Position numbers and translations under genes: made by a program
DNA from: Chiloscyllium plagiosum
Taxonomy: Eukaryota
Reading direction: 5' to 3'
DNA length: 64,000 bases
Assembly: GCF_004010195.1 (NCBI RefSeq)
Contig: NC_057751.1
Span: 5,808,502 to 5,872,501, forward strand
Part shown: in pieces, positions 1 through 64,000 of the stretch
How the letters are laid out: every line of letters begins with the position of its first letter
How positions within the stretch are numbered: the first letter of the stretch is position 1
Notes under the pieces: model-generated
Database searches by the model: none
Seen by the model: the letters and a program-made list of their open reading frames with translations, nothing else
Told to the model about the DNA's origin: nothing

Positions 1-1281
1 CAAGATGTCACCATCTATTTCCATACAGTCTATATCTTGTTAGTAACATTGGATTAATCATTTCCATGGGGGTTTGGTTTGAATTAAGAGACCAGAAATA
101 GGGCTCTCAATGCTCTGAAAAGCAAAGGAGCTTTTTCTTGCCAGCAGAAGATTTGCAACAGCATGGAAGGCCACTGAAATTTGAACTACATTTTTGCATG
201 GAACTAAGATTTAAAGATGGGATGGCTTCTATTATCTTCAACTATTCAGAACACATCTCGATTTTGATTCAGAGGCTGACCTATTAGGGATATGTAATTC
301 ATTGTGTAATGTTGCAATGACTGCTGTGCAATGGCACAATTTATGTGGTTTCCAAGGACTGCAAGAAAAGATACATGCTCCACCCCTTCGGGTAAAACAA
401 CTGGATACATGCTCAGTGAAATTCAGATAAACTAAACGGAAAACATATTTCCAAATTGACTGCACATTAATCAACTGACTATTATCATTTAAAGCTGTTC
501 AGAAATCCTCAGAAAGATGAGACCATGTTGTTTATGCTGTAAAATCCATGTAAATCTGATCTGTAACTGCTTACAATGAAAAAAAAAAGTATGACACCAG
601 CTTAGCGAAGCAATAAACAGCCAGTACAGGAATGTGTCGCTCTGCAAAGTTCGCCTCATGTTTCTCTCTGACCTCCTATCTTATTTATAGCTGTCATGAC
701 AAGTGTTTCAGTGATTCAGGTTCACTGCACATGTGTGCTAATCAATCATTTGAACTAAATTTATATTTCTTTCGCTTGCTCCTAATGACACTCTGCACTG
801 TTGGGAATTTCTAACCTTGACGATTGTGAGAAATCATTCCTATTAATCCATCCTTAAGACTGCAGCTTATCATGTTGTCATTAAGAGACTCTGAAGTAAT
901 CCATCTACCTACCCCCATTGATTTGAGACACACTTCATGGATTAATGAGCAACCATTTTGTTGTCCCAATGGTATGAATAACTGACTTGTCTACATCTTT
1001 CCATTGAAGAACACATTTGCAAGCAGTGCACATCATGTACCTAAAGTTAATCCAAGCACATTTCTGCTCAAGGGTTCAAATACCAGGATGTAGCTTAAAA
1101 ATGCAAAGGAACATTTGGAGGGGGAATGTGAATGATGGTAGGGTTGTGGAATAAATTATCAGGGGAGGCCAATTGAACAGACAGCATAAATGTATTGAAC
1201 TGAAAACTGTATTAGTCCAATTGGGTTGGTGGCACTCAGAGGCTGAAGACAAAAGCGAATGTTTGTCCCTGCTGTCCTTTT

Positions 1282-1513
1282 TGGAATAACTCCAGGTCAG
1301 TATATTGTCACCAAATCACCCTTTCTTTACGCATGCATTATACATGACATTGAACCAGCTAGCTCAGAGCTGACTGTTAGAGTGAACAGAACCCCTGATG
1401 TTTCTGTTCTTGTCTGTCAGCCAGGGCTCCCTGTTTGGACCAGATTAACAGCCCCAGTCAGGGAACTCATGTTCTCTAATGTCCACATGGTTGACCTTGT
1501 TGCAATCACTACA
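1282..1513 (-). mobile_element. Solo LTR (short, Gypsy-like family A)
   Basis: TG...CA termini (TGGAATAAC...ATCACTACA) flanked by direct repeat CTTTT (1277-1281 and 1514-1518). Colinear with the copy at 63196-63722. Confidence 0.75.
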
Positions 1514-1719
1514 CTTTTCCATGATTATAACTGTTAGTTACAATGCCCTTCTTAGATTAGTCTCAGAATGTCCCAAAGAGTTTTCCGGACAATGAAAGTC
1601 TGCCTTGAGTTACTTCAGTCGAGTACAATCACAGATATTTGGCAACATCATTATTTCCAATACTCCTCAGAGTCAGAGACCACCCCAGAGTGAGAACTGT
1701 TTTGCCTTAACTGGTGGTG

Positions 1720-1842
1720 GGTTAAAACTCTACAACTCACTTTCTATCTGCATCATTTTTGTGCCTTCAGCACACAGGCCACATCATTTCAAGAACACAA
1801 ACAACCACCATTTTCTCAAGGGTAATTAGGGATGGAACAAGG
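1720..1842 (+). mobile_element. LINE 3' end fragment (tail shared with the SINE family at 7070/21911)
   Basis: ACCACCATTTTCTCAAGGGTAATTAGGGATGG matches the reverse complement of 55411-55550 and the SINE tail GGGCAATTAGGGATGGG at about 22368. Confidence 0.5.
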
Positions 1843-1888
1843 GTAAGTAGGGATGGATAAAGAGTGAAGCTATAAAAAAAAGCAGGTC

Positions 1889-4800
1889 TGCAAAAACATG
1901 ATTGGACCTGGAGCAGCAAATCGGCAGCAACTGAAACCAGGAACTTCTCCACTGGGTCTGAAGCAAACACTGCCCGGTAAACAAAACCACACAGTAAATT
2001 ACCTGAAACACTGGGTCCTAAGCAGACTCTCTTTGCAAAAGTACATAAACTGCAAACTGCATCCTATGCTCCAAAGAGTCCTAGGAAGGATCACTTAACT
2101 GGAAGCTGTCACAATTCACTCCACCAGACCACCGGGCCACTCAAATGTAAGAAACCTGTGAGGAAACGGGGAAAGCGTGCTGGCCTGCTCGTAGGACTGA
2201 AACTACATGGTTTCAAGACCCCTCTTCCTAGCTTACTCCGAGCAAATGTAAAATCTCTGGAGAACAAGATGGATGAACTCAGATTATGGCTTAGCTTCCA
2301 GCGTGAACTGCGGGACTGCTGTGCACTCTGCTTCACAGAAACCTGGCTCAACCCATCCATGCCCAACTGCTCACTTCAGGCTGATGGTTTTTCCATCCAT
2401 CATATGGACTGTACAGCATCCTCAGGTAAGACAGTGGGTGAAGGGGCTTGCTTTTTAATCAACAACCTGTGGTGCACGGACATAGCAACCATTACACCCC
2501 AAACCTCGAATTTCTCACCATCAAATGCCACCCCTTCCACCTACATGGGCATTTACCGCTGCTATACTAACTGCTGTGTACATACCACCACAAGCAAAGG
2601 TTGAGGATGCTCTGGATGTGCTGTACTCCACCACTAACACCCTGGAGACAGAACACCCCGAGGGCCTATTGATTGTAACTGGTGACTTCAATGAAGCCAA
2701 TCTCAGGAAGGAGTTGCCCAAGTACCAGCAGAACATTATTTGCCCCATCAGGGGCCTGAACATTTTAGACCACTGCTACACCACTGTGAAGGATGCCTAC
2801 CGCTCCATCCCCCACTCTCATTTTGGGGACTCCAACCACAATGTCGTGTTTCTTCTCCTGGCTTACAGGCAAAAGCTCAAACAGGAGACCCCCTCGTGGA
2901 TATAGGTCCAGTGCTGGTCGGAGGAGGCAGAGGATCAACTCCGGTGCTGTCTGGAATCAGTTGACTGGGTCATGTTCACTCCTCAGTACCCTGGATGAGT
3001 ACACCACCATCGTCACAGATTTTATCAGCAAGTATGTGGAGGACAGCATTCTGAGAAGGTCAATCCAGGTGTTCCCCAGCAGGAAATCCTGGATGAATCA
3101 GGACATACAGAACCTACTAAAAACCAAGCGTGAGGCCTTCAGATCAGGAGACCCACTCAAATATAAGGAATCTAAGTATGACCTTTGCAGAGCCATTAAA
3201 ACAGCTGATGACCAATACCGATCCAAACTGGAGACCCAGACAGACACCCGGCGATCAGGGCAAGGAATAACTGATATCACAGGTTCTAAAAAGACACAGT
3301 ACAAGATAGCAGACGATGACATCTCGCTCCCAGATCGTCTCAACGCTTTCTATGCTCGCGTTGAGCATAATTTTGACAGAGACCTAACACCTATTCTGAC
3401 AAGATCTGACGAACCTATCCCAACAGTCACTGAATTAGAGGCCAGATCAGATTTCCTTTGTGTGAATCCAAGGAAAGTGATGGGACCTGATGGAGTACCA
3501 GGCTGTGCACGTGCGCAGATCAACTGGCAGCGGTCTTCCTGAGCATCTCCAACCTCTCCCTGAAGCAGGCCACTGTCTTTGCCTGTTTCAAGAGGGCCAA
3601 CATCTTCTCTGTGCTGAAGAAGGGATGATGTTATGTCAATGACTACTGCCCAGTTGCCCTAACTTCGGTCGTCATGAAGTGCTTTGAAAGGCTGGTCATG
3701 GCATTAATCAACTCTAGCCTTCCCCATTACTCTTGACCAACTCCAATTTGCCTATCAGACCAACAGATCCATGTCAGATGCCATATCACTTGCCCTTCAC
3801 TCCTCCCAAGAGCATCTTGACAGCAAAAACAGCTACATAGGAATCCTACTCATTGACTACAGTTCAGCCTTCAACACTATTATCCCCTCGAGGCTGATTA
3901 CTAAACTTAGAGATCTTGGACTAAGTCCAACTCTCTGTAACTGGATCCTCAATTTCCTGACCCACAGGCCACAATCAGTGAAGTTTGGGGACAATATTTC
4001 ATCCTCACTAACACTCAACACTGGAGCCTCCCAGGGATGCGTACTCAACTGCCTACTGTACTCACTGCATACCAGACTTATTCTATTTACAAGTTCGCTG
4101 ATGACACCACCATAGTCAGTCAAATATCAGATGATGACGAAACTGACGACAGATGGGAGGGGGAATACCTGTAAAAATAGTGCACTGAGAACAACCTAGC
4201 TGTCAATGCTGGCCAAATCAAGGAATTCATTCTAGACTTTCAGCGGGATGTTACTCATGCACCCCCTACACCTAACAGCACAGAGGCAGAATGAGTGGAG
4301 AGTGTCAAGCTCCTGGGAGTGGTCATTCACAACAAGCTTTCTTGGACTCTTCATGTGGATGCGCTGGTTACAAAAACCCAACAATGTCTCTTCTTCCTCA
4401 GGCAACTGAGGAAATTTGGCATGACAGCAAATACCCTTGCTAACTTTTATCAGTGCGCCATCGAGAGCATTCTGTCTGGATGTATCACAACCTGGTATGG
4501 CAACGGTACCATTTAAGATCGGAGATGGTTACAGAGAGTGGTAAACTTGGCCCAGACAATCACAAAGTCCAATTTCCCATCTATAGAATCCATTTACCAG
4601 GCCCGCTGTCAAGGAAAGACCGCCAGCATTCTCAAAGATCCATCCCAACCTGGCAATGTTTTTGAATAATTTCTACCATCAGGGAGAACTATTTCATAAC
4701 AGTTTCTACCCTATTGTTGTTAGAATACTGAATGGACTCACAAACTCTTAATATTCACCAGTACTTGTGTTTTTGTTTTTCCTGCTGTTCACCGATTATT

Positions 4801-4901
4801 TATTTATCTATGCTACTAAACTATATGATCTGCCTGTATTGCTTGCAAGACAAAACTTTTCACTGTGCCTTGGTACACGTGACAATAAATTCAACTCAGT
4901 T
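1889..4901 (+). mobile_element. Rex1/Babar-clade LINE, near full length, frameshifted (APE endonuclease + reverse transcriptase)
   Basis: APE motifs ANVKSLENK, CFTETWL, GDFN and LDHCY in ORFs 2158-2905. RT motifs [17 protein letters not shown] and KFADDT (about 4090-4108). 3' end CACTGTGCCTTGGTACACGTGACAATAAA plus TTCAA-like tail. Candidate TSD CAGGTC (1883-1888 and 4902-4907). Confidence 0.9.
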
Positions 4902-4989
4902 CAGGTCAAGCAGCATTAGAGGAGAAGGGGAGTGGATGTTTCAGGTCAGAACCTTTCATCCACAGAAAACTCCCCTGTTTTTAACCTAG

Positions 4990-5590
4990 ATCTTGTTGTG
5001 CGGGGGGACAATTTCAAAGTTTGTGGATGATTCAAACCTTTGGAAGCAGTGTAAACTGTAAGGAGGACATTGTAGGACTTCAAAAGGATTTTTCAATTTG
5101 GTGGAGTAGACAGATGGATGACAGATGGAGTTCAATTTGGAGAAGCGTGAGGGGACAAATTTTGGTAGAAAGAACATGGAGTATCTATAAAATAAAGTGT
5201 ATGACTCTAAAGGGTGAGCCAAAGCAGAGAGACTTGGGTGTGTATGTGCATAAGATAGCAGGATGGGTGATGAGCCGTTAATGAAGCAGACATTATCCTC
5301 TGCTTTTTTAGTAGAATGTCACAACCCTGGTGCGAAGTTGAAGCTGCAAAAGAAGCAAAGGTGACATGAGAAAAAAATATTTTCACATAGTAAGTTATTA
5401 GGGTCTAAGCTTTACTCCTTGGAAATGCAGTGAAGACTGGTGTAATTGAGGCATTCAAGAGGACATCGGATGATTTTTTTTGATGGTAATGGTATACAGG
5501 GATATGGGGGAGAGGCAGAAGATTAACAGTAGATAACTGAGGCTGACTAGATAACAGTGGTGCAGGTACGATAGGGCGATTGGCCTCTTT
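4990..5590 (+). mobile_element. Old CR1 LINE 3' fragment
   Basis: Degenerate SKFVDDS (FADDT), QMEFN and QRDLGVYVH motifs followed by CR1-like 3' UTR. Confidence 0.7.
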
Positions 5591-5594
5591 CGGT

Positions 5595-6544
5595 TGAAAG
5601 ATACTTCCAGTGATCATTCAGGTATCACTGGAGTCAGGGATGGTCCCAAAGGACTGGAAAATCACGAATGTGAACCCCTGTTTACAAAGGGAGCAAGGCA
5701 AAACATGGGAAATTATAGGCCAATTAGCCTGACCTCAGTCTTTGGTCAGATTTTGGAGTCCATTGTGAAGGGTGAGATTTCTGAATACTTGAAAGTGTAT
5801 GGTAAAACAGGGCAAAGTCATCATGGTTTCATCAAGGGGAGGTCATGCCTGAGAAATGTGTTAGTATTCTTTGAGGAGGTAATGAGCAGGTTAGGCCAAG
5901 GACTGCCAATGATTGTTATCTAACTACATTTCCAGAAGGCCTTTAATACTGTGCCGCACAGGAGGCTATTGGGTAAGACAAGGATCCATGGTGTTAGAGA
6001 CCAGATACTAGCATGTGTAGAAGATTGGCTGGCTGGCAGATGGCCCTGAAGCATGTTCAGAGGAGGTTCATGAGAATGATCCCAGGAATGAAAAGTCGAA
6101 CATGTACGGAAGGTTTGATGACTCTGGGACTATACCTGATGGAGTTTAGAAGGATGAGGGGGGATCTGATTGAAACTTACAGAATACTGGATAGAGTGGA
6201 TGTTGGGAAGATGTTTCCATTGGTCGGAAAGACTAGGACCTGAGGACACAGCCTTCGAGTAAAGGGAAGACCCTTTAGAGTGGAGATAAGGAAAAACTTA
6301 TTTTGCCATAGAGTGGTGAATCTGTGGAATTCATTGCCATAGAAAGCTGTGGAGGCCAGTCATTTAGTATATCTAAAACAGAGTTAGATAGATTCTGGAT
6401 TGCCAACGGGATCAAAGTTTATGGGGAGAAAGTGGGAAAATGGGGTTGAAAGATCTGTCAGCTATGATTGAATGGCGGAGCAGACCTGATTGGCCAAATG
6501 GCCTAATTTCTGCTCCTATGCCTTATGGTCTTATAGTCTTATGG
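5595..6544 (+). mobile_element. CR1 LINE, 5'-truncated with internal deletion, (TCTTATGG)n-type tail
   Basis: NYRPISLTSV, SHHGFIKGRSCL and RRMRGDLIETY motifs. Tail CTTATGGTCTTATAGTCTTATGG at about 6522-6544. Confidence 0.9.
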
Positions 6545-6639
6545 AAAGGCTGAAATTATTAACAAACAAACCAATCATCATGCATTAGGTAAGACAGAAT
6601 GGCAAATATAGAAACAAAACATTTATGTAAAGGAGGTGT

Positions 6640-7060
6640 TTATTTACAATATATGTGTGATTGATTTGGAGGATGAAAGTACTTTTGTCAAGTTTGCTGA
6701 TGACAGAAAAAAATGTTGAAAGGGCTAGTTGGTAAGGTATACACAGAGAGATGTCTAAGTCTGCAGAGAGATAGAGACAGATTGAGTGAATACGAAAAAA
6801 TTGGCCAATGGAATATTATCTGGGAAAAAATGAAGTTATGCAGTTTGGCAGGAGCAATAAATGAGCAGCATATTATTAAGATGAAGAAAGACGATAGAAA
6901 TCTGCAGAGGATTGTGCTCAAATCACAAAAAAGCTAGCATTCAAATTCATTGGGTAATCAGGCAGGCAAATGGTCTTTATTTCAAAGGGACAAATATAAA
7001 AATAGGGTAATTATGCTAAAACTGTACAAGGCACTAGTCAGGTCACACACTGGAATACAA
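6640..7060 (+). mobile_element. Old CR1 RT fragment
   Basis: KFADD at about 6690, SLQRDRDRLSE and MLKLYKALVRSH. Confidence 0.7.
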
Positions 7061-7069
7061 AATCAATTA

Positions 7070-7375
7070 AGGGAGGCAATGGTGGAGCGGTTTTATCGCT
7101 GGAGTAACAACCTGCAAACCAAGGCACATACTCTGAGCACATGGGTTCAATTCCCAACATGGCACATAGTGAAAATTAAATCAATGAAAATCTGGAACTA
7201 AAATTGAGTCTAATGCTGATTGTTGTAAAGACCCACCTGGTTCACTAATGTCCTCTAGCGAAGGAAATCTGCCATCCTCACCTGGTCAGGTCCGTAACTT
7301 TGTGGTTGAGTCTTAACTGGCCCAAGCCAGCTAGTAGCAATTAGAAATGGACTCAGCTTGCAATGCCCACATACC
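7070..7375 (+). mobile_element. tRNA-derived SINE (family B)
   Basis: Box B-like GGTTCAATTCCC at about 7144. Central GGTTCACTAATGTCC...GAAGGAAATCTG shared with 21911-22420. Reverse copies at about 38740-38830 and 45545-45695. Confidence 0.7.
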
Positions 7376-7514
7376 TGGATGAATATATGAATAGAAAGGG
7401 TTTAGAGGGATATGGGCCAAGCGCTGGCAAATAGGGCTAGATTAGTTTAGAATATCTGGTTGGCATGGGCGAATTAGACCAAAGGGTCTGTTTTTGTGCT
7501 GTACATTTCTATGA
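7376..7514 (+). mobile_element. CR1 3' end fragment
   Basis: ATGAATAGAAAGGGTTTAGAGGGATATGGGCC...GGGTCTGTTT...TCTATGA is homologous to the 3' ends at about 29910-30050 and 51285-51423. Confidence 0.8.
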
Positions 7515-9865
7515 TGAACATGGGACTGGGATACCATGGCAATTACAGAAACGTGGCTCAAGGATTGGCAGGACTGGCAGCTTAATGTTCCAGGATACAA
7601 ATGCTACAGGAAGGATGGAAAGGGAGGCAAGAGAGGAGGGGGAGTGGCATTTTTGATAAGGGAGAGCATTACAGCTGTGCTAAGGGAGGATAGTCCCAGA
7701 AATACATCCAGGGAAGTTATTTGGGTGGAACTGAGAAATAAGAAAGGGATGATCACCTTATTGGGATTGTATTATAGACCACCTAATAGTCAGAGGGAAA
7801 TTGAGAAACAAACTTGTCAGGAGATCTCAGCTATCTGTAAGAATAATAGGTTAGTTATGGTAGGGGATTTTAACTTTCCAAACATCGACTGGGACTGCCA
7901 TAGTGTTCAAGGTTGAGATGGAGAGGAATTTCTTAAGTGTGTACAAGACAATTTTCTGATTCAGTATTTGGATGTACCAACTAGAGAAGGTGCAAAACTT
8001 GACCTACTCTTGGGAAATAAGGCAGGGCAGGTGACTGAGGTGTCAGTGGGGGAGCACTTTGGGGCCAGCGACCATAATTCTATTTGTTTAAAATAGTGAT
8101 GGAAAAGGATAGAAGATCTAAAAGTTGAAGTTCTAAATTGGAGAAAGGCCAATTTTGACAGTATTAGGCAAGAACTTTCGAAAGCTGATTGGGGGCAGAT
8201 GTTCGCAGGTAAAGGGACGGCTGGAAAATGGGAAGCCTTCAGAAATGAGATAACAAGAATCCAGAGAAAGTATATTCCTGTCAGGGTGAAAGGGAAGGCT
8301 GGTAGGTATAGGGAATGCTGAATGACTAAAGAAATTGAGGGTTTGGTTAAGAAAAAGAAGGAAGCATGTGTCAGGTACATACAGGATAGATCGAGTGAGT
8401 CCTTAGAAGAGTAAAAAGAAAATAGGAGTAAACTTAAGAGGGAAATCAGGAGGGCAAAACGGGGACATGAGATAGCTTTGGCAAATAGAATTCAGGAGAA
8501 TCCAAAGTGTTTTTACAAATATATTAAGGACAAAAGGCTAATGAGGGAGAGAATAGGCCCCCTCAAAGCCTTTGTGTGGAGTCACAGAAAATGGAGGGGA
8601 TACTAAATGAATATTTTGCATCAGTATTTACTGTGGAAAAGGATATGGAAGATATAGACTGCAGGGAAATAGATGGTGACATCTTGAAAAATGTCCAGAT
8701 TACAGAAGAGGAAGTGTTGGATGTCTTGAAATGGTTAAAGGTGGATAAATCCCCAGGACCTGATCAGGTGTACCCTAGAACTCTGTGGGAAGCTAGAGAA
8801 GTGATTGCTGGGCCTCTTGCTGAGATATTTGTATCATCGATAGTCACAGGTGAGGTGCCGGAAGACTGGAGGTTGGCTAACGTGGTGCCACTCTTTAAGA
8901 AGGGTAGTAAGGACAAGTCAGGGAACTACAAACCAGTGAGCCTGACCTCGGTGGTGGGCAAGTTGTTGGAGGGAATCCTGAGGGACAGGATGTACATGTA
9001 TTTCGAAAGGCAAGGACTGGTTAGGGATAGACAACATGGCTTTGTTTGTGGGAAATCATGTCTCATAAACTTGATTGAGTTTTTTGAAGAAATAATAAAG
9101 AGGATTGATGAGGGCAGAGCATAGATGTGATCTATATGGACTTCAATAAGGTGTTTGACAAGGTTCCCCATGGGAAACTGGTTAGCAAGGTTAGATCTCA
9201 TGGAAAACAGGCAGAACTAGCCACTTGGATACAGAACTGGCTCAAAGGTAGAAGACAGAGGGTGATGGAGGAGTGTTGTTTTTCAGACTGGAGGCCTGAG
9301 ACCAGTGGAGTGCCACAAGGATTGGTGCTGGGCCCTCTACTTTATGTCATTTACACAAATGATTTGGAGGCAAGCATAAGAGGTACAGTTAGGAAGTTTG
9401 CAGATAACACCAAATTGAATAATGCAAAGTTGATGGGCCCTGACAACAATCCAATAATAATGTTCAGAGTATTGAGTACAGGACATTGGTTTGGCCACTG
9501 TTGGAATATTGCGTGCAACTCTGGTCTCCTTCCTATTGGAAAGATGTTGTGAAACTTGAAAGGGTTCAGAAAAGATTTTCAAGGATGTTACCAGGGTTGG
9601 AGGATCTGAGCGAGAGGAAGAGGCTGAACAGGCTGGGGCTGTTTTCCCTGGAGTGTCGGAGGCTGAGGGGTGACCTTATAGAGGTTTACAAAATTATGAG
9701 GGGCATGGATAGGATAAATAGACAAAATCTTTTCCCGGGCGTGAGGGAGTCCAGAACTAGAGGGCATAGGTTTAGGGTGAGAGGGAAAGATATAAAAGAG
9801 ACCTACAGGGCAACTTTTTCACGCAGAGGGCGTTATGTGTATGGAATGAGCTGTCAGAGGATGTG
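7515..9865 (+). mobile_element. CR1 (HER1-like) LINE ORF2 pseudogene, EN + RT, lacking terminal 3' end
   Basis: AITETWL, GGGVA, YYRPP, GDFNFP, KSPGPD, NYKPVSLTSV, QHGF, GVPQGLVLGP, KFADNT and RRLRGDLIEVYK motifs. Multiple stops and frameshifts. Confidence 0.95.
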
Positions 9866-10999
9866 TTTTCCTAATGCCTACTAACTAATTGAAGAGATTT
9901 TTAAATCAAAGCTGAACCAACATTAAAGAATTTGGAATGACTCGCCAACTGTTGGTCATTTCCATATGGTGTACAATTTTATCATCCAAATCAATCAGCT
10001 ATGATTTCCTTATAATATAGCTAGATATACATTACATTGTGTATTTCAAGATTGAATCTATCTTTCCTTCAATCCTGAGAACACTTTTCAAGTTTATTTT
10101 TGGAATGATGAAAGTCCTATTTCAGTTGTCTTTTCCAAATGATATTTCAGTTGCAGATCATCTTTCTGAAATCTGCATTCACTGAATCTTCCCATGCCTG
10201 TCCTGTAACTATCTCAAATTTTTCAGTTGCTAGTCCAAGCTTAACCATTTCTTTTGTTCAGTGAGCATTTTCCATTTTTTTCTGCTGTTAATGGTATCTT
10301 AAGGACAAAACATTTTTTGTTCACTGGTACAGGAACCAGATCTTTTTATTTCACTTTGTCTTTGATCAATGACTGAACTGGGAAAAGGACTGTTTTACAC
10401 AAAAGATTTGAGGAAGAAATTGCTGAATTTTTATAAAGCAGTTTATTGAAACCCATTATTGGAAATGTTTGCATTGTACTTTGCCATGAGTGGGGAGAGG
10501 TGTAAGAGAAGATGACCTGGCACTGGGGCACATCTACAAAGTGAGATAGGCTGGCAGCCGGTTGCTGACTGGTTTGTGGAATCATGGTCAGTTGTGGATG
10601 CAAAAGGCCTGACAATAACCATCAGATTGGCTCCTGGATGACTGAACAGCTTGGAGGAGTAATCAACACTGCTGAATGGTAGTAGCCTGTCATGATGATT
10701 AGCAATGAGGAATTTATGATGAGCTGAATGGCCTATTTCTGCTTCTGTATCTGATGGTCTTATAGATGATGGTGCTAAGAGCTTTAGGATTGAACTATGC
10801 TGCTGCAGATACATTGCAGAAGGTTTCAAGTTAAGGTGAAATTTTGGCTGAGAATTTAGGAAATTCTATGCTTTATTAAATTTTGTATTGGGAAAATGAT
10901 ATTGATTTTTAATTTGTTGTTTTCTTGCAGTTATGTACAACCATTATGAAATATTCACTTTAAATTCTGATATATTTGAACTCATCTGCTTCTAGCTCA

Positions 11000-11568
11000 T
11001 GTTCGGGACCAGACCAAACCCCCTCAAAATATGTCAAGAAGATCGCATACATTCTAAACTTTTCTAATTTCAAAAGTAAGTGTAAGACATTGCACTCCAG
11101 ATGCAATTTGATTGGTCAAACTACTCAATTTTAAGCAAATCAGCTTAATTGTAACTCTATTGAAATGCTTTCCAAAATAATAATAAATAATGATATTAAT
11201 TAAATATTCAAATATTGTAACATCCCATAAACACACCCTTGGCAAAGACTAATTCAGTAAAATAGATCGTCTCACACATAATTCCAGAAGCAGGAAGAGA
11301 ACCCCAGTTTTTCACTGCAACAGAGAAAGGAGTAAGAGTTTTCACATCCAGCTCCAAGACCCCAACAACTGCAGAAAGCTAAAACTAAAAATTCTGGTTC
11401 TGTGAGAGCTTGAACCCACCCAATCATACTGCTTCCATTGTTCCAACTTAAAAAAAGGAACTCAAGATCTCATAAGCTATTTATTTTATTGGCTTTAAGC
11501 AGTCAGCTCGATATCTCTGTCTCAATCTTTCTTAATAAAAAATCTCTGAAAACCATATTATTGTCACA
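11000..11568. mobile_element. Solo LTR (family B)
   Basis: TGTTCGGGACCAGACC...TTGTCACA termini. Flanks CTCA/CTTG. Colinear with 45696-46412. Confidence 0.7.
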
Positions 11569-11911
11569 CTTGTTTCTCATCAAAAACATACTTCAGATTT
11601 GCTTCCAAGTAATCTCATTAATGTGACAGCCCTTAAATGTTGAACATATTTCTGTTTTAATAAGGGATCATTAAGGCACTCTGCTCCTCTCCCAATCAGT
11701 TGAACTTTACTCCTTTTGAATTGACAAAAATAGTCTGTCTAAGAGGTTTCAGCAAACAGAAGAATGCTCACCTTTCCAGCGAGTTCATGAAGGCACATCT
11801 TCAGATTTCAGCTCTTGCTCCTCAGTTGACACAACATTGACACAAAAGGCTGTGATACTGAAAGTTTATAACTGCTGATCCAAACTATAATTGCACCGAC
11901 ATGTTGTCTGC

Positions 11912-12085
11912 TGTGACTGAGCTGGTGGAACTCTCATCGTTCAGTTAGAAGGTTCTGAGTTACAGGGTACCACTCAGGGCTTTAGCACAGAGATCCAGGC
12001 TAACAATGCAGTGCAAATTGAGTGAAGTCTATATTCTCAGAGATGCTGTCTTTTAAGAAGTTGAACCCAAGCACTGTCTGCATCA
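11912..12085 (+). mobile_element. Degenerate DeuSINE-like (SacSINE1/AmnSINE1-related) 5' fragment
   Basis: Colinear with the 5' half of 55115-55685 (GAAGGT..., TGCAGTGCAA..., TCTTT). Confidence 0.45.
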
Positions 12086-12804
12086 ATGTTTTGCAAATCT
12101 CAGTGCAGGTCTTTAAGGTTTTTAATGCAGTGCCTACAAGAAGAATGTTTACCCTTGGAGACAGCATATTCACATTCCGTCAGCAGAATACAGTCGACAG
12201 GAAATTCAATTGGGAATTTGGATGAAACACCTTCACCCAAAGAGCAGGGAGAATATAGAGCTTGCTACCAAGGGAGTGATTGAGGCAAATTGTACATGGT
12301 GTATTTCTTATGTAATTGATAAGTAACACATTTAAGTAATGTGGATTCAGATTACCTAACCATTTTACAAGATTTATTGAACAGCTCACACTCCAACTTG
12401 CAGATAACAGATGACCATGTATGCAACAGACAGACAGAATGCTGGAGAAACTTTTGTTCTGAAGGAAAGTTATTCCAGACTTGTTTCACTCCCCAGGGAT
12501 GCTGCCAGACCTTATGCTTCTGCTGGACTGCACACAGCAGTTGGTTACATGGTTTCATCCTGGTCTTTGGTTTATGAGCACATCCAACTCATAAAGTAAC
12601 ATCGTTCTGAAAGCAATTATGCAACAATATAGATGTGTTTCAGTCAAAGCTTGGCAAGCATATTGCAAGGGTCAATTTTCTTTTGTTTTGATATATGAAT
12701 TAGGAAATGGAAGTGGGACTTTGCTCTATAAAGTACCAGTCATGTTTTATTTCTGAAACCTGAAGTTCAAATGGAATTGTTGTACTTTGGCTATGAGGAA
12801 CCAT

Positions 12805-13515
12805 GTTACTTGTCAGAACAGTTAAGGTGAATACCTATATATTGTCAAGCACAATGTTGCCATGAGTCTCTGAATGAGGGAGGGATTGCCTCGTGACAAC
12901 CTTCAGATTGTTCAAGCTGCAGTTTGTTGTAGATCTGTAAATGCAATAAAGCAAACATGTCTCTCTCATGTTTCTATATGTGTGAAAAACAACAAAAAAA
13001 TGAAAGATTCTTAAGAAAGAATTCTGATCCAAGAAGATACTCAGGTCCAACTAATTATCTCTTGGATCATAGATTGTCAGTAGCACGACAGTCAATGTGT
13101 TATCAATGCTAAAATCAAAAGAACTGTGAGGAATAATGGTCCATTCTTGAGGACTGTGTTTTTGAATAACAGCATTTGTTTTCCCTGCCTATATTTTTCC
13201 ACCCCACATATTTGTGTCAAATAGTCTGTGTTTGTGTCTGTCTTCTTTGTGAGTGAATAGGCATTTGCAGTTTTTAAAATGTATGACTTAAGTTGCATCA
13301 TTAGAAATTAGTAACTTCTTTTGCTAGTTGTTAACAAAGTGTTTTGTTTGTAATAAATATATTAATTTTCCTGTTAATGACAAAACTTGGTGAGAAATAC
13401 TGTTGTTCTGAGTTGCAGTGAGCCAGGTAAATTGCTGGTTTAATTGGACATTTACAAATTTGTCATGGCTTATGGAATAGTGGGGCTTGATTATTGGCAT
13501 ACTCTTATCATAAAA
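12805..13515 (+). mobile_element. Possible old solo LTR
   Basis: TGTT start, T-rich body with AATAAA (about 13352), LTR-like GGGGCTTGATT...TCATAA end. Heavily decayed. Confidence 0.35.
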
Positions 13516-15953
13516 GCTCTAATAATATGAAGGAGAAGGGAATAAAGGGTTTTGATCATAGATTTAGAAAAAAGTAAGAGAAGGCTGAAATAAATTCTAA
13601 ACTTTGGGGATGTTTCGTTTTTACCCTGTTTTTGTGCCACATGTTCTACATAATCCTCTGTAATATTTTTAAGTCTTTAATGTTTGTCAGCACAGAAAAT
13701 GTTCATCCTGCTTTACTGTCCCCAAATGGAGTGTGGTCAGTCTTGCTGAAAAGTGTAAAGAACAAAATATGATGACATATTGCAATGCTATCCATTTGGT
13801 TCAAAGCACAAGGGTTGTATTTATTCTCTGTACTTAGTGTTTCATGTCTATTCTTAATACGTCGTACAAGTATAACGGACATATTTCGTTGAATTCCCTA
13901 ATCCAGTTTAGCTGGACAAGTAGCTCAATTGCATCTAGCGTTTCTCATGCAAAGGAGAAAACCTTACAGAAATTTTTGCTTTCTTCTCTGTTGGGATTGA
14001 GTTCTTGTGGAGGTATCGCAGCGAGTGGGCAGCCAATGTTTGACTCCTTCATTACATCTTTTGTAACTGCAAGCCAGAATCTAATTAAATTATTATTAAT
14101 ATAATGCATTTTTCCCCAAGGCTGGGAAGACGTTAACATGGTTAACATTTTAACACAGCTGTTGGCTGTTGACTTTACTGCTATAATATAAGCAATTGCC
14201 TATTAAGGGTAGATTTATTTCAGTGATAATCTCCATTGCTGCAGTGACTTCAGGATCTATTACCAACCAACAGTAAACCTGTGGGAGTTGGATATCTGAA
14301 ATAAATGCACAAAATATTGGATATTAACAGCAGAACTAGTCATGATCAGAAAAGAGGTCAGTTTTTTTTGTGTACACACTTCATCAAATGTATGTCACAC
14401 CTGAAACACGACTGTTTTCCTCCTTCTGACCTCATGGATTTGTCTGTTTTTCTGTTTTTCATTATTGCTGGTTCCACTTGGGTAATAAATGGATTTAAAA
14501 AAAGCAAGAACTGTATGAGCAAATTATCTGTTGCTAGACATGGAAGGAATTACTTTTACTCCAAAGAAGAAGAAAATCTAGACAGTGGAGTTTAAAAAAA
14601 TGCACCAAAGCGATTATTGTGTGTTAATTGTTCAGCAACCTGTGTGTGCTATATTAGGCTAGTTGAGAGAATTGTGGAGGAACCACGATCTTCTTTTACG
14701 TTTTTTTCTTTTGTTGGTAAATGGACTGTAATTTTAAAATATTTTTACTTGGGTTGCAGTACTGCTGACAAAACCATATTTCTCAGCTTTCTCTCGTTGC
14801 TCTGAGAAGGCACTGATGGACCTTCTCCTGAGACTAGCATTTCATGGGAATTCCTGGATTTTGACCCAGCTGAAGTGAGGCAATGATGGTAATTCCAAAA
14901 TTGGATGAAAATTATGACCTGTAGGGAAATTTGGAATTGACAGTGTCTCACTGACAATGCATATATCATGACAAGACTCCTCATGTCACAAAACATCATG
15001 AAAATGTAATGTTTAAATATACTTGAAATGGTGAAATATGATGAAAACATGCTGGTGTTGAGGTTTACAATCAGCCATGTTTTAGAATGGTGGAGCTTCT
15101 GTTTTCCAATGTTAACCAATTATTTTGACATAACTCTTTCTTGCTGCATAAAGTTGGCATAATTGACAATAAATTATTTATAATGACCCTTTTACTTTGC
15201 TGCTGTAATAATGGCAGAGCAATGCAGGGCCACTAAGCTTGTTCACTGACATTTAATTATTTCCCCTCCAGTGCACTTTCTGTAAGTTGCCAGCTGGAGA
15301 TATGAGGTTCATTTTTTGCATATCTGTGCAGAGTAACGTCATCATTATGGGTCTCTGTTTCACTCTTGGCATTTTCATTGGGCAGCTGCGATGCCATTGA
15401 CGTTATAAAATCAGATATACTAAAGTGATCCATCTGTTTGGGCAGCAGGAGTACAGTTGGTGGATCTGCAGGAAGCAGGTCACAGGATGCGTTAAAAACG
15501 TCCATCTCTGCCCGATGAAGGTCAGGTTCTTTCCACTTCTGAATGCTGATGGTTGCACTGATATGAGTATTCGATTAATACATGTACTTACTTTAACTCA
15601 TGTGCTAATCCATTTATTTGAAATAGATTAGTGCTTCCACTGAAATATCAGACAAAGGAAGAGAGTGGAAAGAATTTGCATTTATTATGCTTTGTGATAT
15701 CTCTCAGTGTTTTCTAAAGATCTTCATAATCAATAATTTGGCCCTGATTGTGGTATGTATTAATTCATTACAGTTGGTAACTTATTTCTGTATATTTTCT
15801 TTTCAGTTTGGTTTATTTGTAAATAAGTCGCTATTTTGCAATCCACGGTAAGCATTTCTTAACATGTTTATTGAAATCAATTTGTGTTCTCCCAAAAATG
15901 CACCCGCTTCATCCAGAAGTTTGGAATTTTCTGCATCAGAGATCTGTGCGTTT

Positions 15954-16266
15954 GATTCAATTCCCTACAGTGTGGAAACAGGCCCTTTGGCCCAACAAGT
16001 CCATACCAACTGTCCAAAGAGCAACCCACCCAGTCCCATTCCCCTACATTTACCCCTGATTAATGCACCTCATACTATGGGCAATTTAGCATGGCCAATT
16101 TACCTAACCTGCACATCTTTGGAATGTGGGAGGAAACCGGAGCACCCAAGGAAACCCACGCAGACACGGGCAAATTCCACACAGGTGGTGGCTCGAGGCT
16201 TGAATCAAACCTGCACTCTTGCTGCTGTGAGGCAGCAGTGCTAACCACAGAGCCACCATGCCGCCC
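15954..16266 (-). mobile_element. HE1 V-SINE (older variant)
   Basis: Minus strand reads GGGCGGCATGGTGGCTCTGTGGTTAGCACTGCTGCCTCACAGC. V-domain GGGTGCTCCGGTTTCCTCCCACA. CR1-derived tail GGGCCTGTTTCCACACTGTA. Confidence 0.92.
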
Positions 16267-17087
16267 ATTTGAATGTTGGTACATCATGTAAAAGGCTGCT
16301 ACTCATATGCTGCACCATCAAACCTGAGCCAATCTATTTTGCTCCTGGCTGCCTTCGGATTCCAAAGGATGGTCTTCATCTATAAATTTGACTGATCTCA
16401 TTTGGACTCTGTATAACCAGATATTCTCTATAGTCATCTCATTAAACACCTCTTAAGAAAGGACACAAAGTTGTACGGCTCAGACTCTGAGTTGAAAACA
16501 CTTTTGGCGAGATAAGTCATATTTTGCTGCTGTACAGCCAATCCAACAATCAGCTTGGCTATTCAGCCAACAGTGAGCCAACACTGACCACGTGTAAACA
16601 ATTTTCTCATCTTAGGGAGCCATTGGTCAATTGGAATTTGAACCTAAATGCACTGCAAGACAGTGAGCATGGAAACTAATCTCGCCACTGTGGCATTTAC
16701 GTCCATTTCGCTACGAACAGTTGAGTAATTACCCAATAGCCCACTTGCTTTCTGTTACCTAGAATAGCCAATAGGTCTCAGCAGCATTCAAATTCTGGGG
16801 CACGTAGACTTTATACTTGTTTGGATTCTTTCATAAAAATGATAGGATGAATTGCATTTTTGATTGACTACCTTTTTCAAAAAGGCTTCGGATCAGAGTC
16901 AAATGCCAAAGCAAGTGGAGTGTGGATGACTCCCCGAAATAGTTTAATTACACAAGTAGAGGTGACGACTGATTAACGTCGGTGAGGATGCATCAAAGAG
17001 TAAAACTCTGCCATCACAGAGATTACTAAACAGGCCTGTTTATTCAGCTTACTCTGTTTATTCCCCACATTGACTTCCTCCAACCCC

Positions 17088-17360
17088 AAACAACAAGAGA
17101 AATTGCTGGAAAGGCAGAGCAGGTCTGGCAGCATCTATGGAAAGAAATCAAAATTAACGTTTCGGGGTTCAGTGACCCTTCCCCAGAACTGATGGTGGTG
17201 AGGCAATGTTTTTTTAGACAAGATGAGGGGAGGGGGTAAGGAGTAAATGATAGGTGGAGAACGCGCCCAAAGAGAGAGAAGAGCAATTGGGCAAACAAAG
17301 GAGTGGAGGATGAAAGCTATTATTGGGGACAATTACTGGCTAACAATGGGTTGTGTGGAA
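17088..17360 (-). mobile_element. Penelope-like 3' end / pLTR fragment with decayed hammerhead core
   Basis: Minus strand TTCTGGGGAAGGGTCACTGAACCCCGAAACGTTAA followed by GATGCTGCCAGACCTGCT...TTCCAGCAATTT. Same family as 48105, 53563 and 60896. Confidence 0.75.
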
Positions 17361-17552
17361 GCTCAGACTGTTTGTTTCTCTCACCTCACTTCATTTGACA
17401 ACATCAACAGATCATCCTGTTCCTTTATCCCTAAATGGCTTATTTTGCATTACCTTAAAGGCAAGTGTACTATTTGTTCTAATAACTTCCTGGGACAGTG
17501 AATTCCATATTTATGCCATATTTCACTGAGAAAAGTTGCTCCTGATTTTGTT

Positions 17553-17866
17553 TTAGATTAGATTACTTACAGTGTGGAAACAGGCCCTTCGGCCCAACAA
17601 GTCCACACCGACCCGCCGAAGCGCAACCCACCCATACCCCTACATTTACCCCTTTAACCTAACACTATGGGCAATTTAGCATGGCCAATTCACCTGACCC
17701 GCACATCTTTGGACTGTGGGAGGAAACCGGAGCACCCGGAGGAAACCCACGCAGACACGGGGAGAATGTGCAAACTCCACACAGTCAGTCGCCTGAGTCG
17801 GGAATTGAACCCAGGTCTCTGGCGCTGTGAGGCAGCAGTGCTAACCACTGTGCCACCGTGCTGCCC
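17553..17866 (-). mobile_element. HE1 V-SINE (young)
   Basis: Full tRNA-like head, V-domain and (TAATC)n tail. Near-identical to 36968, 47563 and 48959. Confidence 0.95.
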
Positions 17867-17914
17867 CTTTGCATATTGGATTCTTCAATGACTATTGTGA
17901 AAGTAGTGCAAACA

Positions 17915-18750
17915 GTTTACAGAAAGGGATATTGATAATTAAGTGACAAAAAGTTGGCAAAGGGAGTACAATATGGGAAAATGTGAAGTTGTTCATTCTC
18001 GATGTGAGAGCAAAAGAACAAAGTATTATTTAAATTCAGAAAACTGCAAGACAAAAAGGACTTGGGGGTACTTGCGCATGAAACACAGAAAACGAATACA
18101 CGGGCATAGTAGGTAACCAGAAAGGCAAATGGAATTTTGGTCTTTATTTCAAGGAGGTTGGAGTATCAGCACAGGGAGGTCTTACTGCAAGTGTACAAGG
18201 TGCTGGTGAGACCAGAGAAGTGAGAGCTGTTTTGGTTCTCCCTATTAACAGAAAGATGTAATTTCATTGTGGGCAGTTCAGAGAAGATTCACTCAGATGA
18301 TCCGTGGTATTAAGGGATTGTCTTATGAGGAAAAAACTGAACAGCTTGGGACTGTACTCACTTGAGTTTAGAAGAATAAGAGGTGATCTCATTGAAACAC
18401 ATAGGATTCTTCAGGGGCTTGACAGGGTTAATTCTGAGAGGATGTTTCCCCTCTTGGTAGAGTCTTGGACCAGAGGCCATAGTCTTAGAATCAAGGGGCA
18501 CCAATTTAAGACTGAGATGAGGAGGAATTTCTTCCCTCTGATGCTTGTGAGTTTGGGAACTCATTGCTAGAGAGCTGTGGGAGCAGAGTCCTTGTGTATA
18601 TTTAAAGCTGAGATAGATAAATTATTAATCTGAAAGGGAATCAAAGATAACGGGAAAATGCAGGAAATTGAAAATGAGGAGTGTCAGATCAGCCACGATC
18701 CTACTGAGTGGCCCCGTAGGCTTGAGGAGGCTGAACAGTCTAAAGCTTAC
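17915..18750 (+). mobile_element. CR1 LINE 3' portion (older subfamily)
   Basis: LGLYSLEFRRIRGDLIETHRIL...RGHSLRIKG...RRNFF motifs and CR1 3' UTR. Confidence 0.9.
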
Positions 18751-18899
18751 TGCATTAAGATATGGCTCTCTCAATATGATATTTGTATATTTGATAGTAC
18801 CTTGAATCTTGTACAAGCCAGCTATGTTGTCAAATTCTTCACTGCAGGTGCAACCCCAGTCTTGTTCTGGGGAAGCAAGATGAAATGGATTATCTGACA

Positions 18900-19363
18900 C
18901 AAGTCACAGGTTTAATAAACCTGTGGGTTGAGGATTGAGTGATCCCACATAGGTCTCTGGTGGGTTCTTGGAAGAAAGCAGTTGCCCAAGAGTTTAGCAC
19001 AGCTGTCACCTTAATGGTTACCTGAATAGAATGGCCACCACTCCTCATGTGGCAGGTCCTGCTTTGGCAGTTGCCAAATTGTAATGACAATGTCCTGAAC
19101 ATCCCCATTCTGTAGATTGCCTCACTATGCCTCAATCATCTGGAGAAAATGGCATTGCGGATGATGGAATCCGGATCTCCTTGACTTCCTGCACATCCTG
19201 AGAGGACATTCAGCTCTGACTTCTTCCTGTGGAGACTGTTTAGAAGTCATTGAAGACTGCTGCTAATCTGAGGGTTATTTGCACATCTGCTGTTCACTAA
19301 TTTCTCTGCATCTCCATAGCGTGCCAGCTGCAATAACTATAACTCCTGCAACGCTGGATCCAT
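18900..19363 (-). mobile_element. PIF/Harbinger transposase N-terminal remnant (HARBI1-like)
   Basis: ORF 18890-19135 contains GGHSIQVTIKVTAVLNSWATAFFQEPTRDLCGITQSSTHRFIKPVT, resembling the Harbinger HTH signature (ALxF[FY]ATGSFQ...GD..G[IV]SQ.[ST]..R). Candidate ATG at 19363. Confidence 0.7.
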
Positions 19364-21910
19364 TTGTCAGATCCAATGAACCTGTGTGAGGAATCTAAAT
19401 GAACAGAAGAGGTCTTCAGTAATGTGAACAGCCAGCATTACAAATGATGGTTTTGCATAGTTCACTGTACAGTGGGATGTGGAGGACTCTGACAATGGGG
19501 AACTCATTCTGATGAATGCAGCGCAAGCCATATTGAGCAAATAAGGTCTGAGATTGTAAATGCTGAATGATTACTGAGAGCTTGTCCTCTCACTCTCACA
19601 TTGCCCAAGGAGGGCAGCATTGCTTACATGATCATGTTGGCGAATAGTTACAGGTCAAAGTGAGAGGAAAGCTTTTTTGTTCCGTTGTGACTTGTGTGTC
19701 ATAGGGATGACTATCTTCAATGTACTATTAGATATGACATTGTCAAGATTGCTTGTGACCAGGATTTCTAATCACACAATTGGACACTACACACATTTCA
19801 CATGAAGCATGCTATGATCACAGATTACTTCAGCCTGTCCTGAAAAAGTGCCTGATTGATGCCATTTCCTCCTGAAGGGGCTCATATCGCTGACAAGTAT
19901 TGCCTGCATGCTTAGACAGAAAATAAATACTCCATTCACTCTGGGTGTAGTTGCAGTCATTTTCCATTTTTCATTACGCATTTAGGAGTTGCATGAGGAT
20001 GGAGAGCAATGCAGATTGCACTTGGGACAGTGACTCAGTCTCAGCCTTGTAGTCAAGGAGGTCCCTGAACCTGCATGTTCCTTTTTTGCACTTCCTTTCA
20101 AGTCCAGTACTGAGCTTCTATGTGTTTTCACACACCTCTTTGAATGATAACATCATTTCTCAACATTACCCCGAGCCTTGGCCTTAGTCATGCCAACCAT
20201 GGTGCTGCACTGTCCCCTGTCAATGGAAGGATGCTTTTGACTGATTGTGATTCCCCTCCTTGAAGTAACCAATACTCTCCAATGCATCATCATATCCTCC
20301 CTTATATGGTGAGTTTGCCACGTGAGTTTGCCACTTGACAATTATTGTCCCTGCTGCATCCCAGCATTTTACCTCTGTTAATCAGAATTGACTTTTCCAA
20401 CTTCCCTATCATAGCAGTGGCTGCTATTAAACTCCTTTAGACTTGCATGAAGCTAACGCCCACAAAACTGATTAATAATGAGATATTAACACATACAATA
20501 AGCTTCTGGCCACTCACTATTGCGATATTCATCTTGCCCTTCAGCACTTGGTTGGAGAATAGAACTTGTTGCTGTCAATGTTGAGAATCCAACTTCTTCT
20601 GATTCCTCTTGAATTTTTCCAACTTGTTTGCTGTTCAGGGTCTCAGAAGATTCTACCCTTCCACTCAATGTCAGGAACACCCTATGGCCATCCGAGGATA
20701 GCCACGAAGCAACATTGCCCTGAGAAAGTTGGCATTCCCTGAAAAGCTGAGAAAGTTGCCTTTTTTACACAAAGCTCTAAGACACAAAGTGCAGGACTCC
20801 ATCAAAGTCAAACATATGAGGTAAATCAAGAAGCCATGGTTCATTTAAGTCAGGATCAGTTTGTGCAGAGTGGAGGATGGAAATCTGGGAGAGGTTGAGG
20901 GCTGTACAGTTTGCATTTCTTTAGCGATAAGTTAAGTATATCAGGTATGAAATTAACTACTTTCCTCCTACCGTGATATTAGAAGGAAAACAAAATGCAG
21001 AGAAAAGTTGAGGGGATTGAAAGTTGCAAGCTTTAAACAGACAAAATGCTTGATGACTGAACAAGTAGACAAAGAGACGAGCACTTCAGCAGTGAAACAA
21101 TTCAAAATGTAAGACACTGAACTTGAAACCACTTCTCATAAAAAATAAAAAATAAATCAATAACTGTCCTTTATTTATTAAATGAGACTAATTACATGTT
21201 TAATCAGAAATGGTGAATATTTTTAAAATTGGGGATTTGGATTATCTTTAAATTGCAAAGTTTTATGTTCCCAGAGGAACAGGTGACTGTAGGTGATGGC
21301 AGTGAGTTATAAAAGATGTATATGTTTAGAATAGAGATTCCATTGGAATTTGTGCACGGACACGTTTTGGTGGGATACTGTCATGGCTCATTCTGATGAT
21401 TAAATCATTTGCTAAAGTGGGTATAGTGAAGTGACTGAGATTCCAACATACTACCATTGAGTAAAGTGATCCCTGTTGAAACCATTTGTTTTGAATTATT
21501 GTTGGTTATCTCAGCACTTTTTTTACTGTCTGTTTACACAGAAACAGGATCTGTTTTGAGAAAATCAGGAGTTAATTGGCTGGAAACATGTGGTTCTGAT
21601 GAGCCTTTCTCTTTTGGTTTACTTATGACACTGCAGGACGGCTACTTAATCTGGTGATTGGCAGCTGCCGGGTCTGAACTGAAATGCACAGATCCCAAAC
21701 TTTCCAATCTCAAGAGAGAAGGGTGGCTGCTTTTACCCATGCTGACATGTAAACAGATCAAACGTTTTCCTGTTTTGAGACCAGCAATATGTGAAAACTG
21801 ACACGGCCTTGCACCCCCACCCAACGACTAGTAAGGCTTTTGTTCAAGCAAGGATGAACCCCCTTTCTTTAGTGATACAGACCTTTGCTTCATTGTGAAA
21901 TTGTAACAAA

Positions 21911-22420
21911 GGGAGACATGGTCGTGGTAATGTCACTGGACTGGTAATCTCGTGTCAAATATTGAAAATTGTTGGAGAAGCTCAGCTGAACCAGAGATAT
22001 ATTGGACTTGTTTTTCTGTATTCACAGATGCTATCAAACCGACTGAATTTCTCCATTATTTTCTGCATTTGTTACAGATTTCCAGCATTCACAGTATTTT
22101 GCTTTCATTGTAAACTGGAGACCCATATTAATGTTGTGGGGACATGGGTTCAAATCCTATCATGGCCGCCAGTGGAACATAAATGCCAATTTAACTTTGA
22201 ATTCAAAGCAGTGTTTTAGTCATGTTGATCACGACAACCATAACTGATTTTTATAAAACCCAACACAGTCCATTTGTATCCTTTATAGAAGGAAATCTGT
22301 GACCTAAGTATGACTCTAGATCAACAGCAATGTTGCTGAGTCTTAATCGCCCTCTGAAATGGGCTCATGGGCAATTAGGGATGGGCAGCAAATGCAGGCC
22401 TTGCCAGCAATATCATGAAA
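21911..22420 (+). mobile_element. tRNA-derived SINE (family B) interrupted by a Penelope-derived fold-back repeat at about 21955-22110
   Basis: Head GTGGTAATGTCACTGGACT resumes after 22110 with GGGTTCAAATCC. Tail GGGCAATTAGGGATGGGCAGCAAATGC. Confidence 0.75.
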
Positions 22421-22659
22421 CATTGATAATTTGCAAATTTGGAAGAACTGTGGGCAAAGTCAAGATGAATGCATCAAGTGTTTAAGAGAGGGAGCTAAGG
22501 AAACTCAGCAGTTTAAAAGTTCTTTGAAAGAATGAGTTTCTGGTACAAAATGGGGTAATTCACAATGTCAACATGGTGAGGATTGCCATAGTTTGCAAAG
22601 AATTCAGGGAATGATTTACTGAACGCTCTGTTCATGAAATGATCCATCATTAACATTGG

Positions 22660-24667
22660 CAGTCCCTCACAGATGAAGATGACTCTCTTCTACTCTCAGA
22701 CTGAGTCCACAGGTGGATGTACAGTGTGGTGTAGCTTCTGCAGACTCTGGTAGACTTGGAGCAGGAGGTGGTCATGGAAAGAGATGGGTGGAGCGTAGGT
22801 GTGGCAGCGTGACCTTTATGCTGTTTTTGCCTGGCTTCGGCTTTTTCCCAATGGTAAGTCCAGAGCTGCTCAACACCTTCGCAGATGCTCCTCCTCCACT
22901 TTGGACCTGCCCACCTACTATAGCCAATCGAGGGTGGTCATTGTCTCGATGCTGGGGTTGTTGGCCTGGTCGTGGATGCTGGTATTAGTGTGTCTTTTTT
23001 CCCCAGCGGATTCGCAGCATCTTGCGCAGGTAGCATTGGTTGTATTGTGCCAGCACCTTAAGGTGTCTGCTGTAGACAGTCCATGTCTCAGAAAAGCACA
23101 GCAGGGCGGGAACCACCACAGCTTTTTCTGCCACGTGCTTGGTGTCAGATCTGATGCTGTTGCCCTTAAACACCCTTTTCCTCGGTCGGCTGAAGGGTGT
23201 GCTAGTACAATGGAGGCAATGCTGGATCTCTTAATTAATACTGCTTTGGTTGACAGGATACTCCCAATTGAAATGGCCAGCATTCTCGAAGGCTTCCCTG
23301 TGAACCTTGATGATTGAGGGTTCACTATGCAATGCTGGGCCAGTGTTGGGGCAATGACACAGCCCTGCCTGACACCAGTCCAAACAGGGAATAGATAAGT
23401 GGAGGCGCCATTCATCATTACCACCACTGCCATGTCATCATGGAGCAGGAGATGGATGGTGACAAACTTCATGGTGCAGCCAAAGCGGAGAAGGACACTC
23501 CATAATGCTATTGGTTGACGATGTCAAAGGCTTTTGTGAGTTTAAGAAAGCCATGTACAGGGTGGGTTCTTTTCTCTGCATTTCTCCTGCAGCTGTCACA
23601 TGGTGAAAATCATGTCTGTGTGTCTGTCCATGGGCAGAAGCCACACTGATTCCGGGAGGAGTTCTTCAGCCATAGGGAGGAAACAGCTGAGGAAGACCTT
23701 GGTGATGACTTTTCCAACAGTTGACAGCAAAGCGAGTCCCCTATAGTTACTACAGTCAGATTTGGTCCCTCTTTTTGAAAATGCTCATGACAGTGGCCTC
23801 TCAAAGGGTGCTCTCCTGCTTCCAGATAAGGCAGACAAGGGCGTGTATCTGCACCAGGAACTCTTTGCCCCCAAACTTCAATGCCTCAGCATGGATACAG
23901 TCTGCTCCAGCAGCCTTGTTGTTCTTAAGCTGGTGGACTGCCTCTCTGCTTCATGTGGGGCTAGGGTGTTGCTGAGTTCATGGTGTGTGGTGTGCTGCAG
24001 GATGTGTTCAAGGATGCTTGGATTGAGACAGATCCCTGGTTGAGGAGGTCTTTGAAGTGCTCCCCTCAGCGTTATTTCATGGTTTCTTGATAAAAGTCAC
24101 TCTGTCCTTGACCAGTTGTGGGGTGGGGCCTTGGGTGTTTTATTCGTAATTGGTCTTTACAGCCAGAAGAAACCCTGCACATCATGGTTTTCAACCATTC
24201 ATTGGCCCTCCAGTGCTTTCTTCACCCATCACCTGTTCTTTATGTCACAGATTTGTTTGACCTCGGCCTACAGTCACCTGTAGGTTCTCTTCCAATTGCG
24301 GTTGCTGTTTTACACTCAGAAATGCTATGAGCTTCGGTTTATCAGTTCTTGGATTTCATGATCATTCTCATCAAACCAGTCTTGATATTTCCTGGTTGAG
24401 TGAACAACCGAGGTTTTGCAGGCCTTAATGATGTTAGCCTTGATGGTGGGCCAGAGGCCATTGGAATCCTGCAACTTAATGGTGCCGAGGGTTGCTAGTT
24501 TCCTGAAGAGAGGTTGGTTGTATGAGGCTATCTTTTTTGGGTCTTTGAGTGCCTCAATGTTGAACTTATTATGGCTTTGCTTCTGTTGTCTTCGCTGTGG
24601 CTGGGCTGTATTTGTATTCACCTGGGCTCTGATCAGGTGATAGTCCATCCAACAGCCATTGACTCCT
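22660..24667 (-). mobile_element. RTE-clade LINE fossil, 3' part (EN C-terminus, tether, RT)
   Basis: CWMDYHLIRA, RKYQDWFDEND, TGVRQGCVIAPTL and KAVVVPALL..SETWT motifs on the minus strand. Confidence 0.9.
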
Positions 24668-26580
24668 GTCATAGAGTCATAGAGATATAGAGATGTACAG
24701 CATGGAAACAAACCCTTCGCTCCAACTTGTCCATGCCGACCAGATATCCCAACCCAATCTAGTCCCACCTGCCAGCACCCAGCCCATACCCCTCCAAACC
24801 CTTCCTGTTCATATACCCATCCAAATGCCTCTTAAATGTTGCAATTGTACCAGTCTCCACCACTTCCTTTGGCAGCTCATTCTGTACATGTACCACCCTC
24901 TGTGTGAAAAAGTTGCCCCTTAGGTCTCTTTTATATCTTTCCCCTCTCACCTTAAACCTATGCCCTCTAGTTCTGGACTCCCTTACCCCAGGGAAAAGAC
25001 TTTGTCTATTTATCCTATCCATGCCCCTCATGATTTTGTAAACCTCTATAAGGTCACCCCTCAGCCTCCGATGCTCCAGGGAAAATAGCCCCAGCCTGTT
25101 CAGCCTCTTCGTATAGTTCAAATCCTCCAACCCTGGCAATATCCTTGGAAATCTTTTCTGAGCTCTTACAAGTTTCACAACATCTTTCCGATAAGAAGGA
25201 GACCAGAATTGCATGCAATATTCCAACAGTGGCCTAACCAATGTCCTGTACAGCTGCAACATGACCTCCCAACTCCTGTACTCAATACTCTGACCAATAA
25301 AGGAAAGCATACCAAATGCCTTCTTCACTATCTTACCATTAAGTGTACAAGTCCTGCTAAGATTTGCTTTCCCAAAATGCAGCACCTTGCATTTATCTGA
25401 ATTAAACTCCATCTGCCACTTCTCAGGCCATTGGCCCATCTGGTCAAGATCCTGTTGTAATCTGAGGTAACCTTCTTTGCTGTCCACTATACCTTCAATT
25501 TTGGTGTCATCTGCAAAATTACTAACAATACGTCTTATATTCACATCCGAATCATTCATGAAAATGACAAAAAGTAGTGGACACAGCACTGATCTTTGTG
25601 GCACTCCACTGGTCACAGGCTTCCAGTCTGAAAAACAACCCTCCACCACCACCCTCTGTCTTCTACCTTTGAGCCAGTTCTGTATCCACATGGCTAGTTC
25701 TCCCTGTATTCCGTGAGGTCTGAACTTGCTCACCAGTCTCCCATGGGGAACCTTGTCGAATGCCTTACTGAAGTCCATATAGATCACATCTACCGCTCTG
25801 CCCTCATCAATCCTCTTTGTTACTTCTTCAAAAAATTCAATTAAGCTTGTGAGACATGATTTCCCATGCACAAAGCCATGCTGACTATCCCGAATCAGTC
25901 CTTGCCTTTTCAAATACATGTACATCCTGTCCCTCAGGATTCCCTCCAACAACTTGCCCACCACCGAGGTCAGGCTCACTGGTCTATAGTTCCCTGGCTT
26001 GTCCTTACCACCCTTCTTAAACAGTGGCACCATGTTAGTCAACCTCCAGTCTTTCGGCACCTCACCTGTAACTATCGATGATACAAATATCTCAGCAAGA
26101 GGCCCAGCAATCACCTCTCTAGCTTCCCACAGAGTTCACGGGTACACCTGATCAGGTCCTGGGGATTTATCCACCTTTATGCGTTTTGAGACATCCAGTA
26201 CTTCCTCCTCTGTAATCTGGACATTTTTCAAGATGTCACCATCTATTTCCCTACATTCTATATCTTCCATATCCTTTTCCACAGTCAATACTGATGCAAA
26301 ATACTCATTTAGTATCCCCCCATCTTCTGCGGCTCCACACAAAAGCCACCTTGCTGAGCTTTGAGGGGGCCTATTCTCTCCCTAGTTACCCTTTTGTCCT
26401 TAATGTATTTGTAAAAACCCTTTGGTCTCTGGATTCTTGTTATCTCATTTCTGAAGGCTTCCCATTTTCCAGCTGTCCCTTTACCTGCGAACATCTGCCT
26501 CCAATCAACTTTTGAAAGTTCTTGCCTAATACCGTCAAAATTGGCCTTTCTCCAATTTAGAACTTCAACTTTTAGATCTT
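24668..26580 (-). mobile_element. Young CR1 (HER1-like) LINE, 5'-truncated, nested inside the RTE
   Basis: (TCTATGAC)-type tail at 24668-24695. Highly similar to 8110-9865. RTE reading frame continues across both junctions. Confidence 0.95.
24759..26114 (-). pseudogene. CR1 ORF2 reverse-transcriptase frame, 451 codons open
   Basis: NYRPVSLTS, SQHGF, YMDFSKAFDKV, GVPQRSVLCP, FADDTK and RRLRGDLIEVYK motifs. Upstream in-frame stop at about 26136, no EN domain, and an 81-bp in-frame deletion. Confidence 0.9.
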
Positions 26581-26935
26581 GGTGCAGGTGATCTTCATGT
26601 CTTTCTGATCCCTCGCTCTGATGATGATGCAATCAAGATGGTGCCAGTGTTTGGAACATGGGTGCTGTCACGTTGTCTTGTATTTGTCCCATTGGTGGAA
26701 CAGTGTGTTGGTGATGAGAAGGTTGTGTTCACAGCATTTGATCAGGAGAAAAGTCAGTTGGAGTTTTGTTTCCCTACTCCCTCTTTCCCGATTATATGGT
26801 CCCAAAGGTCTGCATTTCTACTGATTCTGGCATTGAAGTTGGCGAGGTCGATTAGTTTATTTGCTGCAGGGACAATGAGTTAAATGACTAAAGGATGGCA
26901 GAGATCATGAGTAGTCCAGTTGTGCAGGTTTCCTT
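26581..26935 (-). mobile_element. RTE-clade LINE fossil, 5' part (APE endonuclease)
   Basis: Minus strand encodes DFNAR...LLITNTLFHQWDKYKTT*QHPCSKHWHHLDCIII, typical of RTE/BovB-like EN. Confidence 0.85.
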
Positions 26936-27261
26936 AATGAATAGTTCATACACATGTGCTGTATTATGTCAACAAAATACTGTGCAAGTGTTCGTGCTAT
27001 TGAATTAACAATAACCGGGAACATTTCCTGTAATTATTTGATTTGTTGAAGTTGATGTGTAACTGAGTAATTCAGCCATGAACGTCCCATGTTCAACCTG
27101 TTGTCTGTGATTTCAGCTGCTCAGGCAGTTCAAGGCATTAGAATTGAACTCATCCCTTTGGGACAGAATGAGTCTGTGGTAAGAAACAAAGTCATCCAGG
27201 TTTTCATCTAGTTTTAGCACTACGGGCTTCTCTGGAGGGGATAGTTTCTTGACTTCCAGAT

Positions 27262-27412
27262 ATGGAATGGAGGGAAATAGATAGTGACACCTTGCAAAAT
27301 GTCCATATTACAGGGGAGGAAGCGCTGGATGTTGTGAAACAGATATAGGTAGATAAATCCCCAGGCCCTGATCAGGTGTATCCTAGAACTCTGTGGGAAG
27401 CTAGAGAAGTGA
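27262..27412 (+). mobile_element. Isolated internal CR1 fragment
   Basis: Matches 8645-8805 (REID.D.L.NV.IT.EE.LDV...VDKSPGPDQVYPRTLWEARE). Confidence 0.85.
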
Positions 27413-27838
27413 CTCCTTCTTTTGGTTTGGACTAGACTGATTGGATAGTCTTAGATTATCCTTCAATTGTTGCCCTGTCTCATTCAGTTGCATGACTTGG
27501 CTTGGAGCAACGGATTGTTTTTAATGTGTACAGTTTAGTTGTAGACTTCATTTCCGCAGAGGTTACAGGAAAAGCTGACAGCTGAATTTAATCTTTTTTT
27601 CATCCAGTTACCTGGTGTTTTATTTATTTTGTTACAAAATAATTATGTTTTACATGTGCCTGTTGATACAGGTCACAAGAGAGTGTAGAGTGAGATTTTA
27701 ACAAGTATTGCATATACGAAGATGCACAATTGAGACACATATTTCTTAATGTGAAGGTGATTTCATTTTTTATCTCAATCTGCAAGTTTTTTTCTGCAGT
27801 CTGTTCCTCCGTTTTTTGTTACTTGTAGAATTGGACCT

Positions 27839-28167
27839 CATAGAACATAGAACATAGAAGAATACAGCGCAGTACAGGCCCTTCGGCCCTCGATGTTGCG
27901 CCGGTCCAAGCCCACCTAACCTACACTAGCCCACTATCCTCCATATGCCTATCCAATGCCCGCTTAAATGCCCATAATGAGGGAGAGTCCACCACTGCTA
28001 CTGGCAGGGCATTCCATGAACTCACGACTCGCTGAGTAAAGAACCTACCCCTAACATCTGTCCTATACCTACCCCCCCCTTAATTTAAAGCTATGCCCCC
28101 TTGTAATAGCTGACTCCATACGTGGAAAAAGATTCTCACTGTCGACCCTATCTAAACCCCTAATCAT
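27839..28167 (-). mobile_element. Young CR1 3' end with (TTCTATG)n tail
   Basis: CATAGAA x3 at 27839-27859, CpG-rich. Minus strand encodes MIRGLDRVDSENLFPRMESAITRGHSFKLRG. Confidence 0.9.
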
Positions 28168-28983
28168 GTAGCAGTTAACAACTTGAATGTGACAATGTGT
28201 ATTTGTTAAACCTTCAGTTCTCAAACCTGTACAGTAAAAGTGTTCTTTAAAACTAATTTGTTGAAAACTTTTCTTGGGCCTGTCAGAAATGTAGAGTTCC
28301 TGATCTGAATCTGCTCTGTTGAGTGGGAGACTGAAATGTAAAATTTTAAAACGATAAAATATAGAAGTAGGCAATTTGGCACATTGAGTCAACTCTGCTA
28401 GTCCATGGCTGATAATCATCACTTGATTCTTGCCTTTTTCTCAGCTCTTGATTCCCTTGATTTAAGGCTTGGAACACTGGCCTTTAACATTGTCCATGAT
28501 CCAGCCTCAACAGAAGAATTCCACACTTCTCACTATCCACAGAAGTTCCTCCTAACTTTTACTTCAAGTATGTTATGATTCAATCAAAAACCTGAAAGTT
28601 CACGTGTATTGCATCAAAAGTGTTGCCCTCATCAAGCCTTTGTTACCCTGAAAAACCAACAAGTAAGTGAAACAAGATTATGCCTATATAACTAATTCTA
28701 CCCTGAATCATTGTCTGGAGCTTCTGAACCACTGCTGTTTAAATTGACCTGTAATTGTCAGGCTTTTCCTTGCAATTTTTAAGGCCATGATGTTTGTGAT
28801 TTTTTCAACCTTCTGGCACTGTCCCCCAAGTCAAGGGAAGACTTGAGAGATTGTGGTCGGTGCCCCTGCAATTTCCATTGTCATTGTTCAGATTCTTTGG
28901 ATGTATCTCACTTAATATCAGCATTTGTCTGACACTTCTGCCCTTTCCTAGAACAGTGCAGCACAAGAACAGCCCCCCACCCC

Positions 28984-28984
<1 letters not shown>

Positions 28985-29015
<31 letters not shown>
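28985..29015. repeat. (AC)n microsatellite, about 15 units
   Basis: Directly visible. Confidence 0.98.
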
Positions 29016-29016
<1 letters not shown>

Positions 29017-29202
29017 TGTGCTAACCATGATGCCATTTTTAAACTAATCTCATTTGCCTGCACATGGGATTGTGGCACTTTCTTCCCTGCCTGTTCATGT
29101 ATCTAAATGCCTCTTAAATGTATCTATTCCTACCAGGTCTCCTAGCAGCATGTTCCAGCTATCTACCACCCAAACATGCTTCTCATTCCTCGAAGTTCCC
29201 CA

Positions 29203-30055
29203 GGTTGGTGGTGAAGGGTTGTTTTCAGATTGGAGGCCTGTGACCAGTAGAGTGCCACAAGGATCGGTGCTGGGTCCTCTACTTTTTGTCATTTACATAA
29301 ATGATTTGGATACGAGCATAAGCGGTACAGTTAGTAAGTTTGCAAATGACACCAAAATTGGAGGTGTAGTGGACAGCAAAGAAGGGTATCTCAGATTACA
29401 ACAGGACTTGACCAGATGGGCCAATGGCCTGAGAAGTGGGAGATGGAGTTTAATTCAGATAAATGCAAGGTGCTGCATTTTGGGAAAACAAATCTTAGCA
29501 GGACTTATACACTTAGTGGTAAGGTCTGAGAGAATGTTGCTGAACAAAGAGACCTTGAAGTGCAGGTTCATAGCTCCTTGAAAGTGGAGTCACAGGTAGA
29601 TAGAATAGTGAAGAAGGCGTTTGGTATGCTTTCCTTTATTGGTCAGAGTATTGAGTACAGGAGTTGGGAGGTCACGTTGCGGTTGTACAGGACATTGGTT
29701 AGCATGGAAAGGATAACGAGACAAAGTCTCTTCTCTGGTTTGGGAGAGTCTAGAACAAGAGGGCATAGGTTTAGGGTGAGAGGGGAAAGATATAAGAGAG
29801 ACCTAAGGGGCAACTTTTTCACACAGAGGGTGGTACGTGTACGGAATGAGCTGCCAAAGGAAGTGGTGGAGACTGGTACAATTGCTACATTTAAGAGGTA
29901 TTTGGATGGGTATATGAATAGAAAGGTTTTGGAGGGCTATGGGCCGGGTGCTAGCTGGTGGGACTAGATTGGTTGGGATATCTGTTCGGCATGGACAGGT
30001 TTGCACCAAAGGGTCTGTTTCCATGCTGTACATCTCTGTGACTCTATGACTCTAT
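29203..30055 (+). mobile_element. CR1 (HER1-like) 3' portion with internal deletion
   Basis: VPQGSVLGP, KFANDTK and RGNFFTQRVV motifs. Tail TCTGTGACTCTATGACTCTAT. Confidence 0.95.
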
Positions 30056-30764
30056 ATTCCTGCACATCACTCTTGTGTCCAAATTTCTGTAAAGCACCTC
30101 AGGATTTTTTGTTGTGGTACAAGTGCTTGTCAGCAGCTTGAGAAAATACAACTTGTAAAAGAGAAGTCATCCATTGAAAACCAAAGCATTTTACTACTTA
30201 ATTTCTGAATTTCTGTATTTGAACTTTTTTTGTGCTGAGCAGCATTATGAGGTACAGTGGTACTAAATAATCAAGAGTGTATTAATTGGAAGGTTACTTT
30301 TAATTTACATCTTGGAGTGAAAACAGAAAGGCAACAAGACAATGAGCTTGTCGACCTAAGTTCAGTACCTGACTGTTTTTAGAGTTAATTACTTCATTGA
30401 AGGGTTAGACTTCTTGTGTTTATTTAAAAGGAATCAACAGGATCCAAAGACAAAATCATCCTGACACTTATGTGAAGGACTCCGTGGTGGGTAAATCAAC
30501 AAAATTAGCCTCAAGCCAAACAGCTTCTTTTTTGGGAAAGTGAGATTCAGTGACCCAATCATTTCTAAAAGGAAATTGGTTAATGTGATGAAATAGGAGC
30601 AAATGATTGAAGATAATGCTGTGTCTGGGATTATTCTTTTTTATGGCACCTCATCTGTCATTTGGAATGTTTTACGATTGACCAATTATTGGCTTTCAGA
30701 GTGTGTTCAATGTCTGAAAAAGTATTCAATTACCATGCCAACGAAATTCTGCTGTCTCAGCAGT

Positions 30765-31010
30765 AATATCCACCAGATGAGATTTTAAACCAAGGCCTAT
30801 CTGCTAGTTTCAGTGACTCAGGTACATTAAAATAGTTCGAACACTGTCTGAAGAAGTGCTAAACAACAGGATTGTCTTGATGAACACCACCAAAATCAGA
30901 TTGGCCATTTATCCCATTGTGTTTTGAGATTTCCTGTCAAAATTGCCAATATAACAGCAACCGGTACACGTTGTGAAGTTTTTATGTCTGTCAGATGTGT
31001 AAATAATGTT
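30765..31010 (+). mobile_element. Degenerate DeuSINE-like fragment
   Basis: GATGAGATTTTAAACCAAGGCC...CAGATTGGCCATTTATCCCATTG is colinear with the central part of 55115-55685. Confidence 0.45.
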
Positions 31011-32149
31011 TATAAACACAATTTGTTATTTTGGATGCAATTCTAAAAAGCAAAACATATTCATTGTCTCTTGGTGAAATTGGAAAGTATATTTTACATG
31101 CAGAAGAGTCAGTGAATAAAAGGAGGCAGTGAATAGAAAATATGATTTGCAATGACGTTTCATTTTCCGAGGAAAAAAAAGCACAGTCAATTTTTTTTAA
31201 CAACTATGACACAAAAGCTTCAAAATTGATGTATTGACTTATCAACTGCTACCACTCTGACCATATGTGTGGAATATGCTAAGACTTGCAAAAAACTCAT
31301 TTCAAGGATACAGCTATGCAGTCAATTGATATATTTAAAAAGATGGAAAGCACTTGTGTTGAAGAAAGTGGCAGAACAACAGTGAACTGGGACAAAGAAA
31401 ATTTCCTGATTGGCTTGCACTTATAGGAGCTGAAGTCATGTTCACTAAATTTCTGCTGATTTGATTACCTGAACATTTTCAATGGTTCATGCTTTGCAGG
31501 TTGCGAAGCAAATTCACAGACACAGAATTCAAGTGATACAAATCACTTGGAGATCTTTCAGCCAAAGATTTTATTTATTGTATTGTCATGTCACGTATCA
31601 AATGTTGGTATTTATTTGACTATTACCAGCTGATTGCAACTTTTGAGAAGGTCTCTAAAGAGTCAGATTAGTTTTCCTGTGGAATCCTCAGTGGCCTGGC
31701 TTTGAGCAACTCACAAAGCATATCTGGTAAAAATCATTCCTCTTCTCAATGGACTTAGTTGGTGTGTTGCAGCATACTTTCTGAGGTTTGAAGCCGTTAT
31801 CGTCTATAAGTGCATTCAACCCTGTATATATTCCTGCTCTACATGAGACCAATTAACTGACACAGCAAAATAAACATGAGCATGGTAAAAGCATTGAACA
31901 CGACCATGAGTGTGGTCAGCCAGCAACCGGTTGTTAGTCATTAGTTATGCCCTCAGTGGCAACTTCTGAACTCCAGATCTCTCAGCATCTGTCAAAGGAT
32001 GGAGGACCTGTCAAATATCGTTTATGCCTTAAGACCTAACCTTGAATGTCTGCGTTGCAAACAAAGTAGAATTCTGTGACTTTTGATGTAACTTGTTGCA
32101 ATTTGGAATGACATGCATCCTTAGGGATTTCAATGCATGTTTTGGTCCA

Positions 32150-33450
32150 GACAGAGATATGTGGTTAAAATGCCTTTATTGTCATAAGGTGGGTAACAGC
32201 AAGGACAATGGACCATGATGTTTCAAGTTTTATTGTGGCCTGATTGAACTCTGCCTCACTGGCATTTTCTTTCAGGCTATGATGACATCATCCAAGATCT
32301 GGTCATTGGCACCAGTCTGACTTGGTTATCATCAGAAGGCAATATGCTCCTGTCTCATTCCTTTCTCGATCTGACCATACATTGCACACTTCCCTGTAGA
32401 TACAGGAATAACAGTCTACAAGATCTGCAGCTTTCCCAGACCGAAAGTAAAGACAAAAATGCTTCTTGAAGTATTCATAATCTATTAATGCTACTTTTCA
32501 ACAGAAATGTTGATGGAAGAGTCTCACTGTGGTGATGATGAGACACCAGCCATTGACATGGAAACTCAGCCTCAAAGAATCTTGGATTGTTTCTCATACT
32601 TGTAAACTGTTCTCCCTCACTAGAAGAGTCAAGAAAGCTCTGGTTAGGGAAAGGGTGTCACATCTTCACCCTTGATCAGACTAAACCTCACCCTGCTCGA
32701 AGGGAACTGCTACCCCAGGTCCACAGTGTTGGAAAATTTCTTTCTTGACACAGAACTTATACATGCATGGGGAAAAGCGTATATCACATTCAGCTGTCGC
32801 ACAGAGCGTGCATGAAAAAAATACATAAAGCTGATTCTTACACCGAAGATACCAGTTTTTGAGGCCTGTGTTCTCAGTGCCATGATGTACAGCTGTGGAG
32901 CATGGACAACTTACAATTATCAGAAAGGAAGCTCAACATTTCATATTTTTCTTTACAGACGTTCTTGCATCTCACAGAAGGAGTGAATGATTCTGATTAC
33001 TTTTCAAAGGAACATCTCCCAACTAAACCATGACTGATCAAGCAGAAACTTGGGTCTATCTGGAAAAGAGATGATGGAACAATTCAAAACTTGGAATTAG
33101 AGCCCGAAGACTAGTCAGACACCCAAACTTCTGCTTCAAGTTTGCTTTCATGTATGACAGAAAGGCTGTAAACATTGATTTTCACACCTAGGAGATGCTA
33201 GTCAATGACATGGGAAGATTCCAACATTACATGTTGGATGATGTGCACTACTGTGATGATCAGTGAATTCAGTTAGTTGACAATAAGCCCTAACAGTGAA
33301 AACAGCAACCCAAAACACTATCTGACAACCACATTATATATGGCAACTGTGGCAGGACTTGCCTCACAGATTGTTTTCTTCAGCCCTGACCAGAAATGCA
33401 CCATACGAACTTATACCATCCCCAAAGTCCAACATCTGACTGAAATGGAG
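32150..33450 (+). mobile_element. Very old RTE-like LINE fossil
   Basis: About 32830-32940 translates KLILTPKIPVFEACVLSAMMYSCGAWTTY (RTE C-terminal 'K..VY.ACVLS.LLYG.E.WT'). Limits approximate. Confidence 0.55.
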
Positions 33451-34248
33451 GTCTGTTGACAATGATGGAACATAACTCACTCATTCTCAACAAGTTCTCA
33501 GGATACTTTCTTTTCCGGATGCAACCTCTTGATCATTTCTTGATCTCTGTCCCTTATGAGCACTTGATACATGTCTCTGTTTTATAATGTGAACAGATTA
33601 ACAGCTCATTTCATAACTTGAATGAGTCATTATAACTGGGTGAACTACAATCCATCAAAAATCATTCTGTCTGTCACAAATAAAAGAGACACAGATTGAC
33701 TGTGAGTGTATTGGATTTTGTTAAAAACAAACAACCAGTACTGGCTGAGCAAACAGTGAAATTCTTCTACTCCAGCACCTTTTCAATAATCCCCTGGGAT
33801 TTGATCAGATACTGATCCAGAATGGTGGGCTGAGTATTAGTTTACTGATGAGCCTGAAATTCCAAAATGAATTGAGAACAAAAACCTAAATTTTTCCTGC
33901 AAAGCTAGAGTCTATGGGCCAGGGTGGGTTCACTTACAAAGAGAGGTGCAAATTATTTAAAATGACAGGACCTTCCCATGCACTCGTCACCAATATAAAT
34001 CATATGTCAATTTCATGTTCACAAGGGCAAGACAAGTCTATTCATCTCTTCTACACATACTTTGCACAATCTAAGTCAGAACTCTGTTCAATCCATTCAG
34101 TGTGCTGAATGAAATAGTTTTAAAATTCTCTCAGAATACTGATCTAAAGTTATGTGTTTCACTGGACACATGTTACACAACCAGATTATCTGAAATTAAA
34201 AGAGTAAATGCTGGAGAAACTCAGCAGGCCTGGCATCAACCATGGACA

Positions 34249-34444
34249 AGATTAGAGTGGTGCTGGAAAAGCACAGCAAGTCAGGCAGCATCTGAGGAGC
34301 AGGAAAATCGACGTTTCGGGAAAAAGCCCTTCATCAGGAACTGCTGCTCCTCGGATGCCGCCTGACCTGCTATGCTTTTCCAGCACCACTCTAATCTAGA
34401 CTCTGATCTCCAGCATCCGCAGTCCTTACTTTCACCTAGTTGAT
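34249..34444. mobile_element. Young Penelope-derived inverted pLTR element
   Basis: About 54-bp inverted arms (34249-34302 and 34344-34397). 14-bp TSD with one mismatch (34235-34248 and 34445-34458). Confidence 0.85.
34305..34341 (-). ncRNA. Minimal type I hammerhead ribozyme motif
   Basis: Minus strand TTC-CTGATGA-AGGGCTTTTTCCC-GAAAC-GTC-GA: conserved CUGAUGA and GAAA boxes, stem II GGG/CCC, GUC triplet, palindromic ACGT in place of stem III. Confidence 0.7.
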
Positions 34445-35731
34445 ATCAGCCATGGACAGATAAACAGAGTTAATGGTTTGAGTCTGATGACTCTTCTTAA
34501 GCTCTGATCAATGGAGTTGAAACATCAAATCTGTTTCTCTGTCCATGGATACTGCCAGATTTGTTGTGTATCTCCAACAATTACTATTTTGTTTCAGATT
34601 TCCAGCATCTGCAGTACTTGAAAAGTTTGGAAAAGGTTCAAAATTATGTTCAAGCAGCATGTAATAATCTTCAAATATTTATGGTTTTGCTGTCTGTGGC
34701 TCTCTTAGACTCATTGTATATTTCTTTAATGGTTCCTTTCCCATTTGCATTGCTCTTGCACCAGCATCGCTGTTCTCAGTTAATCATTCTTGCTGATCCC
34801 CCAATCACAGAAGTATCTTTTTCTATTCCACCCCTCCACCTCTTGCTTAATACTTTCACATCTCTAACCATTTCCAGTTGTTTCAAATGGTCATGGAGCT
34901 GAAATGTTCACTGTTTTTCTCTGTGCAAATGCAGCCTACTGATTATTTTCTGCATGTTCTCTTCTTATTTCAGATTTTGAGCACCCACAGTGTTTAGCTT
35001 TTGTATTCAATACGAACTGTCTATGTTTATCCTTAAAGCTCTCAGTTAAACCAGTTAATGAACTAGGATACTTCCCCAGCCATTAAATCCCATTATTCAC
35101 CAGCAGCTATGTCGAGCAGATTTTCATTTAATTATCATTCTATTTTCCCTTTCTCCTCTTGCCAATTGAACAATATTTCATCTGAGGATTTTTCTTGCGA
35201 GATTTGTGATTCATGGAGTAGTCATTTATCAGATGGAGAGGGAAGCAGGAAGGAAAATGATTGATGAAGTTAAGGTTCTCAGATTAAGTGTGTAGCAGAA
35301 TTTCCCATGACAAATAGCTCACAGTAAGTTGAAAGAAGTGGTAGATTTAATGTTGAGAAATGTTTAAAAAATAGGTCAATGGTCTTTGGAATGAAATGTA
35401 GTTTGTTCAGTGAGAAATTAGGACCTAGATTAATCTATAACACAAGAAAAGATGAGTTGGATTCTATGTCAAGTCTGATTTTCTTACCCTGACAGAGAGG
35501 TGGTCATTGCAGGCCAATTACCTAATTAGGAAGGAAGGAAAAGTGAAAAAGGTTCACCTCTGGTTCTCAGACTCCTCTTATCCAAACTCAGTGGTATTTC
35601 TGAGTAATATTAGCTGATGGTTGACATTGACTACTAGGTCATCATCCAGCTTCAAGGCACACACAGTATCAGAGGTAGGGAGATGTGTAGTGAGTGGTTG
35701 GTTGGTGGTGACAAATATCCAGGAAAGACCT

Positions 35732-35986
35732 ATTTTATTCCCCTTTCCTGAAGCCAGTGATGGATAGCCATCACATCTGGGCTCAATTCAGTAAAAAAAT
35801 CACTAGACTCCTGCCTTCAAAAAACAATTGTGAACTTCCTCAAAATCTTAATTTGAAATTGTATTGTGTCTTGGATATGGCAATTTTAAAATGATAATTT
35901 CTCATGTTGCTTTTTATTCTTTTCGATTTTATTCCCCTTTCCTGAAGCCAGTGATAGATAGCCATCACATCTGGGCTTGATTCAGT
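35732..35986. repeat. 61-bp direct repeat (35732-35792 and 35926-35986) separated by 133 bp
   Basis: ATTTTATTCCCCTTTCCTGAAGCCAGTGAT[G/A]GATAGCCATCACATCTGGGCT[CA/TG]ATTCAGT, 58/61 identical. Confidence 0.95.
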
Positions 35987-36109
35987 CAACAGAAACATTT
36001 CTTACATTGAAGGGTAGTTTTGGATGAGTTATTGAATTGTAAATTAAAATAGTTGTTCAAAATGAATGCACAATCTCAAATGTACCATTGGTGGAGAGAA
36101 CAAACAGTG

Positions 36110-36535
36110 TCAAACTTGATACCAAGGAGGGGAGCTTTCAATGATGAGGAGAGACTGATTGTTCATCAGAACACAGGAGATTAAGAGGAAATCTCACACA
36201 AGTGCTCAAAATGATATGAGGTTTGCATTAAGTAAATCATAAACCATCTCCTTCAGTAACTAGTGAATTCATAATGAGAAGACACTGGTTTAAAATCATC
36301 AACAAAGCAATGAAGGCAGAGATTACGAAGTTTTGTTTCTGGCAGGGACAGTCAAAACAATGAACGGTCCCTCAGACACACTGGTGGAAGCACAATCACT
36401 TGAGTATAGCAGATCAGTCTTTGAAATAATGAAAAGTGTATGGGATAAGGACATAACATCAGACTGAGTGACAAGCTCTTTCAAAGAGCTGGCACAGATG
36501 TAATGGTTTGAATGGTCTGTACCTACTCTGTATTT
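36110..36535 (+). mobile_element. Very old CR1 3' fragment
   Basis: RRLRGNLTQVLKMI-like frame at about 36175-36215 and CR1-like 3' UTR (GAATGGTCTGTACCTACTCTGTA). Confidence 0.6.
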
Positions 36536-36967
36536 GATTTAACTTCCTAGCAGGAGTCAATGGAGGATGAACCCAAACAGCCTACATTTCCCTCCTCCTA
36601 TTTATTGCATTGAAAATATCCCAACTGTTACCTCAGATTGAAGTCCACAAGTTCTACACTGTCAGACCTTTTGAACTGGAGTCATGCTTTGCACAACTCC
36701 AAGCCAAACAAGAAGGACATGTCATCACTATTTTTAAAGAAAGAGAGGCAGAACGAGTGGATGGTTGAGAGACCAGATAAATTTTCAGGTATCACCCTTG
36801 ATGACATAAAGAATGATATAATAGTTGGATAGTATTTCCCCTTAGTATTGCTTTGAGAATGGTGAGACTCAGAGAACTTGTGACTTGCCAGGTGCCAATA
36901 GAAAGTCCTTTCATTTGCTGGCTAATATGCAGTCAATTGGTATTTGTAAGCCAATATGCAGGAAGAA

Positions 36968-37275
36968 AGATTACTTACTTAAGTGTGGAAACAGGCCCTT
37001 CGGCCCAACAAGTCCACACCGACCCGCCGAAGCGCAACCCACCCATACCCCTACATTTACCCCTTACCTAACACTACGGGCAATTTAGCATGGCCAATTC
37101 ACCTGACCTGCACAGCTTTGGACTGTGGGAGGAAACCGGAGCACCCGGAGGAAACCCACACAGACACGGGGAGAACGTGCAAACTCCACACAGTCAGTCG
37201 CCTGAGGCGGGAATTGAAACTGGGTCTCTGGCGCTGTGAGGCAGCAGTGCTAACCACTGTGCCACTGTGCCGCCC
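36968..37275 (-). mobile_element. HE1 V-SINE (young)
   Basis: Near-identical to 17553-17866. Confidence 0.95.
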
Positions 37276-38827
37276 ACAGAGGTGTTGCAAATATTCAATT
37301 ATCTGTGAAAACGTACCTGACATTTTTGGAAATTTCTGTTATCTGCAGACAGAGTCAATAGCCCAGGGAAAACACAGAAAAAGGTTATGTATTGACCACA
37401 GCAAGATGTTTCATGAGGGGCAATGATTCCAGGTTATTATAATATTTGGCATGCAAGTTGGTTTTTGAGGAAGCTTTATCTTTCTGCCTTTGGCAAGCCC
37501 TAATAGCTTATTCGTTGTAATCAGCAATAAAAAAAATTATATGCTCATCTTTCACCCTTTCATCTCGGCAGTGGAGAAATTTAAGCTCCAAGATCACTTT
37601 AGTCATGATGAGCATTGTAGAGCATTTTTTCAAGGTAAAATCAAGTGGACGTGTGGCAACAAGCACAGCACAGTGCATTGCAACTTTAAATTCTCTGTTA
37701 TGATCCTGTGGGGATCTGTAAACCAAAATAATCAAGTTTGCAAAATGATCCCAAAGAGAAAACTACCAACAATCGTCCTCTTTTCGTAGCTGTTTTTTGA
37801 ACACAAATTAGTGTTATTGCAAATACTTTTAATTCACATTGAAATGATATTTTGAAGAACAAGAAAATTTCACTCTAAATACATGAAGATACAACAAAAT
37901 TTAAGATAAGCACAAAAGCTTGTATCATTCCTCACATCAATACTTCATCATATGGCTACCCAATTCCATAACATGCTGTTTTAGATTCATTCAGGATATC
38001 TTAGGAGTCCCATCTGACAGCAACTTTCACCTTTGAGTTTCATAGATCAGATTATCATCAACAAGATACACTTCTATAAACCCTCTCTATCCCAGTTCCC
38101 AACATCCTGACAACATAGCTTTACAGAGTTCCTATTCAATTAGCCAATCAAAAATACCCTGGTTCACAGTTTGGCCAATTGTTAGGAAACAGCAAGCATT
38201 AACGTTTGGTTTTCACCCAAATTTCCAAGTTTTAGATCTTTATTTTTCAGGATGCACAGTGCCACCAAGAACTCCTGTCACCTTTTCGACCCCAACAGAA
38301 AATCTCATCAGGAGATCATTGTTTTTTCCCCTCACTGCAATTCTCACTGTTTCTCTTTCTGACTTTGCTTTCTCTCGTGGCTTCATCTGTGCACTGAATG
38401 CCTTCAGCTTCTCCACTTATAATTCTCCCTTGTACTTACAGCTCTCCATTACGTCTCAGTCACATGGTTTCTTTTTACTTCCTTCATGTTAGTACTCCTT
38501 CCAAATCAAGCGTGTGGTGGTCACGTGGACATTTTATGATCCAGGAAAATTATGATCGATCCATATACATTGATGCAGTGCTTACAAGGTCCTTTAAAAC
38601 ATCCTTAAACCACAACTAGAGATTCCATTGACATTTTAAGGAATTACAAACTTTCCTTCTGGGTCCAAGGCCATGACAGACCTTTCACACATTAATAGCA
38701 ATGGGAAGAATGGGCCAGCATGTATTTACCAGCATCAGGAATGTATTCATCGTCATCATTACACTCTTAATTCCGGATTTTTGTTGAATTCAAATTCCAC
38801 CATCTGCCATGACAGGATTCAAACCTG

Positions 38828-39375
38828 GGGACATGAGTACAAAAGTCAGGATGTCATGTTGCAGCTTTATAAGACTTTGCTTCGGTATTGCATTCAGTTC
38901 TGGTCCCCACATTACAGGGAGAATGTGGAGGCTTTGGCGAGGGTGCAGAACAGTTTGACCAGGATGCTATAAGGAGAAGCTAGAAAAACTCAGGTTGTTT
39001 TCTCTGGAGCAGCAGAGGCTGAGGGGAGACTTGATAGAAGTCTGTAAAATTATGAGATGCATAGATGGGGCAGAATCTTTTTCCAATAAGTTGAGATGTC
39101 TAATATGAAGTGACATGCGTTTAAGGTGAAGGAAGGGAATGTTCAAAGGAGATGTGATTGATAGGTTTCTCACATAGAACATGCTGCCAGGGGTGGTGGT
39201 GGAGTCAGATGTGATAGGACCAGATTAGGGACTTTGAAATAAGCACATCAATGTGCAAGGAATGGAGGGATGTAGATCAAGGGCAGGCAAAAGGGATTAG
39301 TTTAATTTGGCATCATGTTCAGTACAACATTGTGTGCCAAAGAGCCCGTTCCTGTTCTGTACAGTTCTATGTTCT
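38828..39375 (+). mobile_element. CR1 3' portion with (TTCTATG)-type tail
   Basis: MLQLYKTL, YCIQFWSPHYR and QRLRGDLIEV motifs. Tail GTTCTATGTTCT. Confidence 0.9.
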
Positions 39376-39379
39376 TTGA

Positions 39380-39575
39380 TCAATGATAATGGGCTATTGC
39401 CTCCCCCCATTATGGGAACATAGCTGCCATTTTGCACACAAACTAGCAATAAGATGAATGATCAAGTTGTTCTATATCAACGGGTGTTGTTTGAAGCAAG
39501 AGTATTAGCGGGGATATCTCGATATTTTCTTACTCTTTAAATTGTGTCCTTGGATCCTTAAATTTCATGTGAAAA
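39380..39575 (-). mobile_element. Degenerate DeuSINE-like fragment
   Basis: GCTGCCATTTTGCACACA is the reverse complement of the TGTGTGCAAATTGGCTGC motif at about 55565. Confidence 0.5.
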
Positions 39576-39668
39576 ATAGGAATTTACAAGCAGATGGGGT
39601 CTAGAATATTCCATCAATTTGCTTTGCTTCTGTCTTCTATTTTTTCTCCTCATTGCTTCTGTACTAAC

Positions 39669-40360
39669 TGTTACGACACGGGGTAAACCCTCCTGCTAAA
39701 TTTAAAACCAGCAACACAGAAAAGATTTATCCTGCGCAGTAATCTGTAAGCATTCGAGTGGCCAAGAACTATTTAGAGTAAAAATTAACAACTTTATTTC
39801 TTAAAGTATAACAGAGAATAATTAACTCACCACTATTTACAATTTCTTCCTTGAACCTATCTTTTCCTTTCCTTTCTATAACACTAGTCTGATAAAACTC
39901 CCTATTAAGATTTACAAAGCCACACTTCTTAACTCAAAACGAGGCAGCTTTTATTCTTCAATTCGGATCTCCTTGTATATTCTTTTTATCTTCTTAGGAA
40001 TTTCTGCATCACAGATTACTGATCAAAAAGGTAATTTACAAAGAGCTATTTTCAGGCAGTCTGTCTACATACTGGACTTGTCAGTTCTCCTCTCAACTGT
40101 TCAATTTTCCCCCAAATCTTCGAATTGCATAATTTAAGATTATCAATGTATCAAATTCAAACTGGATTGGAGTTTGATAGTTTTTGGGATATACTTTAAA
40201 TTGATTGGCCAAATTCGAATTTGTTTTTGTCTCCAGGCAATCAGCTAATCGCGTTGTTTGAGCAAGTGTTACATTGTTGCCTTATTGAGAACACTTGGTG
40301 CTGTGTCCAATAGTTCTGCTACTTTTAACTCTCTTAAAGTACACCCACATCTTCATAACA
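39669..40360 (-). mobile_element. Solo LTR (family C)
   Basis: Inverted termini TGTTACGA...TCATAACA. Flanks TAAC/TCAC. Minus-strand AATAAA at 39793-39798. Confidence 0.8.
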
Positions 40361-41141
40361 TCACTGAAATTGTGGGATGGTTCCACAGATGCTGGTAATC
40401 CTCTTGTACCTCATAAAACTGATTATTTTCTCTATTGGAGCATTGCAACATTTTGTGGAAATCTTAGAGTCGAGCTTCACTTTGTTCTTCCCTTCATGTC
40501 TGCACGTGCACACTTCCCAAGAAGAGCCACGCGAGAACCACAGAATAGTGATCTGGGGAAGGGCCTTGATCAATTTATTTTATTCCTTCTGGAATACTGA
40601 AGGCAATTTTAGTTTCAGCATTGCCCACTGTGACCAATGAAAAAAATGGGAGAAGAAAGCAGAAGTAAAGCAATAATTACATTGCACGATCATCAATCCA
40701 ACAAAGACTGAGACCTGATGATAGTACATTTTAGTTAGAAGATTGAAGTTATAATGTACACTGACCTCAGTCTGACCAGGTGCAGCTGATATAAGGCTAT
40801 ACATGCAAGCCCTTGACAGATGCACAAAGCTCCCCTGCTTTGCATTTGATATTTAATTTCTGCAGCTTGCAGTCAAGTGCCACTGCAAGGAGTAACTTAT
40901 ATTGAATCAAGTTATCAAGGTGAACTTGAAGCAGTATCAGAAGTATTCTTGCAACTCTTATGATTGTAATAAAACAGATTATCAACATTCAACTTCCATC
41001 ATCTGATTCTAATACCTGCTGAGACCTTCATGGACTATAAGTGATTATTTTTTGAAAAGGAAAACAAATATTGCATTATTATGCTTGCCATGATTCCCTG
41101 GCCAAGTTGATCTTACCTCATGGAAGCATTTATCAATAATT

Positions 41142-41497
41142 TGGAGATGCCGGTGTTGGACTGGGGTGTACAAAGTTAAAAATCACACAACACCAGGTTA
41201 TAGTCCAACAGGTTTAATTGGAAGCACTAGCTTTCACATAGCTAGACTGCGAATGATTCCCTTCTCATTACACAGTACCCAACCCAAGATGGTCTGCTCA
41301 CTCGTTGGCTCCTCCATATATTAGTCAAGAAAACCAACCTGGTGACACTCCAGAATTCCTCCTCTATGACATATGCCCAATCTATACGCAGATTAAAATC
41401 ACCCATGATCATGGACATTGCTGCTTCTTCATCAAATTCGTGCTTCCAATTAAACCTGTTGGACTATAACCTGGTCTTGTGTGATTTTTAAATTTGT
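41142..41497. mobile_element. Penelope-derived inverted pLTR element enclosing a CR1 endonuclease fragment
   Basis: About 58-bp inverted arms (41170-41227 and 41440-41497). Interior 41236-41416 on the minus strand encodes IMGDFNLRIDW...EEEF. Confidence 0.8.
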
Positions 41498-41539
41498 CAA
41501 TGAAATTAATACAGTTACAAAAAGCACTGCAACTCAGAT

Positions 41540-42196
41540 CTGCATCTCCTGGTTTACTTGTACCTCTCTGGAAGTTCAACTTCAGGATGAAACTTACCCA
41601 TAGATCATCAAGCTTGAGTAAAGACAAAATTAGACTCCAGAATACATACTGAATCATAATTTCATATATGGATTTGTTCAACAGAGCAGAGACAAGGAAA
41701 TATGGATTGGTTAGCAAGATCTGGAAGACTCTCTCTCTCCTTTTCTCTTAGTCTCTCAACCTTGAAGTAACTGCCTGGTGAGAAAGCAACTTGGAAAAAC
41801 CACCTTTCATTGAGAATTCAGGGTTTCTGTGAACTTTGCCATTGCTGAAGAAACAAAACAACAGCTGAACAGTTGGGATCAAGTCATTGTCACAATCCAA
41901 GGACTCGAAGAACTTTCAATTGAAATTGGCTTGATCTTCCTGCCTCTACGAGACACACTCTCCCTCTTCTTTTTAAGTTGTTTGTTTTCCAAGTTGTGTT
42001 TTTATTATTTTCTTGAGAAAATACATCATAAAACTCATCATTATCTCACACAAGTAATGCTTATAATTTAGTCATTTGATTTGGTCATGTTCATTACATT
42101 TTATTAAAGTGTGATAGCTACAATATAATGTTGTGACCAAACTGAGAGGCAGTTTCAAACAGGGATTTGAATATCCTTCCTCACCTAGTCATAAAT
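41540..42196 (+). mobile_element. Possible old solo LTR
   Basis: ATTGG, (CT)-rich R-like region, T-rich U5-like region and LTR-like end CCTTCCTCACCTAGTCATAA. 5' limit uncertain. Confidence 0.4.
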
Positions 42197-42689
42197 ACAC
42201 TTTCCTTTTTGTGTTTTTGTGACTTAATGCAGCCCAATATTTGCACTTACTTCAGAGCAGTCCCCAAAATCATAGATAGTACTCAAAGCAACGATGAGAT
42301 ATTGGGAGACACTGGTGTAATTGGGCTCGTAATCCAGGGTGGGCAGACTAAAATTCTGATAGTCAAGGCTGAGACAGACAAGACTTTTAATTATGAAGTT
42401 ATTCAAGGGTTACTACGAAAAGGCTGGAAAGTGGGCTTGAAAATTATCAGATCAACCGTGATCTCACTGAATGGTACAACAGACTTTATGGGCTGATCTA
42501 TGGCCTGCTTCTACTCCTACTTGTCATACTGATACTAGTATACATATCTAAGAAAAAACCCAGCATGAATGAAGGAGGTCTTTTGTACATGTGGACTATT
42601 TGAAACAAATTTTTGAAGCCCTCTTTCATGGCTTTCTGACCTCTTATAGGAATGTTTCAAATGTCTCCAGACCTTTCTCCCTATTCTCT

Positions 42690-43115
42690 ACTTTGTGAAC
42701 TCAAGCTCATCCAAAATGCTGCCTGTATCCAAACCTACATGAAATGGTTCAGCCATTAGCTCATTGTCCTCATTGACTTACACTGGTTCCAGTTTTAAAA
42801 TTCCCATACTTGTTTTGAAATTTCTGTTTATCCTTGCCTGTCCTTAGCTGCTGCAGGCCAATAATCACCCAAAGCCTCTATCTGTCCCCAATTTTAATTC
42901 TCCATCCTGAGCTGTTGTAACTGGGGTCCTAAGTTCTGGGGTTCCCTCTGTTGACCTCTTTGCCTCTTTGAGCAGCTTCTTAATACCAATGTATTTCACC
43001 AAGCTTTTCACTATCTGTTCTAATGCCACTCCGTATCATATTATGTTTGATAACCCTCATTTGAAGCATTTAATTTCATTACTGGAGTTAGGTAAATACA
43101 ACTTATTCTTGTTGC
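42690..43115 (+). mobile_element. L2-clade LINE 3' end, old
   Basis: LKLIQNAA, DLHWF and FKI.ILV motifs, followed by an L2-like 3' UTR ending GTAAATACAAC...TTGTTG. Confidence 0.65.
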
Positions 43116-43347
43116 ATAATACAAGTGAGATGTTTCGTGAAGACTGAAATGAAGAATTTCTTTCTTTAACACATTGTTTTCAAAACAATGAAATATAGTT
43201 CTCAACCCTCTTTGAGCTGCTCTGCAGGAAAGGGTTACACACAAAATGTTGACGTCTCCACCTCCTGGTGCTGCCTGGCTTGCTGTGTTCTTTCAGCCTC
43301 CTGCTTGTCTACCTTACTCTCCTAACAGATGCTGCCTAAAGTTGTGT

Positions 43348-44171
43348 TGTTGGGTTATTGACAGGTCACTCAAAATGATAACCTTATGATGGAAAATAAT
43401 GAACTTATCGTGAAGGTACACAAGATGGATAATGATTAAAGCATGCTGGGAAATAGAAACCAGCCTTGACCAAAGTGACTGTGCTAATCCACATGCTACA
43501 GAACCCAGACAAGCTTCAGCTACCAACAGTTTGCAAAAAAACCTGGTAGCTGCAGGCCCGACAATACACACCCGAATTTGGGTTTGAACGGGACAACAGG
43601 ATGTTGTGCCCGGGGCAATCGGAAACATCAAGGTGTGCGCCAGACACAAAGATGCCTCACGCCCTTATGTGGAGGAGGCTACATGCACCCAGCACCTCCA
43701 GTAATGGACACCTAAGGACCACCCTGTCATCAGCGTGCCAACGCCTGGTTGGGTCAGATTGATCAGTGTGATCGAACCTGATTGTTCCATTGGACGGCAC
43801 TCAAGATCCTCCTAAAAGGGCACGAAGACTTTGGAGTATAAGAATGGTTGCAAAACCACACTCAGCATGGTAACTCCAAGGCAGTAACTGAAGAGCAGTA
43901 ACTTGAGAATAACCACCGAAAGAGAAGGCATCTCTGAAACCATCGGAAGAAAACCATACAGCTTCACCATGTAGAGCCTGGCAACGTTCTAGTGGGGTGG
44001 TACATGGTAACCAAAGTTAAGTTATAGCATAAGATAGATTTGTAGCATATATCATTAGTTCATAGTGTATTTGTTGTTCTAATGTTAATTGTGTTAAATA
44101 AACATATATTGTTTTACTATTATTAAGAGTTGACTTGCAGTTCTTTTGCTACATATAAGAATTCAAACACA
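43348..44171 (+). mobile_element. Solo LTR (family D, about 820 bp)
   Basis: TGT...ACA termini. Flanks TTGTGT/CTGTGT. ATTGG at 43789, TATAAGA at 43837 and AATAAA at 44097 in canonical U3-R-U5 order. Confidence 0.75.
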
Positions 44172-44596
44172 CTGTGTGGCAGGCGTAACTTTGTGTTGGC
44201 TTCGATGTCCTCCCTTTAATCTTTTGATGGTCTTTCCACTTTGTATGGTGATCTGCATTGTGTAGTAATACAGTTGAACCGCAGCGATAATTTTTTTTTC
44301 TCTCCCTGCTTTGCAATGGTCATGGTATCTGCAAAGGTTTTTGATGTGGAGAAAAGGAATTGATGAGCGCTGTAACATTTGTTTTCTGAAATGAAAATTC
44401 CAACATTATGGTGTCTGTGTGAAACCATGATGTGTTTTGTCAAAGTTTTTCACACATGCTTCTGAACTGATGTTGCAAGGCTCCCCTTAGCCTTTACATT
44501 ACAGATATCATGAGTACACAGGGTTTAGTTATTGGTGCATATAATGTTGAACATATTGATTAATGTGCTTGTGTTAAAATTTCATTTTATGAACAT

Positions 44597-44760
44597 GGTG
44601 TTAAGATTACAATTGCAACTTTTAAAAGGCATCTGAATGGGTGTATGAATAGGAAGGGATATGGGCCAAGTACTGGCAAATGGGACTAGATGAAGTTCGG
44701 ATATCTGGTCAGCATGGACAAGTTGGACATGCTGTACGTCTCTATGACTCTATGACTATA
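44597..44760 (+). mobile_element. CR1 3' end, short
   Basis: Homologous to 51250-51423. Tail TCTATGACTCTATGACTAT. Confidence 0.88.
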
Positions 44761-45365
44761 ATACAAGTATAAATGACAATAAGGACGTTAGAAATCCACT
44801 GTGAGAACAGAGAAGAATTTAAGCCCCAAAGTGTTGATGGAGGTACACAGTGCATTTTACAATGTGGGACAGGTACTTAACCCAGTTCAGGCTAAATATT
44901 TTATTAGGTTAATATTAATCCCATATCTTTATTCCATTCTGCAAAGCTTTAATTCTGTCTTTTCTCTTTCCTATTCTGTTTTATATTGTCCATCGCATTG
45001 ACATTTTGTCATTAGAACAGAGTACTTTAAGTGTTTGGTAATCATCAAGTTCGTCAGTTTAACGTGAGTTCAGTTTAAGTTCAACATCTTCAACAAAGAA
45101 TTTCTCAGCTGACTGCTTTACAGGTCACAGGTCACACAAGAGACTGTCATGTCACAAGACAGCAACTCACCCATGTCCTTGCCAGTGGGGCAATTCCTCC
45201 TTTGATGTTTTCCAAAACAAAAGTGCAGAAGCCATTACTTCATCATTATTGTCTGTGTCAGTTACCTTGAGTTGAGAAACACAGAAACCAATCGTTGCTC
45301 ACAGAGTACACCGTCTCCATTGAGATAGAAACGTCGGAACAGGATAGCCATGAGACTTTCAAATT

Positions 45366-45540
45366 GAAAATAAAACAAAGAGCTGCGGATGCTGGAAATC
45401 TGAAACACAAACAGAAATTGCTGGAGAAGCTCAGAAGCTCTGGCAGCAACATTTACTCTGCTTTATTTCCACATTTGCTGCCAGACTGGCTGTGTTGCTC
45501 CAGCAATTTCTGTTTCTGTTTCAGACTTTCAAATCTGCTG
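45366..45540. mobile_element. Penelope-derived fold-back repeat
   Basis: TCTGAAACACAAACAGAAATTGCTGGAG...CTCCAGCAATTTCTGTTTCTGTTTCAGA inverted arms. Confidence 0.8.
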
Positions 45541-45695
45541 TTTTTAATTTATTCCTTAACAGGACTTGTCCATTGCTGTGAGGGCAGCATTTGTTACTGT
45601 TGCTTAATTGTCCTTGAATTGATTGGCTTGTTGAGCCATTTGAAAGGAAGTAAAGAGTAAATGCCACTTCTATTGGTCCAGTATCATATGTAAGG

Positions 45696-46412
45696 TGTTA
45701 TGGACCTGACCAAACTCCTTTCTAATAGAAGAAGGAGATACCCTAGACCCTAATATTTATTTAAAGACAAGTGTAGGGTGCTGTGTTCCAGATGTAATTT
45801 GACTGGCTACACTACTCGGTTTTAAACAAAACAGAATTTACTCTTTCTCGACAGTTAAAATACAAACAAAAAAAAGAAAAATTGGAATAACTTAACTCCA
45901 ATGGAAAACTTAACAGAATGATAGATTATTATTTTTTAACGATTTAACAGCAACTGATCCAATATAGTAACATCTCATTCACAGATCTGAGGAAGAGTTA
46001 CTGAACCTAAAATGTTAGCTCTGAATTCTGTCTACAGTTGCTGCCAGACCAAAATTTTCCAGCAATTTGTGTTTTTGACCCCATACACATCCTTGGCAAA
46101 GACAAATTGAATAAAATAGATTGTCTCACATGCAATTCTAGCAGCCGGAAAAAAACCCCTCCAGATTTCAGTTGTAAAACAGTGAGGATTAAAAGCTTCC
46201 ACATTCAGCTTTAAGACTCCAGCAACTGCTGAAAACTACACTAAAACCCTGATTCTGCAGGAGCCTGACTCCATCCATTCATGCTGCTTCTATTGTTTGA
46301 ACTTACAAAAATATACCCATGGCCTCTTGAGCTGCCTACTTGATTGACTTAGAGCAGACTGCTCACACCTCTGTCTCAACCTCTCCATAAAAAAAATCAG
46401 GACAAAATACCT
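45696..46412. mobile_element. Solo LTR (family B) with nested pLTR fragment at 45984-46077
   Basis: Colinear with 11000-11568 apart from the CTGAGGAAGAG...GCTGCCAGACC...TTCCAGCAATTT insert. Confidence 0.75.
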
Positions 46413-47562
46413 GGCAATTGCTGTTCAGGGGTAAAATAAGTGACATCATCTTGTTCTCAAATCACACTGCTATAGATTACCGATTCACAAACGCAGCGAA
46501 ACCATGTCCTTTTTTGGGGGGCAATTTTGATTACCTTCCACAAGAACACAATACCTTGGTAAACCAATAAATTCACTCATGTTTTTGTCAAATTGTGGTT
46601 TCTTCAAAAATGGAAAAATAAGGTATTGAGATTATGCTGATTGCTATTTTCTGATTTGAAAGCCAAGTTTTTATTCATCAACATCAGGATGTCATTTGGA
46701 GAAAATTAATATTTTCCCATGTCAGACACAGAAACTACACAGTGCCCAGTTTCATGCCAGAATCCTTGTTTCCAGATTGGGAGTACAGAATCAGGACAAT
46801 TTACCATTCTGCAGATGCAGCTGGGGATAAATGGATGACTCCCACAAGTGACTTCTTTCACTTATTATCTCTAATTTTCGCTCAAATTGATTCCATGGCA
46901 CAAAATCTATTACACCTATATTATTGCACGTTACCACACCAAAACTTTCCTTTTTGAATGAAGTTGTCCCAACTCCTTTTGATTTGTGCCTATTCTTTCT
47001 GAATATTGATTGCCCTTGAATATTGAGTTCCCAGTCTTGTCATCCTGTAATCACATCTCAGTGATAACTATCAACTTACATGTATTTACTTCTATTTATG
47101 GCATCAACTCATTTATCTTGTTACAAATACTGCCTGCATACAGATAGAGTCTTAAGCTTTAACCATTATTATTTACCCTGGTTCTAATTTCTGCTGCAGT
47201 CTTCTGCTTACGTTTTCTACCCCTATCTGTCACACTTTATTGTTCACCTCTGCACTGCTCTGTACCTCTGCTCTCTTGTTTCTTTTTGATTTTTTAAACT
47301 TTGCTTCAAATTACGCCTTCCCACTAATAATTAGTTCAAAATCTGATCTGCAGCCCTCGATATGATTCATCTTATTAGCAAGTATGGTTCAACTGAAGCC
47401 CATCCCAATCTCTTTCCCCTGTACTATTGCCTGTGCTTTATGAATTGGCACACGTTTCCTACAGCAATCTGTGAGCCACACATTCTCCTTTCTAATCTTG
47501 CACCAATTTGTCTGAAGCTCAGGTATTTTGAAAATTATTACCTTTGTGTTCTGCTTTTTAAT

Positions 47563-47869
47563 GGGCGGCACGGTGACACAGTGGTTAGCACTGCTGTCTC
47601 ACAGCGCCAGAGACCCGGGTTCAATTCCTGCCTCAGGCGACTGACTGTGTGGAGTTTGCACATTCTCCCCGTGTCTGCGTGGGTTTCCTCCGGGTGCTCC
47701 GGTTTCCTCCCACAATCCAAAGATGTGCAGGTCAGGTGAATTGGCCATGCTAAATTGCCCGTAGTATTAGGTAAGGGGTAAATGTAGAGGAATGGGTGGT
47801 TGCGCTTCGGTGGGGCGGTGTGGACTTGTTGGGCCGAAGGGCTTGTTTCCACACTGTAATTAATCTAAT
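47563..47869 (+). mobile_element. HE1 V-SINE (young)
   Basis: GGGCGGCACGGTGACACAGTGGTTAGCAC head, box B GGTTCAATTCC, V-domain and TAATCTAAT tail. Confidence 0.95.
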
Positions 47870-48104
47870 TAAGCCCTGAACTGCTCATAATCCTTCAGTA
47901 GAACCTTTTTCTTCGGTTTCCAATGTCGTTGGTACCTACATGGACTGCAGGAACTGATTCCTTTCCTGACCAATCCAGGATCATCTCCATGCCAGAAAAG
48001 GTGGCCTGAACCTTGGCACTGTGTCGACATACCTAGATAGCCTTTGGGACTCTCTGTCTTTGCTGTAGTAAACTGTATATTTTCTGCAGGTTCTTGACTT
48101 CTCG

Positions 48105-48210
48105 AGTTCTGAGGAAGGCTCACTCGACCAGAAAGGTTAAGTCTGATTTGTCTCTGCAGATACTGCCAGACCTGCTGAGCTTTTCCAGCAATTTCAGTTT
48201 TTGCTTTCTT
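48105..48210 (+). mobile_element. pLTR fragment with decayed hammerhead core
   Basis: CTGAGGA-AGGCTCACTCGACCA-GAAAGGTT followed by CTGCCAGACCTGCTGAGCTTTTCCAGCAATTTC. Confidence 0.75.
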
Positions 48211-48344
48211 TTGGTTTTCCTCAAACTGTGCTATCCCCTATTCTCACGATATGTCTCTTTTCATCCACCACTTGAACAGTGCTCTGGACACAGTGCTATG
48301 ATAAGTTTGCTAATCCACCCTGCTGTCTGTGCCCTTATCCACAT

Positions 48345-48540
48345 TAGGAACGAGGAAGTGGTAGATGCAGGTACATTTACAATGTTTAACAGATATTTAG
48401 AAAAGAACATGAATAAGAAATCTTTGCAGGGATATGCGCCAAGCGGAGGCAGGTGGGAATAGTTTAGTTTGGTATTATGGTTGGCATGGCTTGGTTGGAC
48501 GGAAGGGTCTGTTTCCATGCTGTATAATTCTCTGACTCTT
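48345..48540 (+). mobile_element. CR1 3' end, short
   Basis: EEVVDAGTFTMFNRYL...GYAP frame and GAAGGGTCTGTTTCCATGCTGTA 3' motif. Confidence 0.85.
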
Positions 48541-48958
48541 TAACTTTCTACCTATTGGACAAAGGCACAGGCTGAGGCTCCTTCAAAGCTAAATTCTGGA
48601 TCCTTGTACTCACCTCAATCATGGTCAGATCCTCCAGTGGCTGACCATGACCAAATTTGATGTAATTAGTCTAAGTGGTGTGACTGCCTCCTGAAACAGT
48701 GTCCAGTTCCTCTCTCCCTCCCAGATGAGTCACAGTGTCCACAACTCCATCTCGAGCTCACCAACTCTGATTCAAAGTTCCTTGAGCTTGACCATTTCAA
48801 TACACTTCAAATAGAGCACATTACCACAACAAAAAGGCACCTTACCTTTACCAAAGAGCAGTTTACCTTTTCCAAAGATTTTTCAGGATGGCTTACCTCT
48901 CCAGAATAACTCATGCAGTCTTACCATTTTGCCTGCCACCTCTATTGTTCATTTTTTT

Positions 48959-49270
48959 TTAGATTAGATTACTTACAGTGTGGAAACAGGCCCTTCGGCC
49001 CAACAAGTCCACACCGCCCCGCCGAAGCTCAACCCACCCATACCCCTACATTTACCCCTTACCTAACACTATGGGCAATTTAGCATGGCCAATTCACCTG
49101 ACCTGCACATCTTTGGACTGTGGGAGGAAACCGGAGCACCCGGAGGAAACTCACGCAGACACGGAGAGAATGTGCAAATTCCACACAGTCAGTCGCCTGA
49201 GGCGGGAATTGAACCCAGGTCTCTGGCGCTGTGAGGCAGCAGTGCTAACCACTGTGCCACCGTGCCACCC
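48959..49270 (-). mobile_element. HE1 V-SINE (young)
   Basis: Near-identical to 17553-17866. Confidence 0.95.
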
Positions 49271-50885
49271 ATCAGTTCACAAGTCATGTTTTTAACATTC
49301 CAGTAGCCAAATCAGATCAGCCTGAAACAACTGCTCTTGAACATGAGCAGTTGCCTCTGCGAACCAGAGACCTGCAAAAGAACTCACCACCATTTCTCCT
49401 CCTACAAAAATAATAGGTGTTGTCTTGTGGCTGGGAATTCCAGATTCAGGCCTCTGGTGCCATTGCTGAAACAGTTTCTTTTAATGGAAAATGTGCAAAT
49501 TGAAACTGTTAACTGTCCCAGGTTCAGCTATCTTATTTGTTCTGGCCACTTTGAAGAGGAAGATCCCAGGTAGCAGCAACAGCAATGGCTGCTGATTCGG
49601 GACAGAACTTAGGCTGCTTCCCTGATATCTCATGCCCAACCACAAATTGGATGGCATCCCTGTTTCCAGGATCATTAAGACTGACTCTGTGAAAATCCTG
49701 CCTCCTAACAGCTTGCTAATTGCCAAAAAAGCTGGGGTCAGCTGCTCTGTTTCCAATTCCCACACCGAATGGGGAAATCTGACCAGTGTCTGTAAAGGTG
49801 GGATGTCTGACCTACGCATTCATGCACACAGATTTTTCTCTGCTTTGCCTGTACACCTAATTTTGGACACATTCAAATTCATAGGGCCTGGCATCAGTAG
49901 CTAGCACTGTAAGATCGTTGCTAAATGTGAGTTTTCTCTGCTGAATGGAGCCGTTTCTCCCATGTGGGTCCAAGCACAACGCTATCTCATTTTTCCTTCT
50001 GAACTGGGAGGCCACAGCAGGTCTGGAGTGTGAGTTTGATTCAGTTCCTCCAATACCATTGAGGACAATAGGCAGCAAGATGCTGCTGTTGACCCTGATC
50101 CATCATGATCTCTTTCCCTCCAACCCAAGTGCTCTCATACTCTTCAAGGTCTCCTTAAATATACTTTACTCATTCTTCTGTGAGTGGCCCCATCTTTTTC
50201 TGCTATTTGGTGATGCCATCTCTGGCACACCACACATCCAATGTGTCCTGCTGGAGTCATCTTTCTGTGACAAAATCCCACAATTGCTTTTAAGACCCCG
50301 AGCCCTTTCCTATTGGTCATGTTGTTCCCCATGTTGCTTCTTGGACCTTACTGAGGCAACATTGGTGAAAAATGTCTAACTTACAGGAGATTGGGTTGGC
50401 TGAAATTACAGATTAGAGGAGGCTCAAGGGGCTAGATGGCCTACTCCTATTCCAAACACATATGTTCATATGTGACACTTTCTCTTCCATTCTCATTTGC
50501 AAAGGTTTCATTTGCAGTTTCATTTTCAGTCTGCCATCTGAAATGGAACTATAACATTTCTTCAGTAAGTGATCCCTCCTCTAAGACAGGTACTGAACTG
50601 CACTGACGGGGCAGAAACATCATAAGACTTGATGCACAAGTGGAATGCCATTTTGTCCATTGTTTTTAGGTTGGAAGGCAATGATTTACTCTGCTGTGCC
50701 TGAGCTGAGTGGGCTTAATGTGCCCATTGGGTGTACCATATGAGAAGTATTCTTAATAACAGTACTTCCATCCCTTACCTTGATGCGGATCAAACATAGC
50801 AAAAATTGACACAATCACAGGTAGCAGAAGCAACAAATGTTTTTCCATTGCACCTGGACCCACCACTCAGTGGGTACAGATCATC

Positions 50886-51424
50886 ATGCAATTCTGGTCT
50901 CCTTCCTATCAGAAAGTTGTTGTGAAAGTTGAATGGGTTCAGAAAAGATTTACAAGGACATTGCCACGGTTGGAGGATTTGACCTACAGGGAGAGGCTGA
51001 ATAGGCTGGGGCTGTTTTCCCTGGACCGTTGAAGGTTGAGGGGTGACCTTATAGAGGTTTATAAAATCATGAGGGGTACAGATAGGATAAATAGACAAAG
51101 TCCTTTCTCTGGGGTGGGGGAGTCCAGAACTAGAGGGCATAGGTTTAGGGTGAGAGGGGAAAGATATAAAAGGGACCTAAGGAGTAATGTTTTTACACAG
51201 AGGGTGGTGCGTGTATGGAATGAGCTGCCAGAGGAAGTGGTGGAGGCTGTACAATTCCAACATTTAAAAAGCATCTGGATGGGTATATGAATAGGAAGGC
51301 TTTAGAGGGATATGGGCCAAGTGCTGGCAAATGGGACTAGATTAGGTTGGACTATGTGGTCGGCATGGACAAGTTGCACTGAAGAGTCTGTTTCCGTGCT
51401 GCACATCTCTATGACTCTATGACT
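50886..51424 (+). mobile_element. CR1 (HER1-like) 3' portion
   Basis: RGDLIEVYKIMRG...RGHRFRVRG motifs. Tail TCTATGACTCTATGACT. Confidence 0.95.
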
Positions 51425-51589
51425 AAATAGGTGGAATGATACCTGCTCCACAAAGTTGTTGGAAAATGTGAGTGATGCCGGTTATAGAGTCATCGAGTCA
51501 TGGCGATATACCCTCTGCATGAAAAAGTTTTTTTTGATTAATTATTTAATACTGATTAAGTTGGACCTACGTGATAGGAAGATCCGGTC

Positions 51590-51992
51590 ACATAGGACAT
51601 AAACCATAAGGAATAGGAACAGGAGTAGGCCATTCAGACGCTTGAGCCTGCACCACTGTTCAATAGGATCATAGCTGATCCGACATTCTTCACATCCACT
51701 TTACTGCCCTTTTCCCATAACCCTTGATCCCCCAACTGATCAAGAATCTATTTATCTCAGCCTTAAATAATCACAACGACTCTGTCCCCATAACTCTCTG
51801 TGTCAAGGAGTTCCAAAGACTCACAACCCTCCAAGAGAAGAAATTCCTTCTCATCTCCATTTGAAATTGGTGCCCCTAATTCTGAGACAATGCTGTCTGG
51901 TCTTAGACCCTCCTATATAGGCAAGCATTTATCCAGTCAAGCCCCTGAAGAACCCTCTAAGTTCTTTTTCCTTCTAAATTCCAGTGCATAGA
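51590..51992 (-). mobile_element. CR1 3' portion (older subfamily)
   Basis: CCATAAG...GGAGTAGGCCATTC terminal motif, with reverse homology to 18360-18750. Confidence 0.85.
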
Positions 51993-53562
51993 ATCAAATA
52001 CAATGCTACTTTCTGAGATCTCTCCCAGTAGTTCAATCCCCAGAGCTGAATCTGATGGTTTATTTGCAAAGTCCAAGTTGCACTGGATTTTTTGGAGGAA
52101 TTTCCATTGCACAGCTGAGTGAGTTTTCTTGTCGTATCTTACCAAACTCACCTCATTAATTACCTGTCTACTCATATAGCATCCATCACTTCCAACAGGT
52201 CTTCTCCTGCTTCTGTCTCTTGTGTTCTTGTGAATTGCATAGCCATGTTAGAAGTCAAACTGGATTAACACATGATGGAGAATGGAACAGGCCATTTTCA
52301 GAGGGTAAGATGAAATAGGATAGAAGGAGCAGAAAAGCAGGTGGAGCACAGATCTTTTTGGTCAATCATCCTGTTTCCAAGCTGTAAGTTACGATGCAGC
52401 AACATAATATTGGAAAAGGTGGGTGCGGGGATGGAGTTGAAGAGTGTGATTGTTCCATCAGGTTTTCTCTTGGGGATAGGGGTAAGAATAAAAAAATTAC
52501 CCCGCTCACTTAATACAGCAGTACTGCAATTTTGGGTTCTTTTAGAGCATTTTTGCATTACTATATACATGTTGTTGCTAGCCATGTATTACTTCAAGGA
52601 GTACTGTACGATTGCTGCTTCAGAATTCACAGAAATGCAGTTCATCATACCAGACAGTGAGGGTTGTGGATCCTAATTCTGGGTGGCCTGCCAGAAAATG
52701 TCAACCAATATTATAAGACTTCACTATGTCTATATTTGCATAATGCATTTGAAAAATCCAAGGGATTATTGGAGTCTGAGCTGTTTTCAACATTGTGCTG
52801 TATAGTACAGTCTGGGGAACTCATTTATATTTTGTGATATCAAACAGGTTAAATCAGGGGGTTTATCAGGAATTTTGTGCTTTGCAAAGTTTCATGGCCT
52901 TGGGCTACAGAAAGCCTTGTCAGGCCTACTTATCTTCTTGAAAGAGTGGGCTATTGTTCTGAGGGCTTGGGTAGCACAATGTAACGTCAATTACATCTGC
53001 AGTTAAATGCTTGCCTGTTCATACCTGTGCAGCTGGGAGGTCTGTACCTTTCATTCAAGTGACCCTCCAGTTAAATGCATGGCAAAAATAGATGCTAAAT
53101 ACTAAATGGGGAGGCAATCTTGCAACAAGCGCCAGGAAGAAAATATCTTACTCTAAGCAGGTTCAGACATGTTGAGTTAGAGTAACAAGAGACAAATCAA
53201 GGATATTCATCTTTCTGAAAAAAGAAGATCACTAAATTGGTATTTTCTCTTTGTTCTGAACAATATGATTGATTTTGTTGTGTTCTAACTAGGTCATCCC
53301 ACACACTGATCTGAAAAACGAATCACAGTGTGAATTAAAATTGACATTGCAATACTGTTGGCCATAACACCAATGTCAACAACAATGGCTACATATAAAA
53401 ATAACATTTTAAACAATCCCTCAAACAATACCTTTCTCGATTGTCTCAAAATAATCAAATATTTTCATCAATTTAAAAGGATAGATTAAAAAATAACAGG
53501 AGCTATATTGCTATCTCTTCACCCAATGAGCAAGAAACATTGATGCAATAAACTCATAAAGC

Positions 53563-53690
53563 TTTCTGAAGAAGGGTCACTGGACCTAAAACATCAATAA
53601 CATTCTCTCCACAGATTTTGCCAGACCTGCTGAGTTTTTCCAGTAATTTCTGTTTTTGTTTCAGATTTCCAGCGTCCTCAGTTCTTCCAG
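53563..53690 (+). mobile_element. pLTR fragment with decayed hammerhead core
   Basis: CTGAAGA-AGGGTCACTGGACC-TAAAACATC, then GCCAGACCTGCTGAGTTTTTCCAG...TCAGATTTCCAGC. Confidence 0.75.
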
Positions 53691-53941
53691 TTTTTCATAA
53701 CAATCTTGATCATTAAGCTGGCCAATACAATTACATTTAGCATATCCTAAAATTAGCTGTTACTTTTGATCATTTTCACACTAATTTCATTGAACACCAT
53801 TGCCCTTACCTTTTGTCCTTGCTATGATTATTATTTCCAATGTGATTAAAGATAATGTCAGTATTGTTCACTTCACTGTTGATCTACCCACCTCTTTGCC
53901 GATCTGATTTTTCACTTCATGTTTCTTCCTCCATGTTACAC

Positions 53942-54135
53942 TAAAGGTAAAGTCACCATATTCCTACAGACCATCAGCCTGCCCTCCAGACACAAGTGAC
54001 TGGTGATGGTTTAACTTGAGGGTGACTATCCCTCAGGCAAAAGGAGAGGTTGAGAAGGAGAGTCCTTCATGGTGTAGGGATTGAATCCAGACTGTTGGCA
54101 TCACTGTATGTCATAAATGAAACATGCAGCCAACC
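53942..54135 (-). mobile_element. SINE family C with ACCTTTA tail
   Basis: Reverse-complement homolog of 56740-56985. Confidence 0.7.
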
Positions 54136-55114
54136 CTTTTGAATGTGGGCAATCCCACTTCCACACAAGCGTCTCCAGAAAAGTAACCCCTTCACATGGC
54201 TAAAAACAAAATTCATCCAACATGACATTAGTTTCCTTCACTGACTTATTGCTCCTATACAATTGAACTGGTGCTCTCTGTTTATCACACCGTGCTTTCA
54301 AAATTAATTAATAAATTTAGTTGGCAACAAACTTGAGAAGACTCAGAAAACATACAATTTATTGGTCAGTCATTTTAATTAATGAAATCTATCATGCAAA
54401 CACGTCCATGTTGCAGACAATACTCCAGGAATTTTCGACACATACCCCAAAATTGATATCTTTCTCTGCGTCATGAAGAAAATGTTTTAATAACAACATT
54501 TCACTATCAAGTGTAAAGTTGTAAAAATGATAACTTGTCAAATGTTAGTTAATTGTTCTCAGGTTTTTGCACTACCTTCACTCTCTTTGGATTGCAGGTT
54601 TGAAATGTGTAGTGCTGATTGAAGCTTTCACCATTAGATATTGCAGTTGTAGCTTCGGCTCATTTTTGCTGGTTACAGGCTACAGGCTGTCCTTCTGTCC
54701 TGCTCCGTCATGGCTGTGTGTTAAATCATGTAGAGTGGAATTGTGGAAAAACTAATGTACCACATGATGGAATGAGAAAACTAGGATGTTGTTAACCCAT
54801 TCACATATGGAAAGTAACAACTTCTTCTGATCTTGACACCTCAGTAAGAATCAGAGAACTGCAGTCAAGAATGAAAGATATGGATGATTTTACCTTTTAC
54901 TTCATCCCCTGCTCAAATAACGGAATGCCAGGTAATTTAACAGCAATAACTTTGGCATATCATGTCCTTGTAGAAGTTTCCAAAAAACATTAGAAGGTTT
55001 GCAAATCCTGTGAGTTCATTAAGTCACACCTTGATATTTCTTCTATTCCTCATAGGTTCAATGCAGTCAGAAGAATTGAGAGACTGCAAGCTCATGGTGA
55101 GCATGATGTTGTCA

Positions 55115-55685
55115 GGCATGACTCAGTGGGTAGTGCTCTTGCATCTGAGTCAGAAGGTCATATGCTGAGGCCCCACTCCTTCCATTTAACTGCTAAAGTT
55201 GAGCTTAATTCTGCAGTGCAATATCGGGAAAGTGCTATAGTTTAGGAGGAACATCTTTCAGGTGAGATGTTAAACAAAGAATCTGCCAGCTTCCTAGATT
55301 GACCATAAAAGATTTGGTAACAACATTTTGGAGTTAATCCTTATATCCTGATCGATATTCATTCCCCCATATATGTCATTGAAATATGATCTGGTCATTT
55401 GCATTTGTTTCTTTAATTCATTCGTGAGATGTGGGTGTTGCTGGTTGGCCAGCATTTAATTGCCCTTGAGAAGGGTGATGATGTGCTTTCTTTTTGAACT
55501 GCTGCAGTCCACCTGCCGTGGGTTAACCCACAATACTGTTCAGGAGGGAATTGTGGGAACATTATGTGTGCAAATTGGCTGCTGTGCCTTCATGAGGCTC
55601 GTGATGACACTTCAGAAGAACATCCTTGGCTGTCAAAAGCTTGTGGATGTTCTAAGGATGTGTAAGATGTGATAAAAGTCCAAGA
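55115..55685 (+). mobile_element. DeuSINE-like SINE (SacSINE1/AmnSINE1-related), interrupted by an antisense LINE 3' end at 55411-55550
   Basis: tRNA-like head ACTCAGTGGGTAGTGCTCTTGCATCTGAGTCAGAAGG. Deu-like TCTTTCAGGTGAGATGTTAAAC and GATCTGGTCATT...TTGTGGGA..TGTGTGCAAATTGGCTGC blocks. Confidence 0.65.
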
Positions 55686-56739
55686 GCACTGAAAGATTTT
55701 AAAATTCTAGCTGCCCTGTGCGAGATTCCAAACTAAGATTGCCTACCACAGTGCAGACTGGAAATTATACCTGATTAGCACCTCCATTGTCTCGATGGTT
55801 TAGTACCATCTGGCAACGCATTAACCCACTGCATTGTTTCTCCTGTTAATCCAAGTGTGCAAAATTCATCTTATGATTACTTTTTCAAATTCTGAAGGTT
55901 TTTTAAAGTACAATATCTATTGATATTAGACTTTAACCATTGGAGGTGGTATTTGAGGAAGTCTGGAACTTCGCTGGCAATTACTTTCTCTAATGTATGT
56001 TGCTTTTAATGGACGAGGGAGCATTCATTACAAATGCACATTAATTTAGGATTAGAATTTACAGTAGATTCATTTGTACTTTTGAAGCAAAGTCATGAAA
56101 AAGAAGTGACTGCAGACATATTCTGAAGCTTATGTTTTCCCCATCTCTTGGCCACCCACAGAGCAGAAATAAAGCCCAGCTCATCCAAGCCATTTAGCAG
56201 CCAGGTTGAAAACACAAAATAAGCACAAAATTAGGTATTATATTCAGGATTACTGCAACCTTTTGGTTGAAGTTGCACATTTCCCTCCTACTGATTACCG
56301 ACTACCACCACCCACCACCTCATCCACCTCTATTGAACTAGCTTTGCAAACCATTTATTTTTGCCCCTGTTGCAGGTTTCAAATTTCGCTCTTCCTTCCT
56401 TGCACACTGGTTGGATGCGGCACACCCGTCAGAACTGATAATCAGGAGGAGATTAGTTTGTTCATATTCATTGAACCTATTTTCTGGCTCCAAGATTTCC
56501 ACCTCCACCTGGCCACTGACTTCATATTATCGCATCCTTATACAAACTTGACAAAAAGCATAATGTTCCAAACCCTCTGCATGTTTGTGCATAAAATTAT
56601 GAATAAAGTGCAGTCAGGACACTCCAGTTATTTTGCACAGGAAGAGATAATTGACACAATGTGCAGGTGCTGGCTATCCAATGTGTCACGTTCTTTCCCC
56701 ATTGTCCTGAACATTATTCTTTTTGAGTATGCATAATTT

Positions 56740-56985
56740 GTGTCAGTTGGCTGGACAGCTGGCTTGCAATGTATAGTGATGCCAACAGCATCAGTTTAAT
56801 TCCCACACTGACTGAGGCTGCCATGAAAGATTCACCTTCTCAACCTCACCCCTTACCTGAGGCATGATGACCCTCAGGTTAAACCACCACTAGTCATCCA
56901 CTCTCCCTCTCTCTCTCTCTCTCTCTTCCTGTCTAATGAGGGTGCAGCCGATTGGTCTGGTAAGTCAATGGTGACTTTACCTTTA
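56740..56985 (+). mobile_element. SINE family C containing a (CT)n tract (56901-56925)
   Basis: TCAGTTGGCTGG head, CCTGAGGCATGATGACCCTCAGG hairpin and GGTGACTTTACCTTTA tail. Second copy at 53942-54135. Confidence 0.7.
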
Positions 56986-58789
56986 ATTCGCCTTTCAATC
57001 TGCTTTCCCAACACGTATTTTTAGTTAGTATATTTCATTTTATGTTGTGCTGTGTAAAAATTCTCTTTCTTTTCACATTGCGTTAACTAATTACCTAAAA
57101 TTTGTGCCTCCTGGTATGACCATCTTAATAGTGGAACCAGATCCTCTTGATCCACTGTAAGAAAATCCTTAAGTGTGAAGACCTCTGTTCTACCTCCTCC
57201 AGCCTTCTATGGCATGAAGAAAATAATTTGCATTCAATCCTAGATATTCATGACTGGCTTTTGACAGGTGCTGATATTGACAGTGATGACAGCCCAATCA
57301 TTCAGTGAATGATAATACTTTCAGTGAAAGAGAACATGCTGGAATAATTATAGTATTCAGTTCTTCAAGTAATGACCTTATTTTTAACATGTTACAAAAC
57401 TGCTTTGCTCAGAGTACTAATTATGTTGTTTAAGATGATAGTATAACGTGGATGCATGCAATATTTTTCATGATACTATTAGTGTAATACAATGCAGCAA
57501 CAATGTTTCATCCATGATTATTCCTAAAACTATCTTAACAGTAATACTTTTCCACAGTATTATTCCTTCCAATGTTTTGTGTATTATATGGAATTCTCCT
57601 GTCTATTGTTTCTTATGCCACTCTTTATGTTAAAACAACAATGTGGCATTGTCCATGAAGTGGAATAAATAGGCGAGACTGATGGAGAAACTATTTACCC
57701 TGGTTGGAGGATGGGGAAGAATAGCATAAACATTACAGCCAGATCTCTCAGGAGTGAAACTGTGAAAATCTGGTGCAGAGTAATGCACTTGTTGTTTGGA
57801 ACTGTTCTGTTAATACCACAAACCAATCAATTGTAAATTTGAAATTGGAGCACAGGCCAATACAGTGTATGGGTTGAGGCTGCAGAACAGCTGCATCATC
57901 AAAGAATGGCATAAAAATATCAAGGAGCTAAATGGCTGAATTCTATTCCTGTGTTCTTCTACCTAATACTGCTCCAGATAATATGGACCAAGTGCAGTAA
58001 CTTCTGTAATTCTGGTTTTCACCTACTGGCCCATAGCTAATTAAGTGGCTGCAGCTACAGAGACTTTCAGATTGTCTGTCTGTTCTTTGCAGTGTGTGGA
58101 GTCCTAATCGTCGCACAATCTTGATGACTGCATAAGATTTCGTGGCAAACTGGTTATGCTTTCATCAGGACCCGATTGTAATTAAGTCCATTCTGACCTG
58201 CTCTCGCATGCACTAATCCAGCAATTGGTCAAAGGGCTTAAGATTGCTGCCAGTATCTAGTTACTTCTCCCTTAGTTCATGTTATTTCCCTTATTAAGTG
58301 GACTGCCTTGCATTTACCTCAGTAAATTGGGCTACTTTGTCTCTGGGCTTGCATCGATGTTTAGCTGCAATTACCTGTCGCAGAAAGGTGTTCAGTTTCC
58401 TATTATCCATTAATAACCTCCAGTGGGAGCCGTGACTGCAATTTACCTCCATTTAACTGTCTTACCGCATCTGCTAATGAAGGGTTGAAATTTATTTTCT
58501 TATTTCCGTATGGCTTATTGCTCTCTAGTTTTGTTTCAGTTTCTAACTTTCTGCGGTGCAAAGACATTATCAGTTCTTGAGCTGAAACTTCAGAGCCCAC
58601 TTGGGTACAATGTAGATTATTTCTGATCTGTTTGTCTTTTCCTCTCATTTTCTCCTTACTTTTGCTGGATATATGTTGTTGAATTGTGATACAGTTGATT
58701 TTGAAACCTTATATCAAAGCTCCTCTTCAGCTTCTCCTCTCAAAGGAAAACAGTCTCAATATCCCAAATGTACCCTCTCAACTGTGGTA

Positions 58790-59804
58790 TTTCCTCCCTG
58801 GAACAATTCACATAAACCTCTTGGGCATTCTTTCCAATGCATTTCTGGTGTGGTTGTGCACAACATTCCAATTGTGGACTAATCAATATCTTGTGTAACT
58901 TCCGCATAACCTCCCTGGTCTTGTACTCTATGTCTCCATTAATGAAGCCAAGAAAAATGGAACTTTATTTCAGCTCTTGCAACCTGTCCGACCACTTTTA
59001 ATAACTTATTTACAGACATACCCAGGTGTCTCTGCTTTTGCAACTTCTTTGGCATAGTATTTTATTTTGTACTCTCTCTTTATGTTCTTTGTCGAAAAAT
59101 TATTCATCTTCTCTGCATTGAGGTTCATTTGCCACCTGTCCATTTCACTGCGTCAATTTTCTTTTGAATGAAGTTCTGCACTGCCCATCTCAGAGTTTAG
59201 AATTCTGCACACTTTATGTCAACCACAAACTTTAAAACTGTTTCCTGCCCATCAAGACCTAGGTCATTTATACTTATCAGGAAATGCTAGGGTCCCAATA
59301 CTGACCCCTGGGACATGCTACCACAAACCCTTTGTTAGCCTGAAAACTGCCCAGTAACCAGAACTCTCTGTTTCTTATTGCTCAACCATTTTTGTATTCA
59401 CGTTGCTGCTGTCCCTGTTATCCCTTGACCGAAAAGCTTTCCATGTGACACTGTATCACTTGTTTCACCTTTTGAAAGTCTGTGCGCATCACATCAACTG
59501 CATTTCCCTTATCAATGGCCTCTGTTATTTCTTCAAACAGGTCCAGCAAGTTAGTGAGACACAACTTTCATTCAACAAATCCATTCTGACTCTTCCAAAC
59601 CAACCCATATTGGCCCATGTGACCATTAATTTTCTCCCAAATAATTGTTTCTTCATGTTTCCTCACAGCAGAACTTAACCTGACTGGTAATTACTGGGTT
59701 GATCCTTACAATCTTTTTTAAGCAAAGGTATAAAGTTTGCAATTCTCTAGTCCTCTGACACTGCCCCTGAAGATTGAAAGATTATTCCCACTGACTCCCA
59801 CAGT
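58790..59804 (-). mobile_element. Old CR1 ORF2 fossil (RT part)
   Basis: Minus strand PRGQYWDP / PQGSVLGP motif at about 59290-59320, KFVVD (FADD-like) and W..ANF.PL motifs. Confidence 0.75.
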
Positions 59805-61001
59805 TACCTTGACAGTACAGCTTCACATCCTGCTTCCTATAAAGACTGCATTCCATTCAGCTTCTGTGTCTATGTCGCATCTGTTCTGATTATGCCAATT
59901 TCCACGGGTGGGCTCAAAGTTTCCACATTATTCCTCAACTGAGGACTCCCTGTCATTGTGGTTGACAGGGATCTCAGTCATATCTGAGCCATTTCCTGTT
60001 CTTCTGTATTTATACCTTCTCCCCCATCCCACAACAATGATCAGGTTCCCTGGCACTCTCTTTCTGCCCAACTAACCTCCAAAGGGCCAGAAGTCACCAT
60101 TTCTGCCACCTCCAGTAAGATGCCACCACAAGATGCATATTACCCTCCCCTCTCTCTTGTCAGGATTCTGTCGGGACCAATTCCTCTGGGACACCCTGGT
60201 CCATTCCTCCTCCATTCCCAACAGCTCCCCAAACCCCCACTGCACCTTCGCATGCAATTGTGGAAGGTGCAACAACTGCCTGGTTACTTCCTCCCTCCTC
60301 ACTATCCAAGGCAGCACACACCTTCCAGGTGAACTAGAGATTTACCTGTACTTCAGTCAATCTCGTCCACTCTACTTACTGGTCACAATGTGGTCTCCTC
60401 TACAGTGGGGAGACAAACTACAGCCTGGGTGACCACTTTGCAGATCATTTACGCTCTGTCTGTAAATTTGCCCCAAACTTCCAATTGCTTGGCATTTCAC
60501 CACAATGTTCCCTGGCCAATGTTTCTGTCTCAGGTCTGCTGCAATGCTCCAGTGAGGCTCAAAACAAGCTGGAGGAACTGCACTTCATTTTCCACCTAGA
60601 TACTTTCAGAACTCAACATTGAGTTTAAAAGTTTAAGAATATGAGCACCCTCCCTTCTGTTCATTGCATTTCCCCACAACCCTCAGTCCTCTCTTGCATG
60701 GATTGCCCCCAGCACAGCCAACCCATTTCCCACCATTTACATTTATCATTGACACTGTACAAAGTATTTACCTCTATCTTAGCCTATCATCAGCAATCTC
60801 TTGGTTTGCCTATCCTTTCTTCTCTCTCACCCTCTCTTTTTGGGCAGCATAGGACTGTCTGTATTCACTCCCCCACTTCATCATCAGGGGTTTTCAGTTC
60901 TGATACAGGGTCACTGTACTTGAAATGTGAACTCTGTTTTTCTCCCTACAGATGCTCCCGGGCCTGTTGGGTTGTCCAACACTTTATATTCTTTGCTAAA
61001 A
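59805..61001 (+). mobile_element. Penelope-like element fossil (RT thumb, Cys-linker, GIY-YIG endonuclease, 3' pLTR), probably Neptune clade
   Basis: TASHPASYKDCIPFS, TFACNCGRCNNC, FTCTSVNLV...SQCGLLYSGET..SLGDHFADHLRSV and EAQNKLEELHFIFHL motifs. pLTR at about 60896-60995. Confidence 0.88.
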
Positions 61002-61440
61002 CTTATTGCCAGTGCCTCTACAACTTTCGTTCTCACTTCGTTCAGTATCTTTGGATGCATTTCATCTGGTCCATAGCTTATCAACTTTAAATTCCCACTG
61101 CTTTTCCTATATCTCTTGCTTGTCAATTTTAAATTTTCCTGCTAGCAGAGTTTTTTTTCTCTTTCACCATGGCCTGAGAGACACCAAGAATTAATTTAAC
61201 ACCTCAGCCATGCCTTCTGCCTCTGAACATAATTCTCCTTTTTCATTTGAATTTGGCCCTACTTTTCTTTTGCCACCCTTTTGCTATTTATGTGCTTATA
61301 GAAACATTTGGGATTCTCTTTTATGTTAACTGCCAGTCTTTTTTCATTCATCCTCTTTGCTTTTGTATTTGGTTTTTCACCTTCCTTCTGAACTTTCTGT
61401 ATTCAGCTGTTCAATTTCATCATGCAGCTTTCTCATGTCC
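61002..61440 (-). mobile_element. Old CR1 ORF2 fossil (upstream continuation of 58790-59804)
   Basis: GPDEMHPKILNEVRTKVVEALAI in ORF 60911-61126. Confidence 0.8.
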
Positions 61441-62044
61441 TCATCCATGAAATAATAAATGGTCAGCTGAAATTGTAAACCTCTGACTTTGAAAGATTGC
61501 ATGTTAAGTGAGACATAATTTGTCAATTATCTGTAAATATTACAGTTGTTGTATTTAAAAATCTTTACTTCCACATTTCTTGATCATGAACTCTTACTTT
61601 CTGTTCTTACTGTGAAGACCTGTTCCCCCTCAACTATCGGTGGTTGCAGGGTTGTAGCTCAATTTATCTTGTCCAGGATCCTTATCTTAAAGTATAGTGC
61701 CAGTTCCAAGTCTGCACTTTCTAAATTATGTCAGTGTTGCTATTTGACTGGAATTTGATTCTTGGCTTGACAGACGATTGCCCTATCAGTAGACATGGGC
61801 TGACTCATAGCTTTTTGGCTTAGTCCAAGTTGTACTGTGTTTTTTGGAGGACTTTTTGTCATTCAGCCGAATGGGTTTTCTTGCTGTATCTTATCAAAAT
61901 CTCCTAATGAATGACTTGCTGCTATGGTATCGCACATGTCCTATTCAGGCCCTAGTTTACCAAGCACTTTTCCAAAAACAACTTACCATTTCTGAGCATC
62001 CATAGTGTCAATTCCATCTTTAAAAGTCTGCTATGCATACAGAT

Positions 62045-62575
62045 AAGCATTACCATTCAGAGTTGCTGTGCAGAATTCCTGACATTCCAGGGAAAAGGTT
62101 GATACAGAGATGAGACTTCATTTGCCCCAAAATCAGCAGTGAAGGCCACAATACCAGAAAACATTAGCCTGATCTGATGTTATCACCTGGGTTTAAGCAG
62201 TCTCAGCTATCTGGAGAAATACTTAACAATGTAAGAAAAAGCTCAATGACCTTCTCCGCTCTGCCAATGTAAGTGCTGCCAACTTCTCTCCAATGTCACA
62301 CACTCTATTACTGTGCCCACCAACCACTAGTGCTCACACTCTCACTGTTGCCTGCAATATCTTCTCCACTCGTTGTCACCCAACCCCGGGTACCAGTAAC
62401 CTTACATGTCCTCTGTAATGTCTACTCACTTACTTGGGCCACCTCACCATGTGCACTTTCATTTCCCATAATACCTGCCTCTCTCTCATCACAGGAGGAA
62501 AACTGCTCCCGGTAGAACAGAAAGGTAAGTGGTGAGCTTCCCACCCCTTTTGAAGAGAAAATCCTGCCTCTGACC
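62045..62575 (+). pseudogene. Harbinger-type Myb/SANT-like DNA-binding gene remnant with one intron (62269-62494)
   Basis: Exon 1 translates LPQNQQ*RP...A*SDVITWV*AVSAIWRNT*QCKKKLNDLLRSAN, then GTAAGT. Polypyrimidine-CAG acceptor, then RKTAPGRTER / TPFEEKIL. Confidence 0.7.
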
Positions 62576-63195
62576 ATCTTGAGTGGCTGACTAACATGTC
62601 TGAGCCCTTGGACTTCTCTCAAAGGCTGCTCTTGACTTGCTGTATTGGAACCCACTGACCAAAGGCTTGACTTGACTGAGGGCTGCTGACAATCATGACA
62701 AGCTTCTTCCCTTTGTGCCTGTGCTGCATGGTAAGGCAAGACAGAGGTAATACGAGCTTGGTGTCTCTGACTGTAGGGTCAATATGCAAAAAGGCAAGGC
62801 AATGTAAAGTAGGGATGTTATGAGCATCCAGACAGGATCAAGGTAAATAAGTGTTACAACAGTGAGTGAAGAGCCCAGAGATGCATGTTTATCCATGTGT
62901 TTGGTGTGCTTCTCTCAGTGCTCAGTGTCCTCGCTGCAGCATTACAACGATAGTTGCTGTGAAATGCAGAAGTGGATCTGAAGGTATGCCAAGAGGTTTA
63001 TTTGATGACCAGCATACATTAGATGCCAGCATCTGTGGACATGTGGTGTGTGAAGCTTGTTCTGAGCTGTTGGTGCCAGGTGTCCAACATGGAGGCCCCT
63101 CTGAGCAAGCAGCAAACTCAACTTCCAGATACCCATATTGGTTCCAATGTCAGGATTTTTCCATGACCAGCTTGTTTGGTGAGTTCAGTAACACA

Positions 63196-63722
63196 TGAAA
63201 TAATTCCACAGAGGTCGGTATCCCATCATGAAGACACTCTTTTCTTCACATGCCATTATACACTTCACTGATGTAGCTTCCTCAGAGCAAGCTGTCAGAG
63301 TGAACAGAACCTCTGACACTCCTGTTTCTTTTCTCTTCAGGTGTCTGCCACCCTTTTTAAAAATTTTTCTTGTTTTCCTCTTTTTTTCAGGGTGTCTGAT
63401 ACTCCAGTTTTCTTTTTTCCTCACCTTGCATGACCGCCTAACCACAGGAGTGCTTATTTTTCCCCAACACCCATGGTATGTATGTGCAGGTGTAGGACAC
63501 AGTGAAGAACTAACAAGTGTGCAAATCTTTATTTGTATTCCACCACCAGGAAAAAAGGAAGCACCAGAGTGGCCAGTGACACGCAGTGCCCTTCTCAACA
63601 AAGGGTGACACTTCTGTTTCTATTTGTCAGCCAGGGATCCCGGATTGGACCAGATTAATGGCCCCAATTGGGCACTTAGATTCTGTGAGGTCCACCTAGC
63701 TGACCTTGTTACAATTACTGCA
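63196..63722 (-). mobile_element. Solo LTR (family A) interrupted by a retroposed insert
   Basis: TGAAATAA...ATTACTGCA termini. TSD CACA (63192-63195 and 63723-63726). Colinear with 1282-1513 once 63330-63621 is removed. Confidence 0.8.
63330..63605 (-). mobile_element. Non-LTR retroelement 3' end (L1/Tx1-like hallmarks)
   Basis: 16-bp TSD TGACACT[C/T]CTGTTTCT (63314-63329 and 63606-63621). Minus-strand AATAAA at 63528-63533. A-rich tail at 63330-63420. Confidence 0.7.
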
Positions 63723-64000
63723 CACAGAAAGCTGAATATTAATGAGATGAGTTAGAATGTCAATAAGGTGTTTACCAAGCAGCCACCCCCCTTAATTGGC
63801 AACTCGCCATGAGAAACTTGCAATGCTCCTTGTCAAAAGCATAAAAAGATAGCACAAGATGCTTCTGACATCAGGATCGGACTTGGAGGACTTCTTGTCT
63901 GATTCTGCCACAAATCTTGCCGTAGCCCCTGTCACTCAAACCCCTACAAGATTCTGTGTATTGAGTCTGTTGTATTTTAAACCAGTGATTCAAGCCACAC

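What the first reader, a model, noticed from the sequence alone, without database searches (positions are those of the whole stretch)
63196..63722. Retroposed insert inside a solo LTR whose tail carries serial copies of its own target site: candidate LTR-targeting retroelement
Seen: a 276-bp insert splits LTR family A with a 16-bp TSD, and the uninterrupted LTR at 1282-1513 shows the empty site. On the minus strand the insert reads 3'UTR, AATAAA, imperfect hairpin, A-run, AACTGGAGTATCAGACACCCTG, A-rich run, GGGTGGCAGACACCTG, A-rich run, TSD (AGAAACAGGAGTGTCA). The two tail blocks resemble the target: TCTGATACTCCAGTTTT (63395-63411) matches 63312-63328 at 14/17, and 63344-63358 matches at 11/15. 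Both continue with CAC(C)CTG rather than the local GGTTCTG, so they were not copied from this locus. Known: Tx1-group L1-clade elements are often sequence-specific (Xenopus Tx1L inserts into another transposon), and L1-type elements transduce 3' flanks. Inference: parent and grandparent copies sat at the same position in other copies of this LTR, and the tail records repeated site-specific targeting of one TE by another.
Basis: partly seen in the sequence, partly recalled or inferred. Interest (0 to 1): 0.72.

Follow-up and report, generated by a model that had tools for sequence, protein, structure and literature searches.

The report
LINE tail logs earlier landing sites
A short remnant of a Tx1-type jumping gene sits just behind the TATA-like box of another jumping gene's end repeat, where most sampled copies of its family sit, and its tail holds two non-local pieces of that same landing site, likely carried over from earlier landing places; this is real but combines habits already known from other elements.

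Summary
The 276-bp insert (63330-63605, minus) is the 3' UTR of a high-copy Tx1-clade LINE (ORF2 53% identical to Xenopus Tx1L). The host is a ~236-bp Gypsy-type LTR. Of copies chosen without regard to flanks, 22 of 29 and 45 of 69 are LTR-associated; 52 of 67 5' junctions lie at +13 to +18 of the TATA-like box, none in the opposite orientation. The two tail blocks match real LTR variants better than the local site and end at the commonest block end (+26). Such blocks are common, almost always non-local (22 of 23), and one source-daughter pair (L006 to L010) shows serial carry-over directly. No parent was found for this window's own blocks, and block-only orphan inserts exist, so its genealogy is inferred. 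LTR-targeting Tx1, target carry-over (R1) and concatenated transductions (SVA) are each published. The scan found this system, and tail blocks, before on other DNA of this genome. Verdict: new variant of a known kind.

The parts
63196..63722 (-). Host solo LTR of a Gypsy-type retrotransposon, split by the insert; TG...CA ends
   Evidence: relatives adjoin RNase H and integrase remnants
63606..63722 (-). LTR 5' half: CCAAT at 63644-63648, TATA-equivalent position +1 at 63622 (promoter labels from motif and spacing only)
63606..63621 (-). 5' copy of the 16-bp target site duplication (LTR +2 to +17)
63422..63605 (-). 5'-truncated 3' UTR of the Tx1-clade LINE, with AATAAA (63528-63533) and degraded terminal hairpin
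   Evidence: (best relatives 88-91%)
63412..63421 (-). First A-rich run
63388..63411 (-). Tail block 1: non-local LTR piece ending at +26; likely the older (grandparent) landing site
63359..63387 (-). Second A-rich run
63338..63358 (-). Tail block 2: non-local LTR piece ending at +26; likely the parent's landing site, or an orphan insert
63330..63337 (-). Last A-rich run
63314..63329 (-). 3' copy of the target site duplication
63196..63313 (-). LTR 3' half, local variant that differs from both blocks after +19
1282..1513 (-). Uninterrupted copy of the same LTR family with a perfect 5-bp TSD (empty site)

Best explanation
The insert is a 5'-truncated copy of a Tx1-clade LINE whose family sits mostly at one site just behind the TATA-like box of a Gypsy-type LTR, and its two tail blocks are pieces of other LTR copies that were likely added in two successive rounds of 3' read-through and retroposition. 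Shown: site, orientation and offset; non-local origin of blocks; one source-daughter pair in which the daughter carries the source's old block plus the source's own LTR flank and a new A-tail. Inferred: the APE endonuclease nicks the T-rich bottom strand at about +2 to +4 and the top strand near +13 to +18. RNA from a copy in an LTR often runs through the A-tail into the LTR, ends (often at +25 to +30) and gains a new A-tail. If that terminal A-tail primes reverse transcription, the flank is fixed as a block. Because most ancestors sat at the same site, each carried piece is a target copy. The block nearest the UTR would be the oldest.
For: Targeting: 22 of 29 (UTR-body query) and 45 of 69 (ORF2 query) loci are LTR-associated, while LTRs occur about twice per 186 kb of random DNA. 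52 of 67 5' junction rows lie at +13 to +18, 0 opposite. Non-local: 22 of 23 blocks are under 95% identical to the local flank, median 0.71 against 0.74 for unrelated copies. Pair: L006 (C43) and L010 (C24) share 339 bp at 94%, bounded by TSD and A-tail; genome-wide the best non-self hit is 95%, the next 82%; the carried flank matches L006 at 66 of 68, next best 61 of 68 among 143 stretches. Attached rather than separate: none of about 65 first-position units is a block (binomial 3.5e-4). Two sources: the window's blocks differ at 6 of 22 columns (P 0.005-0.02 under 8-10% post-insertion decay, 0.35 under 22% between-copy distance). A shared end at +26 is expected: 6 of 24 genome-wide blocks end there.
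Against: No sibling or parent of the window's blocks was found (exact pattern only here; 3 occupied variant LTRs have no close UTR). Orphan block-only inserts exist (L287, L290), and the genome-wide contrast of 3 against 24 was not significant with my small denominators (Fisher p 0.22). L020 holds two near-identical blocks and L247 one local-looking block, so duplication also occurs. How RNA ends form is unresolved: 23 of 46 blocks end at +41 to +95 with no AATAAA/ATTAAA 10-40 nt upstream, and the window's blocks have none. About a quarter to a third of sampled copies show no LTR link, several with assembly gaps.
Confidence: 0.72

Rival explanations
1. One or both blocks are separate, very short 'orphan' insertions at the same regenerated site: reverse transcription copied only an A-tail and a piece of read-through LTR, and the UTR landed in front later. 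The blocks would still come from other LTR-embedded copies, but would not be this copy's own genealogy.
For: Two LTRs hold exactly such block-only inserts (L287, L290). Stacking at this site is very common. Orphan transductions are described for L1 and SVA (PMC12593883, passages).
Against: 0 of about 65 first-position units are blocks against 46 blocks behind 348 tails. L006/L010 shows blocks travelling with the UTR.
Confidence: 0.17
2. One transduced block was doubled, by re-priming during reverse transcription or by later tandem duplication, so only one earlier site is recorded.
For: Both blocks end at the same base and both read CAC rather than the common CAT variant. L020 shows a doubled block.
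Against: 6 differences in 22 columns, too many for post-insertion decay (A-rich contexts may decay faster). The spacers differ. +26 is the modal end anyway.
Confidence: 0.09
3. The blocks are local duplications of the target, chance matches, or a programmed RNA guide that directs targeting.
For: Block 2 against the local site alone is not significant. Target sequence at the RNA 3' end is proposed to anneal to the target in R1 (PMC2718515, passages).
Against: The continuation differs from the local site and matches real LTR variants. Most tails lack blocks. A ferritin-like processed pseudogene with no target homology sits at the exact site with a TSD (L027, Pfam E 0.033 only), which points to protein-directed targeting.
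Confidence: 0.02

Closest known systems
Tx1L of Xenopus laevis (UniRef YTX2_XENLA, P0005)
   Same: ORF2 53% identical over 90% of a 704-aa piece; same clade with SH-aLRT 100 in a quick tree; specific insertion into another transposon (PMC1950540, passages).
   Different: Its target is the DNA transposon Tx1D, not an LTR.
Crocodilian Tx1-8_Crp and Tx1-4_AMi; Tx1-Mar with SINEU (Kojima 2015, PMC4494074; sections 15 and 20 read, other passages; supplement not available)
   Same: [quoted passage not shown]
   Different: The text I read gives no position in the LTR, no LTR-derived leader and no tail blocks; the unseen supplement may.
R1 of Drosophila (Stage and Eickbush 2009, PMC2718515, passages)
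   Same: APE-type site-specific element, 14-bp TSD, tandem arrays at the TSD, up to 14 nt of downstream target carried to new sites.
   Different: Target is homogenised 28S rDNA, so carried pieces cannot be told apart; no serial blocks in the passages read.
Concatenated and ultra-short 3' transductions of human SVA (PMC12593883, passages)
   Same: Transductions accumulate over generations; ultra-short ones carry the source's TSD; orphans occur.
   Different: SVA/L1 insert nearly anywhere, so the carried pieces are unrelated sequences and not copies of one target.

Membership tests
Tx1 clade non-LTR retrotransposon | ORF2 with APE endonuclease then RT | tested here: met
   Copy L274: Exo_endo_phos E 1.3e-6, RVT_1 E 3.7e-24; weak zf-RVT near the C-terminus, E 1.2e-4
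Tx1 clade non-LTR retrotransposon | ORF2 groups with Tx1L | tested here: met
   53% to P0005; clade with P0005 and two turtle proteins, SH-aLRT 100 (quick tree, 26 of 99 hits used, midpoint root, no labelled L1 outgroup)
Tx1 clade non-LTR retrotransposon | Upstream ORF1 with a CCHC-type knuckle | tested here: inconclusive
   An upstream ORF ending in a C-x2-C...H...C-like motif is present with 150 scored genome hits, but has no Pfam hit
Tx1 clade non-LTR retrotransposon | A-rich 3' tail, TSD, 5' truncation; the window UTR belongs to this element | tested here: met
   the same UTR follows the ORF2 end in near-full-length copies
Target-specific Tx1 family (Kojima's criterion: over 20% of flanks) | One repeat type in over 20% of flanks | tested here: met
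   22 of 29 and 45 of 69; criterion
Target-specific Tx1 family (Kojima's criterion: over 20% of flanks) | Endonuclease cleaves the target specifically | not testable with these tools
   Needs a nicking assay
Crocodilian LTR-targeting Tx1-8_Crp / Tx1-4_AMi lineage | Same lineage and same LTR site | not testable with these tools
   Sequences and supplement unavailable
Ty3/Gypsy LTR (host repeat) | TG...CA ends, short TSD, RNase H and integrase in the adjoining internal region | tested here: met
   5-bp TSD at 4/5 or better in 7 of 9 copies that could be scored; RT_RNaseH E 2e-16, weak integrase hits. The Mag-lineage label is recalled, not tested
Concatenated 3' transduction | Daughter carries source TSD and flank, and a source locus is found | tested here: met
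   L006 to L010
Concatenated 3' transduction | Source locus found for the window's own blocks | tested here: not met
   the sources may be lost, mutated or in gaps

The most novel reading that the evidence does not exclude
This Tx1 family is a promoter parasite: it cuts between the TATA box and the start site of about 40,000 Gypsy LTRs, full-length copies rebuild the promoter with an LTR-derived leader, any stub landing there (even a 230-bp ORF-less UTR such as L006) becomes a source element, and the tails keep an ordered log from which a multi-generation insertion genealogy can be read.
Probability: 0.3. Interest if true: 0.65.

Novelty: new variant of a known kind. Interest (0 to 1): 0.42.

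Why it matters
Because the target copies are about 20% diverged, each carried block works as a barcode of an earlier landing site, so source elements and insertion order can be traced for a site-specific LINE, which rDNA-targeting elements do not allow. It also gives a very large natural data set for Tx1 endonuclease specificity, and shows a LINE disrupting the core promoter region of another retrotransposon's LTRs. Each single principle is already published.

Tried and rejected
Generic endonuclease family search was not useful and was not followed. An ungapped 12-base junction score was too noisy and was replaced by gapped alignment to real LTR copies. The L093-type 5' end found no match among the ORF1 loci. 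Dropped rows: L102 (flank compared with itself); L247/L258 as a pair (97% over 1.1 kb to a contig end, likely haplotype duplicates); pattern-selected loci L232-L258 were kept out of the block-end counts of 46 but are inside the 23 comparisons and the 67 junctions, where two rows are double counts. A poly(A)-signal explanation of block ends was tested and not supported. RNA: no RNA holder listed. Family 3' UTRs are abundant and strand-biased in one poly(A) single-cell run (1419 reads laid), but internal priming on genomic A-tails would look the same, and the library shows no starts. The window locus had 3 partial reads. Rfam found nothing for the L209 first unit. PMC1074724 (R1Bm read-through) was not held. 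Five literature searches listed no paper on this family; most subscription papers and Repbase are not searched.

Full report
Observation. The insert is 63330-63605 (276 bp), with a 16-bp TSD at 63314-63329 and 63606-63621, 15 of 16 identical. On the minus strand it reads UTR, AATAAA, degraded hairpin, A-run, block 1 (63388-63411), A-run, block 2 (63338-63358), A-run, TSD. The 14/17 match is reached in 5 of 5000 shuffles, the 11/15 match in 6.5%. Against a real LTR copy of the matching variant the blocks match 21 of 23 and 19 of 23 (terminal base added).

The insert. It has about 2,500 first-look candidates in the 3.56-Gb genome, with best relatives at 88-91%. Upstream, longer copies carry an ORF2 end, and near-full-length copies have an upstream ORF and an APE-RT ORF2. 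The best named hit is Xenopus Tx1L, 53% over 90% of a 704-aa piece. A quick tree of 28 rows joins it with Tx1L and two turtle proteins at SH-aLRT 100. No intact full ORF2 was seen among the 40 ten-kb regions fetched. The host lineage was not determined; a stingray protein is 63% identical and earlier AI notes say shark-type.

The host repeat. It is about 236 bp, TG...CA, with CCAAT, TATA-like and AATAAA motifs on the strand of the insert (promoter labels rest on motif and spacing only). 5-bp TSDs score 4/5 or better in 7 of 9 copies. Adjoining internal remnants hit RT_RNaseH (E 2e-16) and weakly integrase, so it is Gypsy-type. Two full copies and no UTR lay in 185,892 random bases, which extrapolates roughly to 40,000 copies.

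Targeting. Among loci chosen without regard to flanks, 22 of 29 (UTR-body query; 9 with both LTR halves, 13 with 3' LTR sequence only) and 45 of 69 (ORF2 query) are LTR-associated; 7 more have only the core motif and 24 show none, several with gaps. 3'-only cases can be carried blocks and not a local LTR. Of 67 5' junction rows, 52 lie at +13 to +18 and none is in the opposite orientation; the window's is +18. Stacked arrays separated by the TSD are common.

Tail blocks. 46 LTR-type blocks were found behind 348 tails in loci not selected for blocks; that set includes the 30 loci found with the tail-bearing query and the window's own block 1. 11 of 46 end at +25 to +30. A genome-wide pattern gave 24 distinct blocks, 6 ending at +26 and 3 at +27 (my count of overlapping rows), so the shared end of the window's blocks is ordinary. 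22 of 23 blocks differ from their local flank, median identity 0.71 against 0.74 for unrelated copies. Eight LTR copies carry the exact variant of block 1; 5 are empty and 3 hold insertions at the site, none close to this UTR. The exact block plus A-run occurs only here.

Direct evidence of serial carry-over. L006 is a UTR-only insert inside an LTR followed by a PBS-like motif and internal sequence; its tail has one foreign block. L010, on another contig, has the same UTR, tail and block, then L006's TSD and LTR flank to about +69, then a new A-tail: 339 bp at 94%, with no similarity of that level outside. It is the only close hit genome-wide (95% against 82%), and the carried flank matches L006 at 66 of 68 against 61 of 68 for the next of 143 stretches. 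L169/L170 carry L006's 5' TSD, junction and UTR at 152 of 155. A lost near-twin of L006 as the true source cannot be excluded.

Rivals. Block-only orphan inserts exist (L287, L290), but none of about 65 first-position units is a block (3.5e-4 for n 64); the genome-wide version of this contrast was not significant (p 0.22). Doubling occurs (L020), but the window's blocks differ at 6 of 22 columns, P 0.005-0.02 under 8-10% decay (the 8% comes from 11 TSD pairs after dropping 4 with over 3 mismatches; with all 15 pairs the rate is 16% and P 0.13). A ferritin-like processed pseudogene at the exact site argues against an RNA guide (weak Pfam support).

Transcription source. Of 20 ORF1-bearing loci, 3 begin with an LTR-derived leader running to about +78, 1 has part of it, 7 begin with a fused piece of an upstream copy's UTR, and 9 gave no anchor. 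This fits transcription from outside the element. Against a simple TATA-driven start: the L006 daughters include sequence from +7 onward, upstream of where such a start would be predicted. RNA data could not decide. Half of the block ends have no poly(A) signal nearby, so RNA 3'-end formation is open.

Known context. Kojima 2015 reports crocodilian Tx1 families preferring LTR retrotransposons (PMC4494074, section 15; supplement unseen and may give positions). R1 forms arrays at its TSD and carries downstream target (PMC2718515, passages). SVA accumulates concatenated and ultra-short transductions (PMC12593883, passages). 3' transduction by R1Bm and R7Ag is cited in PMC7265360 (passages). Searches listed no paper on this family. 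The scan noted the system many times and tail blocks twice; those notes are not evidence, but two gave me papers. Verdict: real, new variant of a known kind, interest 0.42.

Noticed in passing
L027:2410-2790 (G000:C26): 5'-truncated ferritin-like processed pseudogene with A-tail and TSD at the same LTR site: a cellular mRNA likely retroposed in trans to the target.
   Followed up: partly
L104:6777-7400, L109, L135, L209:695-1130: A second A-tailed element with a different 3' end stacks at the same site; no Rfam hit; not identified (earlier notes call similar ones passengers).
   Followed up: partly
L092 minus strand, about 5168: A short piece that looks like CR1 sequence (by eye) with an A-tail is the first unit at the LTR site.
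   Followed up: no
L271, L272, L275 (5' ends): Full-length copies start with about 78 bases of LTR sequence from the TATA region; 7 others start with a fused upstream UTR piece.
   Followed up: partly
L010, L064, L068, L073, L127: Units within one array often share the same 5' junction but have different tails, suggesting junction formation by pairing with a neighbour.
   Followed up: no
L169 / L170 (C24, C10): A near-identical multi-unit composite, containing L006's junction, lies in a similar repeat context on two contigs; L170 is next to a gap.
   Followed up: partly
L064/L118 and L118/L135: Internal array junctions shared between contigs, suggesting whole array pieces are retroposed.
   Followed up: partly
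L018, L272, L069 3' flanks; L093 5' part: A related LTR subfamily with a different sequence behind the TATA region is targeted too, and an element about 73% identical in the ORF1 region begins with that variant.
   Followed up: no
window 7375-9865, 24671-26580, 29202-30055, 50885-51424; 1981-4112; 15951-17879, 36968-37276, 47560-49272: Several other RT-bearing LINE fragments (CR1-like by eye) and a ~310-bp interspersed repeat in several copies.
   Followed up: no
L099:757-2061: Intact single-exon rhodopsin-family GPCR ORF (435 aa, 7tm_1 E 1.8e-46) about 5 kb from a Tx1 copy.
   Followed up: no
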